Positions 1-64,000 of a stretch of DNA of 64,000 nt are shown one piece after another (positions within the stretch are counted from its first letter, which is position 1; each line of letters begins with the position of its first letter). Both the position numbers and the translations under genes were made by a program. A model generated the notes under the pieces. That model was given only the letters and a program-made list of their open reading frames with translations, did not search any database and was not told the origin of the DNA. Origin of the DNA: Oikopleura dioica (taxonomy: Eukaryota > Animalia > Chordata); NCBI GenBank assembly GCA_907165135.1, contig OU015566.1, positions 3,906,001 to 3,970,000 on the forward strand. The letters are read 5' to 3'.

Positions 1-24
1 CTCAAAAATATAATTTGCTCAAAG

Positions 25-750
25 CTTGTGGTGCTTGGGCAAAGAAGATTCTGGCGAAAACAGGGCTAGAAATCCCCCTTGAAGTAATTAAAACAGAAGT
101 GTCTTATTGGAAAGTGAAGCCTGATTTCGCTGGAAAGGTACTCTTGATATTCATGTATTCTGTTATCAAATTCAAAAGTACGACATAAGCTGCTTTCCTG
201 CTGGAATCATTGACGTCAACAACGAAGAAACCGGCGAAATCTATCACTACTATTGGACACCAGGTTTTTTTTTCTACAACAAGCCCTTTTTCGGAATCTT
301 TTGATAGTGAAAGAGTACCCGAATCTGATAAAAATTTCGTACCACGGAACCTATCGAGATGAAATCGACCCGGATGAGCGAGATGATCCGAAGAAAGAGT
401 CGTCTGAGCGGGCAAAAGATCAGCGGGAAGATCACAAGAGGATAATTGATCTTCATTTCGAAGGAATTGACTCGTCCAATCCAGTTATCGTCGAGCCCTG
501 CATGTACACTGTAAGAAATCATACCGAAAACATGACTAAAATCGTTAAAATTGGTCTCTAGAACACGCCTGACAACGATTTCATCCTCGATGTCCACCCA
601 ACAATGAAAAATGTCGTCATCGGCGCAGGATTCTCCGGTCATGGATTCAAAATGTCGCCTGAAACCGGAGAAATTCTAGCGGAGCTTGCCCTTGAAAAAG
701 AACCTACTTATGATATGAGCTTTTTCTCACTCGATCGATTCAATAAATAA
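25..750 (+). CDS. PIPOX: Peroxisomal sarcosine/L-pipecolate oxidase, 3' exons (gene starts upstream of the window)
   Basis: Spliced translation ACGAWAKKIL...EYPNLIKISYHG...EPCMYT|NTPDNDFILDVHPTMKNVVIGAGFSGHGFKMSPETGEILAELALEKEPTYDMSFFSLDRFNK* matches the PIPOX C-terminus (CMYT-NTPD, GAGFSGHGFK). Short GT-AG introns; stop at 748-750. Confidence 0.88.
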
Positions 751-888
751 AATTTTTGATGCAATGTAAAACTCCTCATAACTGAAGTATTCGGTCGCTC
801 ATAATTTGCACAAATGTCAAGTCTATTTGCACAGAAACGCAGGAATCCAAATTTCATTAGTCGTCGGAAATCAAAAGAGAAAGAAAAA

Positions 889-2027
889 ATGGGATTTTGG
901 GACATTCCAAACTTGAAACTCTATGGAATCCTTACCGCGCTCTTCATCCCCTTTCTTATCGTCAAAATTTGGACAGATTTGAAAAGTAAATTTGGAATTT
1001 TGATCTTTTTGAAATTCAATGATCGCTCGAAAATTGGAGAAGCTTTGGTCGAGATGCGAAAGTGCTTTCAAAAAGGCTCCTGCGTCATTTTTCGAGAATA
1101 CAAGCAGATAAAAATTGAAAAATACGAGTTTCTCAGAGACGTTTCGAAGTACAAGAGTTTTTCGCATATCCTCTGGGCAATTGGTCAAAAATTAAAATAG
1201 CAAAATCTAAATTTGAACAAAAAATGACCAAGAAAAAAGCTTCATTGCGAGTCTGAGTCGCATTTGGACTACATTCTCCCTAAAATTGAGCAGCGGCTGA
1301 ACAATGATCCTGTCGTTGCGAAATCAAAAACGATGAAGCTGAAAGATATTGGACTGGCGCACCTTTTCGACACGATTACTCTCGGAGTTTTCAACAAGAA
1401 AAAGACGTCAGAAAGGTTGGTTCTTTAATTGAGCTTGATTTGAAGGATGCCTTTAAGATTCCTGCGCTTTTACAGTCCACATGTTCGATACGGAGACTGG
1501 AGCAATCGAGACTGGTTCAACATCCTTAGGTAAGAGAACTGAAAGAGCTAGAAATCGAGCCTTTTTAGTCTTATGTACACGTCGGGAATGGAGCGAATTT
1601 CGCGAATTCAAGGCTTCGCTGAATACAAAATGCTCCAAGAGCGTTTTCCTACTCCATCTGGCGGCTTGGTCGAGTCCAAAAAAGACTCGGTCGTTTTCGT
1701 CGAAGTCACTTTTCCCTCCGAAGACAAAGATTCTGTTTGAAATAAAGAAGGCAAATTCTCATTTTTCGCAAGCTTTCCAAGATTTATTTGAAGCTGAAAA
1801 GAGGAAATACAGAAAAAATACAGGAGGATGAAATTTGTTTGTTGGACAGGGAGAAAAAGCAACTTATGTTTACAATTTTTAAACCGGGGAAAAATGGTGA
1901 CTTGCTGGTTGATTTAACAGATTGTTTGAACGAGCGTAGGCAGATAATAATGAACAAAGATATTTGGGGAGGGGATTTAAATGAAAGGCTGATTGACGCT
2001 GATTTTGGACGAATGAAAGTAGAATGA
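889..2027 (+). CDS. Uncharacterised multi-exon protein with N-terminal hydrophobic anchor (gene X, copy 1, apparently intact)
   Basis: MGFWDIPNLKLYGILTALFIPFLIVKIW... followed by spliced exons (LHCESESHLDYILPKIE..., RFLRFYSPHVRYGDWSNRDWFNIL, SLMYTSGMERISRIQGF..., LSKIYLKLKRGN...DFGRMKVE*). Several differences between copies are synonymous in this frame. The first intron donor is uncertain. Confidence 0.6.
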
Positions 2028-2226
2028 CACACCATTATTATTTGCAAGAGTTAATATTTGTTATTGCGAATCGCTGAAGTACGGAAAAGGAAACACTCGG
2101 GGCACCGATAATGATTTACTCGCCAGAGGAAGCTGAGGATTTGTAAATTGAACTACTAGGTAAAAAGTTTTATTTGGAATGCAAATTTTAATTTATATTA
2201 CTAAAAAAGAATAGAAGAGTCGAATT

Positions 2227-2517
2227 TTACTTTTTTCTCTTCTTATTCTTTTTCTTTCCTCCTTTTTTCGAAGTGTTATTTTGCTTTGCCGTCACTGAGC
2301 TGGGCTCACTTTCTGGCTCAGCTAGTTCCACTGGCTCAGTTGGCTCAGCCGATTCGGAAGTCAAAAATCCTGAGCAAGTGCTTGTGCTACGGTTGGTTCT
2401 GATTTCTCCTCAGATTCTGGCTCTTTCGAGTTTTCGGGTTCTTTTGAAACCGGTTCAGATGAAATTTCAGTGGCTGGTGCAGATTCAGAAACAGAACTTG
2501 ACTCAACTGGCGTTTCA
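2227..2517 (-). pseudogene. SARM1: Truncated 3' tip of the SARM1 terminal exons (duplicated fragment)
   Basis: Near-identical to 6928-7217 and 13976-14270. Homology stops at cgtttca (2517), where the sequence jumps to the region upstream of gene X. Confidence 0.8.
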
Positions 2518-3524
2518 TACTCATTTCTAAAGTATTTGGTCGCACATAATTTGCACAAATGTCAAGTCTATTTGCACAGAAACGTAGTAATCTAAATTTC
2601 ATTAGCCGTCGGAAATCAAAAGAGAAAAGAAAAAAAAAATGGGATTTTGGGACATCCCAAACTTGAAACTCTATGGAATCCTTACCGCGCTTTTCATCCC
2701 CTTTCTTCTCGTCAAAATTTGGACAGATTTGAAAAGTAAATTTGGAATTTTGATCTTTTTGAAATTCAATGATCGCTCGAAAATTGGCGAGGCTCTGGTC
2801 GAGATGCGAAAGTGTTTTCAAAAAGGCTCTTGCGTCATTTTTCGAGAATACAAGCAGATAAAAATTGAAAAATACGAGTTTCTCAGAGACGTTTCGAAGT
2901 ACAAGAGTTTTTCGCATATCCTCTGGGCAATTGGTCAAAAATTAAAAAAGCAAAATCTAAATTTGAACAAAAAATGACCAAGAAAAAAGCTTCATTGCGA
3001 GTCTGAGTCGCATTTGGACTACATTCTCCCTAAAATTGAGCAGCGGCTGAACAATGATCCTGTCGTTGCGAAATCAAAAACGATGAAGCTGAAAGATATT
3101 GGACTGGCGCACCTTTTCGACACGATTACTCTCGGAGTTTTCAATAAGAAAAAGACCTCAGAAAGGTTGGTTTCCAATTGAGCTAAATTTGAGGGGTGAT
3201 TTTAAGATTCCTGCGCTTTTACAGTCCTCATGTTCGATACGGAGACTGGAGCAATCGAGACTGGTTCAACGTCCTTAGGTAAGAGAGAACCAAAAGAGCT
3301 AGAAACCGAGCATTTTCAGCCTGATGTACACATCGGGAATGGAGCGAATTTCGCGGATTCAAGGCTTCGCTGACTACAAAATGCTCCAAGAGCGTTTTCC
3401 AACTCCTTCTGGCGGCCTTGTCGAGTCCAAAAAAGACTCGGTCGTTTTCGTCGAAGTCACTTTTCCCTCCGAACTGTTTCTGTTTGAAATAAAGAAGGCA
3501 AATTCTCATTTTTCGCAAGCTTTC

Positions 3525-3952
3525 TGTACGTGTTTCTCAATGTACATAAGTCGGATACGAATTTGTAGTTTATTGTTATCGCGAGCAGGATAAAATAGTG
3601 AACGTTGTTTTGTAAAAAAAGAGCAATTTTACATTGTGATTGATGAGTGAGTTTAGTTGCAAAGCAGAGCGACTTATATACTATTTCTGTGCGTACGGAC
3701 AGAGCTTGGTCCGCACGGAAGTAATGCAGTGCGTGAGGAGAAAGAGAGTTCCGTAGGGAAATGAATAATCACGTGCGTACAGAGGTTTATGCACAGGGAG
3801 AAAGGGCTATACGTAGGGAGCAAGATTCTTTGTTACGGGCGTAGATAGTTTGGTCCGCGCGTAGAGAAGTCTGTCCGTGCGGGGGAGATTGTTTACGCAG
3901 GAGTTAATGTAACTCCGCGCGCAGCGCGTATTGCACATTGAGATCCACTATA
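3525..3952 (-). repeat. 3' LTR (428 bp)
   Basis: Direct repeat of 6037-6464. Preceded on the minus strand by the polypurine tract. Confidence 0.92.
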
Positions 3953-3970
3953 TATTCTTCCCCCTTTTAA
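3953..3970 (-). promoter_or_regulatory. Polypurine tract of the LTR element
   Basis: Minus strand TTAAAAGGGGGAAGAATA immediately precedes the 3' LTR. Confidence 0.75.
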
Positions 3971-5324
3971 AAAGAAGAGCCTTGTTCATCCAGGTTTCTT
4001 CCAAAGTAAAACGATTTCTCATTTGTCTGATCCTTGTTGCTTGTCATCTTCTTACTTCTTGCATTTGGTTCCTGTATCTCTTGCACTTTTGTTTTCTGTC
4101 AATCATCTCGTGAGCAGTGCCACAATTAACTTCCAAGTGAGCGAGCAGTTATTACTTCTTTTTCCATTATTCCTGTACTGAGATACCGTATTCTCCATTG
4201 TGAGCGAGCAGTTATCACGAGGTATCTTCATAATTACACTGTATTCCATTTCATGAGCATGTAAATCGCAAATTTATAGTGATCGAGCAGTTTCACTTCT
4301 TTTTTTTTTTTGTCCATCATTTTTCAATTTTGTGAGCAGAAAATTGAAAATCTCCAGTGGTCGAGCAGTTTCACTTTTTCCGTACTTGTTCAATTTTGTG
4401 AGCATAAAAATTGAAATTCTTGAGTGATCGAGCAGTTTCACTCTTCTCTTTCCCCTTTTTTTTAAAAAAGGGCTTTGCACCGTGCCATTGAGCTGGGATG
4501 ATGCCATTGTAGATCCATTTTCGAATATTGTGTGATTTGGCAACTGCACACATTGCCAACATCTGGGGAAGTCCGGCGCAAGGTTAAGACAAGAGGTCCA
4601 AGTCGAGGGCGCCATTAACTTGAACATTATCAATGTTATGCGAGCGAAAATCCACAGCGGCCTGCATTGAACTTTCATGGCGATGGAACGGAGCTTGACT
4701 CTTCTTCAAGTGTGCATCATATCGCTAAAGTTGTGAGCATTTGTTTGAGCACGGATTAATCCTTTGAGCAGGGCTTTTATACGTCATAATATTCGACTCT
4801 TGAGCATTTTATGAGTAGAGCATCTCATGTTACCAAAGTCGTCTACAGCGAAGACGGCTTCTTCAAGTTTAAATTCTTCCTCTTTCATCGATCAATTGCC
4901 TTTACTGACAATAGGAAGAAAATCCTCAGAGCAGGGATTGTGATCATTTGCAAAATACCTCATCAATCGGCACAGATCGATGCTTTTGAGCTTCTTCATT
5001 TCTTGAAGATGCAGCAGACGAGATCATAACTGCTGCATAAATTCTCATTTTGCTTATCAGTTTTTTGTTTGAGCGGGCGGATCTAACTGATATGACGCCG
5101 TGATACTTGATATTGACTTTGATCAATAAGAAGGTGATTCCACATGACTTTTGAGCGAATCAGATCATCAATAGTTGACGGAGATCTTGAACATCTGAGC
5201 GAAATGTTCTTTTTCGTCATTTTTGAGAAGGCGGAAAAATTTGTCCGTTGAGCATAATCTTTACACAGTTTGTCCAGGCCGATCCGAAATAAGTCGATTC
5301 GCACGCGAAGATGAATTTTGGTGG

Positions 5325-5972
5325 TCATTCGTCTTCTTCATTAAAGGAATTGATCATTTCTTTAAGTTCGGAGCAGATTCGTGCCATTTCAGATTGTTTA
5401 GCGCTTTCAGAGGACTGAGCGGTGAAAATATTTTCTCTCTTGTTGAAACTTCTCTCTAGTTCCATAGCACGTTGAGCAATATTTCGAAGGTTGAGCAGGG
5501 ACTTCTCTCGTCGGAGCAGTTCAGATAGTCTTGGTTCTTGGCATTCAATGAATCGATCACAGATAATTGACTCATCTCCAGCATCAAGTCTCAATTTTCC
5601 GTATCCTTTTTTGAAATAGGCTTGAAGTTTTGTAACTGCCATTTGCTGTGTCTCTTGACCTCGCGAAAAGGACGTGTACAGGTATTTGTAGTACTCATTG
5701 TCCTTACCAAGAACCTGAGAGAGCTGCGTCTTGAATCTATTCCAGTCTCGTTTTTCTTCCTCAGAAATGGCTTCAAGGATAGCCAGTCCATTCTCTTCAA
5801 TCAGGAATTGGGATAGAGCAACACTGATCAGGTCTTCATCACAAATCTTTGAGCATTCACCAAACAATTCCAAATTTAAAATAAAGTTTTCAATTGGAAG
5901 TCGAGCGTCAAATTTCGGGGTTTTCATCTTCATTCGTCCAAGGGATTTTGAGCGTTCATTGTTTTGTTCCAT
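5325..5972 (-). CDS. Gag-like protein of the LTR element (215 aa)
   Basis: Intronless ORF just downstream of the 5' LTR and PBS. The PKFDARLPIENFILNLELF and LYTSFSRGQET segments resemble retrotransposon capsid motifs. Confidence 0.7.
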   Translation of the reverse strand: MEQNNERSKSLGRMKMKTPKFDARLPIENFILNLELFGECSKICDEDLISVALSQFLIEENGLAILEAISEEEKRDWNRFKTQLSQVLGKDNEYYKYLYTSFSRGQETQQMAVTKLQAYFKKGYGKLRLDAGDESIICDRFIECQEPRLSELLRREKSLLNLRNIAQRAMELERSFNKRENIFTAQSSESAKQSEMARICSELKEMINSFNEEDE

Positions 5973-6019
5973 TTATGATCTCTTTCTCTAACTGTATCTG
6001 TTGGGAGGCGTTCCGTTTT

Positions 6020-6031
6020 ATTCAGTCACCA
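6020..6031 (-). promoter_or_regulatory. Primer-binding site (TGGTGAC...), possibly tRNA-Trp
   Basis: Minus strand TATTT-TGGTGACTGAA directly after the 5' LTR. TGGTGAC is complementary to a tRNA 3' end of GUCACCA; only 7 nt match. Confidence 0.55.
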
Positions 6032-6036
6032 AAATA

Positions 6037-6464
6037 TGTACGTGTTTCTCAATGTACATAAGTCGGATACGAATTTGTAGTTTATTGTTATCGCGAGCAG
6101 GATAAAATAGTGAACGTTGTTTTGTAAAAAAAGAGCAATTTTACATTGTGATTGATGAGTGAGTTTAGTTGCAAAGCAGAGCGACTTATATACTATTTCT
6201 GTGCGTACGGACAGAGCTTGGTCCGCACGGAAGTAATGCAGTGCGTGAGGAGAAAGAGAGTTCCGTAGGGAAATGAATAATCACGTGCGTACAGAGGTTT
6301 ATGCACAGGGAGAAAGGGCTATACGTAGGGAGCAAGATTCTTTGTTACGGGCGTAGATAGTTTGGTCCGCGCGTAGAGAAGTCTGTCCGTGCGGGGGAGA
6401 TTGTTTACGCAGGAGTTAATGTAACTCCGCGCGCAGCGCGTATTGCACATTGAGATCCACTATA
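6037..6464 (-). repeat. 5' LTR (428 bp)
   Basis: Direct repeat of 3525-3952. Termini in element orientation are TA...CA. Confidence 0.92.
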
Positions 6465-6927
6465 TTTCCAAGATTTATTTGAAGCTGAAAAGAGGAAATA
6501 CAGAAAAAATACAGGAGGATGAAATTTGTTTGTTGGACAGGGAGAAAAAGCAACTTATGTTTACAATTTTTAAACCGGGGAAAAATGGTGACTTGCTGGT
6601 TGATTTAAGAGATTGTTTGAACGAGCGTAGGCAGATAATAATGAACAAAGATATTTGGGGAGGGGATTTAAATGAAAGGCTGATTGACGCTGATTTTGGA
6701 CGAATGAAAGTAGAATGACACACCATTATTATTTGCAAGAGTTAATATTTGTTATTGCGAATCGCTGAAGTACGGAAAAGGAAACACTCGGGGCACCGAT
6801 AATGATTTACTCGCTAGAGGAAGCTGAGGATTTGTAAAATTGAACTACTAGGTAAAAAGTATGGTTTTATTTGGAATGCAAATTTTAATTTATTTTTACT
6901 AAAAAAAGAAATAGGAAGAGACAAAAT

Positions 6928-9900
6928 TTACTTTTTTCTCTTTTTATTCTTTTTCTTTCCTCCTTTTTTCGGAGTGTTATTTTGCTTTGCCGTCGCCGAG
7001 CTAGGCTCAGTTTCCGGCTCAGCTGGTTCCACTGGCTCAGTTGGCTCAGCCGACTCGGAAGTCAAAAAATCCTGAGCCAGTGCTTGTGCTACGGTTGGTT
7101 CTGATTTCTCCTCAGATTCTGGCTCTTTCGAGTTTTCGGGTTCTTTTGATACCGGTTCAGATGAAATTTCAGGGGCTGGAGTAGATTCAGAAACAGAACT
7201 TGACTCAACTGGCGTTTCAGGCTCCTTTGGCGCCTCAATTTCGGGAGCACTATCTTTGACGGAATCTGGCTCAACAGAGACTTGCTCAGATGGAACTGAT
7301 GTAGTCTCAGATGGTTCAGATTTTTCCGGCTCATCTGACACTTCAACAGTTTCAGCCTCCGTTACAGGTGCTTTTTCAATCGAATCTGAGGCTGCCTCGA
7401 TCTTAGTTGAGGCTTCCTTTTCAGGCTCGTCTTTTGACTCGTCTGACTTAGTCTCAGAAACTGGCTGACCCTGTTTTTCAACAACTACCGCGGTTTCTTC
7501 AACAACCGTGTCCAAAACAGCCGATTCCTTTTCGATGATCACGCCCGAGTCCGGTTCTGTTTCTGGCGCTGCTTCTTCAGCTTTTTCCTCTACCACTACT
7601 TCCACCTCTATTTTATTATCATCACCGCTAGTTTTTTCTATCACCTCTGGAGAAGAGTTGGTCTCTTTCTCATCGGAGATATCTTCCAACTCCTCTTTTT
7701 CCTCCTCGTTACCCTTATCAGCTTTTTTCTTATCACCCCGTTTCAGGGATGATTTCAGCTTTTCAGAGGAGTTTTTGAGCCCCTTCAGCCCTTTAGAAAA
7801 CGCTTTCGAAGTTTTAGTTTTCGCTTTTCCGAGCCTTTTGGAAATGCCCTTTTTGAGCTTGGCGGACGCGCTCGAGATCGTCGACGACATCGTCAATTCA
7901 GTTACGGTCGTCATCGCGTCTTCCGAGAGTGATTCGTCGTTGTTCTCACCATCATCCTCGTCGGAATCGTCGATGACGATGGGTGGTGTGTCATTTGATT
8001 GATTGGTGGTGCTTTTGGGGGAGGACTGTTAATTCGGTTATTGATTGGTTAGTCGAACATGCGGAAGAGTTTCATTAATAAAATTGGTGTAACAAAATTC
8101 GTAATTTTGTGATTTTTGGCAAGTACTAGAGTCGTAGAATCAAATTAGTGGAAATTAAAGAAGATCATGTGTGAATTCTTCTTCGCAAATCAGCTCACCA
8201 TGCAATTAGAATTGGTCAAAAGTCAATAAATAATAATCAAAAAAGAATCGTCCAATAGAAAATATCGTTTTGAGAAAGTATATTTTAACAAAAGATAAAG
8301 AGTAGGCTACAAACTAGAAGATGAGCTATTTTGGACTATTTTGCTTGAGAGAGGTTATTTTGGATAAGCCGAAGACCTGAGACGATTTCTTCTTATCAGG
8401 CGTATTCGGTGGAGAGGCGGATTCTAGCGACGCTGCTGTTAGACTGCTTTCAGCTTTTTCGGGAACTTTTTCTGAAAAAGAAGCTTTTTAGATCGGGTTT
8501 TGAAATTTCGGAATGGTAAATGTAAACGAATTTTTCGCCCCGTGAATCAAAATCTTAAATGAATTGTCTGTGAATTTTCAGAAAGAAAAAAAAATTCAGT
8601 CAAAAATCAAGGAAATAATACTCTTTTGGCACTTTATTGTCGATTTTCAAGCCTAAAACAACACACGCAAAACTAAAACCCTGAAAAACAGCGAAAGAAC
8701 TAACCTGGAGAAGGGAGGGGCGATTCGTCTTTAGGGAGATCATCTTCTATCGGCAAAGCACTTTGAACTTTCAGATCTGTGAGTGGGTTTCATTCATTTT
8801 TAATAGTGGCAAAATCGAGGTGCTCCTGAATGATTTTTGGTGAAGAAAAACAAGGCTCGTGAAGAAATAAATAAAGTTGAACTGAAACAGCAAGAGTACG
8901 GAGTTCTAGTGATAAATGAAGAAATTACGGAAGCTTCCATCTAGTATGGAAGAAATGCATGCAAATGATTGTCAACTAATTGAAGAAAATGGTGAAGAAA
9001 TAAACGACAACGTAATAAAATGCCCAGTAAATCATCAGAAGCTGGACTGACATTTCCGTATTTCGCATTTTATCACACTTGTCACTCTCCTCTTTCACTA
9101 GGATTTTTAAAGCACGCCACAAATGTTCAAAACTTATCAATAAAAAGAACCCTTCCTTTTTCTACTTTCGAAATGAGCATGTCGAGAGGCTCATCATCGG
9201 GATCAGTGGCGTCTTTTGACGATGCAACTGGCTGAAGATGATCGTCGATCTCGATCTCGGGGTCGGAAATAGGCTCTGGGCTGGGCTCGGTGGATTCGTA
9301 CTCGACGGGAACATTGACGGACTTTTTGGAGACTGGCTAAAATTCTTACCTTCGTTTATACTTTGTTGAGAAGCAACTGAAGCTCTGGATGAGTGCCTTG
9401 ATCTTTGACTTCCTGTATCAGCCTGGGGCGAGCCGCCGAAAGAGCGGAGGGAGGGACGAGAAGTGACAGAGGTGATGCTTCTTTGAGATGGTTGTCGGGA
9501 GAGGTTTTCAGCTGGAGTAGGGAGGACGTACTCGCCATGAGTTGTGCTAGCCATCGACATCTAAAACGAAATGAGCTCGAAACCTAGCAAGATTGACTTA
9601 CCTTTGATTGAGCTCGATTGACTGATGTCAAGCTTTGAAGAGAGCCATGATCGGTCATGAATCGCTGGAGCCTGTTGATGATTTCTTCTTGATATCCCCA
9701 TCTCCAACGGACTCCATTCATGAAGCACAGATCTCTTATCGCTTCGGGAACACTGTCTGGCACTGGCCATTTCCAGCCAGGAGCCACCATTGGAATGATG
9801 TTGCAACCTTTAGCGAAAGCAGTCACGATCCAGCGATAAAACGGATCGAGAGCGAGAGTGTTTTCATCTTCGCAGGCGTTTTGAATGAGATTTTCAAGGC

Positions 9901-10669
9901 AACCTGGTGTCAGGACGAGAAGGAAGTGACCTGCGTGAGCGATGTTCGATTCGTGGCGGAGGGTGACTTCGTCGGACTTCGGGATCAAGCCCCAGTTGGT
10001 AGCGACGGAGAAAGATCGCAGACGGAGGTAGGCGCAGAGGGACTCGCTCAGAAGTTGACCCTCTTTCCAGGAGCAGACGAAGACTAAAGAAAAAATGATC
10101 AAAAAGAGCACTTTAATAAGAGTTAGTAAGTAAAAGGTAAGTTAAACAGCTATACATGCAGATAGACATTATAACGGCTTGATTTTAAAGGGGCCAGACC
10201 AGAAGACCCTGAGACCTTAATTTCCACTACAAATCCTATCATTTTCTGTCAACATCACTTCACCAAAATGACGAAAAACGCTATCCGATTTCAAACCTCT
10301 TTCAAAGCAGCAGTATTTATCTACTGAATCGTTTGTAATTTACGAAAATTCTTCCAATACTTCGAAGTTTATGAAAATATCAGTCGGACTTACCATCCTT
10401 TGGATCCTGCACATCGTCATGTCCATTTGCTCCCTCGTCGCGGCGAACTGCCTCTAGAATTTTTGTTCTGTGGACTCCATTGGTGATTTGGCAGTCGACT
10501 TTCAAGTGCTCGTCTGTTAGATGGGGCAAGAAATCGCGATCGACGCCAGCTTGAATGAGATGAAAAGTGTACTGGCTGAATTCGCGGCCGATTCCGGACA
10601 GCCACTTTTGAATGCCACTTGCATCTTCGCTCGTGTAATCGCCATTGATTCGTAGTTCGACGAGGTCTT
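6928..10669 (-). pseudogene. SARM1: 5'-truncated SARM1 duplicate (part of SAM + TIR + C-terminal tail, with a ~1.1 kb internal deletion)
   Basis: Colinear with 13976-19379. It lacks the ARM exons, has a deletion junction at ~9338 (skipping ~16926-18047), and ends at a fusion with a PIPOX fragment at ~10669. Confidence 0.82.
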
Positions 10670-11801
10670 GCGTGTCTACGAGCGAGTTTTGATCAGTTTC
10701 TGAAAATCGGTGGCAAATTCATTGACGGATTCAAATTGAAGGATTTCCAGGACGACGGCAAGGAAACAGGATTTCTCAAGGACAGCCGGCAAGCATCAAT
10801 GTTAAAATTAACACTCGGAAACCGCATCAATACAGAAGCTAAATATATCCGTGTCGGTGTCAAATTTTGGAGGGACAATGCTTCAAAGCTCCCTCAGCGC
10901 TTAAGCTTCCTTGAATTGTAATATTTTCATCCTTGCGGTTTTCGGGTCTTTTCGGAATTTTCATCGAGAAAATCCTTTGTAAGACTGTTACCGTATATTC
11001 TACCGACGGCAAAAGCCATGTGGGAAGAAAACTCATTCTGGGTAAATTTTATCTTCATTTGATTGAAAATAAAATTTGTTCAAAGCTTGTGGTGCTTGGG
11101 CAAAGAAGATACTCGCGAAAACAGGGCTTGAAATCCCTCTTGAAGTAATTAAAACAGAAGTGTCTTATTGGAAAGTGAAGCCTGATTTCGCTGGAAAGGT
11201 ACTCTTGATATTCATGTATTCTGTTATCAGATTCAAAAGTACGACATAAGCTGCTTTCCCGCTGGAATCATTGATGTTAACAACAAAGAAACCGGCGAAA
11301 TCTATCACTACTACTGGACACCAGGTTCATTTGCTACAATAAAGCACATTTTCGAAATCTTTTTTAGTGAAAGAATACCCAAATCTGATAAAAATTTCGT
11401 ACCACGGAACCTATCGAGATGAAATCGACCCGGACGAGCGAGATGATCCAGAAAAAGAGTCATCTAAACGGGCAAAAGATCAGCTGGAAGATCACAAGAG
11501 GATAATTGACCTTCATTTCGAAGGAATTGACTCATCCAATCCAGTTATCGTTGAGCCCTGCATGTATACTGTAAGAAATCATACCAAAAACATAACTAAA
11601 ATCGGTCTCTAGAACACGCCTGACAACGACTTCATCCTCGATGTCCACCCAACAATGAAAAATGTCGTCATCGGCGCAGGATTCTCCGGTCATGGATTCA
11701 AAATGTCGCCAGAAACGGGTGAAATTCTAGCGGATCTCGCGCTTGAAAAAGAGCCTGCTTATGATATGAGCTTTTTCTCACTCGATCGATTCAATAAATA
11801 A
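10667..11801 (+). pseudogene. PIPOX: 5'-truncated PIPOX duplicate
   Basis: LACLRASFDQFLKIGGKFIDGFKLKDFQDDGK|TVTVYSTDGKSHVGRKLIL|ACGAW...GAGFSGHGFK...DRFNK*. Begins mid-gene at the junction with the SARM1 fragment, so the N-terminal FAD-binding motif is missing. Confidence 0.82.
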
Positions 11802-11953
11802 AATTTTTGATGCAATGTAAAACTCCTCATAAGTTATGAGTCATAACTGAAGTATTCGGTCGCTCATAATTTGCACAAATGTCAAGTCTATTTGCAGAGA
11901 AACGTAGAAATCCAAATTTCATTAGTCGTCGGAAATCAAAAGAGAAAGAAAAA

Positions 11954-13769
11954 ATGGGATTTTGGGACATTCCAAACTTGAAACTCTATGGAATCCTTAC
12001 CGCGCTCTTCATCCCCTTTCTTATCGTCAAAATTTGGACAGATTTGAAAAGTAAATTTGGAATTTTGATCTTTTTGAAGTTCAATGATCGCTCGAAAATT
12101 GGAGAGGCTTTGGTCGAGATGCGAAAGTGCTTTCAAAAAGGCTCCTGCGTCATTTTTCGAGAATACAAGCAGATAAAAATTGAGAAATACGAGTTTCTCA
12201 GAGAAGTTTCGAAGTACAAGAGTTTTTCGCACATTCTTTGGGCAATTGGTCAAAAATTAAAGATCGCAAAATTCAAAATTTAGCAAAAATGACCAAGAAA
12301 AAAGCTTCATTGCGAGTCTGAGTCGCATCTGGACTATATTCTTCCTAAAATTGAGCAGCGGCTGAACAATGATCCTGTCGTGGCGAAATCAAAAACGATG
12401 AAGTTGAAAGACATTGGACTTGCGCACTTTTTCGACACGGTTACTCTCGGAGTTTTCAACAAGAAAAAGACCTCAGAAAGGTTGGTTCTTTAGGAAAGAT
12501 AGATTCTAGTGATGATTTTAAGATTCCTGCGTTTTTACAGTCCACATGTTCGATACGGAGACTGGAGCAATCGAGACTGGTTCAACATCCTGAGGTAAGA
12601 GAACCAAAAGAGCTAGAAACCGAGCATTTAAGGGTATAGTCATCGATTTTGGTCGGGTCTCCAATTTTTAATCTGAGCACATTTTTAGAATCCCCATAAA
12701 TTTCTGACCAAAAAACTTATGATTATTTTGGTTATCTTAACCTATTTGGCCGCAAATTGCGTTTGAAAGTGGCGAAATTTAGTGCATTTTGATCATTAGC
12801 CGAATATTTTGAAATTTTGACCATTTTTAGGGGCCTTGTAAGGGTGCCATATGATACATTTTTAGAAAGCTTATATTCAGGGCATTTATTTAGGACCACG
12901 TAGGGTAAATTTGGGCTATGCCCGCAGGGCATTTTATCAAAATGAAAGGTAAAAATTTGGTACCTTGGTTCTTTTGAAAATTTTTCAAAGAAAATTAGAT
13001 GATTACAGTATAAGGCTGTGTCATTTTTAAGATTAGGGTCTATATTTTAAGAAAAAAACATAAAATCAATAGGTTTATATAGAAACTTTGGACTTATAAC
13101 GCCTTGAAAAGAGGCAATTTTCGCGTTATTTGGCCGAGAGCTCAACTTTGAGCGATCCGCAAACCATGATTTTCTTGGAAATAACGTAAAAAGCTGTGAC
13201 AAAAGTGAGATCTAGGATAGATCTTTTATATGACCTATTTTAGAGCCTCCCACATATTCCCAGTTCCGAGTTATAACCCCCTGAAATCGGCCAAATCGAC
13301 GACTATACCCTTAAAGTCTGATGTACACGTCGGGAATGGAGCGAATTTCGCGAATTCAAGGCTTCGCTGACTACAAAATGCTTCAAGAGCGTTTTCCGAC
13401 TCCATCTGGCGGCTTGGTCGAGTCCAAAAAAGACTCGGTCGTTTTCGTCGAAGTCACTTTTCCCTCCGAAGACAAAGATTCTGTATGAAATAAAATACAA
13501 AATTCTTAATTTTCGCAAGCTTTCCAAGATTTATTTGAAGCTGAAAAGAGGAAATACAGAAAAAATACAGGAGGATGAAATTTGTTTGTTGGACAGGGAG
13601 AAAGCAACTTATGTTTACAATTTTTAAACCGGGGAAAAATGGTGACTTGCTGGTTGATTTAACAGATTGTTTGAACGAGCGTAGGCAGATAATAATGAAC
13701 AAGGATTTTTGGGGAGGGGATTTTGAAAGGCTGATTGACGCTGATTTTGGACGAATGAAAGTAGAATGA
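11954..13769 (+). pseudogene. Gene X copy 3 (MITE in an intron, 2-nt deletion frameshift in the last exon)
   Basis: Homologous to 889-2027. gggagaaagcaac here versus gggagaaaaagcaac in copies 1 and 2 shifts the last-exon frame. Confidence 0.65.
12632..13310. mobile_element. Non-autonomous DNA transposon/MITE, 679 bp, TTAA TSD, GGG...CCC termini (Kolobok-like)
   Basis: TIR GGGTATAGTC(A/G)TCGATTT. TTAA at 12628-12631 and 13311-13314. Absent from the same intron in gene X copies 1 and 2. Confidence 0.88.
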
Positions 13770-13975
13770 CACACCATTATTATTTGCACGAGTTAATATT
13801 TGTTATTGCGAATCGCTGAAGTACGGAAAAGGAAACACTCGGGGCACCGATAATGATTTACTCGCCAGAGGAAGCTGAGGATTTGTAAATTGAACTACTA
13901 GGTAAAAAGTATGGTTTTATTTGGAATGCAAATTTTAATTTATTTTTACTAAAAAGAAATAGGAAGAGACAAAAT

Positions 13976-16900
13976 TTACTTTTTTCTCTTTTTATTCTTT
14001 TTCTTTCCTCCTTTTTTCGGAGTGTTATTTTGCTTTGCCGTCGCCGAGCTAGGCTCAGTTTCCGGCTCAGCTGGTTCCACTGGCTCAGTTGGCTCAGCCG
14101 ACTCGGAAGTCAAAAATCCTGAGCAAGTGCTTGTGCTACGGTTGGTTCTGATTTCTCCTCAGATTCTGGCTCTTTCGAGTTTTCGGGTTCTTTTGATACC
14201 GGTTCAGATGAAATTTCAGGGGCTGGAGTAGATTCAGAAACAGAACTTGACTCAACTGGCGTTTCAGGCTCCTTTGGCGCCTCAATTTCGGGAGCACTAT
14301 CTTTGACGGAATCTGGCTCAACGGAGACTTGCTCAGACGGAACTGATGTAGTCTCAGATGGTTCAGATTTTTCCGGCTCATCTGAAACATCAACAGTTTC
14401 AGCCTCAGTAACAGGTGCTTTTTCAACCAAATCTGAGGCTGGCTCGATCTTATTTGAGTCTTCCTTTTCAGGCTCGTCTTTTGACTCGTCTGACTTAGGA
14501 GCCTCCTTGGTCTCAGAGACTGGCTGATCCTGTTTCTCAACAACAATATCGGTTTCTTCAACAACAGTGTCTAAAACAGCCGATTCTTTTTCAATAATCA
14601 CGCCCGAGTCTGGTTCTGTTTCTGGCGCTGCTTCTTCAGCCTTTTCCTCTACCACTACTTCCACCTCTATTTTATCATTATCACCGCTAGTTTTTTCTAT
14701 CACCTCTGGAGGAGAGTTGATCTCTTTCTCATCGGAGATATCTTCCAACTCCTCTTTTTCCTCCTCGTTACCCTTATCAGCTTTTTTCTTATCGCCCCGT
14801 TTCAGGGACGATTTCAGCTTTTCAGAGGAGTTTTTGAGCCCCTTCAGCCCTTTAGAAAACGCTTTCGAAGTTTTAGTTTTCGCTTTTCCGAGCCTTTTGG
14901 AAATGCCCTTTTTGAGCTTGGCGGACGCGCTCGAGATCGTCGACGACATCGTCAATTCAGTTACGGTCGTCATCGCGTCTTCCGAGAGTGATTCGTCGTT
15001 GTTCTCACCATCATCCTCGTCGGAATCGTCGATGACGATGGGTGGTGTGTCATTTGATTGATTGGTGGTGCTTTTGGGGGAGGACTGTTAATTCGGTTAT
15101 TGATTGGTTAGTCGAACATGCGGAAGAGTTTCATTAATAAAATTGGTGTAACAAAATTCGTAATTTTGTGATTTTTGGCAAGTACTAGAGTCGTAGAATC
15201 AAATTAGTGGAAATTAAAGAAGATCATGTGTGAATTCTTCTTCGCAAATCAGCTCACCATGCAATTAGAATTGGTCAAAAGTCAATAAATAATAATCAAA
15301 AAAGAATCGTCCAATAGAAAATATCGTTTTGAGAAAGTATATTTTTACAAAAGATAAAGAGTAGGCTACAAACTAGAAGATGAGCTATTTTGGACTATTT
15401 TGCTTGAGAGAGGTTATTTTGGATAAGCCGAAGACCTGAGGCGATTTCTTCTTATCAGGCGTATTCGGTGGAGAGGCGGATTCTAGCGACGCTGCTGTTA
15501 GACTGCTTTCAGCTTTTTCGGGAACTTTTTCTGAAAAAGAAGCTTTTTAGATCGGGTTTTGAAATTTCGGAATGGTAAATGTAAATGAATTTTTCGCCCC
15601 GTGAATCAAAATCTTAAATGAATTGTCTGTGAATTTTCAGAAAGAAAAAAAATTCAGTCAAAAATCAAGGAAATAATAACAGGTTTTTTTTTATTCTGCT
15701 CCAAATTGGTGGAGCGTTTTTGAAGGTGTTAGAGTCGAGATATTTCAATTCTCTCTTTTGCACCACGTTGGGGAGGGTCTGTAGTGTGTTAAATAAGCTT
15801 TTGGCGTCAACACCATAACTGGTGGTGGAGTAATCAGCAGGTCAAAAATACACTAAAATCATAGGAAAAAATCTTGATGACGTCATTACTCCACCACCAA
15901 CACTGGTGTTTGCGCCAAAAATGCCAAGAATGTTTGATATTGCTGTAAGGAACACCCCTAAGTGATGAAATTGCAGATATATAGACTGTTAGTACTTTTC
16001 AATTTTATTGTGTCCCCCACGACCAGTCGGAAATTCCGGATTCATGACGTCATTGCTCCACCACCAGTGATGTTGAAGGCACCAAAAGCTTATTTAACAC
16101 ACTACAGACCTTTCTCTACATGACACAAAAGAGAGAACTAAAAAATGTTGAGTTTAAGGTAGTCAAAAGTGCTCCACCATTTTGCATCAGTATAAAAAAA
16201 AACCTGTTAATACTCTTTTGGCACTTTATTGTCGATTTTCAAGCCTAAAACAAAACACGCAAAACTAAAACCCTGAAAAACAGCGAAAGAACTAACCTGG
16301 AGAAGGGAGGGGCGATTCGTCTTTAGGGAGATCATCTTCTATCGGCAAAGCACTTTGAACTTTCAAATCTGTGAGTGGGTTTCATTCATTTTTAATAGTG
16401 GCAAAATCGAGGTGCTCCTGAATGATTTTTGGTGAAGAAAAACAAGGCTCGTGAAGAAATAAATAAAGTTGAACTGAAACAGCAAGAGTACGGAGTTCTA
16501 GTGATAAATGAAGAAATTACGGAAGCTTCCATCTAGTATGGAAGAAATGCATGCAAATGATTGTCAACTAATTGAAGAAAATGGTGAAGAAATAAACGAC
16601 AACGTAATAAAATGCCCAGTAAATCATCAGAAGCTGGACTGACATTTCCGTATTTCGCATTTTATCACACTTGTCACTCTCCTCTTTCACTAGGATTTTT
16701 AAAGCACGCCACAAATGTTCAAAACTTATCAATAAAAAGAACCCTTCCTTTTTCTACTTTCGAAATGAGCATGTCGAGAGGCTCATCATCGGGATCAGTG
16801 GCGTCTTTTGACGATGCAACTGGCTGAAGATGATCGTCGATCTCGGGATCAGAAACTGGCTCTGGGCTGGGCTCGGTGGATTCGTACTCGACGGGAACAT

Positions 16901-19900
16901 TGACGGACTTTTTGGAGACTGGCTCGGGCTCGGGAGAGGAAGGGATGGATTCAGGGGTGGGTTCCACTGCAGCTTGAGTCGTGACGATTGCCGCACTATT
17001 TCCACTAAAAGGGTCATAATTATGGGATTGTTTTTCAGCTCTTACCTTGCAAGTTCATCGACGCTCATCTTTTCATCCTCTTTTTGTGGGATTCCTTGGG
17101 GAGGGTCCTTGTCAAGAACCGTCTCTTGAATCACATTTTCGAAGATTTGAGAAGTGCTACGTTCGGAAAGACTTGTCGGACTTGCTAGAACCGGGGAACC
17201 AAGAGTGGCGTTATTCGGAGAGTTTGGAGGCAAAGATGCTCGAGAAGAGGCACGGGAGAGGCTTTGTGGCTTCGGTGGAGGAACTGGTTTGTCAGAAGCG
17301 ACGCTTGAACGGCCAGATGCGACGGAAGATCTGCTGCTTGCTCTAGAATTGATTGTTAAGGAGGTATCTGTGTCTAATACGCGGTATTCTCGCGCGTACA
17401 AACTTCTCACACCTTAATTTTACTGTTTCGAAGGGTTGAACTCTACAGAAACACAAACAGTAACTCTAGCTCTACTTTCACCACTTCGATAGACATTTCC
17501 AAGTTGGAAATTCCAACTTATTCTCGGATTCTTACCTGAGCATATCTGGTCTTGGAAGCGACGCTGTAGAAAGTCGATTACTTGCCACTGAATTTCTGCT
17601 AGATGCTCGACCGAGTGTGTTATCAGCAAGTCTACTGTAACGCTGGCTAGCGGAGGAGGAGAGGGAGACATTACTGTTGCTTCGCGATGGGGGCAGTGGG
17701 GGCTTGGAGCCGCGGAAGGAAAGTGAAGCTTGACTGGATGCTCGGGAGGATGAACGAAGAGGTTGTTTGTCTGGTGAGCCAGCAGGGGATGAGCCGTTTT
17801 GAAGCTCAGCGGCTTCTTCTGGAACTTTTAAAATAATGTTAAAACTGCTCTTGGTGAAGGGAAAATAATGACAGGCAAAATAAGTGAATGTAAAACCGGC
17901 ATCAAGGCTTTGATAAATGGTAAATGAGCTTATTACGAAGGGATGAACTCATTATTGACTTGAGTGGAGTACTCGCAGCGATAGGGCGTCTGTTTTGACG
18001 ATGGATTACAACTTTTCGTTCGTGAAAAAATACTCCTTTGACGATATAAATGCTTACCTTCGTTTATACTTTGTTGAGAAGCAACTGAAGCTCTGGAAGA
18101 GTGTCTTGATCTTTGACTTCCTGTATCAGCCTGGGGCGAGCCGCCGAAAGAGCGGAGGGAGGGACGAGAAGTGACAGAGGTGATGCTTCTTTGTGAGGGT
18201 TGTCGGGAGAGGTTTTCAGCTGGAGTAGGGAGGACGTACTCGCCATGAGTTGTGCTAGCCATCGACATCTAAAGAGACATGAGCTTGAAATCACGCAAGA
18301 TTAACTTACCTTTGATTGAGCTCGATTGACTGATGTCAAGCTCTGAAGAGAGCCATGATCGGTCATGAATCGCTGGAGCCTGTTGATGATTTCTTCTTGA
18401 TATCCCCATCTCCAACGGACTCCATTCATGAAGCACAGATCTCTTATCGCTTCAGGAACACTGTCTGGCACTGGCCATTTCCAGCCAGGAGCCACCATTG
18501 GAATGATATTGCAACCTTTAGCGAAAGCAGTCACGATCCAGCGATAAAACGGATCGAGAGCGAGAGTGTTTTCATCTTCGCAGGCGTTTTGAATGAGATT
18601 TTCAAGGCAACCTGGTGTCAGGACGAGAAGGAAGTGGCCTGCGTGAGCGATATTCGTTTCGTGGCGGAGGGTGACTTCGTCGGACTTCGGGATCAAGCCC
18701 CAGTTGGTAGCGACGGAGAAAGATCGTAGACGGAGGTAGGCGCAGAGGGACTCGCTCAGAAGTTGACCCTCTTTCCAAGAGCAGACGAAGACTAAAGAAA
18801 AATGATCGAAAAGAGTACTTCAAAAAGAGTTAGTAAGTAAAAGTTAAGTTAAACAGCTATACATGCAGATAGACATTATAACGGCTTGATTTTAAACGGG
18901 CCAGACCAGAAGACCCTGAGACCTTAATTTCCACTACAAATCCTATTATTTTCTGTCAACATCACTTCACCAAAATGACGAAAAACGCTATCCGATTTCA
19001 AACCTCTTTCAAAGCAGCAGTATTTATCTACTGAATCGTTTGTAATTTACAAAAAATTCTTCCAATACTTCGAAGTTTATGAAAATATCAGTCGGACTTA
19101 CCATCCTTTGGATCTTGCACATCGTCATGTCCATTTGCTCCCTCGTCGCGACGAACTGCCTCTAGAATTTTTGTCCTGTGGACTCCATTGGTGATTTGGC
19201 AGTCGACTTTCAAGTGCTCGTCCGTTAGATGAGGCAAGAAATCGCGATCGACGCCAGCTTGGATGAGATGAAAAGTGTACTGGCTGAATTCGCGGCCTAT
19301 TCCGGACAGCCACTTTTGAATGCCACTTGCATCTTCGCTCGTGTAATCGCCATTGATTCGTAGTTCGACGAGGTCTTGGATGAACTTCCGGCGGTGGAAC
19401 TTGTTTGACATCAGGAAGACCTGGACGAGATCGTCTTCGTTGAGCAACAGGAGCATTCGCCCATCGCAGCAGGACTCAACAGCCGTGGCGGCGAAGTCCT
19501 TGAATCCGTTGATTTCGAACCATGTGGCGACGTCGTCGGTGTCCCACATGTGCACTTGGGGGCAGAGCTTGACGGGGATGGGAATGTCCATGATTCTCAA
19601 GCAATTCGATGCTAGTTCTCTTGCGTAACCACTCAAGGTACTCGCTGCGCACTTTTTCAACGCGGCGATGTTGTTCGTGTCGCTGAAAACATCAAATTGT
19701 CGCATCGCTTTCCGCGCTAGAACTTCTTGAAGAAGAAAAAACGCGCCGATTGCCTGGATCGTTCCATTGTTGGAATAGAGGAGTTGGTTGACGCGCTCGA
19801 GGATAGGAGGAGCGATTCCATAGGCGATGCGTTTGCTATTCTCGAGTTGGAAGCTTTCGCATTTGAAAAAGTCGTGATGGGTTTGAAGGAACTCGTTGGC

Positions 19901-21214
19901 CAGCGGGTTTTGGAATGTTATGTTGATAGACGGTTCTTTGTTGGAAGCGAGAACAGCAAGTGCAAGCGAAGCATGGAAAACGGCAAAATCAACACTCGAC
20001 GCTTGAATGATGGATAAATAATGGTGCACGCCGAGCTTGGACATGCGCTCATGAATCGAGTGTTTGGTATTGCTCGCCAGAGCAGAAAAGCTATAAAATT
20101 GCGCCGCGAATCGAGCAACGGCCGGCTCGTCGATGCGTTCCAGCGCCGTCGCGACGATGTCGAAGGCTTTCAGTCGAATTAACTTGGAGATGACTTCGTC
20201 CGATTCTTTCACGCAGGCAGCGAGAACTTCTAGCGCGGCGCTGCGGAACTCGAAGTTTTTGCTTCTGAAAAAAATGATTATTCAATGAAAGAGCTAGAGA
20301 AAAGCCTCCTACGGCTTTTTCGAACGAAGAAACTTGGTTTCCAAGCCGAAAAAAGCAGCATGCGGCTCAATATTCGGGATATTTTTGAAAATATTACCTG
20401 ACATAATGATCGAAGCAGTTGACGACCGCCTGTAAGTTGTCCTGTTTGCAAATAAATTTCCTAATTTCTGGAATAAATATCGACGCAGCGATCAATTTGA
20501 GTGATTCCAGCACCAGTTCGGGAGGCGAGTCGGGAGCGAGCGAGTCGACCGCCAAATGCAAAATTTCTCGTTCAAGTAGATGTCCGGAAAATTGCACCGC
20601 CAAATTAGCCTGCTTGTCTTCCCAGGCTTGGTCGATTATCGCCGTTGCGTGCCCAAAGCCTGACTCTTTTCCATCAATGTCTGAAAAGGATCAATTAGTA
20701 GCCATACGCGTTTGAGTTAATTGAATGCAGCTTTGAGCATGGTAGTCTCCAGCCTCAAGGGATCATTTTTCTTTGAAGAAAAAGAGCTGGTTATATTCAC
20801 TTTAACTGGTTGGTGATTGATTAAAGTAATGATGATGAATTTAATTCTTTGGGAGTTAAACAGTGGCTTTAGAAATTGGCTCACGGTATGATTCTGAAGA
20901 TTGAGCTCGGTAACCTGTGAAAAAACTGAGTAAGGGTCTTGAAAGAGCTGTGCGGAATTATGAGAGCTTTTATCGGCATCCTGACTTAGGTTTCAACACA
21001 AGTTATCGAGCCCAGCGCTAATGCACATAGAAACCCGTCCATCAAAGTTTATTTTCCTACCTTCAGGATCAATTTTGGCAAAATGCTTTAAAACATTGTT
21101 GAATCTGGCGACCAAAGCTCCATGTGGCGATTGATTCTCAGGCTTCATCGTTGCTGACCTGGCCATCGTTGTATTTGCACGCTTATTTGTGTTCTCATTG
21201 ATGTATATTTTCAT
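13976..21214 (-). CDS. SARM1: SARM1/TIR-1 orthologue (ARM-SAM-SAM-TIR) with a long C-terminal extension; multi-exon
   Basis: ARM region (IIDQAWEDKQ..., LAACVKESDEVISKL), tandem SAMs (WDTDDVATWFEINGFKDF; IQKWLSGIGREFSQYTFHLIQAGVDRDFLPHLTDEHLKVDCQITNGVHRTKIL) and TIR (DVFVCSW...HFLLVLTPGCLE...NIIPMV...WKWP...NGVRW...YQE). Downstream exons splice in phase to the stop at 13976. The first exons (20750-21214) are tentative. Confidence 0.85.
15679..16207. mobile_element. MITE with long imperfect TIRs (~530 bp) in a SARM1 intron
   Basis: Termini ACAGGTTTTTTTT...AAAAAAAACCTGT with arms that pair over ~200 bp. The empty site ggaaataatactc at ~8611 in the duplicate implies a TAATA (or AAT) TSD. Confidence 0.88.
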
Positions 21215-22429
21215 AAATCTTCGAATCGTAAAAACAAGTCCAAAAAAATAAGCTTCTCTATATGATGATTTTATCCAGATTCAATTTTACGTGCTCTAAA
21301 ATCCAGAAGAATTAACACTTTTTATGCCTAAGCGCAATTTTTCTCCGGTCAAATTCCTTTCACCACCCAGAAAAAGATAGAATTCTCATAAAAATAATCA
21401 TTTTTGATCTAAAAATCGCAAAATAATTAATGGTATTCGCGATTTTCTTCATAAATAGCTCCTTTTCGACCATTTTTGAGGAGCTTTTTTGACCATAATA
21501 ATGGAATTTTAGTAAGAAAAATTTTCATTGATAAAAATTTGAAAACACATGCCTGGGGCAATCTGCCCGCCTTATTATTTCCACCTGGCGACGAGAAAGT
21601 TTGCGCTCTTCCCAAACTCATTTCTCCATTTTTCTCTGAAAACAAAATTTTTCTTCAAAACGCAATTTTCTTCTTCTTTCAATCGATTCTCTGGCAATTA
21701 AATTTTTTAAATATTTTCGAGCGCTGGAAAAAAAATTGGAGAAAGAAAAAAATAATTTTACGCACGACGGCGCGCCGCGGCTTGATTCGAATTTGCCCAA
21801 TCACCGGCGCGAGAGAAAGCCCTCGGGGCAAATTCAGTCAAGAGAAGAGTACGCAGCTCGGCGGTACGTGTCCGATTTTTTCTAGATTTCTCTTGGAAAA
21901 ATGAGGAAAAGCTCGCTTTTCGGGTTTTGGCAAATTCAAAATCCAATATCTTGATTTTTATGAATTCGAAATTTTCAAATATTTGAGATGAATAAATTTT
22001 ATTTTATTGCCGCGTTCGTGATTCAGAATTTAGTGGGTTTTCATGTGATATTTGAAGCAATATGGGTTTTTCGACCAATCAGAAGCCTTCATTGTTTTCT
22101 CAGCCAATCATAGAGCGCATACCTAAAGACACCCCCAATTTCTACGGAGCTAATAATAGAATAGCCCCAGACTATCCGAAATAACCACAAAAGCTTCTCA
22201 TTGGTCGCAATCCCCTATATTGACTTATTATATAACAAATTTTCAATTTGTTTCTTGAATAAATTTTACCGATGCTTCGAAAACTTCTCAAACTGCTTCC
22301 TCTGGTCAAATACTGAATCTCTTCTATTCCAGCCATTCTTCAATTTCTCTTTTTTAGACCCGATTCAGCTGCTTTTCAAATTGAATCATTCAAACTCAAA
22401 TCTTCGAATAAAGAAAACTGAAGATAAAA

Positions 22430-22774
22430 ATGTCGGAAGTAGTGCGCGATTCGCTGACAGAGCCACTCAATGAAGTTTCAAAAGAGAGCTCAAGCATCCT
22501 TTCAAAGGCAAGTGAAAACACATACAAAAGGCTTAGCTTTCTCAGTGTTTTGTTAGACACAGAATTAGTGGCCGAATGATTTAATGAGCTTTTATTTGAA
22601 AATCTTCAAAGGGCTAATTTTCCAACTTTGAGCTCAAAAACTCGGCTTCGTTTTTGATTTTTATTGATGATAATTTGATAACATACTATTTTCAAGGTAA
22701 CTGTTCGAGATGTCCTCGTTTTTGGCGTTGGATTTTCAGTCGGCTGGGCATTCAAGCATTTCCGTAACAAGTAA
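22430..22774 (+). CDS. Candidate 51-aa tail-anchored microprotein (2 exons, GC-AG intron)
   Basis: MSEVVRDSLTEPLNEVSKESSSILSK|VTVRDVLVFGVGFSVGWAFKHFRNK*. Donor AAG|GCAAGT at 22508 and acceptor TTTTCAAG| at 22696. C-terminal hydrophobic segment with a basic tail. Confidence 0.5.
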
Positions 22775-23201
22775 CCAACCGTTTTTTAATGAAGCTTATG
22801 AAATATTTAGATATCTTGAGATGAAGAGAAAGTGGCTCCTCAGATCTTTGGAGAAAACTAACGAAGGTCTCGGAAAATCCGGAAAAGATACCACTACATA
22901 AGTCCGTCAACGACTTACCGATATTTATCAAGTGATATTTTCTCTTTCGACGAGAAAATATTCTCTTCCATGATTTCAGAAACATGTCAAAAGAAAATAA
23001 ATCGATTGTCCTATCTCTTTGCTCAAGGTGATTTGCAATAAGTCTTGCAGAGTTATTAATTTTCTTTCACGTAACTGATGAGAAATTATCTTGATTTGTT
23101 GCTGATAAATATTGTTTTGTCTTGAGAATGTTAAGTTTTATATCGATATTTTTGTATTAAATAATATGAGGAACAAAACAATAGATGAGGAGTTTATCAT
23201 T

Positions 23202-23523
23202 TCACATATCTTTTTCAGTGTTTGAGTAAACTTTAACCTTTTTATCAGAATAAGGATTCATCCTCCCAAGTCTCATGAGGCCGCTAAGGTAGCTTCGTTT
23301 TCGCATAACTCCGGGTTTTCCGAAGATCTTACAATTCGTGGAAGATTTTCTCCATTCTTCTTAACTCGTTTCCTATCGGAATCAGAAAGTTCTTACCGGG
23401 TAAAAAGGCGCAGAGAGGGCTCTCGAAGCTATCGTTCAAGTACTGCAAGTATGAAAATGCCATCTGTCGATTTGGATTGCCTGCAAATGACGAAAAAATA
23501 AGAAAATTGAAGAAAAACAGCAT
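23202..23523 (-). CDS. Candidate neuropeptide precursor yielding SYLSGLMRL-amide
   Basis: Signal-like MLFFFNFLIFSSFAG. A 37-nt GT-AG intron (23360-23396) gives ...PLCAFLPEEWRKSSTNCKIFGKPGVM-RKR-SYLSGLMRL-G-R-MNPYSDKK. The 3' end is uncertain. Confidence 0.5.
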
Positions 23524-23630
23524 GATTTTTGTATATTTTCTTCTGGGATTGTTTTTAAATATCGTTTATTCGGCTCAAGAGATAATTTTTAATGAAGACT
23601 GAACAACAAAAATTTAATAATGAAACATCA

Positions 23631-25127
23631 CTAATGATGCCCAGAATGATCATTTTCATGCATCATTTGCATATGCTCTTCATGGCTCATCGACTGATGC
23701 ATCATCGAATCGTGTTGTATCATTCCCATGTGGTCTCCATGGCTCATTGATCCATGATTTCCTCCATGCATTTGATGCATTCCATGGTCTCCTTCGTCTC
23801 CTCCCATTTTGTGATGTGCATGGCTCATCATTTCCGGAACAGCGGGTCGTTTCCAGTGGCCCATCGAAATGTGCATGTCTGAGAATGACCCCGCGTCGCC
23901 TGGGTATCGAGCTTCTCTCTCGATCAGATATTGAGGAATATCTGCGGCATTGTCAGCGCTAGAATATCGATATTTTCTAGGAAAACTTGGTTTATTCTTA
24001 CTTTTTCCAGCACTCAGGCGACTCGTTCGGGGAGAATGTATAAGGAACTGTATACATCAAATACATATTGCACATCTCATCCTGTCGACCTGGCCCGTCG
24101 AAGACATCGATGCCGTTTTTATTGTCAAATGTGCAGATAGCGCGGACATAGTCCCACTTATAAAGAGTGATGGGACCACCAACTCGTGTAAAGAAACCTT
24201 GGGGCCACTGAGGGTTGCCTTTTCCGATAAGGGTCCAGTCTTTTTTGTGTGGTCGACGGACGAAGGCGCTGACAACTCGTCCGTTATCGTGAGTATGAGC
24301 TCTTTTTTCTGTTATTAGATGAAAAAACAGCTAGCTCTTATAATGACCGTACAGATATTTATACTGATTCTCAAAATTATCAAATAGTATCATGAATTCA
24401 ATGATTCAGGAATATTTAAGCAAAGAACGATTTAACAAGTTTGTGACTTTTGATAATCTAGATTATAGAGTCTAGAATCTAGAATAACACTTTCCTGAAA
24501 GCAAAAACTTCAATCGGATTTCGCCTGAATCTGCAGGCAACATGAACATTTGTCCTCTCCCTTGCTGGTAGATGAAACTCCGGACTGGCAAGGAGATAAA
24601 TGCCGACAGTTTTTTTCGGTGGCTCAGTTGTCAGCTCAAACTCGACTCCCGTCAGATTGTCAGCTCCATGAAATTTATCCTTGTAGTGCGCCTCGATCGC
24701 GATTGACTTGATTCCTGAGACGCCTCCGACGTGAATTCCAGCGTCGGGCGGGAATTCTAGCTGACCGGCTGCCATCGCCCAGGAGAAGATGATCTGTTCG
24801 CCAGAGCATGGGACATTTGGGCTAGCATCGAGAGTTTGATGAGAGAAGTCGTCTTTGCATCCGCGAACGATCATGTGATGGACCTTTTCATCGAATAAGG
24901 GTGTCACGGCTTTATTTGTGGATCAAAAACGGCTCATAGAAGATCTTGATTGAATAGAATTTTGATTTAATCCACTTTCCTGTGATGAAAAAATCTCCTT
25001 CTCCGATTCTCTTGGTCAGGGAAATCTTCGTGTTCAAATACTGATCATCTTTCAATGCCCTAGCATTTTTCATTTGAAATTTTTCTTTCAACGCATTTGC
25101 CCCCAAAATGAGATTGAAAAGTTTCAT
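23631..25127 (-). CDS. PHM: Monofunctional peptidylglycine alpha-hydroxylating monooxygenase (PHM; PAM family) with a His/Met-rich C-terminal tail
   Basis: Copper ligands VHHM, EAHY, AHTH and DEMCNMYLMY are all present; VGGVSGIKSIAIEAHY and LIGKGNPQWPQGF match the PHM core. Signal-like N-terminus. The ORF stops before any PAL domain. Confidence 0.88.
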
Positions 25128-25297
25128 CCTTGAAAAACGTTTTATTCTGCTTTTGATTTTTATTGAACCAAAAAAGAAATAAGGAGAGTTTTATATGACA
25201 GGCGAGAGATGAGTTTTGACAGATTATTTGACAGGAGGAAGAAATTTTGCATTGATGTCACGATCGGTCGTTTTCGAGAGAATTCGAGACCGGGATC

Positions 25298-26759
25298 TTA
25301 TAAGGTGTACCCAGTAGTGCAGGAGGGAGTTGGAGGGCAAGAATTGACATCTGCGACTCCAGCTTTTTTGGGTCAGCAAAGGTTTTTGTCAACAAGGTTT
25401 TTTGTCAACAAGGCTTTTCGACAACAAGGCTTTTTGTCAACAAGGCTTTTTGTCAACAAGGTTTTTTGTCAACAAGGCTTTTTGTCCGCAAGGCTTTTTG
25501 TCGACAAGGCTTTTTGTCAACAAGGTTTTGTCAACAAGGCTTTTTGTCAACAAGGTTTTGTCAACAACGCCTTTTGTCAACAAGGTTTTGTCAACAAGGC
25601 CTTTTGTCAACAAGGTTTTGTCAACAAGCTCTCGAAGCTATTGCTGACCTTTCCTGTAAAAGTGCAAACATCAATCGATCCATCAAGATAAAAAGTCCCG
25701 GTCGTCGAAAAAGAAAACGCATTGAATTCAAAATCAAGAACTCTATTTGTCGAAACCATCGAGCTGCCATCTATTGGCCCAAAATCAAGAATCGTCGTCT
25801 TGCAAAAATCCTTGACGACCTCGTAAGAGTTTCCTGTACGACTAGAATCTTCATAACTGATGAGATTCTCCAGGTAGAACTCGGCGTTGGAGGCTAATGA
25901 CGGGGCGGAAATTCTGGCGTAGATTTTTTGACCGACGAGGGAGGTCGAGATGGCACTGGTTCGGCTTGAGTCTTCGAAGAGTTCTAGCGTTGCGACATTT
26001 GAAATCTAGATTTTTCAATCAAAACGCTTTTTCTGCTTGTTTTACCTGAAGATTCTGAGTTTCTTGATCTCCAATCAAGCTCGGCGCAACTGTCACTCCC
26101 TCAAACCCTTCATCAACTGTTTCACTTCCATCCCTCCAGATCTCACAACTCGCAGTGTATTTGAAAACATCATCGAATCCACTGATACTCGCCCCTGTTA
26201 TTTCCCAAGTGAGCAGGAGTCCATCGTCAATCGCTGCTATTGTTGGGTCGCATTCGGAGATTTCAAAACTTTCAACGAATCTTGTCATCATTGGAGCACT
26301 TGATCCCGTACAAGAGCCGATTTTAATTCGCGCGTCTGATTCTTGATTAGATGGAAGATCGAGGTAAATGTCTTTGACATTTGCAACGACAACCAGCGAA
26401 TTTCCTTGAATATATCAGAGTCAGTAAAGGCTTCCTGTGAAGCTAAAATCGTCATTTTTCTGGGGTTTTGTCAGGAACCGACAATAAAATTTCGACAAAT
26501 TTTGCGTGGGCGGCTACTCGGCTTCTGATTGGCCGGTAAGCCGAATACAGGCTTCTGATTGGTTGAAAATTTCCACGCAAAATTTGTCGAAATTTTTTGC
26601 CGGTTTCTGTCAAAATCCCATTTTTCTTCCTGTACCTGTGCAGACAACCGCGATATTCGTCTGCTTGCATGTCCCTGTACTCGACTCATAAGTCCAGTTC
26701 TCTGGGCATGCGAAACCAAACGCTTCTCTTATCAAGAAAAACAGGACAAAAAGGGGCAT
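25298..26759 (-). CDS. Secreted zona pellucida (ZP)-domain protein
   Basis: Signal peptide MPLFVLFFLIREAFG, then CPENW...C...VVC. ZP-N-like exon (SEC...YTASC) and ZP-C-like exon (VGQKIYARI...FYLENL...VVKDFC...FEFNAFSFS...YLDGSIDVC). Confidence 0.7.
25372..25630. repeat. Intronic minisatellite, ~15-nt unit (TTTTGTCAACAAGGC), forming 30-nt higher-order repeats
   Basis: Visible tandem repeat inside the last intron of the ZP gene. Confidence 0.9.
26474..26607. mobile_element. Palindromic MITE carrying CTGATTGG (CCAAT) motifs
   Basis: TIR GGAACCGACAA..AATTTCGACAAATTTTGCGTGG. Related copies at 46771-46903 and 60798-61148. Confidence 0.8.
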
Positions 26760-27284
26760 TTTCTTCAACTTTCTCTTTTGGATTGAACGCAAATGTGATC
26801 TAAACTGATCGACAAATTTCACGCATTTTGCCCTTTTTCCCTGGAAAATCGATCAGTCGGAACTAAGAAAACAGAAGTTCCAGCGCTCGATGCAATCAGA
26901 TACCAAAATTAAACGGTCTGTGAAGTTTTTCGGGTCGAGTGGACAGTATTTGTGTTCGATGGAACAATTTTATTAAGGAAACAGAGCAGAGATTTCTTCA
27001 CTTTTTGTGGTGGAGGGCGGACCATTCAGCGAGAAGTCCTACTGGAAGTCGCTTTTTTCGGATTTCGGAATTCAAATTTTTCGACATTCGAATTGCGCTA
27101 GAAATGAAAGCGAAAAGAAAAAATTGAAAAATCTTCATTTGAAAATTATTCGACAACTGCGGCTTTTTATCGCATCCTTTTGTTAATAAAAAATGAGCTG
27201 CAGATTAAAAAGTTTGGCTGCCAAAAATCGCGGCGCATTATGTCCTTGACGTTTATTTACAGATACAGTTCTGGATAACGATCT

Positions 27285-30200
27285 TTATACAGGCAGAATA
27301 TTGCCTTGCTCGGCCTTTTCAAAGCTCCTCGACATTAGGCCAACAAAAATGGTCAAAATCATCTTTTGCTTTCCTTCGACCAAGTCCATCGGAGAAGCGT
27401 AAATCTTCGCGCCAATTTTTCGAGAAAGATTGATCGCTAGCTGGGCATTTTGAAGCCGCTCATCTGGTGCCATAAAACCGTCGGAAGCGATGCTTTTGGC
27501 TACCTGAAAATATTTTTTGAAAAAAAAAAGAAAAATCTTTCGCAGCTTCTTACCATGTTGTAATCGACTGATCGAGGAGAGATGACATCGCATAGATCTA
27601 TCACTGCAAATGCCAGATCTTTGTCCTTGAACGAATTCACTCTTGATTCTTTTTGGTGTTTCCCTGAAAAAAACATGAATCAGTTTCAAATCTTTTCATG
27701 AGTTGGAATTTGAAAATTTTAAAAATATAACCCATAAAATCTACTTAAAAATCAGGAACAAAATTTTTTTTCATCACAGATCTTCGACCTTCTTTTAAAA
27801 ATATTTTCAAGTACGTTGTTAGTTACACTTGAATTTTTTAGCACTTTTATACCTATTGAACACTTGCTTACCTAGGGTATCATTGCACCATTGCATAATC
27901 TCATTGTCCCTGATCTCCCCATCCATACTGGACAAAACCTTGGTCATATAACTCCTCATCAGTTGCCAAAGAATCGCTAGGGTTCTGGTCCGATCCATTT
28001 CGTAAATATTCGCGCCGTTAATTCCAACCTTAAAGGTTCAAGTTCGATTTGGAAACGAGAGAAGGTGACATACGAGCGAGTAGTTGAGTTTTTTCGTGCC
28101 AACGTCAACAGCATAGGCGCAATTTTCCATGCATCGCATGTGCCGCTGCCACTTGTCGTAGGATTTATGAACACGAGACCAGTTGACAGCTCCGGGCTTG
28201 ATTTCGTCCTCGATCTTTAATAAGTACAGTCCATCGCGCAAGTCGGAGTACAGACGCGACACTGTTGATGGCATCACTAAATTATAAATGTCAGAAGAAG
28301 ACCAAGAAAGCATTGTACTTTTTGAAAATGGCTGCAATCCAAGTGAGTTCACCCAATTTCGATAAGTTTCTTCTTCTCTAGTTTCCTCTTCGACCAAGTT
28401 TTCCAGCTCTTCCAAGTTCTCCAAATCCAGCTCATCCAGTACCTCTTGCGCGATGTCCGCCTTTGACAGCCCAGAATGCTTGTTGAACAAAGCGGCTAGA
28501 AAGGCGAGATTGAGCTTTTCATTTCCGTTGACGATATCGTCCGGCGTCAAAATCGGATTCATGCCGATTGCTTTTGCCATTTCCAGCATCGACGCAGCTC
28601 GAGCCCGTTTGTCAGCAATTTTGATCACTTTTGCGGCGAGATTTTTTGTCGAATTCGATGGTGAAATTTGCTCCAAAAGGTTTATAAACGCGACGGAGTT
28701 CGACAAATCACTTCCAAAATTGCCAACGAACTCTCCATTTTCTTTTAGCCCCTTGTTTCTCAGAATTTTCGCGGCTTCATCGTCGTTGTCTGCGGAGTTG
28801 TGAAGATGATGGTTGACCCATCGCATGAGAATCTGCTCGGGGTTCATTTCGTCCAAGCTTTTGATATTTTCGCCGGGTCGGAGAAGGGCGGCAATGTCGA
28901 TATTCTTGGCGAGGGAGATTTTCGAGAGAAGACTATGTCGGATAATTTGCCAAAGAAGACCTAAAAACATATATTATATTATAAATCGCTAGGCTAGGCT
29001 AGGCTAGGCAGAGCGAATTTTTAAAAAGCTAGGCGAAAAAAGCTAGGCGAATTTGTTGTCAAAGACTCTAGGCTAGGCTAGGCTAGGCGAATTCGCCTTA
29101 GGCGAATCTAGGCGAAAAAAAGCAAAAACGCGATAAATTTCAATTTTTTTAGGCGATTAGGCGAAAAGCGAAAATTACGCGAAATTTTTGGCTCGGTTCG
29201 CCTAGATTTCGCCTAGATCTGCTTAGATCTGCCTAGATTTTGCCTAGATTCGCTTTCATTTCGCCTTGATTTCATCTAGATTTCGCCTTAATTCGCCTAA
29301 CTTCTTCGCTTAGGCAAAATTCAAGGCGAATTTTCATTTTCGCCTTGTCGCCTAGCTTCGCCTAAGGCACCAGTATGAGTTAAGGCTAAGCTAGGCTAGG
29401 CGAAATTTCAAGAGTCAACGCCTAGCCAGGCAGCTAAGCGAATTCGCCTAGCCTAGCCTAGCCTAGCTTTTTAGGCGAATTCGCCTAGGCGATTTCGAAC
29501 CCTGATTATATTATATTATATACCCAGGACAAGATGCGGCACGCCTGTTTTGATATCATCCGGTCTGATATTCACAACTTTGCAACCAAGTGCCAAGGCG
29601 CTGTTTAGACCAAGGATGATGTTTTCCGCTTTTTGGAAGATATTCATGTTCTCGCTTTTATTCATGACTCGCTCATCAACTGTTCCCGGTTTCGCGCAAT
29701 TGATCGCTTTGCAGAGGATGATGCCATCGGAAACGCATTTGAAGAGCGCTTCCGTTTCGACTTCGAGCGGCAAGTGGCGGCGGCAATCCTGGTCGGAAGA
29801 CAAGTGCTGGTTGATCCAAGTGGAAAAGGCGCGGCGCTCGGCGAGGGAGTAGGCATGCGAGGCGAGATAGCTTTCCGTTTGTTTTTCGGAAATTTCGACT
29901 TCGTGGTTCTTTTTGTTGATGAGGCCTTTTGCTTGTTTGACTGAGCTCTTGAACTGATTGCAAACATCCGACTTTTTCTCCGCCATAAAGATCTCCGCAA
30001 AACTCAGAATCGTCAGACTCTTTCCTTGATCATCTCCCCTTGCTTCCATGATCCGTCTGATTTCGTAGCCGGGGAGTTCTCTCAAACAGCTTTTGAAGAG
30101 CCCGTCGAGGTAGTTTTCAGGAACTTGGCCGGTTTTGTCCGTGTCTTGCTCGGAAAAACCTCCGGCGATTGTGACTCGATCTTCTTCGGAAATTCCCAGG

Positions 30201-30892
30201 GAGACGAGTTCGTCAAACAGTTTTTGGGCGTAGTCGGACATTTTGAAGAGCAAAATCGGATTCCTGAAAACCAAATTTGAGGAGGAAAAAAGCGGCTCCG
30301 ATTTACCTTTCCATTTCATCGACGGAATCCAAAAACTCGCAGCTTGGCGCTCGTTTCATTTTTCCCTCTTCCCTGCTGCTTTTGACTTTTTCAACTGTTC
30401 CGTCCGAAATTGTCCCCAAGTTGAGATGCCCTTTTGGCAGCGTATGGTCTGCCCGTTTGAGCAAGCTACTGTCAATGGAGCCAGTAGAAGCGACTGATTT
30501 CGCCAAAGCAACGAATTCGTCGAGGGAGACTTCGCCATGGAGCTTTGTTTGAAGCGAGATTGAGAGCTCCCGAGCTCGTTTTTTGGGGATTTTGATTTCG
30601 GACTCTTTGATCACATTTACGAGGAGGCATTTGTCAATGGTGCCGAGTTGCTGGGTGTCGAACTGAAGATTTTATAGCGATTTTTAGAGGAAAAATATTT
30701 TTAAGGGTGTCAACATCGATTTTGACAAATTTTTGGAATCGATGTTGATACCCTTAAGAATTTTCATTTCTTTACCTTCGCAAATGAATTGGCAATCTTC
30801 TTGTTTTCGTCATCACTAAAATTCGCGATTTCTCTAAGCTCGTTTTCAATTTTTTGAGCATATTCTTCGATAGAAATGAGATTTTCTTCCAT
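27285..30892 (-). CDS. PLS: Plastin/fimbrin (EF-hand headpiece + 4 CH domains) with an additional N-terminal headpiece repeat
   Basis: AFSTWINQHL...DGIILCKAIN...VDERVMNK...ENIILGLNSALALGCKVVNIRPDD...PHLVLGLLWQII; EQILMRWVNHHL; ETREEETYRNWVNSLG; LAILWQLMRSY; RKIGAKIYASPMDLVEGKQKMILTIFVGLM. Upstream exons (30772-30892, 30303-30667) splice in frame. Confidence 0.92.
28986..29505. repeat. Palindromic MITE-like element built from TAGGCGA/TCGCCTA repeats, flanked by (TTATA)n, in a plastin intron
   Basis: Dense gctaggc/taggcga motifs that invert orientation about the centre. TA-rich microsatellite on both sides. Confidence 0.8.
30705..30753. mobile_element. 49-bp hairpin mini-element, TTAA-GGG...CCC-TTAA
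   Basis: GGGTGTCAACATCGATT...AATCGATGTTGATACCC flanked by TTAA on both sides. The TIR resembles that of 12632-13310. Confidence 0.7.
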
Positions 30893-31482
30893 GATTTCAG
30901 TTTCAATTTTTTTCGGTCAATCGAGTAATTGAGAATAATAATCCGTGAGAAGATGGAAAATGAGCGAGTCAGTTGTGCCTAAAAGGGCACGGACCCAATC
31001 ACTGCGTGAGTCAACCCTCCCTCGAGCACTGTGCTAGTCTGGGCGCATACTACAAGCATGCGCATACGTATCAGCGCAGAATTAGCAAGGTCAAGAGCAA
31101 TTAGGATTAACAAGTTAACAAGATTGCATCATTTTCGCTTTGCTGGCTAGATTCTCCTTCATCTTGTTCGAAAAAAGCCTGAATATAAAAGTTCAGCTCT
31201 AATTACAGCCAATTTGAGGCCCTGTAAGATGTCTGTGTTTGAAGTACCCCCTGCAATTATTTTGGTCAGAGAACATAGACTCCGCAGTTGTCGGCATATT
31301 GAGAAAAACATCGTCCTAGCAACAGATTCATCTCAAATCTTTCGAGGAAGCGTGGTTTATTTAAAGCTTTTAAGAGTATTTTCAAAAGAGAAATGATAAT
31401 TTTTCTTTTAATTTTTGCGAAGCAAGCATGTCTTTGTTCGAATAACAAGGGATCTAAAAGTGGTTGTACGGAAAGAACTGTC

Positions 31483-33420
31483 ATGGATCTCGAAGAACAT
31501 CGAGAAGGTTCTAAAAAAATTTGCTCTTTATGGGTAAAATATCTTTTCTGAACTTAATAAAAGTATCATGGTGGACGATCTACGGGAGCATGCGAATGGC
31601 CTTGAAAGTGAAAACAAGAAGTTAAAGAAGGACATTGAAATTCTCAATCAAAAGACAAAGAACCTCACTGAAAATCTATCAAACATGAAAATTGAGAATG
31701 AAAGACTTTCTAGCGAGGAAAGGCGGTAATTATAAACTCAAATTTCTGCGGTGAACTTTTGATTCAGACTTAATACGAGAAATAAAAACTTGTGGAAAAA
31801 GCTTCAGGGTCAAGCACAAAAAGGCAATTTTGGGCAGTATCTTTGATCTACCGCCAAAAATGTACATATTTTGTACATATTTCAGATTCTGAAATAATCA
31901 GGCTGAAAACTGAGAACGCAAGCTTGATCGCTGCCAATGAAGAACTACTAGTTGCAAGATCAAAAACAGATGAAGCAGAGGCTGCATTGACTGAAATCAA
32001 GGAAGATTTAGATGAATCAAAGAAGGAGAAAACAGAGATTCAAGAAAAGTTGAACACTGAAAGAAAAAAGTACCAATCGTTGTTTCGTTATTTTGAATCG
32101 AGTGATTGCTTTAGGAATTCTGATCTTCAAAGCGAAATCGAACAGTGTAGAAGTAACGACGAAATTTTGAGGGATGAGATCAAGGAGGAGAAGGCGCGAT
32201 GCTCCCGAATTACTCAGGTTTGATAAGAAGATGTATCTTACTTAATCTAAGTTATTCATGAAATTTGGTAGGATTTGAAAAATGATCTCGAGCAAAGAAA
32301 AAACGAAACAGAAATGCTCAAAGAACAATTATCGAATCATGAAAAAAAAAATTCAAGATCTCCAGCTCGAAAGCGAAAACTGCTTTGGACAAGAGTATAA
32401 TTCTTTGATGGTGCTTGCAGGTTATGGAGCTCAAAAGGAGATCAGCTATGTGCTTAAACCGGACGGAAGTGCGATTTCTCGGAAAATCAAGATCCAGGAT
32501 GGTATTCCTCGGAGTATAAATTCAAAGTAAGTCAGTGATATTAAGTAACTCTTTATAAATAAGCTCAGATTTCAACAATAAGTGGCTGTGAAATCATCGA
32601 GCTAGATGCCAAACTTCGATTTGGTTATAGCACGGAATCTTCTGTCGTCACGGTGGCGGATCAACAATCAGGTTAAAATTTATAAATCTCTTTTATAAAA
32701 TTTAACAGGAATTATTTTTTAAGCAATAATTTGTTTTTCAAATGATGAAGCCTGGAAACAATGCGAAGAATTTGACGGAAGAGATGTTTCATTAAAACCG
32801 GCGACGAAGTACCCTCACTGGAATTCATGTTTGGCGCTCTTTCATGACCAACCTGTTGCAGTCGGTTCATACCTTCGGCCTCGCGGCCACAATAAAGTGG
32901 AGAAATTAAATGGCACATCTTGGATAGAATTACCAGATTTTCCAGAGTAAATGGACTTCTTTATTTTTGAATCATGATTTTTAGGCCAATACACTCTCAC
33001 TCCTGCATCGGTGTTTACGACGGATATCTTGTCCTGGGAGGTCGATACGAAAAGGAATATCGAGAAGACTGGTATTATTCCTCGTCACTAGATGTATATT
33101 TGTTTCATTACTCAAATTGGACGGTGGTTGGCCAGCTAAATGAACTTGTGAGATTATATTTTTGTAAAACCACAAGTGATTTTAATTTAGCATCATCACT
33201 CCTCTTCGATACGTTTTGGAAATACAATTTATCTTGTCAGCGGCATTAAAACACCGTATGTTAATCCCAACAATCGAAAAAATTGAGTGAGTTAAGCTTC
33301 GCTGTGGAAAAACTAGAATGGAACGGAGAAGAAATTTCCTCTTCAAAAGTCATCAACGGCCACGAATATTATTTTTATCGACCGATAATTTTTCCTGTCG
33401 ATGAATTTTTCTGTGCATAA
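31483..33420 (+). CDS. Coiled-coil + Kelch-like beta-propeller protein (lineage-expanded family)
   Basis: Coiled-coil exons (LESENKKLKKDIEILNQK...), then LMVLAG, CEEFDG...HWNSCLALFHDQPVAVG...KVEKLNGTSWIELPDFP, HSCIGVYDGYLVLGG, and a family-type end AVEKLEWNG...YRPIIFPVDEFFCA*. Confidence 0.7.
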
Positions 33421-34275
33421 ATTTCGATGAGAAATATTTCATCCAAAAACGTGTCAATCGTCTCAGCGTGTTACCGATAAGGATCTCGCTGTTTGCGTCA
33501 AGTTCACAGGTGGCTTTGTCTCTTCCGCGGGAGAGGTGCTTCTCTAAATTACGCAAATCGGTCGCCAAGATCGCTGCGGATAAGGCAAAAAGAAGGACCA
33601 CCCCGATCGAAATCACGGTCAAGTTCGAAAGAAAAAATGGGTCCTCCGGGATCCAAACAGCTGGATTGTGGGATCAGGCTCCGCCCACGAGTGCCCTCTT
33701 CTGATCGATAAAATGTCCTCGCGAGGATCTCTTTTGTCGAGCAAAACGAGTAGACAAGCTTGTCTCATTATCCCACTCAGCGATTTATTGCTCTATCTTG
33801 AATCAAGTTTGGTCGTCACGAGATTGAGAAAAAAAAATAAGAACAAAAGAAGCCCAAATTTTAAAGTACCCAGAAGATCAACTTTCTTAGAGAAAAAATG
33901 GTCTACACTAGTCATTTTCCAGACAATACAAAAATTCCGGAAGACCATGAAGATCCATCAGAGGTAAAAATTTTTGGCAAAAAAAATTGCATTATTGAGA
34001 TTTTTTGACTTTGGCCGAAGGTCAAGAAAAAAAAGATGTTCGTGAAATAAGATCCACGCGTTTTGTATTTCAAAAAAGGACAAATACCCAAAACTCTATT
34101 TGCTCGAAAAAGAGCGTCCTTCGAAAAGTCTACTTCGAAGAGAGGGAGGTTACATGATATTTGTTTTTTCAAAGATTCAATATTATCGCGGTCGATGACC
34201 AATCTTTTGAACAAATCAAGGGCTAATTACTTTTAATTTTTTAATCAAGAGAACAAAAAAATACTGAAAACGCTA

Positions 34276-36790
34276 ATGACGGAATTCGAAATGGCACAGA
34301 AGGTAATCATCATCCCGGCATTTATTCGAAAAGAATAGCAAAAACGAGCCACAGGGGTCACCAACCAGGCTTTTTCTTGAGGTTTTGCACCTGGTTTATT
34401 TCGAATCTGAGAATCATTAAGAATGTGCTGAAAAGGCCTTTTCACAGCTAAATTAGATGACTTGGGATCATTCAAATCTGAATAATTTTATTATTCTGCT
34501 TTGTCCCGACTCATGGGTGGTCTGAAACGAAAAAACCTGACTTTTAAATTTATTTATAGGCGAATTACATAGCCGACTTGGAATTCGCCGCGAAAATTGG
34601 AAAGATTTTGTTGGAGCAGAATCAAGAACTGGACTTGCATTGCCAGACCTTGGAGAAAAAAGTTGTGGATCAGGTAAAAAGGGAGAAGAAACTCAATTTT
34701 AAAACAGACGATTTTCAAGAGCTAACATATTGACGCCCTTATCTTGAAGAGATCCTTACTGACAGTAAAAGCATTCGACTTTGCTTACATAGAGTTTAAG
34801 GGATCCCCTCCCGATTTGAAAAATTTTATCGAGAGCTTTTTTCTGATATATTTTTGAAATCTCCGTTGTCTGGCGATCATTTTCATATATAATGTCAAGA
34901 GGAGTCCGTCACGTGGTAAGCCGTGATACAGCTTTGAAAATGGCTTATTTCAATGAAAAATTTTACTTAGAAAAAATTCGCAGTTTTTTCGACTTTTCAA
35001 AGTCTTCATAATCAGATGAATAAGGGCTCTATAGAAAGCTTAGAAGAAACTGATTAAGAAAAAAATAGATTTAATAAAATATCTAACCACTAAAATGCGC
35101 TAGAGAGCAAAGAAAGTCATAAAAATGGCAAAAATCAGTGAAAAAACGTCTTGTGAAGAAAATTTCTACAATCCTTGACGGAATCACATGTCTGTACTAG
35201 AGATTGTAGATCAGGGATCAAGGAAGACAGTTGTTATTGATTTAGGGCTCTATCTAAGAGCAGAAAAAACTAGTTCGACTTTGAAAATGGCCCAAAATGG
35301 GGGTTTTCGCGAGTACCAATGTCTTTAGCCCGTCTTTTGAAGGTGTTTCCCCTTATTAAAACTAATTTCTATACTAGAGTTTGTTCATTAAGAAACGGGC
35401 TTCAAAATGAGCCCTCATTCCTATAAAAAGCTCAGGCCTAAAAAAAGTAGTTCGAAGTCAAAGTTGACGAAATCGGGGGGAGATCCCTTAAAGTAAAGCC
35501 TAACCCCAACCCTAACCTATTGACCCCCTTAATCAACATTTTTAGGATGAACAAATCCGCCATCTGGAGAAACAGCTCAATATTCTTCGCGATTTGGAAG
35601 ACAACAGATGCAAAGTAAGAAATCTCCAATACACAATTTTAATTATTCATTTCTCATCCAGTCTCGTTTCAATTATTTTATCAATTTTCCTCTTTTAGGT
35701 TTATGACCAGCTTCAAAGCTCTTGCTCCGAGTTTGAAAAAGAAAACCGCCAGCTTGCCGAGCGCCATCGAATTGCCATCGAGCAGATTGAAAAGTTGAAG
35801 CTTCTGAGCGACGAGCAGGAAGTCCAATTGAACAATTTGATGGAGGAAATGATCTGCATCAAAGGAATGGGAAATTCGACTGAAATCAAGGAAGAGAACC
35901 ACCAGGAAGAAAAGAAGGAAGATGATGATCAATTGAGGCTGAAAGTGGTGATGAAGGATTTGGAACTAGAAAAATCAAGGGGGAAGAAATTGGAGACGGA
36001 TTTGAATCTCATAATCTCAGGTCCGTTTCGGCTCAAAAGTTGTTTTTGGTCAATCGGTTGTTCAGATTACGATTCGCTTCAAAAGGAAAACGATTCCTTG
36101 AAGGACGAAAACGGGGATTTGCGAAAAATGAACGAGCTCCATGTCGAGCGGCTGAAACAGCTAGAGGAGCAGGCAGAATTTCACTCGGTCAAGTCCCACG
36201 CCTCCACTAGCGATGAAACGCTGGTCAAGGAGCTGGATGAAAAGTACAATTCGCTCAAGTGTAAATATGAAAGAATTGTGACTCAGGAAAGGGCTCATTT
36301 ATAACTTATAATAGATAAGTAAAAAAGTCAGATTCTTATTGGCTATTTGGCCGAAAACAGAATTTTGATTGGCTCCTTTTTCTCCTAAAAAGCCCTTGAA
36401 AAGATCAACCGCCGAAATACCTCAAAAACAACGCCCGAGTACAACCAAATCTTCCGTAAACTATTCTCCCTCCTCTCCGATTCAATCGACGAGAAAAAAC
36501 AAGCCCTCCTCTTTCGACCCCGTCAACTCCAACTGCTCAGATTTCGCCGACCTTGACATTCTCCAGTAGAATCTCAAGAGATTCGAGAAACACGCCCAGT
36601 CCAACTGTTGATCTTCCAAGAAGTGAGATGATTTTTGAAGAGTCGAGTTTAGGTAAATTGAGATTGAAAAGAGACGGTTTTTAAAATGTCAGAAAGGTTT
36701 AGTCAGCTCGGTCGCGGAATTCGCAAGATCGGTTATCTTGCTGATTCTGATGGTGTTATGGGTTCTGATAGCACCGAAAGCGAAAAATTA
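34276..36790 (+). CDS. CDR2: CDR2/CDR2L-like coiled-coil dynein adaptor (3' end uncertain)
   Basis: MTEFEMAQK|ANYIADLEFAAKIGKILLEQNQEL...DQ|DEQIRHLEKQLNILRDLEDNRCK|VYDQLQSSCSEFEKENRQL aligns by eye to CDR2 EFEM...DLQLAAELGKTLLDRN...[27 protein letters not shown]. Confidence 0.78.
34800..35486. mobile_element. MITE, 687 bp, TTAA TSD, GGG...CCC termini, in a CDR2 intron
   Basis: TIR GGGATCCCCTCCGATTT versus AAATCGGGGGAGATCCC. TTAA at 34796-34799 and 35487-35490. Confidence 0.8.
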
Positions 36791-38105
36791 GGTTTACATT
36801 GTTCTAGGAGTTTTTGTCGAAAAATGTCAAGAGTTATTTGAATGTCGAAAAATGTCAAAATGTCAAGTGGTCCTCAAGAAATGTCAACAGTCCTCTAGAA
36901 AATGTCTGGTAGACTGTTTCGTAAAGATTTATTTCAGTAAACTTGGCGGAACCGTGATTCAAATCATTCTTCAAAAAAATCTTCTGTATGTGCTGTTCAT
37001 AAACATCTGTAAATACAGTCAAAGTACAAAAGTCATTAGCTTAAATTTTTCAATGGATTCCTTTTGCAATCGCATTTCTAAAGAAAAAAAATATATTTGA
37101 TGAGGATTTCGCTGGAAAACCTGATTTTTCAGAGGGCTCTTCATCTGACGACTGAGCAATATACTCGATGAAATATTCGTTCTCTTGAGACATTTTTACG
37201 AAAGCTTAGACGAAGTTTTTAGAAATGAAAAAGAAAGATGAAAGACTATCCACACATCACAGTCTTTTGCAAATTTAATTGCAGAAAAGAAGTTCAAGAA
37301 AACACTGTTTTGATTAGCCCATTATTCAGTCTATTTTTTGTTTACAGAGAGGAGTTGCATCCCTGCGATCAGACTTGAATAACAACAGTGTTATCTTAAG
37401 AAGAGAAGACATCCTAATGGAGATATTCAGGAATGAGACAATGCGACTTCTTGCTGACCTACTCGTTAGTACAGGAAATGAAATATTTTTATGGACAGTC
37501 TAAGCAATTTTAAAGATCATTGCTGCTTTAATATTTGGAGGTATCTTCTTTGTCTACCTGTATCTGAAATGCTGCGGATCAAGAAGAAAAGGACATAATT
37601 TCCAAAATGGAATTTGAATTTTCGGTTCTTAGAATAAACTGAGTAAATTTTAAAATTGTGATTTTTGTTTAAAAAAGGCATAGTTAGCAAAATTTGAATA
37701 ATAAGTAAAGTTCGTGGTTTTAAATTATTCGTCGAATCAAGTTTTAGACGCAAGGTCTCCCTCTCACTTGTGTTTTCAGCAATAATGAATAGCTCCTAAG
37801 AGAGCCAGAACTTTGTTTCTAGAGCGAGGACGCAGTATTGCTTCTTGCTTAAAAATTCACGAGAGATTCTGTGTTTCAGCCCATTTCTGCTGCAGAGGCC
37901 AGTACCACGACTCCAGTATTAGAGAGAGATGGAGAAGAAAAGCATGATGAAGAATATGACCTTTTGTGAATACAGAAAATATTTGTTTCAGAGATTTATT
38001 GAGCCCTACAAGAAAATGGTTTCCAGATGCAACTTTAAAATTTAGGAAAAATTTTTAACCCCAAAAATGCGCAAAAACGCACCAAATTTTGAGGTTTTTA
38101 ATTAA

Positions 38106-38254
38106 GGGGGTAGACATCGCAAACTGGATTTTCGAGATGATTTTTCTCCTCGGTTACCCCCTAATTTTTCCTTCTCGAATAAGATAAGGGAGTCAATATC
38201 TAAAGTTTCGGACAAACATCATCTCCAAAATTACCATTTATGATGTCTACCCCC
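38106..38254. mobile_element. 149-bp MITE, TTAA TSD
   Basis: TIR GGGGGTAGACATC / GATGTCTACCCCC, flanked by TTAA on both sides. Confidence 0.8.
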
Positions 38255-38375
38255 TTAAACAATTCTGTAAAAATCTTGAAAAAAACCAATAGTAAGGGAG
38301 CATTAGTGCTCTTCGTCATCTTGATTTCGTCTGTCACAATTTACTACATGTAAGACTCCCTAATATCTTCTGATA

Positions 38376-38735
38376 ATGAGCAAGTTTTCAAGTTATTCGC
38401 TGAAAGAGATCCAAGAAGAGTACGAAAAGTATCTCGAAGAACTTGCGAATAAAACCGAATCGACAGAATCTAAATCGATGACTCTGATAACAACAACGAC
38501 TAACGGTATCGGAGGAACCGTCGATTTTGGAAGCGGAGATCAATCACTTCCATTATCAACAAGCCCACCAGCAACAAGCGCAGTTGCGGTGAGATCCATC
38601 TCGGCGAACAAACAGACTCGATTGATGGACTACAGCCATCATTCTTTCCAAAGAAGCTTTGCGCATCCGAGAAACCATCCGATCATCATTGAGCATTTCC
38701 CGTCGAATACTGAACAACCTCCAGTCACAATATAA
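38376..38735 (+). CDS. Uncharacterised Ser/Thr-rich ORF (possibly one exon of a larger gene)
   Basis: 119-aa open frame with an acidic helix and a low-complexity S/T region; no recognised domain. Confidence 0.35.
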   Translation: MSKFSSYSLKEIQEEYEKYLEELANKTESTESKSMTLITTTTNGIGGTVDFGSGDQSLPLSTSPPATSAVAVRSISANKQTRLMDYSHHSFQRSFAHPRNHPIIIEHFPSNTEQPPVTI

Positions 38736-38916
38736 CTTATTACTATTTATGTCGATAAAAGAGAAGGGCCTTGATTGTGTCAAAAGCAGATTAAATATAA
38801 GGAACCAAATGATGTGTATATTCGAATGAATAAAATGTTTCCTCAATAGCGAAAAAAATAATAAATAATCGATTTAGCCGTCTTTCTTTTGAAAGCGATT
38901 TTTAAGCGAATCTTCG

Positions 38917-39177
38917 ATGGATGTTCATATCCATTCTAGAGACGAGCAAATGATGCAGATGAAGAAAACTGTCTTGGTCTGTGTTATAATTGGTCTTCTG
39001 ATTTTGTCCGGGTCATTTTTTAAGAGAAACCGTCTTTCTTTTTGACAAAAATAACCTATACAGACACTTGTGTACAACTCAAAAGGGGTTCATGAAGAAA
39101 AAGAAGCTTCAAAAAGACACGAAAAGCTGATAGAAACAATTTGGAAACAGCACTGGAAGATGGAGCAGAAAAAGTAA
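38917..39177 (+). CDS. Small single-pass membrane protein (2 exons)
   Basis: MDVHIHSRDEQMMQMKKTVLVCVIIGLLILSG|HLCTTQKGFHEEKEASKRHEKLIETIWKQHWKMEQKK*, with an in-phase GT-AG intron. Confidence 0.4.
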
Positions 39178-39342
39178 CACACTGAAGACGAAAATCAACA
39201 CAAGAAATAATTTTTTTTCTACTAAATATTGAATTTATTGTTCAAAATCATCATACAGAAAGAGAAACTTTTGAATTCGTTGTCAATCCAGTCAATTTTC
39301 GAACAGAAATCGTGAGAAACTACAGGAATTCTACAGCAGTTT

Positions 39343-39770
39343 TTACTTTTTGATGAAAAAGAAAAAGGCGAGGATGAAGAGGATCATCGACGGGAACTGA
39401 GCATTGGCGGCGCTGCAGGGCAACTCGATCTTGCACTCGTTGTCGGTGTTTTTCTTGATCCAGTCTTTGCTGTTTTTCTCCCAGTTGTCGCAAAACTCTT
39501 AAGAATATGTAGGATCAACAAAGAAGTTGTTTGACTTACTTTCTTTTTTGGTGTTTTCTTTGAGATGGTCGCAGAACTCAGTTCCACAGGGCCATGTCAA
39601 ATCGCAGTTGTTTGTTTTCACAGCTGCTTCCCAAGTTGTCTTCGTGGCAAGCAGTCCCTGAGTCTTGCAATCCGCTAGTTTTTTGTTAAAATCGAATTTC
39701 ATCTTAGGTTACTCTTACCTTTTACCGTATTCATTGCAGTTTCTTGGGCTTTGCAAGTTTCCGACATAGC
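39343..39770 (-). CDS. Small Cys-rich protein with a hydrophobic C-terminus (GPI-anchor-like); 5' end unresolved
   Basis: Exons give ...ADCKTQG...NNCDLTWPCGTEFCDHLKENTKKE|FCDNWEKNSKDWIKKNTDNECKIELPCSAANAQFPSMILFILAFFFFIKK*. Confidence 0.5.
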
Positions 39771-40101
39771 TGTCGTTTCACCGTTTTCCGTCATTTTTTA
39801 AACTCGTTCTCGATTCGGTGGAAAAATAAGAATGAAGGACAACTGCCAAAATATAGAGAGAGACGGAAAAAGTCGTTAAAAGAGATGAAAATTCCAGCGT
39901 GGTAAATCCATGCTAACCTTTACTCAGCAACAGGACTTACCTTCGGGATGAGTACGTATCTACTCATGGCTCTATCATTAGTATTCGGGGTTTCTGGAAA
40001 ATTCCAGAAGACATTTTATGAAATGAAATGGGTTTTTGTGATGAATTTATTTTCAGTTGCAATTTGAAAAACCTATTTTGACAAGCATTTTTTGAGGAGG
40101 G

Positions 40102-42054
40102 CTACTCTTTTGGTCTACTCGAATGAGGATCTTCATTTTCAACATTTAATCTTCTTAGATCTTCCTTGACCAATGAGCAGCAAATGGTAGCAGCAACGAG
40201 GCAGGAGGAAAGGAAAATTAAACAGTTGAAGCTGGCTTCTTTCGGTGGGCAGTCTAAAGATCGGAAATTAAGGGCGTCGGAGGCCAAAAACGGCTAACCT
40301 TGAGAAGAGTCCTTGTTGAGAAGAATCGCTTGAGCAATTTGAGTTAGAATTACTCCAGATAATTGCTGTAGAATTCCGATAAAACCCGCAACAAATGTGC
40401 ATGGCTCGGGAAACGTCAGCTTTAAATTTTTTTACTTAAAAGTCTTTCTTTCATAATTCACCTCGAAACTAAACTGCATAATGAGATTGAACATCGATGA
40501 AACGCAAGAACCAATCAGCCCAAAAAGCACGAAATCCGCCCAAACCAGCCCGTGGTGAAACAAAATCGTGACTCCGACGAAACAAAGTGTAAAAACCACG
40601 GTATTCGAAAGGGTAAAAGTCTTGAAGAGCTTTGTTTTATCAACGAGTGTGCCAACAATCGGGCCCGAAAAAGCACCGGCAACGAGCATGACGAAGGAAA
40701 TTCCGCCAATGATCTTGTTCACGCCGTTCGGGTCGATTTCATCGCAGAATGAGGGCTTTAGAATCTGATTGATAAGGGTACAGAGGGCGAAAAACACTCC
40801 GGCCGAGATTGATCCCCTAAAATTTTCAGAAAACTATTTTCCGAAAAATCTTACCCAGCTTGAAGTAAAAGCCAATTAGTATTCTTCGCAAGGCTTTTTG
40901 AAGTTTGGAGACAAGCTTTGACTGTATCAAGATAATCAAGCTTTTCAGGTTCTTGTCTCTTTTTTGCCGCAGTTATAGATGGCGGGAGCTCCGGAAGCGC
41001 TGGAATACCGACTTTTCATGGTCAAAAATTATGAAAATTATATTTTTCTTTCCGATTTTGACCGTTTTCCTATGACCATGGAAAACATAACCATCGCAAA
41101 AATCGCTTGTGGTGCGAAAAGACAGAGCATTTGGAATTGAACTTCCTCCACTGCCGCCTCATTTTTCATCCAATCAACAGGGTAAGAAGTGGAATTGAAT
41201 GTCTTCACCGGACCTCTGATAATCAGCGCAGGAAGGAGGTAGCCAACGGAATTTCCAAAAATCATTCCTCCCGCTGCAATGGCGGTGGCAAAAGAGAGCT
41301 CGTCAAGGGGGAACCATCGCTCGGCAATGACTCCTGGCATTCTTTATTTTGCTGGAAAATTGCGTTTTCTGAAGAAAATGGGTTCTTTATCTTGATTTTT
41401 CAGCCTTTCATGAATACAAAATTATTACTCATCGAGCTCAACAACTGCGCCACCAAGTGCAAAGGCAGCATATTCGGCTTCACCACACACTTTGCCAACG
41501 CCGCCGCCGCTGCCAAAAATGACCCGACCCTAAGCGCCACTTTGATGTTTCTGAGTTCGAGCCACCAGATTATCGGCAACATAAAAACGCAAAAGGAAAC
41601 CATGTAGATTTGAGTCGTCCAGGAGATGGTGGAGAAAGATGTATGGAAAAAGGAGGCGAAAAGGTCGGGGACCATGATGTAGTTGACCCATTGGAAGGAG
41701 GCAAGAAATGCATTTCTGAAAAACTTTTGAAAAATCATTCACTAGGGCGGATCAAAAAAGGGTTGCTCGTCTGTGATTGGCTTGATCGAAAAAAAACTGT
41801 GTTCTGATTGGCTTGCTCAACACATACAAGCTTCTGATTGGCTTGCTTGAAAAATACTGTCCTCTGATTGGCTTAGAGGAGCACCGACCAAAGCTCCCCA
41901 GTGGGACCCCAACTGCCCCCCGATTTCGAGGATTTAGCCAACCCTAACCCTAACTTTTTCAAACTTACCCAAAGAAAATGCCCAAAACAATCCATCGATA
42001 TCTCTCTGGTTTAACATGCAAATTCCACTGAAACGACTGAATTGATAATCTCAT
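40102..42054 (-). CDS. FLVCR: MFS transporter, FLVCR/SLC49 family
   Basis: RYRWIVLGIFF, ASFQWVNY, SWTTQIYM, VAQLLSS...MPGVIAERWFPLDE...GNSVGYLLP, PELPPSITAA, GAFSGPIVGTLVDKTKLFK, TFPEP...G, VKEDLRRL. Confidence 0.85.
41770..41875. repeat. Four CTGATTGGCTT (inverted CCAAT) units at ~30-bp spacing in FLVCR intron 1
   Basis: GATTGG at 41775, 41806, 41836 and 41866. Confidence 0.75.
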
Positions 42055-42156
42055 TCTCTCTTATTTACTTGTACTTTTATTTCAAAAATGAACTATGAAG
42101 AAATTATACAGCAAGTTGTATTCTATTTGATCTAGCAATTATCCAAGGTAAATCGA

Positions 42157-43651
42157 TCAAGTTTTGTTCCATTCTGAGAGCCAGCTCAGAGTCAGATTGA
42201 AATCGTTTGCCAATTTTACATGACGAGGTTGGTAAAATTCCCTGAGCATTTTTTCTGTCTTCGCAGCTGGAAAAATCAATGAAATATTTATTGAAAGAAC
42301 CTACAAATTCCCAAGTCGCCAGGATAAATCGAAGTCCTCCCCTTCGAGCTCGGCATACAATCCATTCCATTTTCTGCCGTTTCATCCCTGACACAGTAAT
42401 AACCATCTTCTCTTTTTACAAATTTATCTTCGTCGAAGAATTTTTTCAATTTCAGAAATCGCTCGAGCTCTATCATCACCTCCCAAGGCCTTGATTTGAG
42501 AGAATTTCCATCAAGGATGAGACCAGTGTTCGCGAAGATTTTTGGATCGCCCGTGTTTGATCGATAGTATTTGTAGAGATATCCGTACGCGCCGTTCGCC
42601 ATCACTAAAATCAAGAATGACTGGCTGGGAAATCGTCAAACCTGTGGTCATTTCTCTAGGAACGCCTTCAGAATTTGCATTTTCCGTCAAAAGAGGCAAG
42701 TAAGTCTCGACATATTTGTCGAAACTCAAGTCCGCCAACGGCATCAGCGCGGAGTCTGACCCAAGTGTTTTCTTGTTCAAATGTCCCATGTGACCTGCTT
42801 TGTCATCTTTCATATGCTTGAAATCAGAGAGAAGCCGATGAACAGGATCACATAGAACTGAAGAATGATGAGAAAGGAACCTAAAGAAATATCTTACTAG
42901 TGATGCATTGAACATTTTTCTTCCATGTCTTCAGATTTTCATGCTTTTCGAGAAGAGCTGGATTTTCTTCAAGATAATCAAGGAGCCATTTGATTCCAGC
43001 CATGCCAGTTTTTGCCATGAAGAAGTTCTCTCGATCAGACTCCAGATTCTCTTCAATTTTCTTCCTCAAATCTTCCAGCGACCAGATTCGATAAAGATTC
43101 TTTAGGTAATTCTTGAACGATAATTCTGAGTCTTCAAGAGTCTGGAAAGGACTTTCCGCATAACCCCTGATCACTTGAGGGTGATGCCCGAAAAATCGCT
43201 GGAGAGCTTTTGTTCCGCACTTTTTCGCACCAGTAACCACGATGTTTGGCAGTTGGTAAGCTAAGGGGTCAGATTCTAGAGCGAGCTCGAATTCGGCGAT
43301 TGACTCTTTTGCTTCTTCGTCTAAAAAAGTTGACAAATGAGCGATAGCCTATCGCCGATAGGGGACGGTCTTACTCTTCAAAAACTTAAGGAGCTCCCTC
43401 TGATAAGCCGCTTCCGTCAGTTCTTCTTTCAAACTTTCATCAAACTTTGCCTTCAACTCATTTCTCCTCTCTCCCAAATCCACAGAAAAGCGATCTTCAG
43501 CTTCATCACGTTCAGAATAAAATTCTGCTGATAAAAATTCTCCAAACTTCCTTCTCTCAAATCTTTCTCTTCCCTCATTTCCAGCAAAATAAACTGAGAT
43601 TGCAAAGAGAATGAGAATTGTGAAAATTTCGAAAATTCTCGGTCTCCGCAT
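42157..43651 (-). CDS. Type II membrane sulfotransferase, heparan sulfate 3-O-sulfotransferase-like
   Basis: N-terminal TM segment. 5'-PSB LPNIVVTGAKKCGTKALQRFFGHHPQV, 3'-PB CDPVHRLLSDF, and C-terminal YYC...CMPSSKGR and LREFYQP. Confidence 0.82.
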
Positions 43652-43929
43652 CTTTTTTTAATTATTTTGACATTTGGCATTTAAATCGGGCGATTGTTTC
43701 GTCCTCAGGGTGACATAACAAAAAACGCAGATTATGATTGTCGTTTAAACTTTCCGATTATCACGAGAGGAAATTTTCAGAAAAAAGAAGGTAACTTTGG
43801 TTAGATTATCATGAATAAAGTCATTCAATTCGAATAAAACAAGTTCAAAAACTTTATTAAAAATTAATTTTTCAAACAAAGACATTGAAAAGAAATGAAT
43901 GAGTTAGCTTCAATGCTAGTATTTGGCTT

Positions 43930-46079
43930 CTACGGAGTTTCGGTCGGTGAAAAACTTTGAGTAGAAATAAACTCGTTGCCACCTAGATTGAAAAATATAT
44001 TTTGATCAAAGTTAGAGCAAATAATATCACCGTTGCAAAGATGGTCCTGGCAAATCATCGTGCAGATTTCCGAATCATTTTCTATTATAATTTCTTGTCC
44101 ATTGTCATCAATTATACTCCCGCCCTCTTGGTAATAGATGCATCCTTGCTCGACCTCATCAGTTGCGTTAAGACACCCTCTTGTCATTATTTCAACTGAT
44201 TTAATGGTGAAATTAAAATCAAAACGATAAATAAGTTACTTAGTCCCCCTGGATAAATCTCAGAAAAAGCAATAACATTTGTGCTAAAGCATCCAAATCT
44301 GCTCTCGCACATCACTGGGTTATCCTGTTCGCTTATCGCAGTGCACCAGTTAACGTCGTTAATTGTTTGATCGCTACATTCGTAACATGTAACATCTGAT
44401 AAAAGAGTGGATGTTGTTGAAGTTGTTGTTGTGGTTGATGTTGCTTGCGTTGTAGTTGCTGTTTGAGCGCAGTCAAACTGTCCAGAAGAAAACAAAATAG
44501 GGCGCATATGACCAAATGAGTCATGCGTAGAGATGATTTCGGAAGAGATGCTCGAGTTGTTTATTTGGATTCGTTCGATTCCAGCTCCATTTGGATTCGA
44601 TTTCCTGTATGAACCATGCTTGTTTTCAAAATCATCCTGATGAAATCTTCCATCATAACCGTAGAACCCATCACCAACACTGTAAATGATTCCATTGAGC
44701 TCAATGACTGTGTTAAGATAATGAACTTGAAGAAGATTTCCCAAGAACGACCAATGGCCAGATTGACCATAATAAATGAAGACTTTGCCTGGTGATGAGC
44801 TATCATATTCGTCATAGCCGCCAATTGTCAGCATGTTTTCTCCGAATCCAAGGCATCCTGGATGAAAGAGAAGCCTAAAATTATTGGAAATGAGATAAAT
44901 TAAAATTCGATTTTCATACTTTGGATGAGAATTCAGACCAGTCCAACCATTTGACCGAAGAATTTCAATATAAGTGCCATCGTCTCCGCCAATCGCAACT
45001 GGTTGATTGTTCAAAGAAGCCATGCAACCGTATTCGTGATCATAATAGGTGTTATAATTGACCAAAGTTGTTCTGGATCCGTCAAAGAGCTGAGTCCATT
45101 TGTAATTGTGATGTCGGAAGCCGGTGTAGACTGAACAAGTTATAAGTATACAGTCAGAATTTTCCTTCACATAAGGAAAAAATTACCCCCATTTGACGTG
45201 GTTACGATTCCCGAGTAATGGTCAACTCCCCTCTGCAATTCGACAGACAATTGACGAATATCGCACCCAATAACTAGGTGAATCTAAAATAAAAACGATC
45301 TTTTCGTCTTCTTAAAATAACTTATCCAACATTAGTACTAAGACGACTGCCTCCAAAAATGAAGACATTATCTTGGTAGACAGCACTGACTGTGTAAAGA
45401 AGACTGTTTTCGGCATAACTGTAATGTCGGTTTTCCTGGAATCCACCAAAAGCATCCGTAACATAAGTCAGATCATTTGATGGGCGATGATTAACGTCCT
45501 CAGACAAGAGCGTTATAAATTCGTTGTTTTTTGAAGGATTTTCGTCAAAGCATTTGCACTGAGAAAAGCCTTGCAAAACATGGCGACTGTAACAATTGTC
45601 AATACAGCTCCAGTTGTTCAAACAATCCATCGCGCACTGGTCAAATTCCTGCAGCGCCTTGACTTTGCATTGCTGAAAACGCATTGAGATGCGCAATGTA
45701 TAAATACAGACCAAACCTGAAACTCAAAGTCCGTCTCCAAATTATCACAACTTTGGCAAAGAGGATGATCGCAGCCTTCACATCCGTTCTGGCAGTTTTG
45801 TCCGCATGGGCAGTCCGAAACGCATTCCCCGAGGTCAACAAGACACGTGTTCTCACACGGATGATTATCGCAATTATTCCGGCAATCAACAAAGACAACC
45901 GAGCACTCAGTATCACACTGTTGGCCTGAATGAGATCAAAATTAAAATCTCATGAATATGGTGTCAAATCTCTCGATCTCTCTCTTTCCTAGTTCCAAAT
46001 CAGGGCATCTTGCATCAAACCCTTCCCAATTGGCCGAAAAAACGGACTTCGCAAAAACGAAAAAACTTGAAAGCTTCAT
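43930..46079 (-). CDS. Secreted Cys-rich repeat + Kelch-like propeller + Thr-rich linker + Ly6/uPAR(LU)-like domain protein
   Basis: Signal MKLSSFFVFAKSVFS; Cys repeats (CPCGQNCQNGCEGC); propeller (VFIFGG, PVAIGG, MLTIGG, RPILF); TTTQATSTTTT linker; then CYEC...C...C...RGC...C...C..CQDHLCN. Confidence 0.72.
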
Positions 46080-46280
46080 CTTTCCGCAGCTCGAACTATT
46101 TCCTACCCCTTCATGGCGAACTTTAAATGCACTGATGTTAATTACGGCAATATTTCTTCAATTGGAATTTCGATTCCCGCATTTGATGATCCGCGGTCAA
46201 TCTTAACGATCCATTGAATAACCAATTTTCCTACAGAAAGTTTTTATTGACAACTTTCCTACAGTCTCCTCATTTTTTTA

Positions 46281-48712
46281 TTATGAAATGGAAAGTTTCA
46301 AAGAGATATTTTCTTCCTTATCTTCTTTTCTTTTCGTATTTTTCTTGTAGAATTCTTCTAGCTCTGTTATGGACTGTAGCAGCGGGGCACCCTTTGTTTC
46401 TGGAAGTTTTTGGCTGAAAAAGAGGTTGAAAAAGAGTGTCGAAAGAATGGCTATACCAAAGTCTAAAAACAGCAAACATCAAAAGCGCAAAAACAAATTT
46501 GGGAATGCAAGTTGAAATAAATCCTAGCTTCGCAATCTGCGGAGCAATCAGGGACCCGAATCTTCCTCCAAGCGAGCATATCGCGAAGCAAGTGGCGCGA
46601 ATATCTGTCGGGAACATTTCACCGGTGTAGACGAAAAGAAGGGCGAAAACGGCGGAGACGGCGAAAAATGTTGTGTATTGAAGAATGAGGACAGTGAGAT
46701 CGAAGGTTGAAGAAATTGAGTTTGCCTGAAAAATAAGTGTCTCACAATGCTAAACGAGATCTTTATTAGGGGAACCGACAAAAAATTTCGACAAATTTTG
46801 CATGGAAATTTTCAACCAATCAGAAGCCTGGATTCGGCTTACCGGCCAATCACCAGCCGAGTAGCCGCCTACGCAAAATTCGTCGTAATTTTTTGTCGGT
46901 TCCTGAAATCAACCCCTTTGTTAGGCAAAAACTTGCCTGTAAGTAAATCACCACACTACTGGCGATCGAGCAAACTCCCGCCAGCAAGCATCCCTTTCCA
47001 ATGAGAACTGTTCTGTAGCACCAGACCATATTCACCACCAGAACCATGAGCAATGCCCCCAATCCCTCCATCGCCGCCGTCAGCACATTATTAACCAGCG
47101 TATTTCCCGGCAAATCAGCAGGCAACAGCAGCGCGAAATAATACATTCCAATAAACATCCAAAGAAAAAACATCCTCAAAACAACAGAACGGGTTGAGTC
47201 TCGAGCGAGGATTTTGACGACTTTAGTGACGAGTTTTTCTTTTTTTACATCTTCGTTGTTTTCAGAAGCAAGGGCTTTTTGCTCCTCAAGGATTTCGTGA
47301 AGAAGTTCTTCTGAAAGCTCCGAGCCACAGTTTTTACTGTATTGCTTGAGAGCATTTCTGGCTGGGATGAATTTTCCACTTGAGAATAACCAACGATAGG
47401 ACCTTAAAATTGCTGTAAAAAAGTTTTCTCAAAAACCTGTGTAGAAACCTGAGTCAGGTCCTTTTAACCCAAAAAAAGCTGACTCAAGTTTTTAACACAA
47501 AAAACTGAGTCAGGGTCCTTTACCTCCCAAAGAAGCTCTCGAAGGATCCTGAGTCAGGTTTTAAACACCGAATCCTGAGTCAGGGTCCCGAAAAGCCCAA
47601 AGAAGCTCTTCTAGGACCCTTACTCAGGGTTTTAGCACAGAACACTGAGTCAGGATCCCAAGTGCCCAAAGAAACTCTTCCCGGACCCTGACTCAGGTTT
47701 CAAACACAGGAATCTGAGCCAAAGCCTACCTTGGCACAAAATACCAAACAAAAAAGCTGACAGTCGGCATGATACTCAGCGCCACAAGAATATCCAACCA
47801 GGAGTCAAGAAAGAACCCAAGAATCGAATTCAGAAAAACGCCAAAGCTGAAAATCACTCCACAAGCAAACATGCCCGTTTGAGTTCGGAATTTTGGAGTG
47901 CTCATTTCGGTCAAATACACAAAGCAAATGACGCTGTTAAAAGTGTTTTACATTTTTTGTCCTTCGATCAAAATTGACCCAAAAACAGAAAACACTTTCC
48001 TAGCTCCATGAGCACAGCCATTCATAAAAATCCTCCCAATAATGAAAAATCCGACATTTTGCGGCCCAAGAATTCGCGTAAACAGCGCTGCCAAGGATGA
48101 TAAGAAGGAAAAAATGACCATCGCAGTTTTTCGCCCAAACTTGTCAGAAATCAAGCCGGAGAGTAACACACCGGGAAAGAGGCCCATCATCGTCCCGGTT
48201 TTGAAGTCGTGAACGAGCTAGTTGCAAGATGAGGAGGTGAAATCAAGGAAGAAGACCTACTTTTTCCCGATCGCAGAGGAGACTGAAATGGATTGCAGCG
48301 GTATTTTCAGTCCAATTATTGGCGAAAGAATATTCGATAGGAAGACCATTTTCGGTGCAGTTTTTGGATCGATTTTCTAGACGAAATTAAGTGAAAACCA
48401 GAATAACTTTTTTTTATTTATGATAATCAATTTAATGAAAATTAAATAAATGAACTAACCATTCAATCTCCAATCAAAAATCTAGGTCGAACCCCTCGAT
48501 TATGCTCTAATTAATAAATATCATGTCCTTTGAATACCTGGGAGAGCAGCTAGAATCACATCACTTGTAATAAAAGATCCAGCAACTGTCCACAAAATCA
48601 AACTCAAGCCAGCACATAAAAATCTCGGATATTTTGCATTTTCGTCTATTACATCGAAAATTCTGTCCAGATTGCTTTTCTTCTCCTTGTTCATCTTTTC
48701 TCTTTCTTCCAT
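46281..48712 (-). CDS. SLC22-family organic ion transporter
   Basis: GVLLSGLISDKFGRK, IGRIFMNG, YLTEMSTPKFRT, MYYFALLL..DLPGN, MFPTDIRAT, GGRFGSLIAPQI, LPETKG. Confidence 0.85.
46771..46903. mobile_element. CCAAT-containing palindromic MITE (same family as 26474-26607)
   Basis: TIR GGAACCGACAAAAAATTT / AATTTTTTGTCGGTTCC with internal ACCAATCAGAAGCC. Confidence 0.82.
47435..47722. repeat. Tandem array of CTGAGTCAGGGTCC...GGACCCTGACTCAG hairpin units derived from a MITE terminus
   Basis: Starts with ACCTGTGTAGAAACCTGAGTCAGG, the TIR of 51046-51269. About four hairpin units share an internal CCAAAGAAGCTCT. Confidence 0.8.
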
Positions 48713-49236
48713 TTTTTTGATTTCTCAAAGAAATATTTGATGATTTTTTTTCTGTTTTAGATGGTGCGACAATTTTTTTTTGAGTGATTAAGTTTACGAC
48801 CCCGTTTTTTTGTCTAACTAAGCCAATAAAGGCGTAAAAAACGTAAAAATCGGCGGGTGGTCAATTTTGAAGATTTTCAAAATCGAGCTTTTTTCGCGAA
48901 AAAATCAGATATTAGTTCTTGACATTTTACCTCGAAGTGAAAATCTCGCTTGAAACAACTCTTTTTTCTTGTGTTTCTTTTTTTTTTCTTGAAAAAGCAA
49001 ATCAATGGAAACAAAAAAAAGCGAATCAGAAGGGGGCCGCGAAGCAATTTGCCTGGACAAATTTGGCAAAGGTAAAGGCAATGAAATGATTATGAGCAGC
49101 CGCGGACAGTTTATGCATTGGTATAGATGGGGGTCCACGGTAACATGACTTTGAGCAATTCCTGCTTTTATCACGTGACACAGATAAGGCGGTCTTTTTT
49201 CTTATTTTTGCAATTTTCTAATTTATTTTTTCTCAT

Positions 49237-49863
49237 TCATGTGTTCAGATTTTTCTTGTTCTTCTTCATAGGAGTAGATTTAGGAACAATGATCGAGTAC
49301 TCGTCATCCTGATGGACAAGTGGAATGTCAAGTGTAGGAGAATTCAAGCCTGAAAAAGCAGAGCAGCTCGATTCTTGATGAGACTGAGAAAAGGCGTTTC
49401 TTCTTTCGCGGACGATCGAATATTTTGCCGGCTTCATCAAATCTTCTGTTCCAAATGATACCAGCTCCCACAAATCGACGACTAGAAAAAAAACTGAATT
49501 TTGGTGCGGATCAGACACTAGGGTGGGCGATACCCTCGGGGGGCGTTTTTGGGGGGTAAGGGTTTTCTCAGCCAATGAAACGTCGGTGTTCCCTGCGTGA
49601 GCCAATGAGAATCGAGCGCTTCCCCAAGCCCTCCAACCTTTTGCCCACCCTAGGTTTGATGAAGTACCTGATCTAAGTCCTCGTTTTCCTCTTCTCCTAG
49701 TGAAATTTTCTTTTTTCTTCAAGTGAATATAGCACAAGTACTTCAGCAAAACTCTGACGATAGCATACAAAAGGGCAGTGACAGAAAACGCCGCCATCGC
49801 GAAAAATATCACCTTGAAAATTTTCGAGTTCGCAAGAGCCGCCAGAGTTTGAAATGCTCGCAA
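49237..49863 (-). CDS. Putative single-pass membrane protein, 3' exons
   Basis: Hydrophobic IFKVIFFAMAAFSVTALLYAIVRVLL followed by a basic stop-transfer stretch and a Ser-rich tail. Exon structure not resolved. Confidence 0.4.
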   Translation of the reverse strand: MRAFQTLAALANSKIFKVIFFAMAAFSVTALLYAIVRVLLKYLCYIHLKKKENFTRRRGKRGLRSGTSSNLGWAKGWRAWGSARFSLAHAGNTDVSLAEKTLTPQKRPPRVSPTLVSDPHQNSVFFLVVDLWELVSFGTEDLMKPAKYSIVRERRNAFSQSHQESSCSAFSGLNSPTLDIPLVHQDDEYSIIVPKSTPMKKNKKNLNT

Positions 49864-50552
49864 ATGCTCGCGAGCGCAAAGAGCGAGAGCAAAAATTTAT
49901 CATTGCTCTGAGAGCAGGGGAGCGGGAGCATGAAAATGAAGTTGGCTCGAGAGCCAAAAGAGCGCGAGCCCAAATTTGAAACCGCTCGCGAGCGCGGAGA
50001 GCACGAGCGCATATGTCGGCAATGCTCGGGAGCTAGACGAGCGGGAGCGGCTGCTCTCGTGCTCGCCATGGAATTGACTCACGAGCGGCTCGCGAGCAAA
50101 ATTAAAGGAACAATTTTTTGCATGATTATTCACTTTCATGGATAAATTTCTCTCGTGGATCAATTTTTCGTGTTTCCGTTTTCTTCAAGCTTCATTAGGT
50201 CCGTAATCTCGGCAGCGGAACGCGAAAAGCTGAGAGTAAACAGATAAAAGATGCTCACCGCGAAGTGCTAACTCCTGTGAGAGGGACTCATTTGGAATTA
50301 GTAACGGGGTCGCCGAATCACTTTAGGCTCTTGAAAGCTGCTCGCGAGTCAGATTTTTCTGCTCGCGAGCCAATCGAGCGAGAGCAAAATTTGACCAGTG
50401 CTCGGGAGCCAGGAGAGCGAGAGCGCGAAATAAAATGTGCTTGCGAGCGCAAAGAGCGCGAACGCTGAAATAAATGCGCTCGGGAGCACGAAGAGCATCA
50501 TGTTCGTGCTCGCTCGCTCTCAAGTGAGCCGCTCGCGAGTCTCGAAAATTTC
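49817..50552. repeat. GAGC/GCTC-rich MITE-like repeat region (two blocks)
   Basis: Blocks 49817-50110 and 50330-50552 are packed with CGAGC/GCTCG. Outer ends are inverted (GAAAATTTTCGAGTTCGC vs GCGAGTCTCGAAAATTTC). Confidence 0.6.
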
Positions 50553-50937
50553 AAACGCTGAGAGCCGCTGCGGAAATTAGCGCCGAACCATATGTTTTGA
50601 ACAAATTTCCTGAAAAAAATTATTTTCGAAAGTCGAAATTCGAAAAAAACGAACCTGTTCGGATTTCCATTTTGTGATCGTGCATTGTGCTCTCTGTAAT
50701 GAGAGTATCGTCGTTAATGATGTTGCTTATCTCTTCGATTGGAATCGGCATTTTTACGAGAGAACCGGAATGACTCGAGAAAAAATCATATAGAGAGAGA
50801 ATAAAAAATGCATCACTTATTTATGCGCCCGTCATATCCTCTTTATCCCCGCTGAAATCAATATCGATGCGCCCGTGTTTCATCTGTCCAGCTTTATATC
50901 TGCTCAGGCAGGTACTTTAACAGCCCGTCATAGACTA

Positions 50938-50982
50938 TGAAAAGAAGATGTAACTATGACTCATAGTTACATCTTCTTTTCA
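50938..50982. repeat. Perfect palindrome with 22-bp arms and a 1-nt loop
   Basis: TGAAAAGAAGATGTAACTATGA-C-TCATAGTTACATCTTCTTTTCA. Confidence 0.9.
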
Positions 50983-51045
50983 ATAAAGAATAAGCTGGTC
51001 TTTTTCCGCCATATATAACCATTTTGGTAAAGACAGGCCTCTGCA

Positions 51046-51269
51046 ACCTAAACAGAAAACCTGAGCCAGGGTCCGAAAAATTCAAAACGAAAAGCCGCGT
51101 AGCGGCCTTTTAAAAAACGAAGCTGCGAAGCGGCTTCGCAAAACTACCATTTATATGGATCAAAATATGATTTCTGGCAAAGCCGCTTTGCGGCTTTATT
51201 TTTAAAAAGCCGCTACGCGGCTTTTCGTTTTGGATTTTTCGAACCCTGACTCAGGTTTTCTACACAGGT
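51046..51269. mobile_element. MITE with TIR ACCTGTGTAGAAAACCTGAGTCAGGG and internal AAGCCGCnnnGCGGCT mini-hairpins
   Basis: Inverted termini. Related copies at 61700-61855 and 61899-62032. Confidence 0.78.
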
Positions 51270-53895
51270 TCTCGAGGAAAGGGATTCCTAAAAGAAATTA
51301 TAATTGGGAAAAAATGATTCATTTTTTCTAAAGACCAGAAGTTTCTCTGAACAATCAGCATTAGAAGTTCACCATTTCTCCGCCAAACATGGCCAGTGGC
51401 TTGTCCATCCGAAGTCCTTAGGAAAGCAAATCTTCGCGCCTTATCGAAAATGTTCGAACACATGAAAATTCTTCGGAATAGGCTTTATTCATGCGATTTA
51501 GAAACTGAGTTATCAAAGCATTTAATATCGTATCGTGGCAGCTTTCGTTTGTCCGTGTTGCTGATAAACACACTCCAACATCCATCTGCTAACCTCCAAG
51601 CGCCACTCGTTAAACACGTTCTCGTATTTTTAGAAAACATATAGCCCCGAATCAACTGTTGTTTGATCGTATCGATATAAACTTTGTGCAAGTTTGGAAT
51701 AACTGGCGCTGGAAAAATCGAGTTATTGAAATTCTCTTCCTTGATTTCACAATTCCGCGGTCAGATTTGAGCCAATTAGATGTCTCTTTTCGGCTTGTTG
51801 GCCAATCAGATTGCCGGAAAGAATTATTGCGAAATTCGAATGTATTTTTGCACATTCTTTTCCCGAAATCTGATTGGCCAATTAGCCGAAAGGCGACATC
51901 TTATTGGTCAATTATCTAACCAATATTTCGCTAAATAATTCCTTTCGGGTTTAACCAATTTATGGAAGTGATTTGATGGATCAGGGTTTTGATTGGCCGG
52001 AAGGCCAAATAGAGCAATCTTATTGGCTATCCGAAAATGCACTTCCATAAATTGGTTTAGTCCTTTTTTCAATTTTCTTGAATTTTCATCATAAAAATTC
52101 ATATCTGAAGTTCAGAATCTGAACTATAGAGGACAAGAAAATTTATGATTCATCAATATTCGAAAATTATTTTTGGTGAAAACGGAATTATTTAACGCAA
52201 CCGACTCTATCTGTTTGGTCTTATTTGTCTCCTTTGTAAAAACTCTTCAACCTCATGTTTGAGCACTTGATGACTTACATATTTCATTTAATAATTCAGG
52301 CAAATTGACTCGAAGTTGTCACGTGTGCTTGGGCCCTAGAAGAGTTGCTGCGCCTGCTGAGCTCGTTGGAAAAAAACATGACTTAACCGGACTCAGCGAT
52401 ACGAACAACAAACAAAACAACATGCCCAAAGCGTCATTTCGCAAATGCAATCGTTTGAGGCCACATGTCGAGATTACGGAGGAAATGATAAAAGGCTCAA
52501 TCAAGAATTCATAAACACATCAAATTTTTAGTAGTAATAAAAATTATACATTGAATAGTAATTATATTATATTATATTAAGAATCACTGATAACGTATCT
52601 TGAAAAAATGAATTCTAAATGAGTGTTTCTCCAAAAACTTTCAAGTTGAAAAAGTCTCAATTTATCTTCCCGAACTTAGCATATCTGAAAGCGGCGTTTC
52701 TTCGCTAGACGCATATTTGGTGTGCTTGAATTGTACCTTCGAATATATGCATCGCTGGACCACAGGACGAATTAAAAGGCAACCACAGCTTCGGGGTCGG
52801 TAATCGTTCTCCGCGGACTTTCTTGAATCCACAAGAATGCTGATCTACGCGCAACTCGAAAATATCCAATTCGAGAAATCCAAATCCAAAAAACGATGAG
52901 CTACTGTTAATAATCTGGGCTGACCGCGAGGGTAGTAAGAAAACATGCATTTTTGGAGACTGACTCGCTCACGTGACCGCTAACGACGTGAAATCGACCC
53001 TGATCGAGGGTAATTAGGATTTGCATGGCGCAGGGAACGATCTCAAGAATCGCATGATTTAACTTTTATTCGAATTTTGAATTACCGTTTTTTCCTTTAT
53101 ATAAAAAAGAGGGTCCCCGTTGTCACTATCGATAGCCCTAAAATATTTTCAACACAGCAGGTGCCTTAACGTTGCAAGCGATCGTAAAAATGGAGAGGAC
53201 CTGGCTTTTTTGACATTCCTGCACGTGACCCAAAGAATCCGGCCATGTCACTACCGCCACGGCTCGGCAAGCCCTGCCAGCGCTGAGAGAAAAAAAAATG
53301 ATCTTCCACGAAATAAAATGCTAAAAGCCGCTCGTCTAAACCCATCAAAACACGCGCGGCGTCAATAATTAGCGCTTCGTAAAGTACCCACGAAATGTGT
53401 TTTTAGAATGTAGAAATGCTCAATTGAATCCTTCCTCTTTTTCAGTACGTGTACGCTCTTGATTTTGCAAAGTTTATTCTGCTGAACAATCAACACCTCC
53501 CGTTAGAGTCCTTGGCACTTTTTCCATCGAGCCCGAGAGGGGAGCTCTTAGTTAAGAATTCTCCCTTTCCTTTTGTTTGAAAAATGCCCACGTTTAGTTC
53601 TGCAATTTCCGAGGCCAGCTCGAAATCACTCGAAATTCAAGTGGCCGCCGCGATGCCCCGGAGAGCCGAACAATTCGCTCCATCTCAACTTGAAAAATTG
53701 AGTTTCATGTTTTTCGCCTGAGTTCAAATAATTATACCTCGCATTGACCAGAGGGCCACGTCTCAAACACTCAAACTCCTGTCCGCCTCTGAGAGGAACT
53801 TGTGGTCGAAAATGATAAGGACTGACCGAGACGCTAACCGAATGTAAGCCTTACACTTACTTACTGTCATTTGATGGTGTTTTGACAAGTTCAAC

Positions 53896-54430
53896 GGACA
53901 TTAAGGGTACTACCTTCGATTTCTCGAAAATTGGGAATATCGAAGGTAGTACCCTTAAGGGTTTTCAGTCTCTAACCCTAACCAAATGCCGAAATTCTAG
54001 AGAGATTTCATCGCTCTATTTACTTATGATTTCGGCTCAAAAACGGGACATTAAGGGTACTACCTTCGATTTCTCAAAAATTGAGAATATCGAGGGTAGT
54101 ACCCTTAAGGGTTTCCTATCTCTAACCCGAACCAAATGCCGAAATTCTAGAGAGATTTCACCGCTCTATTTACTATGATTTCGGCTAAAAAACGGGACTT
54201 TAAGGGTACTACCTTCGATTTCTCGAAAGTTTGGAATATCGAAGGTAGTACCCTTAAGGGTTTCATATCTCTAACCCGAACCAAATGCCGAAATTCTTGA
54301 GAGATTTCATCGCTCTATTTACTTATGATTTCGGCTCAAAAACGGGACATTAAGGGTATTACCTTCGATTTCTCAAAAATTGGGAATATCGAAGGTAGTA
54401 CCCTTAAGTGTTTCCAGTCTCCAACCCGAG
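53896..54430. repeat. Tandem array, ~150-bp unit x 3.5, each unit containing a TTAA-GGGTACTACCTTCGAT...ATCGAAGGTAGTACCC-TTAA hairpin
   Basis: TTAAGGGTA starts at 53901, 54051, 54200 and 54350. Confidence 0.92.
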
Positions 54431-57309
54431 AGTTTCGAGCCGAAACACAGGCCATAATTCTAGAGATATTTTTCTAGAGAAAATTTCTAGAGATGGCTCT
54501 AGAATATGTTCAGTCAATATTATGCTGAAAATGAGTTGATTGGATCAAATGTTCGCTTTCATTTAGAGTTCTCCATGTAACGCTTGTAACAATTGTTGCA
54601 AAAGTTATGTTATCTTGTAAGTTTGCTGGATTCTAACACGATCAGATAACAAGCACCTACTTCACGACTCATCTGCGGCCAACAAAGCAGTTGCATATTT
54701 TTTGAGTTAGACCCACATACATAACTGTCTCATTCAAGACGAACTTTAAGAAACACAGTAAAAATGGGTCGAAAATAGAATTTTTGAAGAAAAAATTTCT
54801 TACAATTTTTGATCATATTTTCCCCAAACGGTAATAAGTGACCCACACTGGTCCCCAAGTCATTATAAATTGATAGTCTTCAGAAAACAGTCCATTTACT
54901 GTCATTATTAAATTTTGAGTAAGCCCACTTTCGGCAGTGCCGAATCGGCACACTGAATGACGAATGCTATAAAAATTTTAACTGAATGACATTTTGATAG
55001 CTTTGACGCGCGAATAATTAAGATCAAAACCGATCATTGTATCAATGATGGAATCTTCCGATTTTTAAGGAAGGCCATTTCAGTACCTAAAAATAAATTT
55101 GGCAAAATGCAGTTGTTTTCCCCTTCATTCGAATCTAAGATTCTTCCAAATCCGAAAAAGGAGACAAAACTGTTTGTATTGGAAACAGTATTTTAATTGG
55201 TTCCTTGAGCAGGAGAGTGAGAGAGAAGCCACTCTCCGATGATATGCGGCTTATCGCCCTGCGAGGTCCAGATATCCCGCTGCGTTTTATCACTTGCCCG
55301 CTCAGAGTTCGGCTCTTTTGGCTTTTTAAACTGATTACGTTCCATTTTATCTTCGCTTCTCCATAGCCCTTATTTTTGTATACTTATCTTGCTATAAGAG
55401 CAACCTTCCCGGGGTAGTCATTTTCCCACGTGATTTATTACAACGAGAAGAATCAGAATTCCAAAATGGAAAAAGGAGAATCGCGGCAGCATTCTTCCGG
55501 TGTGGAATTTGCCCTTTTTCATATTACCGTCACGATCAGATTGGATGATTTCATTTTCTTCTCCGGAGGATCGTTTTTTCGAGGAAGCTTGTTTTAATTT
55601 TGAATTTCCGTGATTTTAGAAATTGATATTTTCTTCTTCGCTTTGAAAAAACTGCTGAGAGCGGAGAGCAGATTTTTAAAAGCTGTGTTGATTCGGCCGA
55701 ACTTGACGGCACTAGCCCCGTCAAACATACAACCTTATCATTAACAAACTTGCTTCATTTCAGTTTACCCACGCACTTGCAAAAATATTCTTAGTATACG
55801 CCCTACGCGTATTTTAGGTCAACTTCGATTTCTTGATCTACTGGACTTTTCTGAGGCTTCTTTTGTTACCTTGACAGACTATCAAAATAAATTATCTGAT
55901 TTTTTTTCTTCCAGCAAGAGTTTGTCTTCCACCAGTGTTAAATGAAGGTCCTCCGGACGATTCCTGATGGATCAGAACCCCTAGCACTAATTTTTTTCTT
56001 CCTTTTTTATTTTTTGTCCTTGACAAATTGATTCTTTGAACACTTTCAAATCGAATAGGAATAATGGCGTAAGTGACAAATCGAAACTTTCGACCATTTG
56101 AAGTCGATAAGTGCGGCCCATTAAATCTGATTCAAGATAAGAGGTTTCTGAAGCCACAGAAATCCGGAGATTCTTAATTGATCCCATCTCACGAGCCCTT
56201 AAAAAATGGTTCCTTTATGTCTAACAAGGGTTTTTATCTACCAAGCTTTTTTGTCGCCCAGACAAAATCTAGACAAATCTTTCTGGATAAAGTTTACCGT
56301 CTAAGAACCAAGAAAAAGGCCGCGAAAATGCTTGTGTCTGTTTTGAAAACAGCTCTACTTAACTGCATTATTTATAAAAGTGCAGGAAAAGCTCGCTCGT
56401 CGGATTTTCTTTTGATGCATTTTTAAGCAGCTGGCTCGGTATATAAACAAGCATTTAGCTGGAAGAGAAGTTAGAAAATAAAACGATGAACATTTTTCTT
56501 CTTTTTCTTGTGACCATCCCGCACGGGGCGGAGGCTATTTTGAATAGAAAGCAGCCTTCTTTACTTGAGGTAAGCAGATTTTTTTCTTAAGGGTATTAGT
56601 AATACCGTATTAATAATACCGTATTACCTTCGATTTCCAAAACTTGAGGCTTGAATAACTCTGAACCTGTGAGAGCTAGAGGTAATCAAAAGAGGAAAAA
56701 ATGAAAATTTATCCTTAATCTTAATTTTGTCAATGCGGTATTTTGATTCGTCAACGAACAATCGGCTAAATTTTTCTTCAAAATCGTCAATTATTCTGGG
56801 TTGTATCTACCTTTTTCCTTGCTCCATACCGTCCCTTCGTTTGTGGTTCAATTTTTTACGGATGGGTCAAATTTCAATAGTGTGGAAATCCTTGTTTAGA
56901 TGCTGATCCGAAAAGTGCAAAACAACTTTAGCGCAGTAAAACGTGGAGACTTCCGGAAAAGACAACTCGAGCTCAAAACGCCCTTCTATGATTACTGAAT
57001 AAAGAAACTCTCTTCTCCCTACCTGGAAAGCGTGTTATTTAACCAATAAGAGCATAATCCCTCGATTGGGCAAATGAAACGGCACACGAAGCGGTCCGAA
57101 GCGGCTGACAGTTGAAAAGGATGAAAGTTCACCGAGAAAGGTGCCAGCTGCGCCGGCCACAGTTAAAAATCCGCAAGGTCAGCGAGAGCGACTAATCAAG
57201 CAAGCTAGAATGAATCTTGCTAGAGTTTTTCTGGTAATAGTTAATCATTCGCAGAGTGACTCCGCGAGGTAGGCGCGGGTGCTTTTATTCAATAACTGTA
57301 TTCTGAAGC

Positions 57310-59235
57310 TTAAACATAGCAAAAATTATCGGAACAGAAACTCGCGCATCTATTTGGATCGCTTTCAAAGATGATTGGACGGTAACAGAGCGTTTCTTGA
57401 GTTGAAATATTTTTCGAAGAAGTAACCGTAAGACCTGACCATTCAGCACGTTCAACAGCGAGACTATAATGACGCATCTTTTAAGTTTATTAATCACTTA
57501 CAGAAAATACGCCTGGTCTGGGACGGTCTTAATCAGCCAAAGCGTCCCAAACCAGGATTATTTTCGCTCTCGCCTCTGGCGCCACTTTCATATTAAAAAG
57601 CACCCCCAAGGCGTGCGCCTTTGATCTTTAAATGGCCCGACCGTCCCAAACCAGGCGTATTTTTGACCGTCCCAGACCAGGATTATTTTCTACCTTAATC
57701 GTCCATCAATAATAATGAAGTAAGAACCCGTAAATATCATTGACGGATAATGGTAAGTCTAAATATTTGATAATAATTTTTGAGATTTAATCAGAGTACA
57801 TTTAGTAATTGGCCAGCCGTAGTCCATTTGTTATTTTGTAAAAGAAAAACGTCTCTTATAAAACCAATTCCATCATTGTTGTCATTACTTGTTGTTCCAC
57901 CAGCTGTTATAATTCCATTACCGATAGAAACACAAGTGTGGGTACTCAATTTTCCGGCAGGATGAGATGGCTCATTCATCCATCCGCTTGTAGCGATAAT
58001 TAGTATTCATGATGATATAATTTACCTAACGGCCAAAGTCTCTACAGAACTTGTATCTTCTCCGGCGACCGCCGTCGCTTGTCCATCTAAGAGAACCAAG
58101 CAAGCAAATTTGTGTTGGATACTCGTATTTGGTAAAGATCGTGAAATATTCCCATCGAATGCCTCACATTTATTTGTGTATCCTTCACATATAACCACCT
58201 CATCATGCACCTCTTTCACGGTCACAAGTGATCCTCCTGTTGCATAAAACTTGTTGATAAGCCTTATTTGTGTCTCAACGAATTCACAGCCATCAATATA
58301 GGCGATCTTTATCAAAGTAAAGGGAACTAAGATTATTTTAAATTACCTTATAACCGTCATAATTCCCACCAAAAACGTAAATGCGCCCATTTAGTAGTGC
58401 ACTCGAAGATTTCCAAAGATAATCAATATTATTTTCGTTTGGAGGAGGGATCTTATAATAACGATTATCCTTGAAAAGCGCTTACAAGATATAATACACC
58501 GGAGATTCGGAGTCAAAATTTTGAAATTCAGAAATTTGATTTAAAAAAAACTTGAAGGGTTCTTAAATTAACTCAATACAATTTCAGCGCTCCCTTGAAA
58601 CTTCCTTCAGCGGATAAAGTATAGGAATATCCATTGCCATCGAACTGACACATAACACTTATATAAGGTTCACAAGAAAATTTTGTCTCACAAGGACATC
58701 CAAGCTCACATTGATCCATACAAGGACATTCATCTGATTCTTCAATGAACACTGAGAAACATTTTTCGAAGCAGCTTTTGTTTGCTGCGCATATCTTCAA
58801 GCAAGCACTTAATTCGTCAGATCTCTCGTCTAAGCATTGCTGATAGAATTTGTTGTTCGTCTGTGGTTCTTTGCAAGTGCAAATACTATGAGGACAATCG
58901 GTACATCCATCCGGGCAATTATCATAACAAGGACAATCGGCATAACATCCTGTATTTATTCCAAAATAGAATAATTCTTCTCTATAAAAATCTACCTGTA
59001 TATTCAATCAAACAAGTTCTCTCACAACTCGATTCACTACATGCATCTTTGCAAGCAATAAACTGAGCATAGCAGTGACCGTCACAGACTTGTCCTATAT
59101 TTTGATCGCTAAAATTTCACTTAAAAACCTGCGAAACCGAGATACTCACGGGCATTCCGCTGCAACCTGAACAGGCTTTATAGCTTGAACATTCGCTTCA
59201 GAAGCTGAAAATAAAAGTAAAAATATTCTCTTCAT
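57310..59235 (-). CDS. Secreted Cys-rich repeat + Kelch-like propeller protein (paralogue of 43930-46079)
   Basis: MKRIFLLLFSASEA signal; CYADCPCYDNCPDGCTDCPHSIC; CEAFDG...HKFACLVLLDGQATAVAG; HTCVSIGNGIITAGG; end AVERAEWSG...YRPIIFE...C*. Confidence 0.75.
57504..57690. mobile_element. Short palindromic MITE-like repeat in an intron
   Basis: AAAATACGCCTGGTCTGGGACGGTC versus GACCGTCCCAAACCAGGCGTATTTT, with additional CGTCCCA(A/G)ACCAGG copies. Confidence 0.7.
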
Positions 59236-60209
59236 CTCTTTTGAAAGAAGCAGAGAAACTCAATTTTATTCATTTTTTTCTGAGCTTTGTAAAGTTCAGT
59301 TGTATTTGCTTTCCCGTTGAAAATATCACCAAGCTCACATCCGTTAAAAAGTCCTGAAGACTTTGCATTGCTTGTTTTCTATGATTTTGTGCGTTTGTAT
59401 AAATCATACAAGTTGATTTTTTAATGGAAAACAACAACAAAATTTTCTACTGAAACAAGTTTAGTGTGACAGATGAAAGCGGTAGTCTGAGCTAATCCCT
59501 AACTCAAAACTCCACAATCGGCGGTTTCCCGATTTTCTCAAAAAATGAGGAAAAAGCGCTTTCAATTTCACACTGAACTAACCCGATTTCCGGCTCTAAC
59601 ATGGATAGGAATAGAGAACGTGAAAAAGTTCAATTTTATTATTTCTCTTATAAAAGAAAAAATCGCGTCGCTGGAAAAGCTGATTGAGCGATTTTTTCGA
59701 AAGGATTAGAAATTAAGAAAATTGAAGGAAATTTCGGAAGAAGCGGGTCGCCAATCGATACCCTCTAATCTCGTGGGACGAATGAAAAAGTTGAAATGAA
59801 GATGCGGAAGTGACTGTCAAAAAGTACCAGCTTTGAGGGGAAGGCGCTCCGACCACGGACGCTTATCATGACAGTAAGTACGCTCCTTCTTCGCCGAAGA
59901 TTATCCACTTGGAAGGATCATAATTCAGGATCAGAAATTTTGAGCGATAAAGTCTGTAATACAAAGTATTAGTTGACGAGCTTAGTTCAATTCTTTATTC
60001 TCGTATTTGAGGAAATCGTATGTTTTTGGCAGTTATGAATCCTAACTTATGATACAGTCAAAGGCAGATAAAAATAATCACAATGAAAATTATTCGTGAA
60101 AATGATAAAGTGCAGAGGAATGACAATCTAACCCGAACCCTAACCCTTATGTTAGACAGTCTAGTTCAGTCAGGTACAATTCGGTGGATCATAAAGAACT
60201 CAAATCTAT

Positions 60210-60500
60210 CTATACCGCTAAGAATCCACGGTTGCCATTTTCTTCATTGGTCGTCTCAAAAGCCTCTAGTTCGTTGCGCTCTCTGCTTTCTCCTCTGATT
60301 TCTTCGATTTCCTTCTTGATCTGCGCATTCTTCTTTTCTCTTCGTAAGTCCATTCGCTCTCTGAAAAGTTCTCGACGTCTTCGAGCTCTTCGCTGATTGC
60401 TGTAAATCAATGAGACGAGCATTTCAATGATGATGAAGTAGAAGATTCCAAATTGCCAGGGCTCAAGTGTTTCAACAAAAGCTTTGATTTTAGTGACCCC
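60210..60500 (-). CDS. Putative small single-pass membrane protein, terminal exon
   Basis: AFVETLEPWQFGIFYFIIIEMLVSLIYSNQRRARRRRELF...: a TM segment followed by a basic/charged coiled tail. Confidence 0.4.
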   Translation of the reverse strand, partial: GVTKIKAFVETLEPWQFGIFYFIIIEMLVSLIYSNQRRARRRRELFRERMDLRREKKNAQIKKEIEEIRGESRERNELEAFETTNEENGNRGFLAV

Positions 60501-60797
60501 CGTTTTGATATCACTGATGCATCGAGGAAGTAAAAATTCCCCTTGTTTTGAAATAAAAGTTTTGAAAGCATGACATCAGATTCGTAAACAAAGCGCCCTT
60601 AGCTGAACTGAAAAACATGATTAAAATGTTGAATAACGATGTCATCGTGACTGGGCCACAAGGAGTTTGATTTCTTTCCAACCGCAGCAACAAAATAAAC
60701 ATAAACAAGGACTGGACTCGCTGTGAAGATAAGCTCTTGGTGATTCGTCGAAAAATTTACATACACGTCAGACTTTACACGTATCTTATGATTAAGG

Positions 60798-61148
60798 TTT
60801 TTCGAGAATTTTCTCACGAAAAATTCATCGATTCAAAGTTTTTCGTCACGAATCGGGAAAAAAAATCGACAAATTTTGCGTTGGCGGCTTCTCGGTTCCT
60901 GATTGGCTGGATCGCAAAATACAGGCTTCTGATTGGTTGAAAATTTTCACGAAAAATTTGTCGAAATTTTTTGCCGATTCGTGTCGAAAATTTTGAATCG
61001 ATGAATTTTTCGTGAAAATTTTCAACCAATCAAAAGCCAGGATTTTGCGAAACAGCGAATCAGAAGCCGAGAAGCCGCCCACGCAAAATTTGTCGAATTT
61101 TTTTTTGCCGATTCGTGTCGAATATTTGAACCGATGAATTTCTCGAAA
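60798..61148. mobile_element. Head-to-head dimer of the CCAAT-containing MITE family
   Basis: Two inverted copies of the TCGACAAATTTTGCGT.GGCGGCT...CTGATTGG core with shared ATCGATGAATTT arms. Confidence 0.78.
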
Positions 61149-61269
61149 TCTACCCCTAATTCTTCTGCAAAGCGAAAAAAGAACTGTTCATAATTGTCTC
61201 TAAATTCATCGTTGATTGGAGGCCACGTCTGCGCCGGAACTCTCGACGCAAGTGTTTGTTCTGAAGGTC

Positions 61270-62300
61270 AACAAAGATTGCTGGGCACGCGTGACCCCAC
61301 CCCGTTAAACCTTTTCTCCTGCTTATCAACCCGCGCGCCCTTATCGTTTATTTTGAGCACCTTCTCTACCGCTTTTCTTTTTCTGACAAACGAAGATGTA
61401 ATTATGACACACTTTGACTTGAGCCTAAAAAGTTCAAATTCAAGAATAATTTTTTGCGTAAAAAGTTTTTCTGCCGCGCTTGATTACAAGCTGGGAAATC
61501 TTCGCACGAAATCGGCAATTTGCTTCTCGTCGGGATTCATTAAGATCGAGGCAAGTGGCAATTTCGCGCTCATCTCACCGCTAAAGCAACTCCCGTCAGA
61601 CTTCTGAATTTCAATGTTTTTGCGAAGGGACGGTACTGGAACCGTTAGACAAGTGCCACATTTGCAAGAGTGGGCTCCGGTTAGGGTTAGGTTTAATTTA
61701 AGAAAACCTGAGTCAGGGTCTGAAAGATCTCTACTGAAAGCCGCGTCGCGGTTTTTCTTGAATCAAAGCCGCGGAGCGGCTTCGAAAAATTCCATTCAAT
61801 TTGAAAATTTTGAAATAGCCGCATTGCGGCTTTGAGAAGATCTTTCAGAACCTGTAGTCTAGCCTAGACTGTCTACTAGACAGTGTCTAGTCTTCGAGAC
61901 CTGCGTAGAAAACATGAGTCATTATCTCAAAAATTTCTACTTTAAGCCGCAGAGCGGCTATTTTTCAACAAAGCCGCTGCGCGGCTTTTAGAATAGACTT
62001 TTGAGAACCTGACACAGGCTTTCTACACAGGTCGCCGAGCCTAGAAAACACCTTTTGAATTATTACTCATACCTTCACAGGAGCATATCCCCTTAGTACT
62101 GTAGTTTTTTTGAAGACGTAAAAATGGAAAAGTTCGAAAAAGCGCGTTAGAGATGTAGAGTTTTTTGATTATTTTAGAAAAGAATCTACTCACGTCAGTT
62201 TGCGACCGCAAACACGTGTTAGGAATGTGCTAATGCCAAAGTCGTAGTTAAACCTTTCGAAAGCCTCGATTCAGCGAATTTTGCGCGATATTTTCAGCCG
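61270..62300 (-). CDS. Tentative multi-exon Cys-cluster protein
   Basis: In-phase joins give ...FNYDFGISTFLTRVCGRKLT|TKGICSCE|AHSCKCGTCLTVPVPSLRKNIEIQKSDGSCFSGEMSAK...FPSL|KRKAVEK...NLC*. 5' end not found. Confidence 0.35.
61700..62032. mobile_element. Two adjacent copies of the CCTGAGTCAGGG-TIR MITE family
   Basis: 61700-61855 and 61899-62032 share the TIRs and AAGCCGC...GCGGCT hairpins of 51046-51269. Confidence 0.72.
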
Positions 62301-62629
62301 CGGTCGGGAAAAAAAATCGGCCGAGTAAGCAAAGACCAGAACCTGTCATAATTCTAAAATGCGCGATTGCGCGCTTATCATTGAAGGATTCAGGAAAAAC
62401 GAGATGGTAAATTGTTCTGTAAAATGATTTACGGTTGACGATGGTGACGGTTGAAAACGGAGATTTCTGTAATTCGAAAATGACGAAAAAATTACGTCGC
62501 CCGATTTTCCGGCTTCCGCTGTACTTGAAAATCATTTTTCTCTGAGGAAACCTAAAAAATCGCTCCGCTATGGATCAAATTTAAACAAAAATGCGTGAAA
62601 AGAACGATGATATCCGCCGATGTCTTTCA

Positions 62630-62970
62630 ATGTCAATAAAAAGTCTGTATACAAAAAGTAATGTCCATTTTCGTCTTCTGATGTTAATTGATGTCAAACA
62701 CTGCCTTAATGTTTCATAATGTCCAATGATGTCCTTTGATGCTCATAGATGTTTGCAGATGTGTGAAGATGTCTTCAGATGTCTTAAGATGTCTTCAGAT
62801 GATTTCAGATTTATTCAAATGTCTTCAAATTAATTCAGATGTCTTCAGATGACTTTAGATTTCTTAAAATGTCATCAAATGTCTTCAAATGTTTTCAAAT
62901 GTCTTTAAATGTCTTCAAATGTATTCAAATGTCTTCAAATGTCTTCAAATGTCTTCAGATGTCTTATGAT
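62630..62970. repeat. Minisatellite with a 10-nt unit (ATGTCTTCAA/G)
   Basis: Degenerate tandem repeat, most regular at 62870-62965. Confidence 0.88.
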
Positions 62971-64000
62971 GTTATATGAAACTAATTTTTGCCTGTGGAT
63001 CTTTTTTTAATCGAAAATGTCTTGTAATCTCTGCAGATGTCTGTAAGATTCTTAGATGTCTGTTAGTCTTTTTAGATTTAGTTGTAATTGGATTTAATAT
63101 AAGATCTCAGACAAAATATGATCTAATGAATCCGCGAAAAGGGCATTTTGAAAAAAAGATTATATGATGCCAAATCCTTATTCCGTTTATATAAAAACGT
63201 GATTTCGCGCGTTCTCTGCCTAATCCGACCTTTTCCCCGCTAAATACCGATATCCCCTTCGAGGACTGATTGCGCTACTTATCATCAAAACCGCCACTGT
63301 TGCGTAACCAAGAAAGAAATTCAAGAAAAAAAGGAAAAGCGCGATTATTTTTTCACACTTCTAAATCTCCAAGAAGCTTGTTTTTGCGAAAAAATGAAAC
63401 GAAAACAGGCCAAAGAAGGATTAAGCCATTAATTATTTCGGATAATTGACGGGACAACACTTTTCAATCCAAGTATTTCAGGGGCTCTCTCTCTGTCTTA
63501 GGTTTTTTAAAAAGTTTTTTTAGTCTAAGCAATACCCTTATCGTATACCTTACCCTTATTTATGGCTTACCCTATGTTAAGGTCCCTAACACTTATCTCC
63601 ACCTGTCTTATCTCAAATCAAAGGACATCTCCAAAGAGAAAAAGAGATTCTAGTTCAAGTACTGCTCTTGGCCTTGTCGATGTCTTTTCAAAACAAAAAA
63701 CTTGTAACGAGAAAACTCGCAATTTGCCCCTCAACGGCCTCTTAGAAACTCAATATCAAATCGACTTCCTAACCAGTAGCTGCGCGTTTTCTGGGTTTCG
63801 GAAATTTCGACTCAAAAACGTGGCGGACTCGTTGAACATGTCCGTTTTGAGCGGAAGACGTGGGAGATTTGAATAGATAGATTTTCAAGATTTTCAAGTC
63901 GCCTTCAGCTTATCAGTTTTTCGAGCGTTTGAGTCATCATTTTTTTGCCCGACAAAGACCTTGAAAGATAAACCCAAGCTTTTTCTCTTGTAGCGTTGTA

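What the first reader, a model, noticed from the sequence alone, without database searches (positions are those of the whole stretch)
18310..18790. SARM1 TIR domain lacks the NADase catalytic glutamate: a candidate pseudo-enzyme SARM1
Seen in both copies: LDPFYRWIVTAFAKGCNIIPMV. Aligned from memory to human [22 protein letters not shown], catalytic E642 becomes W and W638 becomes P. DVFISYRR becomes DVFVCSWK (Y568, R569 lost), FIDVE becomes ATNWG (D594, E596 lost) and WSHEY becomes WRWGY (H685 lost), while W662, N679 and Y687 equivalents remain. Established: E642 is required for SARM1 NAD+ cleavage and axon degeneration. The ARM pocket residues W103 (DQAW) and K193 (CVKES) appear retained, and inter-copy changes are mostly synonymous. 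Inference: a selected, catalytically dead SARM1 acting as a sensor, scaffold or dominant negative, implying loss or rewiring of programmed axon death in this lineage.
Basis: partly seen in the sequence, partly recalled or inferred. Interest (0 to 1): 0.86.

Follow-up and report, generated by a model that had tools for sequence, protein, structure and literature searches.

The report
Oikopleura SARM1 without its catalytic glutamate
The only SARM1 gene seen in this planktonic tunicate window keeps the ARM-SAM-SAM-TIR build of the axon-death enzyme but has lost the catalytic glutamate and most NAD-pocket residues, yet stays under strong purifying selection, so it is probably a conserved non-enzymatic SARM1.

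Summary
A minus-strand gene (exons 21166-21061, 20680-20398, 20264-19102, 18791-18310, then a tail) encodes ARM-SAM-SAM-TIR. It matches human SARM1 residues 185-543 at E=5e-43 and the SARM1 TIR at E=7e-15.

HMMER and MAFFT both put Trp (TGG, 18538-18540) at catalytic E642. That column is Glu in all 60 canonical SARM1 cluster representatives. Also changed: Y568/R569/R570, D594/E596/G601/F603, W638 and H685. The fold is kept (AlphaFold pLDDT 89; best PDB match is the human SARM1 TIR).

It is not a pseudogene. An orthologous marine-metagenome locus with saturated synonymous sites differs by 7 of 161 residues (dN/dS about 0.01-0.02). Four more divergent relatives share the same derived motifs, with W or F at E642. 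The loss is therefore old and selected.

- "Copy A" is only a partial 3' duplicate (SAM2, TIR, part of the tail).
- The ARM NMN/NAD pocket is mostly not retained (W103 and K193 kept; R110, E149, Q150 lost).
- ARM and TIR diverged together, while the SAM domains stayed near normal.

Most likely this is a SAM-ring scaffold without NADase activity. Activity, same-strain expression, ascidian SARM1 and a possible second SARM1 elsewhere in the genome were not tested. I found no paper on it.

The parts
21061..21166 (-). Exon 1 (predicted start codon, N-terminal 35 codons)
   Evidence: The ATG is at 21166 and a GT donor follows 21061. The N-terminus aligns with the 65%-identical relative P0185 best when exon 1 joins directly to 20680. 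This is an inferred model; the 30-nt candidate exon 20885-20914 was rejected.
20398..20680 (-). ARM exon (N-terminal ARM repeats, DQAW = W103 equivalent)
   Evidence: AG/GT boundaries. The AW motif aligns with W103 of canonical SARM1 in MAFFT. The exon gives no PDB hit on its own. Metatranscriptome contig at 20513-20682.
19102..20264 (-). Large exon: C-terminal ARM repeats, SAM1, SAM2 and linker
   Evidence: phmmer against human SARM1 residues 185-543, E=5.3e-43. Pfam SAM_1/SAM_2 hits. Metatranscriptome contigs at 19535-19958.
18792..19101 (-). Intron between the SAM2 and TIR exons
   Evidence: GTAAGT donor and TTTAG acceptor read from the sequence. No metatranscriptome contig lies in it.
18310..18791 (-). 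TIR exon (whole TIR domain)
   Evidence: phmmer against the human SARM1 TIR, E=6.8e-15. AlphaFold2 pLDDT 89.4. Foldseek top hits are human SARM1 TIR, target-normalised TM about 0.8. dN/dS 0.01-0.02 against L001. Metatranscriptome contig at 18441-18740.
18538..18540 (-). TGG codon: Trp at the position of catalytic Glu642
18406..18408 (-). TGG codon: Trp at the position of His685 (EE loop, WRWGYQ instead of W-x-H-[DE]-Y-Q)
   Evidence: It covaries with position 642 across relatives (W/W or F/F).
18685..18711 (-). Rebuilt BB-loop region ATNWGLIPK (replaces F-I-D594-V-E596-K-L-E-A-G601-K)
   Evidence: The NWG motif is conserved in relatives L001, L005, L006 and P0074.
18772..18792 (-). Box 1 / AA loop VFVCSWK (replaces VFISYRR). 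The first codon spans the splice junction.
   Evidence: VFVC(S/A)W is conserved in L001, L005 and L006.
18269..18309 (-). 41-nt intron after the TIR exon
   Evidence: GTAAGT donor after AAG(K) and TTTAG acceptor before ATGTCG, read from the sequence.
17933..18268 (-). First exon of the Ser-rich C-terminal tail. The open frame runs to 17933; the true donor was not determined.
   Evidence: In frame with the TIR exon. The motifs GSLQSLTS and SQRSITSVTSR are conserved in L001, L004, L005 and L006.
9602..10083 (-). Copy A: duplicated TIR exon (W codon at 9830-9832)
   Evidence: 8 nt and 1 aa (T46S) differ from copy B. Part of the 97% duplication.
10394..10670 (-). Copy A: duplicated 3' end of the SAM exon (SAM2 only). 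The duplication ends at 10670.
   Evidence: A stop codon lies upstream in frame, and there is no ARM or SAM1.

Best explanation
This is the SARM1 orthologue of an appendicularian tunicate; earlier notes of this scan call the genome Oikopleura dioica.

Shown:
- The gene is intact and has the ARM-SAM-SAM-TIR build.
- The catalytic Glu642 position holds Trp (Phe in some relatives).
- The residues that bind NAD+/ribose in canonical SARM1 (AA loop Y568/R569/R570, BB loop D594/E596/G601/F603, W638, H685) are replaced by a different motif set that is itself conserved: VFVCSW, NWG, W/F, W-[KR]-[WF]-G.
- The TIR fold is predicted to be intact.
- The domain is under strong purifying selection.
- ARM and TIR diverged disproportionately, while the SAM domains kept near-normal conservation.

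Inferred:
- The protein no longer cleaves NAD+ and no longer needs NMN/NAD+ allosteric control.
- It still assembles through its tandem SAM domains into an oligomeric ring.
- It works as a non-enzymatic scaffold or adaptor. The output would be a remodelled TIR surface (former active-site cleft filled by a co-varying aromatic pair at positions 642 and 685) plus a conserved Ser-rich C-terminal tail.
- This would resemble the NADase-independent TIR-1 to ASK1/p38-type signalling described in C. elegans.
For: - Architecture and orthology: SAM_1/SAM_2 hits. ARM+SAM exon against human SARM1 185-543, E=5e-43. TIR against human SARM1 TIR, E=7e-15. Foldseek top 36 hits are all SARM1/TIR-1.
- Catalytic column: E in 130 of 141 informative cluster representatives, and in 60 of 60 canonical rows. 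These include fast-evolving flatworms, Dimorphilus and copepods.
- Selection: against L001, 87 nt differences but only 7 aa differences; dN 0.026-0.028, dS 1.2-2.1. Four environmental variants all keep DPFYRW.
- Age: L004 (W), L005, L006/L007 and P0002 (F) share all the derived motifs at 43-52% identity. L006 carries ARM-SAM and TIR on one contig.
- Tree: the clade sits inside SARM1 TIRs on a stem of 3.5 changes per site, and is separate from a SAM-TIR family that also lost Glu.
- Domain identity of the window protein to canonical SARM1: TIR 33-36%, ARM 14-27%, SAM 32-43%. Among canonical animals: TIR 66-76%, ARM 34-65%, SAM 41-50%.
- The D627 equivalent, needed for NADase-independent TIR-1 function (PMC10121217), is kept as D/E.
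- Poly-A metatranscriptome contigs lie on three exons and in no intron.
Against: - There is no enzymatic assay, so 'dead' rests on sequence only.
- Side-chain geometry of the model could not be inspected, so the claim that aromatics fill the cleft is inference. The 642/685 covariation may be a single evolutionary event.
- Three RNA-seq runs labelled as the same species gave zero reads at 97% likeness. The tool calls this 'no test'.
- Transcript support comes only from six short contigs of an environmental metatranscriptome, which could include DNA.
- The rest of the genome was not searched for a second, canonical SARM1.
- In Drosophila all tested SARM1 functions need NADase activity (PMC9223315), so a purely scaffolding SARM1 has limited precedent.
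Confidence: 0.68

Rival explanations
1. This is a divergent paralogue, and a canonical Glu-bearing SARM1 exists elsewhere in the genome. The gene would then act as a regulator or dominant-negative partner that co-assembles through its SAM domains.
For: The rest of the genome was not searchable here. Human K193R/H685A SARM1 is known (my own knowledge) to act as a dominant negative, so mixed octamers are plausible. A partial SAM2-TIR duplicate sits next door.
Against: - Canonical SARM1 queries hit only the two W-bearing TIR exons in the 64-kb window.
- The scan's notes list no other SARM1 in this genome.
- SARM1 is typically single-copy per genome (PMC7075850).
- The exhaustive protein search found no canonical TIR close to this clade.
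- The full ARM-SAM-SAM-TIR build and its presence in at least 5 divergent lineages fit an orthologue.
Confidence: 0.12
2. The TIR is still an enzyme, using other residues or another substrate (for example base exchange, or nucleic-acid or other nucleotide cleavage), so it is a changed enzyme rather than a pseudoenzyme.
For: Strong purifying selection acts on the whole domain, including the remodelled loops. New motifs (NWG, W/F, WxWG) are conserved around the old cleft.
Against: - The Glu is required in every TIR NADase tested (bioRxiv 10.64898/2026.04.20.719644; PMC7075850).
- No acidic residue is conserved across the clade in or next to the alphaC helix.
- At least eight further pocket and loop residues changed at once.
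- The regulatory ARM pocket decayed in parallel.
Confidence: 0.1
3. The locus is a decaying or unexpressed pseudogene, or the substitution is an assembly or sequencing error.
For: Pfam TIR models do not score the domain at E<=0.01. Same-species-label RNA-seq gave no reads. Copy A is truncated.
Against: - The frame is open across 678 codons with canonical GT-AG sites.
- dN/dS is 0.01-0.02 at saturated dS.
- The same TGG codon is present in both copies, in at least 5 independent environmental contigs, and in a metatranscriptome contig.
- The fold prediction is confident.
Confidence: 0.03

Closest known systems
SARM1 / dSarm / TIR-1 (metazoan ARM-SAM-SAM-TIR NAD+ hydrolase)
   Same: Same domain order. 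Best sequence and fold match for the ARM-SAM region and the TIR. The tandem SAM domains are conserved at near-canonical levels. The structural core motifs NI(I/V)P, W662-P, N679, W683 and Q688 are kept, as are W103 and K193 of the ARM domain.
   Different: - Catalytic E642 -> W/F.
- Box 1 Y, R569/R570, the BB loop E(R/K)LEAG, W638 and the EE loop H(D/E)Y are all replaced.
- ARM R110 and E149/Q150 are lost.
- TIR identity to canonical SARM1 is 33-36%, against 66-76% among canonical animals.
- There is a long Ser-rich C-terminal tail.
- Pfam TIR models do not score it.
Engineered NADase-dead SARM1/TIR-1 (E642A, E788A, H685A)
   Same: It lacks the same catalytic residue(s). C. elegans tir-1(E788A) still supports regulation of regeneration and injury-induced degeneration (PMC10121217), which shows that NADase-independent outputs exist.
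   Different: Those are single-point laboratory mutants in an otherwise canonical protein. Here a whole suite of pocket and regulatory residues changed naturally and was then fixed and conserved. In Drosophila the equivalent mutants lose viability and NMJ signalling (PMC9223315).
Adaptor-type animal TIR domains (MyD88, TIRAP, endosomal TLRs), in which the Glu is rare
   Same: TIR fold without the catalytic Glu, presumed to signal by protein-protein assembly (PMC7075850).
   Different: They are not related by descent beyond the TIR superfamily. This domain derives from the SARM1 subgroup (tree) and sits on a SAM oligomerisation module.
Unnamed marine SAM-TIR proteins (clusters P0013, P0034, P0171, P0031, P0068)
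   Same: SARM1-like TIR with W, V, N or Q at the Glu column. They also escape the Pfam TIR models.
   Different: They have one SAM and no ARM, are about 400-450 aa long, and form a separate, well-supported clade. Their loss of Glu is independent.

Membership tests
SARM1 orthologue group (by descent) | ARM repeats, two SAM domains and a C-terminal TIR in one protein | tested here: met
   Pfam SAM_1/SAM_2. Alignment to human SARM1 185-543, E=5e-43. TIR E=7e-15. In relative L006, ARM-SAM and TIR lie on one contig.
SARM1 orthologue group (by descent) | Closest sequence and fold match is SARM1 rather than another TIR family | tested here: met
   All PDB sequence hits are SARM1/TIR-1. Foldseek ranks 1-36 are SARM1/TIR-1. 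The TIR tree places it inside the SARM1 TIRs.
SARM1 orthologue group (by descent) | Single SARM1-like gene per genome (no canonical copy elsewhere) | not testable with these tools
   Only the 64-kb window could be searched. The scan notes list no other SARM1.
SARM1 TIR subgroup ('group 24' of Toshchakov & Neuwald 2020, PMC7075850) | Catalytic Glu (E642/E75), more than 90% conserved | tested here: not met
   W in the window, in both copies and in L001 and L004. F in L005, L006 and P0002.
SARM1 TIR subgroup ('group 24' of Toshchakov & Neuwald 2020, PMC7075850) | Box 1 P-D-V-F-I-S-Y | tested here: not met
   It reads DVFVCSW. DVF is kept, but the Y and the following RR are lost.
SARM1 TIR subgroup ('group 24' of Toshchakov & Neuwald 2020, PMC7075850) | BB loop E-(R/K)-L-E-A-G | tested here: not met
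   Replaced by NWGLIPKS. D594 -> N, E596 -> G, G601 -> D.
SARM1 TIR subgroup ('group 24' of Toshchakov & Neuwald 2020, PMC7075850) | EE loop H-(D/E)-Y-Q | tested here: not met
   W-G-Y-Q in the window; F-G-L-Q in relatives. Only the Q is kept.
TIR-domain NAD+ hydrolases (functional class) | NAD+ cleavage dependent on the conserved Glu | not testable with these tools
   Needs a biochemical assay. The sequence predicts no activity.
SARM1 allosteric regulation (NMN/NAD+ pocket in the ARM domain) | W103, R110, E149, Q150, R157, K193 (residue list from my own knowledge of published structures) | tested here: not met
   W103 and K193 are kept. R157 may be kept after a 1-residue shift. R110 -> N, and the invariant LLEQ becomes IAAS/IAST. 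R322 -> I by the HMMER alignment.
SARM1 SAM-ring oligomer | Tandem SAM domains able to form the octameric ring | tested here: inconclusive
   Both SAM domains are present and 32-43% identical to canonical ones, against 41-50% among canonical animals. Oligomerisation itself was not tested.

The most novel reading that the evidence does not exclude
An entire chordate lineage (appendicularians) converted SARM1 from a regulated NAD+-destroying enzyme into a non-enzymatic SAM-ring scaffold. The catalytic cleft was plugged by a co-varying aromatic pair (positions 642 and 685: W/W or F/F). The NMN/NAD+ sensing pocket of the ARM domain decayed in parallel, and a conserved Ser-rich tail was added. These animals would then lack SARM1-NADase-driven axon destruction, and their SARM1 would be a natural separation-of-function allele that isolates the NADase-independent activity of SARM1.
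Probability: 0.5. Interest if true: 0.72.

Novelty: new variant of a known kind. Interest (0 to 1): 0.62.

Why it matters
SARM1's NADase activity is treated as its defining and near-universal function. The catalytic Glu was present in every canonical animal SARM1 representative examined here, including fast-evolving flatworms.

A naturally Glu-less SARM1 that has been kept under strong purifying selection across several divergent lineages would show that the ARM-SAM-TIR assembly has a selectable function that does not need NAD+ cleavage. It would also mark the surfaces that carry that function (the conserved new motifs and the tail).

It makes testable predictions about axon degeneration in a tractable, transparent chordate with a very small nervous system. 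Finally, it is a caution for annotation: Pfam TIR models miss this domain, and automatic naming would label the gene 'NAD(+) hydrolase'.

Tried and rejected
- Same-species-label RNA-seq (X6-X8) laid at 97% likeness gave zero reads. The tool states this is no test, probably because of cryptic-species divergence.
- A 30-nt candidate exon (20885-20914) in my first gene model was dropped. The relative P0185 aligns better without it, and the metatranscriptome contig ending at 20682 fits a direct exon 1 to exon 3 join.
- The N-terminal ARM exon alone finds nothing in the PDB or by tblastn. The W103 equivalence rests on MAFFT only.
- Attempts to find ascidian or thaliacean SARM1, in order to date the loss, failed. 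The 120 listed hits and the 20 clusters named held no tunicate.
- Papers: no hit for SARM1 or SARM with Oikopleura that concerns this gene. Tassia et al. 2017 is not held.
- The ESM Atlas look-up returned only generic bacterial TIR clusters.
- I considered a link between this clade and the Glu-less SAM-TIR family (P0013 and others). The tree separates them.
- Residue-level structural superposition was not possible, because the tools return no coordinates.
Full report
**What is in the sequence**

The feature lies on the minus strand. Translating 18310-18792 gives an uninterrupted TIR-sized domain, VFVCSWKEG...ATNWGLIPK...LDPFYRWIVTAFAKGCNIIPMV...GVRWRWGYQ....

It ends at a GTAAGT donor. A 41-nt intron follows, then an in-frame Ser-rich exon.

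Upstream lies a 310-nt intron, then an 1163-nt exon carrying two Pfam SAM domains. phmmer aligns that exon to human SARM1 residues 185-543 at E=5.3e-43.

A further ARM exon (20680-20398) and a first exon (21166-21061) complete a 678-codon frame with canonical GT-AG sites. I dropped a 30-nt candidate exon because the 65%-identical relative P0185 aligns better without it.

The gene is therefore an ARM-SAM-SAM-TIR protein, which is the SARM1 architecture.

**The observation**

HMMER against PDB chains of human SARM1 (E=6.8e-15) aligns 'dpfyrwivta' with '[10 protein letters not shown]'. There is no gap up to the flanking NI(I/V)P motif, so catalytic E642 corresponds to Trp, encoded by TGG at 18538-18540.

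An exhaustive HMMER search of 1.84 billion cluster representatives gave 192 hits. Glu occupies this column in 130 of 141 informative rows.

A MAFFT alignment of 60 canonical SARM1 TIRs gives the following:

| Human residue | Conservation in 60 canonical rows | Residue in the window |
|---|---|---|
| E642 | 100% | W |
| D637 | 100% | E |
| H685 | 97% | W |
| D594 | 98% | N |
| E596 | - | G |
| G601 | 97% | D |
| F603 | 95% | V |
| W638 | 87% | T in this alignment; P in the ungapped HMMER register; lost either way |
| Y568 | 98% | W or S (depending on where the one-residue gap is placed) |
| R569 / R570 | 97% / 95% | lost |

Kept are N652, P655, W662-P663, N679, W683, Q688 and a D/E at D627.

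By the published definition of the SARM1 TIR subgroup, this domain fails every functional motif while keeping the structural core. That definition comprises Box 1 PDVFISY, BB loop E(R/K)LEAG, pocket residues more than 90% conserved, and EE loop H(D/E)YQ (PMC7075850).

Pfam TIR models do not score the domain at E<=0.01. Even so, AlphaFold2 with a 72-sequence alignment gives pLDDT 89.4. Foldseek ranks human SARM1 TIR structures first, with target-normalised TM about 0.8, and ranks 1-36 are all SARM1/TIR-1.

**The 'two copies'**

Self-comparison shows that 6465-10670 duplicates 13521-19378 at 97% identity, with two deletions.

Copy A starts inside the SAM1-SAM2 linker. It has an in-frame stop just upstream and lacks ARM, SAM1 and a start codon. 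It is a partial 3' duplicate (SAM2, TIR and part of the tail), not a second gene.

Its TIR exon differs from copy B at 8 nucleotides. Seven are synonymous (P about 4e-4 if one quarter of sites are synonymous).

Canonical SARM1 queries find no other TIR exon in the window.

**Is it a live gene?**

- A 5.9-kb marine-metagenome contig (L001) is collinear with the locus from the intron before the TIR exon into the tail, at about 74% DNA identity.
- In the TIR exon it differs at 87 of 483 nucleotides but only 7 of 161 residues. dN is 0.026-0.028 and dS is 1.2-2.1, so dN/dS is about 0.01-0.02.
- Four further environmental variants keep DPFYRW.
- A poly-A marine metatranscriptome has contigs on the TIR exon (18441-18740), the ARM/SAM exon (19535-19958) and the ARM exon (20513-20682). 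None lies in an intron.
- The TIR contig carries the copy-A allele at all six sites where the copies differ. Either copy A is transcribed, or that allele sits in the full gene in that population.
- Three RNA-seq runs labelled with the species gave no reads at 97% likeness, which the tool calls no test.

Pseudogene and sequencing-error explanations are effectively excluded by the selection signal.

**How old is the change?**

More divergent relatives from marine metagenomes share the same derived motifs:

| Relative | Identity to the window | Residues around the E642 position | Residue at E642 |
|---|---|---|---|
| L004 | TIR 52% | FHRWMECAL | W |
| L005 | extra introns | ARFLIAAL | F |
| L006/L007 | ARM-SAM 47%, TIR 43%, both on one contig | AKFIVAAL | F |
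| P0002 | TIR 48% | AKFIVAAL | F |

All of these whose sequence covers the relevant regions have VFVCSW, SNWG and W-[KR]-[WF]-G. They also share a conserved start of the tail, GSLQ(S/T)LT...SQRSITSVTSR.

Positions 642 and 685 covary: W with W, F with F. This may reflect a single evolutionary event.

In a maximum-likelihood tree the clade is well supported (99/98). It sits inside the SARM1 TIRs on a stem of about 3.5 changes per site, against a median terminal branch of 0.46. It is separate from a family of about 400-450-aa SAM-TIR proteins without ARM, some of which also lack the Glu.

Named SARM1 proteins all keep the Glu. These come from insects, echinoderms, hemichordates, amphioxus, molluscs, brachiopods, flatworms, an annelid and a copepod. 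I could not retrieve ascidian sequences, so the loss is dated only to before the divergence of these relatives.

**Which domains changed?**

Percent identity by domain:

| Comparison | TIR | C-terminal ARM | N-terminal ARM | SAM |
|---|---|---|---|---|
| Among canonical animals | 66-76 | 51-65 | 34-47 | 41-50 |
| Window protein to canonical SARM1 | 33-36 | 21-27 | 14-16 | 32-43 |

The catalytic domain and its autoinhibitory, metabolite-sensing domain lost their usual constraint together. The oligomerisation module did not.

In the ARM pocket, W103 (DQAW) and K193 (CVKES) are kept and R157 possibly.

**Mechanism**

Shown: an intact, selected SARM1-type gene without the catalytic residue or most pocket residues, with a conserved replacement motif set and a predicted intact fold.

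Inferred: there is no NADase activity and no NMN/NAD+ gating. Assembly would be through the SAM domains, and signalling through a remodelled TIR surface and the Ser-rich tail.

Precedent for NADase-independent output exists in C. elegans. There tir-1(E788A) still regulates regeneration through NSY-1/ASK1-PMK-1 and still allows injury-induced degeneration, whereas D773 (human D627) is needed (PMC10121217). The D627 equivalent is kept here as D/E.

Against this, Drosophila needs the NADase activity for viability and for NMJ signalling (PMC9223315). All catalytic animal TIRs tested depend on the Glu (bioRxiv 10.64898/2026.04.20.719644).

My estimates are: about 0.9 that this is a real, selected, Glu-less SARM1-type gene; about 0.8 that it lacks NADase activity; and about 0.4 for the specific scaffold and MAPK-adaptor mechanism.

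**Novelty**

No paper in the library links SARM1 or SARM with Oikopleura for this gene. The survey of TIR families reports the Glu as more than 90% conserved in SARM1 orthologues, without describing exceptions.

I class this as a new variant of a known kind: a natural pseudoenzyme derivative of SARM1.

The identification of the organism as Oikopleura dioica comes from earlier notes of this scan. I did not check it independently. Compact introns and marine-plankton sources are consistent with it.

Noticed in passing
window 6465-10670 versus 13521-19378 (also 1754-2517): Tandem segmental duplication at 97% identity with two deletions in the upstream copy. It carries a partial SAM2-TIR-tail copy of SARM1 and the downstream acidic Ser/Glu-rich ORF (6928-7914 and 14110-14973); a third partial copy lies at 1754-2517. 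It could be a real duplication or uncollapsed haplotypes. A metatranscriptome contig matches the copy-A alleles exactly.
   Followed up: partly
window 17933-18268 and downstream; L001:1019-1230, L004:560-740, L006:3500-3880: The start of the Ser-rich C-terminal tail after the TIR domain (GSLQSLTS..., SQRSITSVTSRPSLRS) is conserved in relatives down to 43% TIR identity, so the tail is part of the conserved protein.
   Followed up: partly
TIR residues 85 and 129 (window 18538-18540 and 18406-18408): The replacements of E642 and H685 covary across relatives: W with W in the window, L001 and L004; F with F in L005, L006, P0002 and P0008. This suggests an aromatic pair in the former active site, but it may be a single evolutionary event.
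   Followed up: partly
proteins P0013, P0034, P0171, P0031, P0068 (marine metagenomes): A separate family of about 400-450-aa proteins with one SAM and a SARM1-like TIR but no ARM. Several lack the catalytic Glu (W, V, N or Q), and Pfam TIR models miss them. The source organisms are unknown.
   Followed up: partly
window 25351-25645: Array of roughly 14-16-nt tandem repeats (TTTTGTCAACAAGG-like units, at least 16 copies).
   Followed up: no
window 868-1519, 2618-3269, 11933-12584: Three copies of a repeat of about 650 nt or more, at 74-98% identity, flanking the duplicated block.
   Followed up: no
runs X6-X8 laid on window 15500-21400: Bulk oligo-dT RNA-seq labelled with the same species gave no read at 97% likeness. 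An environmental orthologous locus (L001) is only about 74% identical in DNA but 96% in TIR protein. This is consistent with deeply diverged cryptic lineages under one species name.
   Followed up: no
L005:40-800 and L006:3312-3359: Relatives have extra short introns inside the TIR coding region (a 48-nt in-frame intron after CNIIP in L006; three introns in L005) that the window gene lacks. Intron positions turn over quickly in this clade.
   Followed up: no

What the first reader, a model, noticed from the sequence alone, without database searches (positions are those of the whole stretch)
23202..25127. Amidating enzyme PHM immediately followed by a putative amidated neuropeptide precursor: a candidate enzyme-substrate operon
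Seen: 108 bp after the PHM stop (23631), an ATG (23523) on the same strand opens a signal-peptide ORF. After a 37-nt GT-AG intron it reads ...C...C...GVM-RKR-SYLSGLMRL-G-R. Established: a basic cleavage site, peptide, Gly and basic residue form the canonical amidation signature; PHM catalyses the first amidation step; Oikopleura has SL trans-spliced operons. The MRL-amide end resembles RFamide-type peptides. Inference: a novel neuropeptide co-transcribed with its processing enzyme.
Basis: partly seen in the sequence, partly recalled or inferred. Interest (0 to 1): 0.8.

Follow-up and report, generated by a model that had tools for sequence, protein, structure and literature searches.

The report
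Small secreted-peptide gene beside PHM
Just after a working peptide-amidating enzyme gene in the plankton tunicate Oikopleura dioica lies a real, unannotated two-exon gene for a small secreted protein that could be cut into an amidated peptide. Neither that processing nor a selected enzyme-substrate operon is shown, and the pairing is absent in a more distant lineage.

Summary
The window is O. dioica OKI2018_I69 chr1. A four-exon, PHM-only gene (25127-23631, minus strand, 396 aa) keeps all copper ligands. An ATG at 23523, 107 nt after its stop, opens a 94-codon gene once a 37-nt GT-AG intron (23396-23360) is removed. It reads RKR-SYLSGLMRL-GR.

The small gene is real. A contig from another lineage (L007; PHM dS 0.66) has the same two exons, no indels and a 37-nt intron at the same place. 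dN/dS is 0.21 in the predicted frame (P=1e-5 against neutrality). A partial duplicate elsewhere on the chromosome keeps exon 1 and the intron.

The neuropeptide reading is only partly supported:
- KR and G-R flank the nonapeptide in both lineages, but only 4 of its 9 residues are identical.
- The best-conserved part is the upstream Cys-loop region ending CKIFGK.
- The motif arises in 35-39% of composition-matched shuffles.
- No family match was found.

Spacing is operon-like (ZP gene, PHM, small gene; each AATAAA lies about 15-45 nt before the next ATG). A third lineage has an unrelated gene after PHM. No RNA data could be obtained, so splicing, trans-splicing and co-transcription are untested.

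This scan has already noted several other hidden peptide genes in this genome, on other DNA.

The parts
25298..26759 (-). Upstream co-oriented ZP-domain gene. Its last exon is 25362-25298 with stop TAA at 25300-25298. AATAAA signals lie at 25164-25159 and 25146-25141. The gap to the PHM ATG is 170 nt.
   Evidence: tblastn of GenBank model P0152 on the window. Pfam PF00100 on P0152:1-300. Sequence read.
24980..25127 (-). PHM exon 1 (start codon and short signal-like N-terminus). It is followed by a 70-nt GA-AG intron (24979-24910).
   Evidence: Exon-by-exon check against P0152. A third lineage has exons 1 and 2 as one open frame starting with the same Met.
24495..24909 (-). PHM exon 2 (N-terminal copper domain, HH and H ligands). 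It is followed by a 193-nt GA-AG intron (24494-24302).
   Evidence: PF01082, E 7e-12. Rat PHM, E 1e-14. Junction check.
24002..24301 (-). PHM exon 3 (C-terminal copper domain, HxH and Met ligands). It is followed by a 43-nt GT-AG intron (24001-23959).
   Evidence: PF03712, E 2e-16. Rat PHM, E 4e-14. Junction check.
23631..23958 (-). PHM exon 4, including the His/Met-rich tail (about 23876-23634) and stop TAG 23633-23631. There is no PAL domain and no membrane anchor.
23524..23630 (-). 107-nt gap. It holds the PHM poly(A) signal AATAAA (23570-23565), an A/T-rich TATTTAAAAA element (23561-23552), and AG followed by A at 23544-23542 and 23541-23539 (candidate SL acceptors).
   Evidence: Sequence. 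The gap is 75% identical to L007, against 56% expected at neutral sites. The AATAAA block is conserved in all lineages. The AG-then-A acceptor rule is from PMC6389100.
23397..23523 (-). Small gene exon 1. It has a 14-residue hydrophobic signal-like N-terminus (23523-23482), then a highly conserved stretch ending in the first Cys (23412-23410).
   Evidence: (dN/dS 0.10).
23360..23396 (-). 37-nt GT-AG intron, phase 1. A tandem NAGAAG acceptor also allows a 40-nt in-frame variant.
   Evidence: Same position and length in the window, L007 and the paralog. It is 59% identical, i.e. about neutral. Annotated neighbouring introns are 40 and 43 nt.
23202..23359 (-). Small gene exon 2. Features in order: second Cys (23333-23331), CKIFGK, RKR (23303-23295), SYLSGLMRL (23294-23268), G-R (23267-23262), a non-conserved tail, and stop TGA 23204-23202.
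   Evidence: (dN/dS 0.39).

Best explanation
Two real genes sit head to tail. Gene 1 is a soluble, PHM-only paralogue of PAM with intact copper sites and a His/Met-rich tail. Gene 2 is unannotated, has two exons, and encodes a 94-residue, K/R-rich protein with a short cleavable-looking signal peptide and one likely disulfide loop.

Most likely gene 2 is a fast-evolving secreted pro-peptide that is cut at basic sites in the secretory pathway. The step from KR...R-L-G-R cleavage to carboxypeptidase trimming and Leu-amide formation (SYLSGLMRL-NH2) is plausible but inferred. The better conserved candidate product is the N-terminal Cys-loop peptide ending CKIF. Its ancestral flank was probably the canonical G-K-R; the window's copy has G-K-P.

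The genes belong to a co-oriented ZP-PHM-small gene cluster with operon-like spacing, so co-transcription followed by SL trans-splicing is possible. I read the adjacency as a product of genome compaction and positional operons, not as a conserved enzyme-substrate unit.
For: PHM: PF01082 and PF03712. Rat PHM is the best solved match in both domains, and the HH, H, HxH and Met ligands align. The exon junctions equal the GenBank model.

Small gene: an ortholog in L007 has the same exon-intron structure and no indels over 285 nt, while PHM introns carry large indels. dN/dS is 0.21 in frame, against 0.58 and 4.9 in shifted frames, with P=1e-5 against neutrality. PHM baseline divergence is dS 0.66.

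A partial duplicate (window 23876-23291 against L016 1223-1733) keeps exon 1 and the 37-nt intron, with 4 synonymous to 1 non-synonymous change in exon 1. The hydrophobic N-terminus has small residues at -3/-1 in all three copies. KR and K/R-L-G-R are conserved between the two lineages. The genome has at least 5 proprotein-convertase loci and a full PAM.

Spacing: each AATAAA lies about 15-45 nt before the next ATG at both junctions. The published positional operon criterion (same strand, at most 500 bp) is met.
Against: There are only two full orthologs. The nonapeptide is poorly conserved (4 of 9 residues), and on the window's branch exon 2 took 8 non-synonymous against 3 synonymous changes. 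The motif is frequent by chance. No homolog or family was found in Pfam, the word-indexed protein search, the ESM Atlas or JGI metagenomes. No signal-peptide predictor was available.
Confidence: 0.55

Rival explanations
1. PHM and an amidated neuropeptide precursor are co-transcribed as a selected enzyme-substrate operon, and SYLSGLMRL-NH2 is a bioactive RFamide-like neuropeptide made by the neighbouring enzyme.
For: The genes are on the same strand with a 107-nt gap, and AATAAA plus AG-A acceptor motifs lie in the gap. The pair is conserved in L007, and the duplicated fragment carried the PHM tail and small gene together. KR...G-R is conserved.
Against: In a third lineage (PHM 75% identical), homology stops about 20 nt after the PHM AATAAA and an unrelated ORF follows. 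O. dioica operons are rarely conserved, their genes' functions are only loosely related, and their expression is weakly correlated (PMC11067885). 693 internal promoters are known within operons (PMC6389100). The peptide is the less conserved part and the motif is common by chance. A complete PAM exists elsewhere. No RNA evidence.
Confidence: 0.12
2. The gene is real and secreted, but it is not a prohormone. It would be a small disulfide-bonded extracellular protein (for example a house or matrix, defence or binding factor), and the basic and Gly-basic sites come from its K/R-rich composition.
For: The strongest constraint is on the N-terminal 50 residues with the two Cys, not on the proposed peptide. 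The motif appears in 35-39% of shuffles. The window's branch shows relaxed constraint in exon 2. The upstream neighbour is a secreted ZP-domain protein.
Against: The probable ancestral G-K-R directly after the conserved CKIF, the conserved KR, and the conserved K/R-x-x-R with Gly at -2 are what a convertase/amidation substrate looks like. L007 carries three Gly-basic sites in 87 residues.
Confidence: 0.25
3. It is not a functional coding gene. The conserved stretch would be PHM 3' flanking or regulatory sequence, or a decaying ORF.
For: The gene is not annotated in GenBank and is absent from protein databases. The window's copy has a branch three times longer than L007's. There is no canonical AATAAA after its stop in the window.
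Against: The excess of synonymous change is frame-specific. There are no indels or stops in two lineages at dS 0.66. The intron evolves neutrally between constrained exons.
Confidence: 0.08

Closest known systems
Monofunctional PHM genes (e.g. Drosophila Phm) and bifunctional PAM
   Same: It has both copper domains, all six copper ligands and substrate-contact residues aligned to rat PHM. It has a signal-like N-terminus. It is soluble, with no PAL, as in insects.
   Different: It is a larvacean paralogue only 47% identical to O. dioica's own bifunctional PAM. It carries a long His/Met-rich C-terminal tail. It coexists with a full PAM on another chromosome.
Amidated neuropeptide or peptide-hormone precursors (signal peptide, basic sites, C-terminal Gly)
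   Same: It has a short secretory-looking N-terminus, is under 100 residues, and has a KR site upstream and Gly-Arg downstream of a 9-mer. A basic residue lies at -4 of the monobasic site. There is a Cys pair upstream.
   Different: It has no sequence relatives in any known family. The putative mature peptide is less conserved than the pro-region. There is a single copy of the peptide. No expression or peptide data are available.
-RLamide or -RFamide peptides (molluscan myomodulins ending LRLamide, insect FXPRLamide pyrokinins, FMRFamide)
   Same: The predicted C-terminus is hydrophobic-hydrophobic-Arg/Lys-Leu-amide. LRLamide myomodulins are documented (PMC3434067, PMC8172996).
   Different: This is a resemblance of three or four residues only, partly recalled from memory. 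L007 reads IIKL, there is no Pro-Arg-Leu core, the precursor architecture differs, and no homology was shown.
O. dioica SL trans-spliced operons
   Same: The genes are co-oriented and the CDS-to-CDS gaps are 170 and 107 nt. The poly(A) signal lies just before the next ATG. AG-A motifs are available as acceptors. The GenBank model even fuses the first two genes.
   Different: Membership is positional only, with no SL or polycistronic reads examined. Known operons are enriched for housekeeping and germline genes and are not enzyme-substrate pairs (PMC11067885).

Membership tests
PHM (peptidylglycine alpha-hydroxylating monooxygenase) | Both Cu2 monooxygenase domains present | tested here: met
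   PF01082 at 46.1 bits and PF03712 at 60.3 bits, both over their cut-offs.
PHM (peptidylglycine alpha-hydroxylating monooxygenase) | CuH ligands (HH, H) and CuM ligands (HxH, Met) conserved | tested here: met
   Alignments to rat PHM show VHHM, AHY, RAHTH and DEMCNMY at the ligand positions.
PHM (peptidylglycine alpha-hydroxylating monooxygenase) | Closer to PHM than to DBH or MOXD1 | tested here: met
   PHM chains score E 1e-14, against E 2e-3 for DBH 4zel.
PHM (peptidylglycine alpha-hydroxylating monooxygenase) | Hydroxylating activity on Gly-extended peptides | not testable with these tools
   This needs an enzyme assay.
Amidated neuropeptide precursor | N-terminal signal peptide | tested here: inconclusive
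   There is a 13-residue hydrophobic core (mean Kyte-Doolittle 2.0-2.5) with small residues at -3/-1 in three copies. No dedicated predictor was available.
Amidated neuropeptide precursor | Peptide flanked by basic cleavage sites, with Gly before the C-terminal site, conserved in orthologs | tested here: met
   The window reads RKR-9mer-GR and L007 reads QKR-9mer-GR. The pattern alone occurs in 35-39% of shuffles.
Amidated neuropeptide precursor | Mature peptide more conserved than the spacer or pro-region | tested here: not met
   Only 4 of 9 residues are identical, while SSTNCKIFGK and the exon 1 core are 100% conserved. dN/dS is 0.39 for exon 2 against 0.10 for exon 1.
Amidated neuropeptide precursor | Homology to a described peptide family | tested here: not met
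   No hit in Pfam, the word search, the ESM Atlas or JGI metagenome scans. Exons were searched separately.
Amidated neuropeptide precursor | Neuronal or endocrine expression and detection of the amidated peptide | not testable with these tools
Peptidomics and in situ hybridisation are needed.
O. dioica SL trans-spliced operon | Same strand and short intercistronic distance | tested here: met
   The gap is 107 nt CDS to CDS, which meets the 500 bp rule of PMC11067885. The 60 bp rule (PMC7986045) is measured between annotated gene boundaries, which are not known for this unannotated gene, so it could not be applied. AATAAA lies 42 nt before the ATG.
O. dioica SL trans-spliced operon | SL added at an AG acceptor of the downstream gene; polycistronic precursor | not testable with these tools
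   Only motifs were seen: AG followed by A at 23544-23542 and 23541-23539. No reads were available.
O. dioica SL trans-spliced operon | Gene pair conserved across lineages (expected if the pairing is selected) | tested here: not met
   The pair is conserved in L007. In the third lineage (L010-L014) an unrelated ORF follows PHM.

The most novel reading that the evidence does not exclude
A chordate keeps a dedicated, soluble PHM paralogue and a lineage-restricted amidated-peptide precursor in one polycistronic unit. Enzyme and substrate would then be made together in the same secretory cells: a true enzyme-substrate operon in an animal.
Probability: 0.1. Interest if true: 0.75.

Novelty: new member of a known kind. 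Interest (0 to 1): 0.35.

Why it matters
Larvacean peptide signalling is almost uncharted, and this adds one more unannotated, selectively constrained secreted-peptide gene to O. dioica. If the gene were co-transcribed with PHM and its product amidated, it would be a rare animal case of functionally coupled genes in one operon. O. dioica operons are otherwise thought to be functionally loose. The present evidence makes the gene solid. It leaves the coupling unlikely to be conserved or selected.

Tried and rejected
No RNA evidence exists in this report.
- The word-indexed protein search with the 64-aa unspliced ORF found nothing. It also failed to return the L007 ORF that exists on a Logan contig, so this blank is weak.
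- Pfam on both exons gave nothing, and so did the ESM Atlas.
- Two JGI metagenome scans with exon alignments gave no relatives.
- Exact look-ups of the unspliced ORFs returned only L007. The GenBank PHM model is not on record in the contig index.
- tblastn of both exons against the third-lineage contigs gave only noise.
- I rejected the idea that the small ORF is a remnant of the PAL half of PAM. It has no similarity, and PAL sits on C5.
- I rejected the alternative 24-nt intron as too short, and the other GN-AG combinations because they are not conserved.
- The acceptor-like TTGTTCAG at 23606-23599 is not conserved: L007 has AA in place of AG.

Full report
**Identity of the window.** The own-genome search places the window at G000:C4:3906001-3970000 of a 64.28-Mb, 19-contig assembly. 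The 90% cluster of the PHM exon contains GenBank CAG5104008.1, 'Oidioi.mRNA.OKI2018_I69.chr1.g1043', Oikopleura dioica. This is the Okinawa lineage.

**The PHM gene.**
- On the minus strand the exons are 25127-24980, 24909-24495, 24301-24002 and 23958-23631, giving 396 codons.
- Each exon's translation and each split codon match the GenBank model.
- Introns 1 and 2 (70 and 193 nt) are GA-AG with the same donor AG|GAAAGTG. Intron 3 (43 nt) is GT-AG.
- Exon 2 hits PF01082 and exon 3 hits PF03712, both above cut-off.
- Both exons match rat PHM structures at E about 1e-14, against 2e-3 for dopamine beta-hydroxylase. The HH, H, HxH and Met copper ligands and the Arg, Asn and Tyr substrate contacts align.
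- The protein ends in a His/Met-rich tail and has no PAL domain or membrane anchor.
- The genome has two further Cu2-monooxygenase loci. One, on C5 at 4.79 Mb, is a bifunctional PAM with the PAL/NHL half (P0160 is 47% identical to this PHM).
- GenBank model g1043 (669 aa) fuses an upstream ZP-domain gene (PF00100) to PHM and skips the PHM start.
- ORFs from another lineage begin with the same Met and signal-like N-terminus, and they have exons 1 and 2 contiguous. This supports 25127 as the true start and also confirms the GA-AG junction.

**The observation.** The ATG at 23523, the 37-nt intron 23396-23360 and the reading RKR-SYLSGLMRL-GR are all as described. Unspliced, the ORF stops at 23329. 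The acceptor is a tandem NAGAAG, so a 40-nt in-frame variant is also possible.

I used comparison instead.

A full HMMER search with PHM exon 2 found a 96%-identical ORF on a 3.2-kb Logan contig (L007). This contig carries the whole PHM and the downstream region.
- Between the window and L007, PHM exons give dS 0.66 and dN/dS 0.04. PHM introns are 66-72% identical in aligned columns and full of indels.
- The small gene's two exons align without a single gap. They are 76% and 70% identical.
- The intron is again exactly 37 nt with GT...AG. It is only 59% identical, which is about neutral.
- Sequence after the stop is unalignable.
- Nei-Gojobori dN/dS, computed exon by exon and summed, is 0.21 in the predicted frame (exon 1: 0.10; exon 2: 0.39). 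The two shifted frames give 0.58 and 4.9.
- The excess of synonymous differences has P=1e-5.

A six-frame search of the own genome found a second copy of exon 1 (76% identical) at C4:6247907.
- It is part of a roughly 590-bp partial duplicate matching window 23876-23291.
- The duplicate carries the PHM tail, the gap, exon 1, a 37-nt intron and the first 23 codons of exon 2.
- It breaks just at the start of the proposed nonapeptide.
- Its exon 1 has 4 synonymous against 1 non-synonymous private change.

Neighbouring annotated introns of 40 and 43 nt show that 37 nt is within the local range. I conclude that this is a genuine, spliced, protein-coding gene. It is missing from the searched protein databases.

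**What the protein looks like.**
- All three copies begin with a 13-residue hydrophobic core followed by small residues at -3/-1 before Gly15. I read this as a short signal peptide, but no predictor was run.
- The best conserved parts are residues about 22-39 (ending in the first Cys) and the segment SSTNCKIFGK with the second Cys.
- After that the sequence is K/R-rich and variable.
- The window has GKP-GVM-RKR-SYLSGLMRL-GR plus a 20-residue tail.
- L007 has GKR-AVGQ-KR-NYLGGIIKL-GR-MSPGF-GK plus a 5-residue tail.
- With the paralog as third sequence, the ancestral flank of CKIF was probably G-K-R: Gly is shared by the window and L007, and KR by L007 and the paralog. The window's copy lost this canonical amidation site through Arg to Pro.
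- KR before and K/R-L-G-R after the nonapeptide are conserved. This gives a basic residue at -4 of the monobasic site. Only 4 of 9 peptide residues are identical.
- On the window's branch, exon 2 took 8 non-synonymous against 3 synonymous changes, compared with 1 against 5 on the L007 branch.
- The window's copy has a branch three times longer than L007's in exon 1.
- A dibasic...Gly-basic pattern appears in 35-39% of shuffles of exon 2, so the motif is not evidence by itself.
- The genome has at least five proprotein-convertase P-domain loci as well as PAM, so the processing machinery exists.
- Pfam, the ESM Atlas, the word search and two metagenome scans gave no relatives.

**Operon question.**
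- The ZP gene stops at 25300-25298, and AATAAA lies at 25164-25159 and 25146-25141. The PHM ATG is at 25127.
- PHM stops at 23631 and its AATAAA lies at 23570-23565. AG followed by A occurs at 23544-23542 and 23541-23539. The small gene's ATG is at 23523.
- This repeated layout, with a poly(A) signal 15-45 nt before the next ATG, is what internal operon junctions look like.
- The cluster meets the positional definition used for these genomes: same strand and at most 500 bp (PMC11067885).
- The 60 bp criterion (PMC7986045) is measured between annotated gene boundaries, which are unknown for this unannotated gene, so I could not apply it.
- The gap is 75% identical to L007, above neutral. It also holds a conserved A/T-rich TATTTAAAAA element that could serve as the small gene's own TATA-like promoter.
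- 693 internal promoters within operons are documented (PMC6389100).

In a third lineage the picture differs. PHM there is 75% identical, and it was seen in two JGI metagenomes, ENA, Logan and an NCBI assembly (L010-L014).
- The ZP-PHM order is kept.
- Homology with the window ends about 20 nt after the PHM AATAAA.
- A different 103-aa ORF follows, and no trace of the small gene lies within 800 nt.
- This fits the published finding that O. dioica operon content is rarely conserved, and that operon genes are functionally loose and weakly co-expressed.

**Verdict.** It is most likely a secreted, convertase-processed pro-peptide. An amidated C-terminal nonapeptide is possible, but it is not the best conserved element. 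Co-transcription with PHM is plausible on spacing alone and was not tested. A selected enzyme-substrate operon is unlikely, because the pairing is lineage-restricted.

Earlier notes of this scan list several other hidden peptide genes in this genome on other DNA. I did not test those.

Noticed in passing
window 23631-26759 (minus strand): GenBank model OKI2018_I69.chr1.g1043 (669 aa) fuses a ZP-domain gene to PHM. It skips the PHM start codon and signal-like N-terminus. The two are separate genes with a 170-nt gap.
   Followed up: partly
window 24979-24910, 24494-24302, 25653-25363: Three GA-AG introns share almost the same donor: AG|GAAAGTG twice and AG|GAAAGG once. The ZP-gene intron (25653-25363) is filled with a roughly 16-nt tandem repeat (about 25640-25385).
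   Followed up: partly
window 889-1176, 2639-2926, 11954-12241 (plus strand); L011 1828-2139: A 96-103-aa ORF with a membrane-anchor-like N-terminus and no Pfam match occurs three times in the window. At 90% identity, it is the gene that follows PHM in the third lineage.
   Followed up: partly
G000:C4:6247629-6248139 (L016 1223-1733): A partial duplicate of about 590 bp carries the PHM His/Met tail, the gap and the first two thirds of the small gene. It has no PHM catalytic exons. It is closer to L007 than to the window's own copy.
   Followed up: yes
window 23876-23634: The His/Met-rich PHM tail is 19 codons longer in the window than in L007 and in the paralog. A His-rich linker also follows the PHM domain in a bifunctional larvacean PAM (P0003), so the tail probably descends from the PAM linker.
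   Followed up: partly
G000:C5:4792720-4795181 and G000:C4:12417801-12418233: The genome holds a bifunctional PAM (PHM plus PAL/NHL) on C5 and a third Cu2-monooxygenase locus on C4 at 12.42 Mb.
   Followed up: partly
window 23523-23397 compared with L007 and L016: The window's copy of the small gene has a branch about three times longer than L007's, including synonymous sites (13 synonymous private changes in 42 codons). The adjacent PHM tail shows nearly equal branches. This is unexplained.
   Followed up: partly
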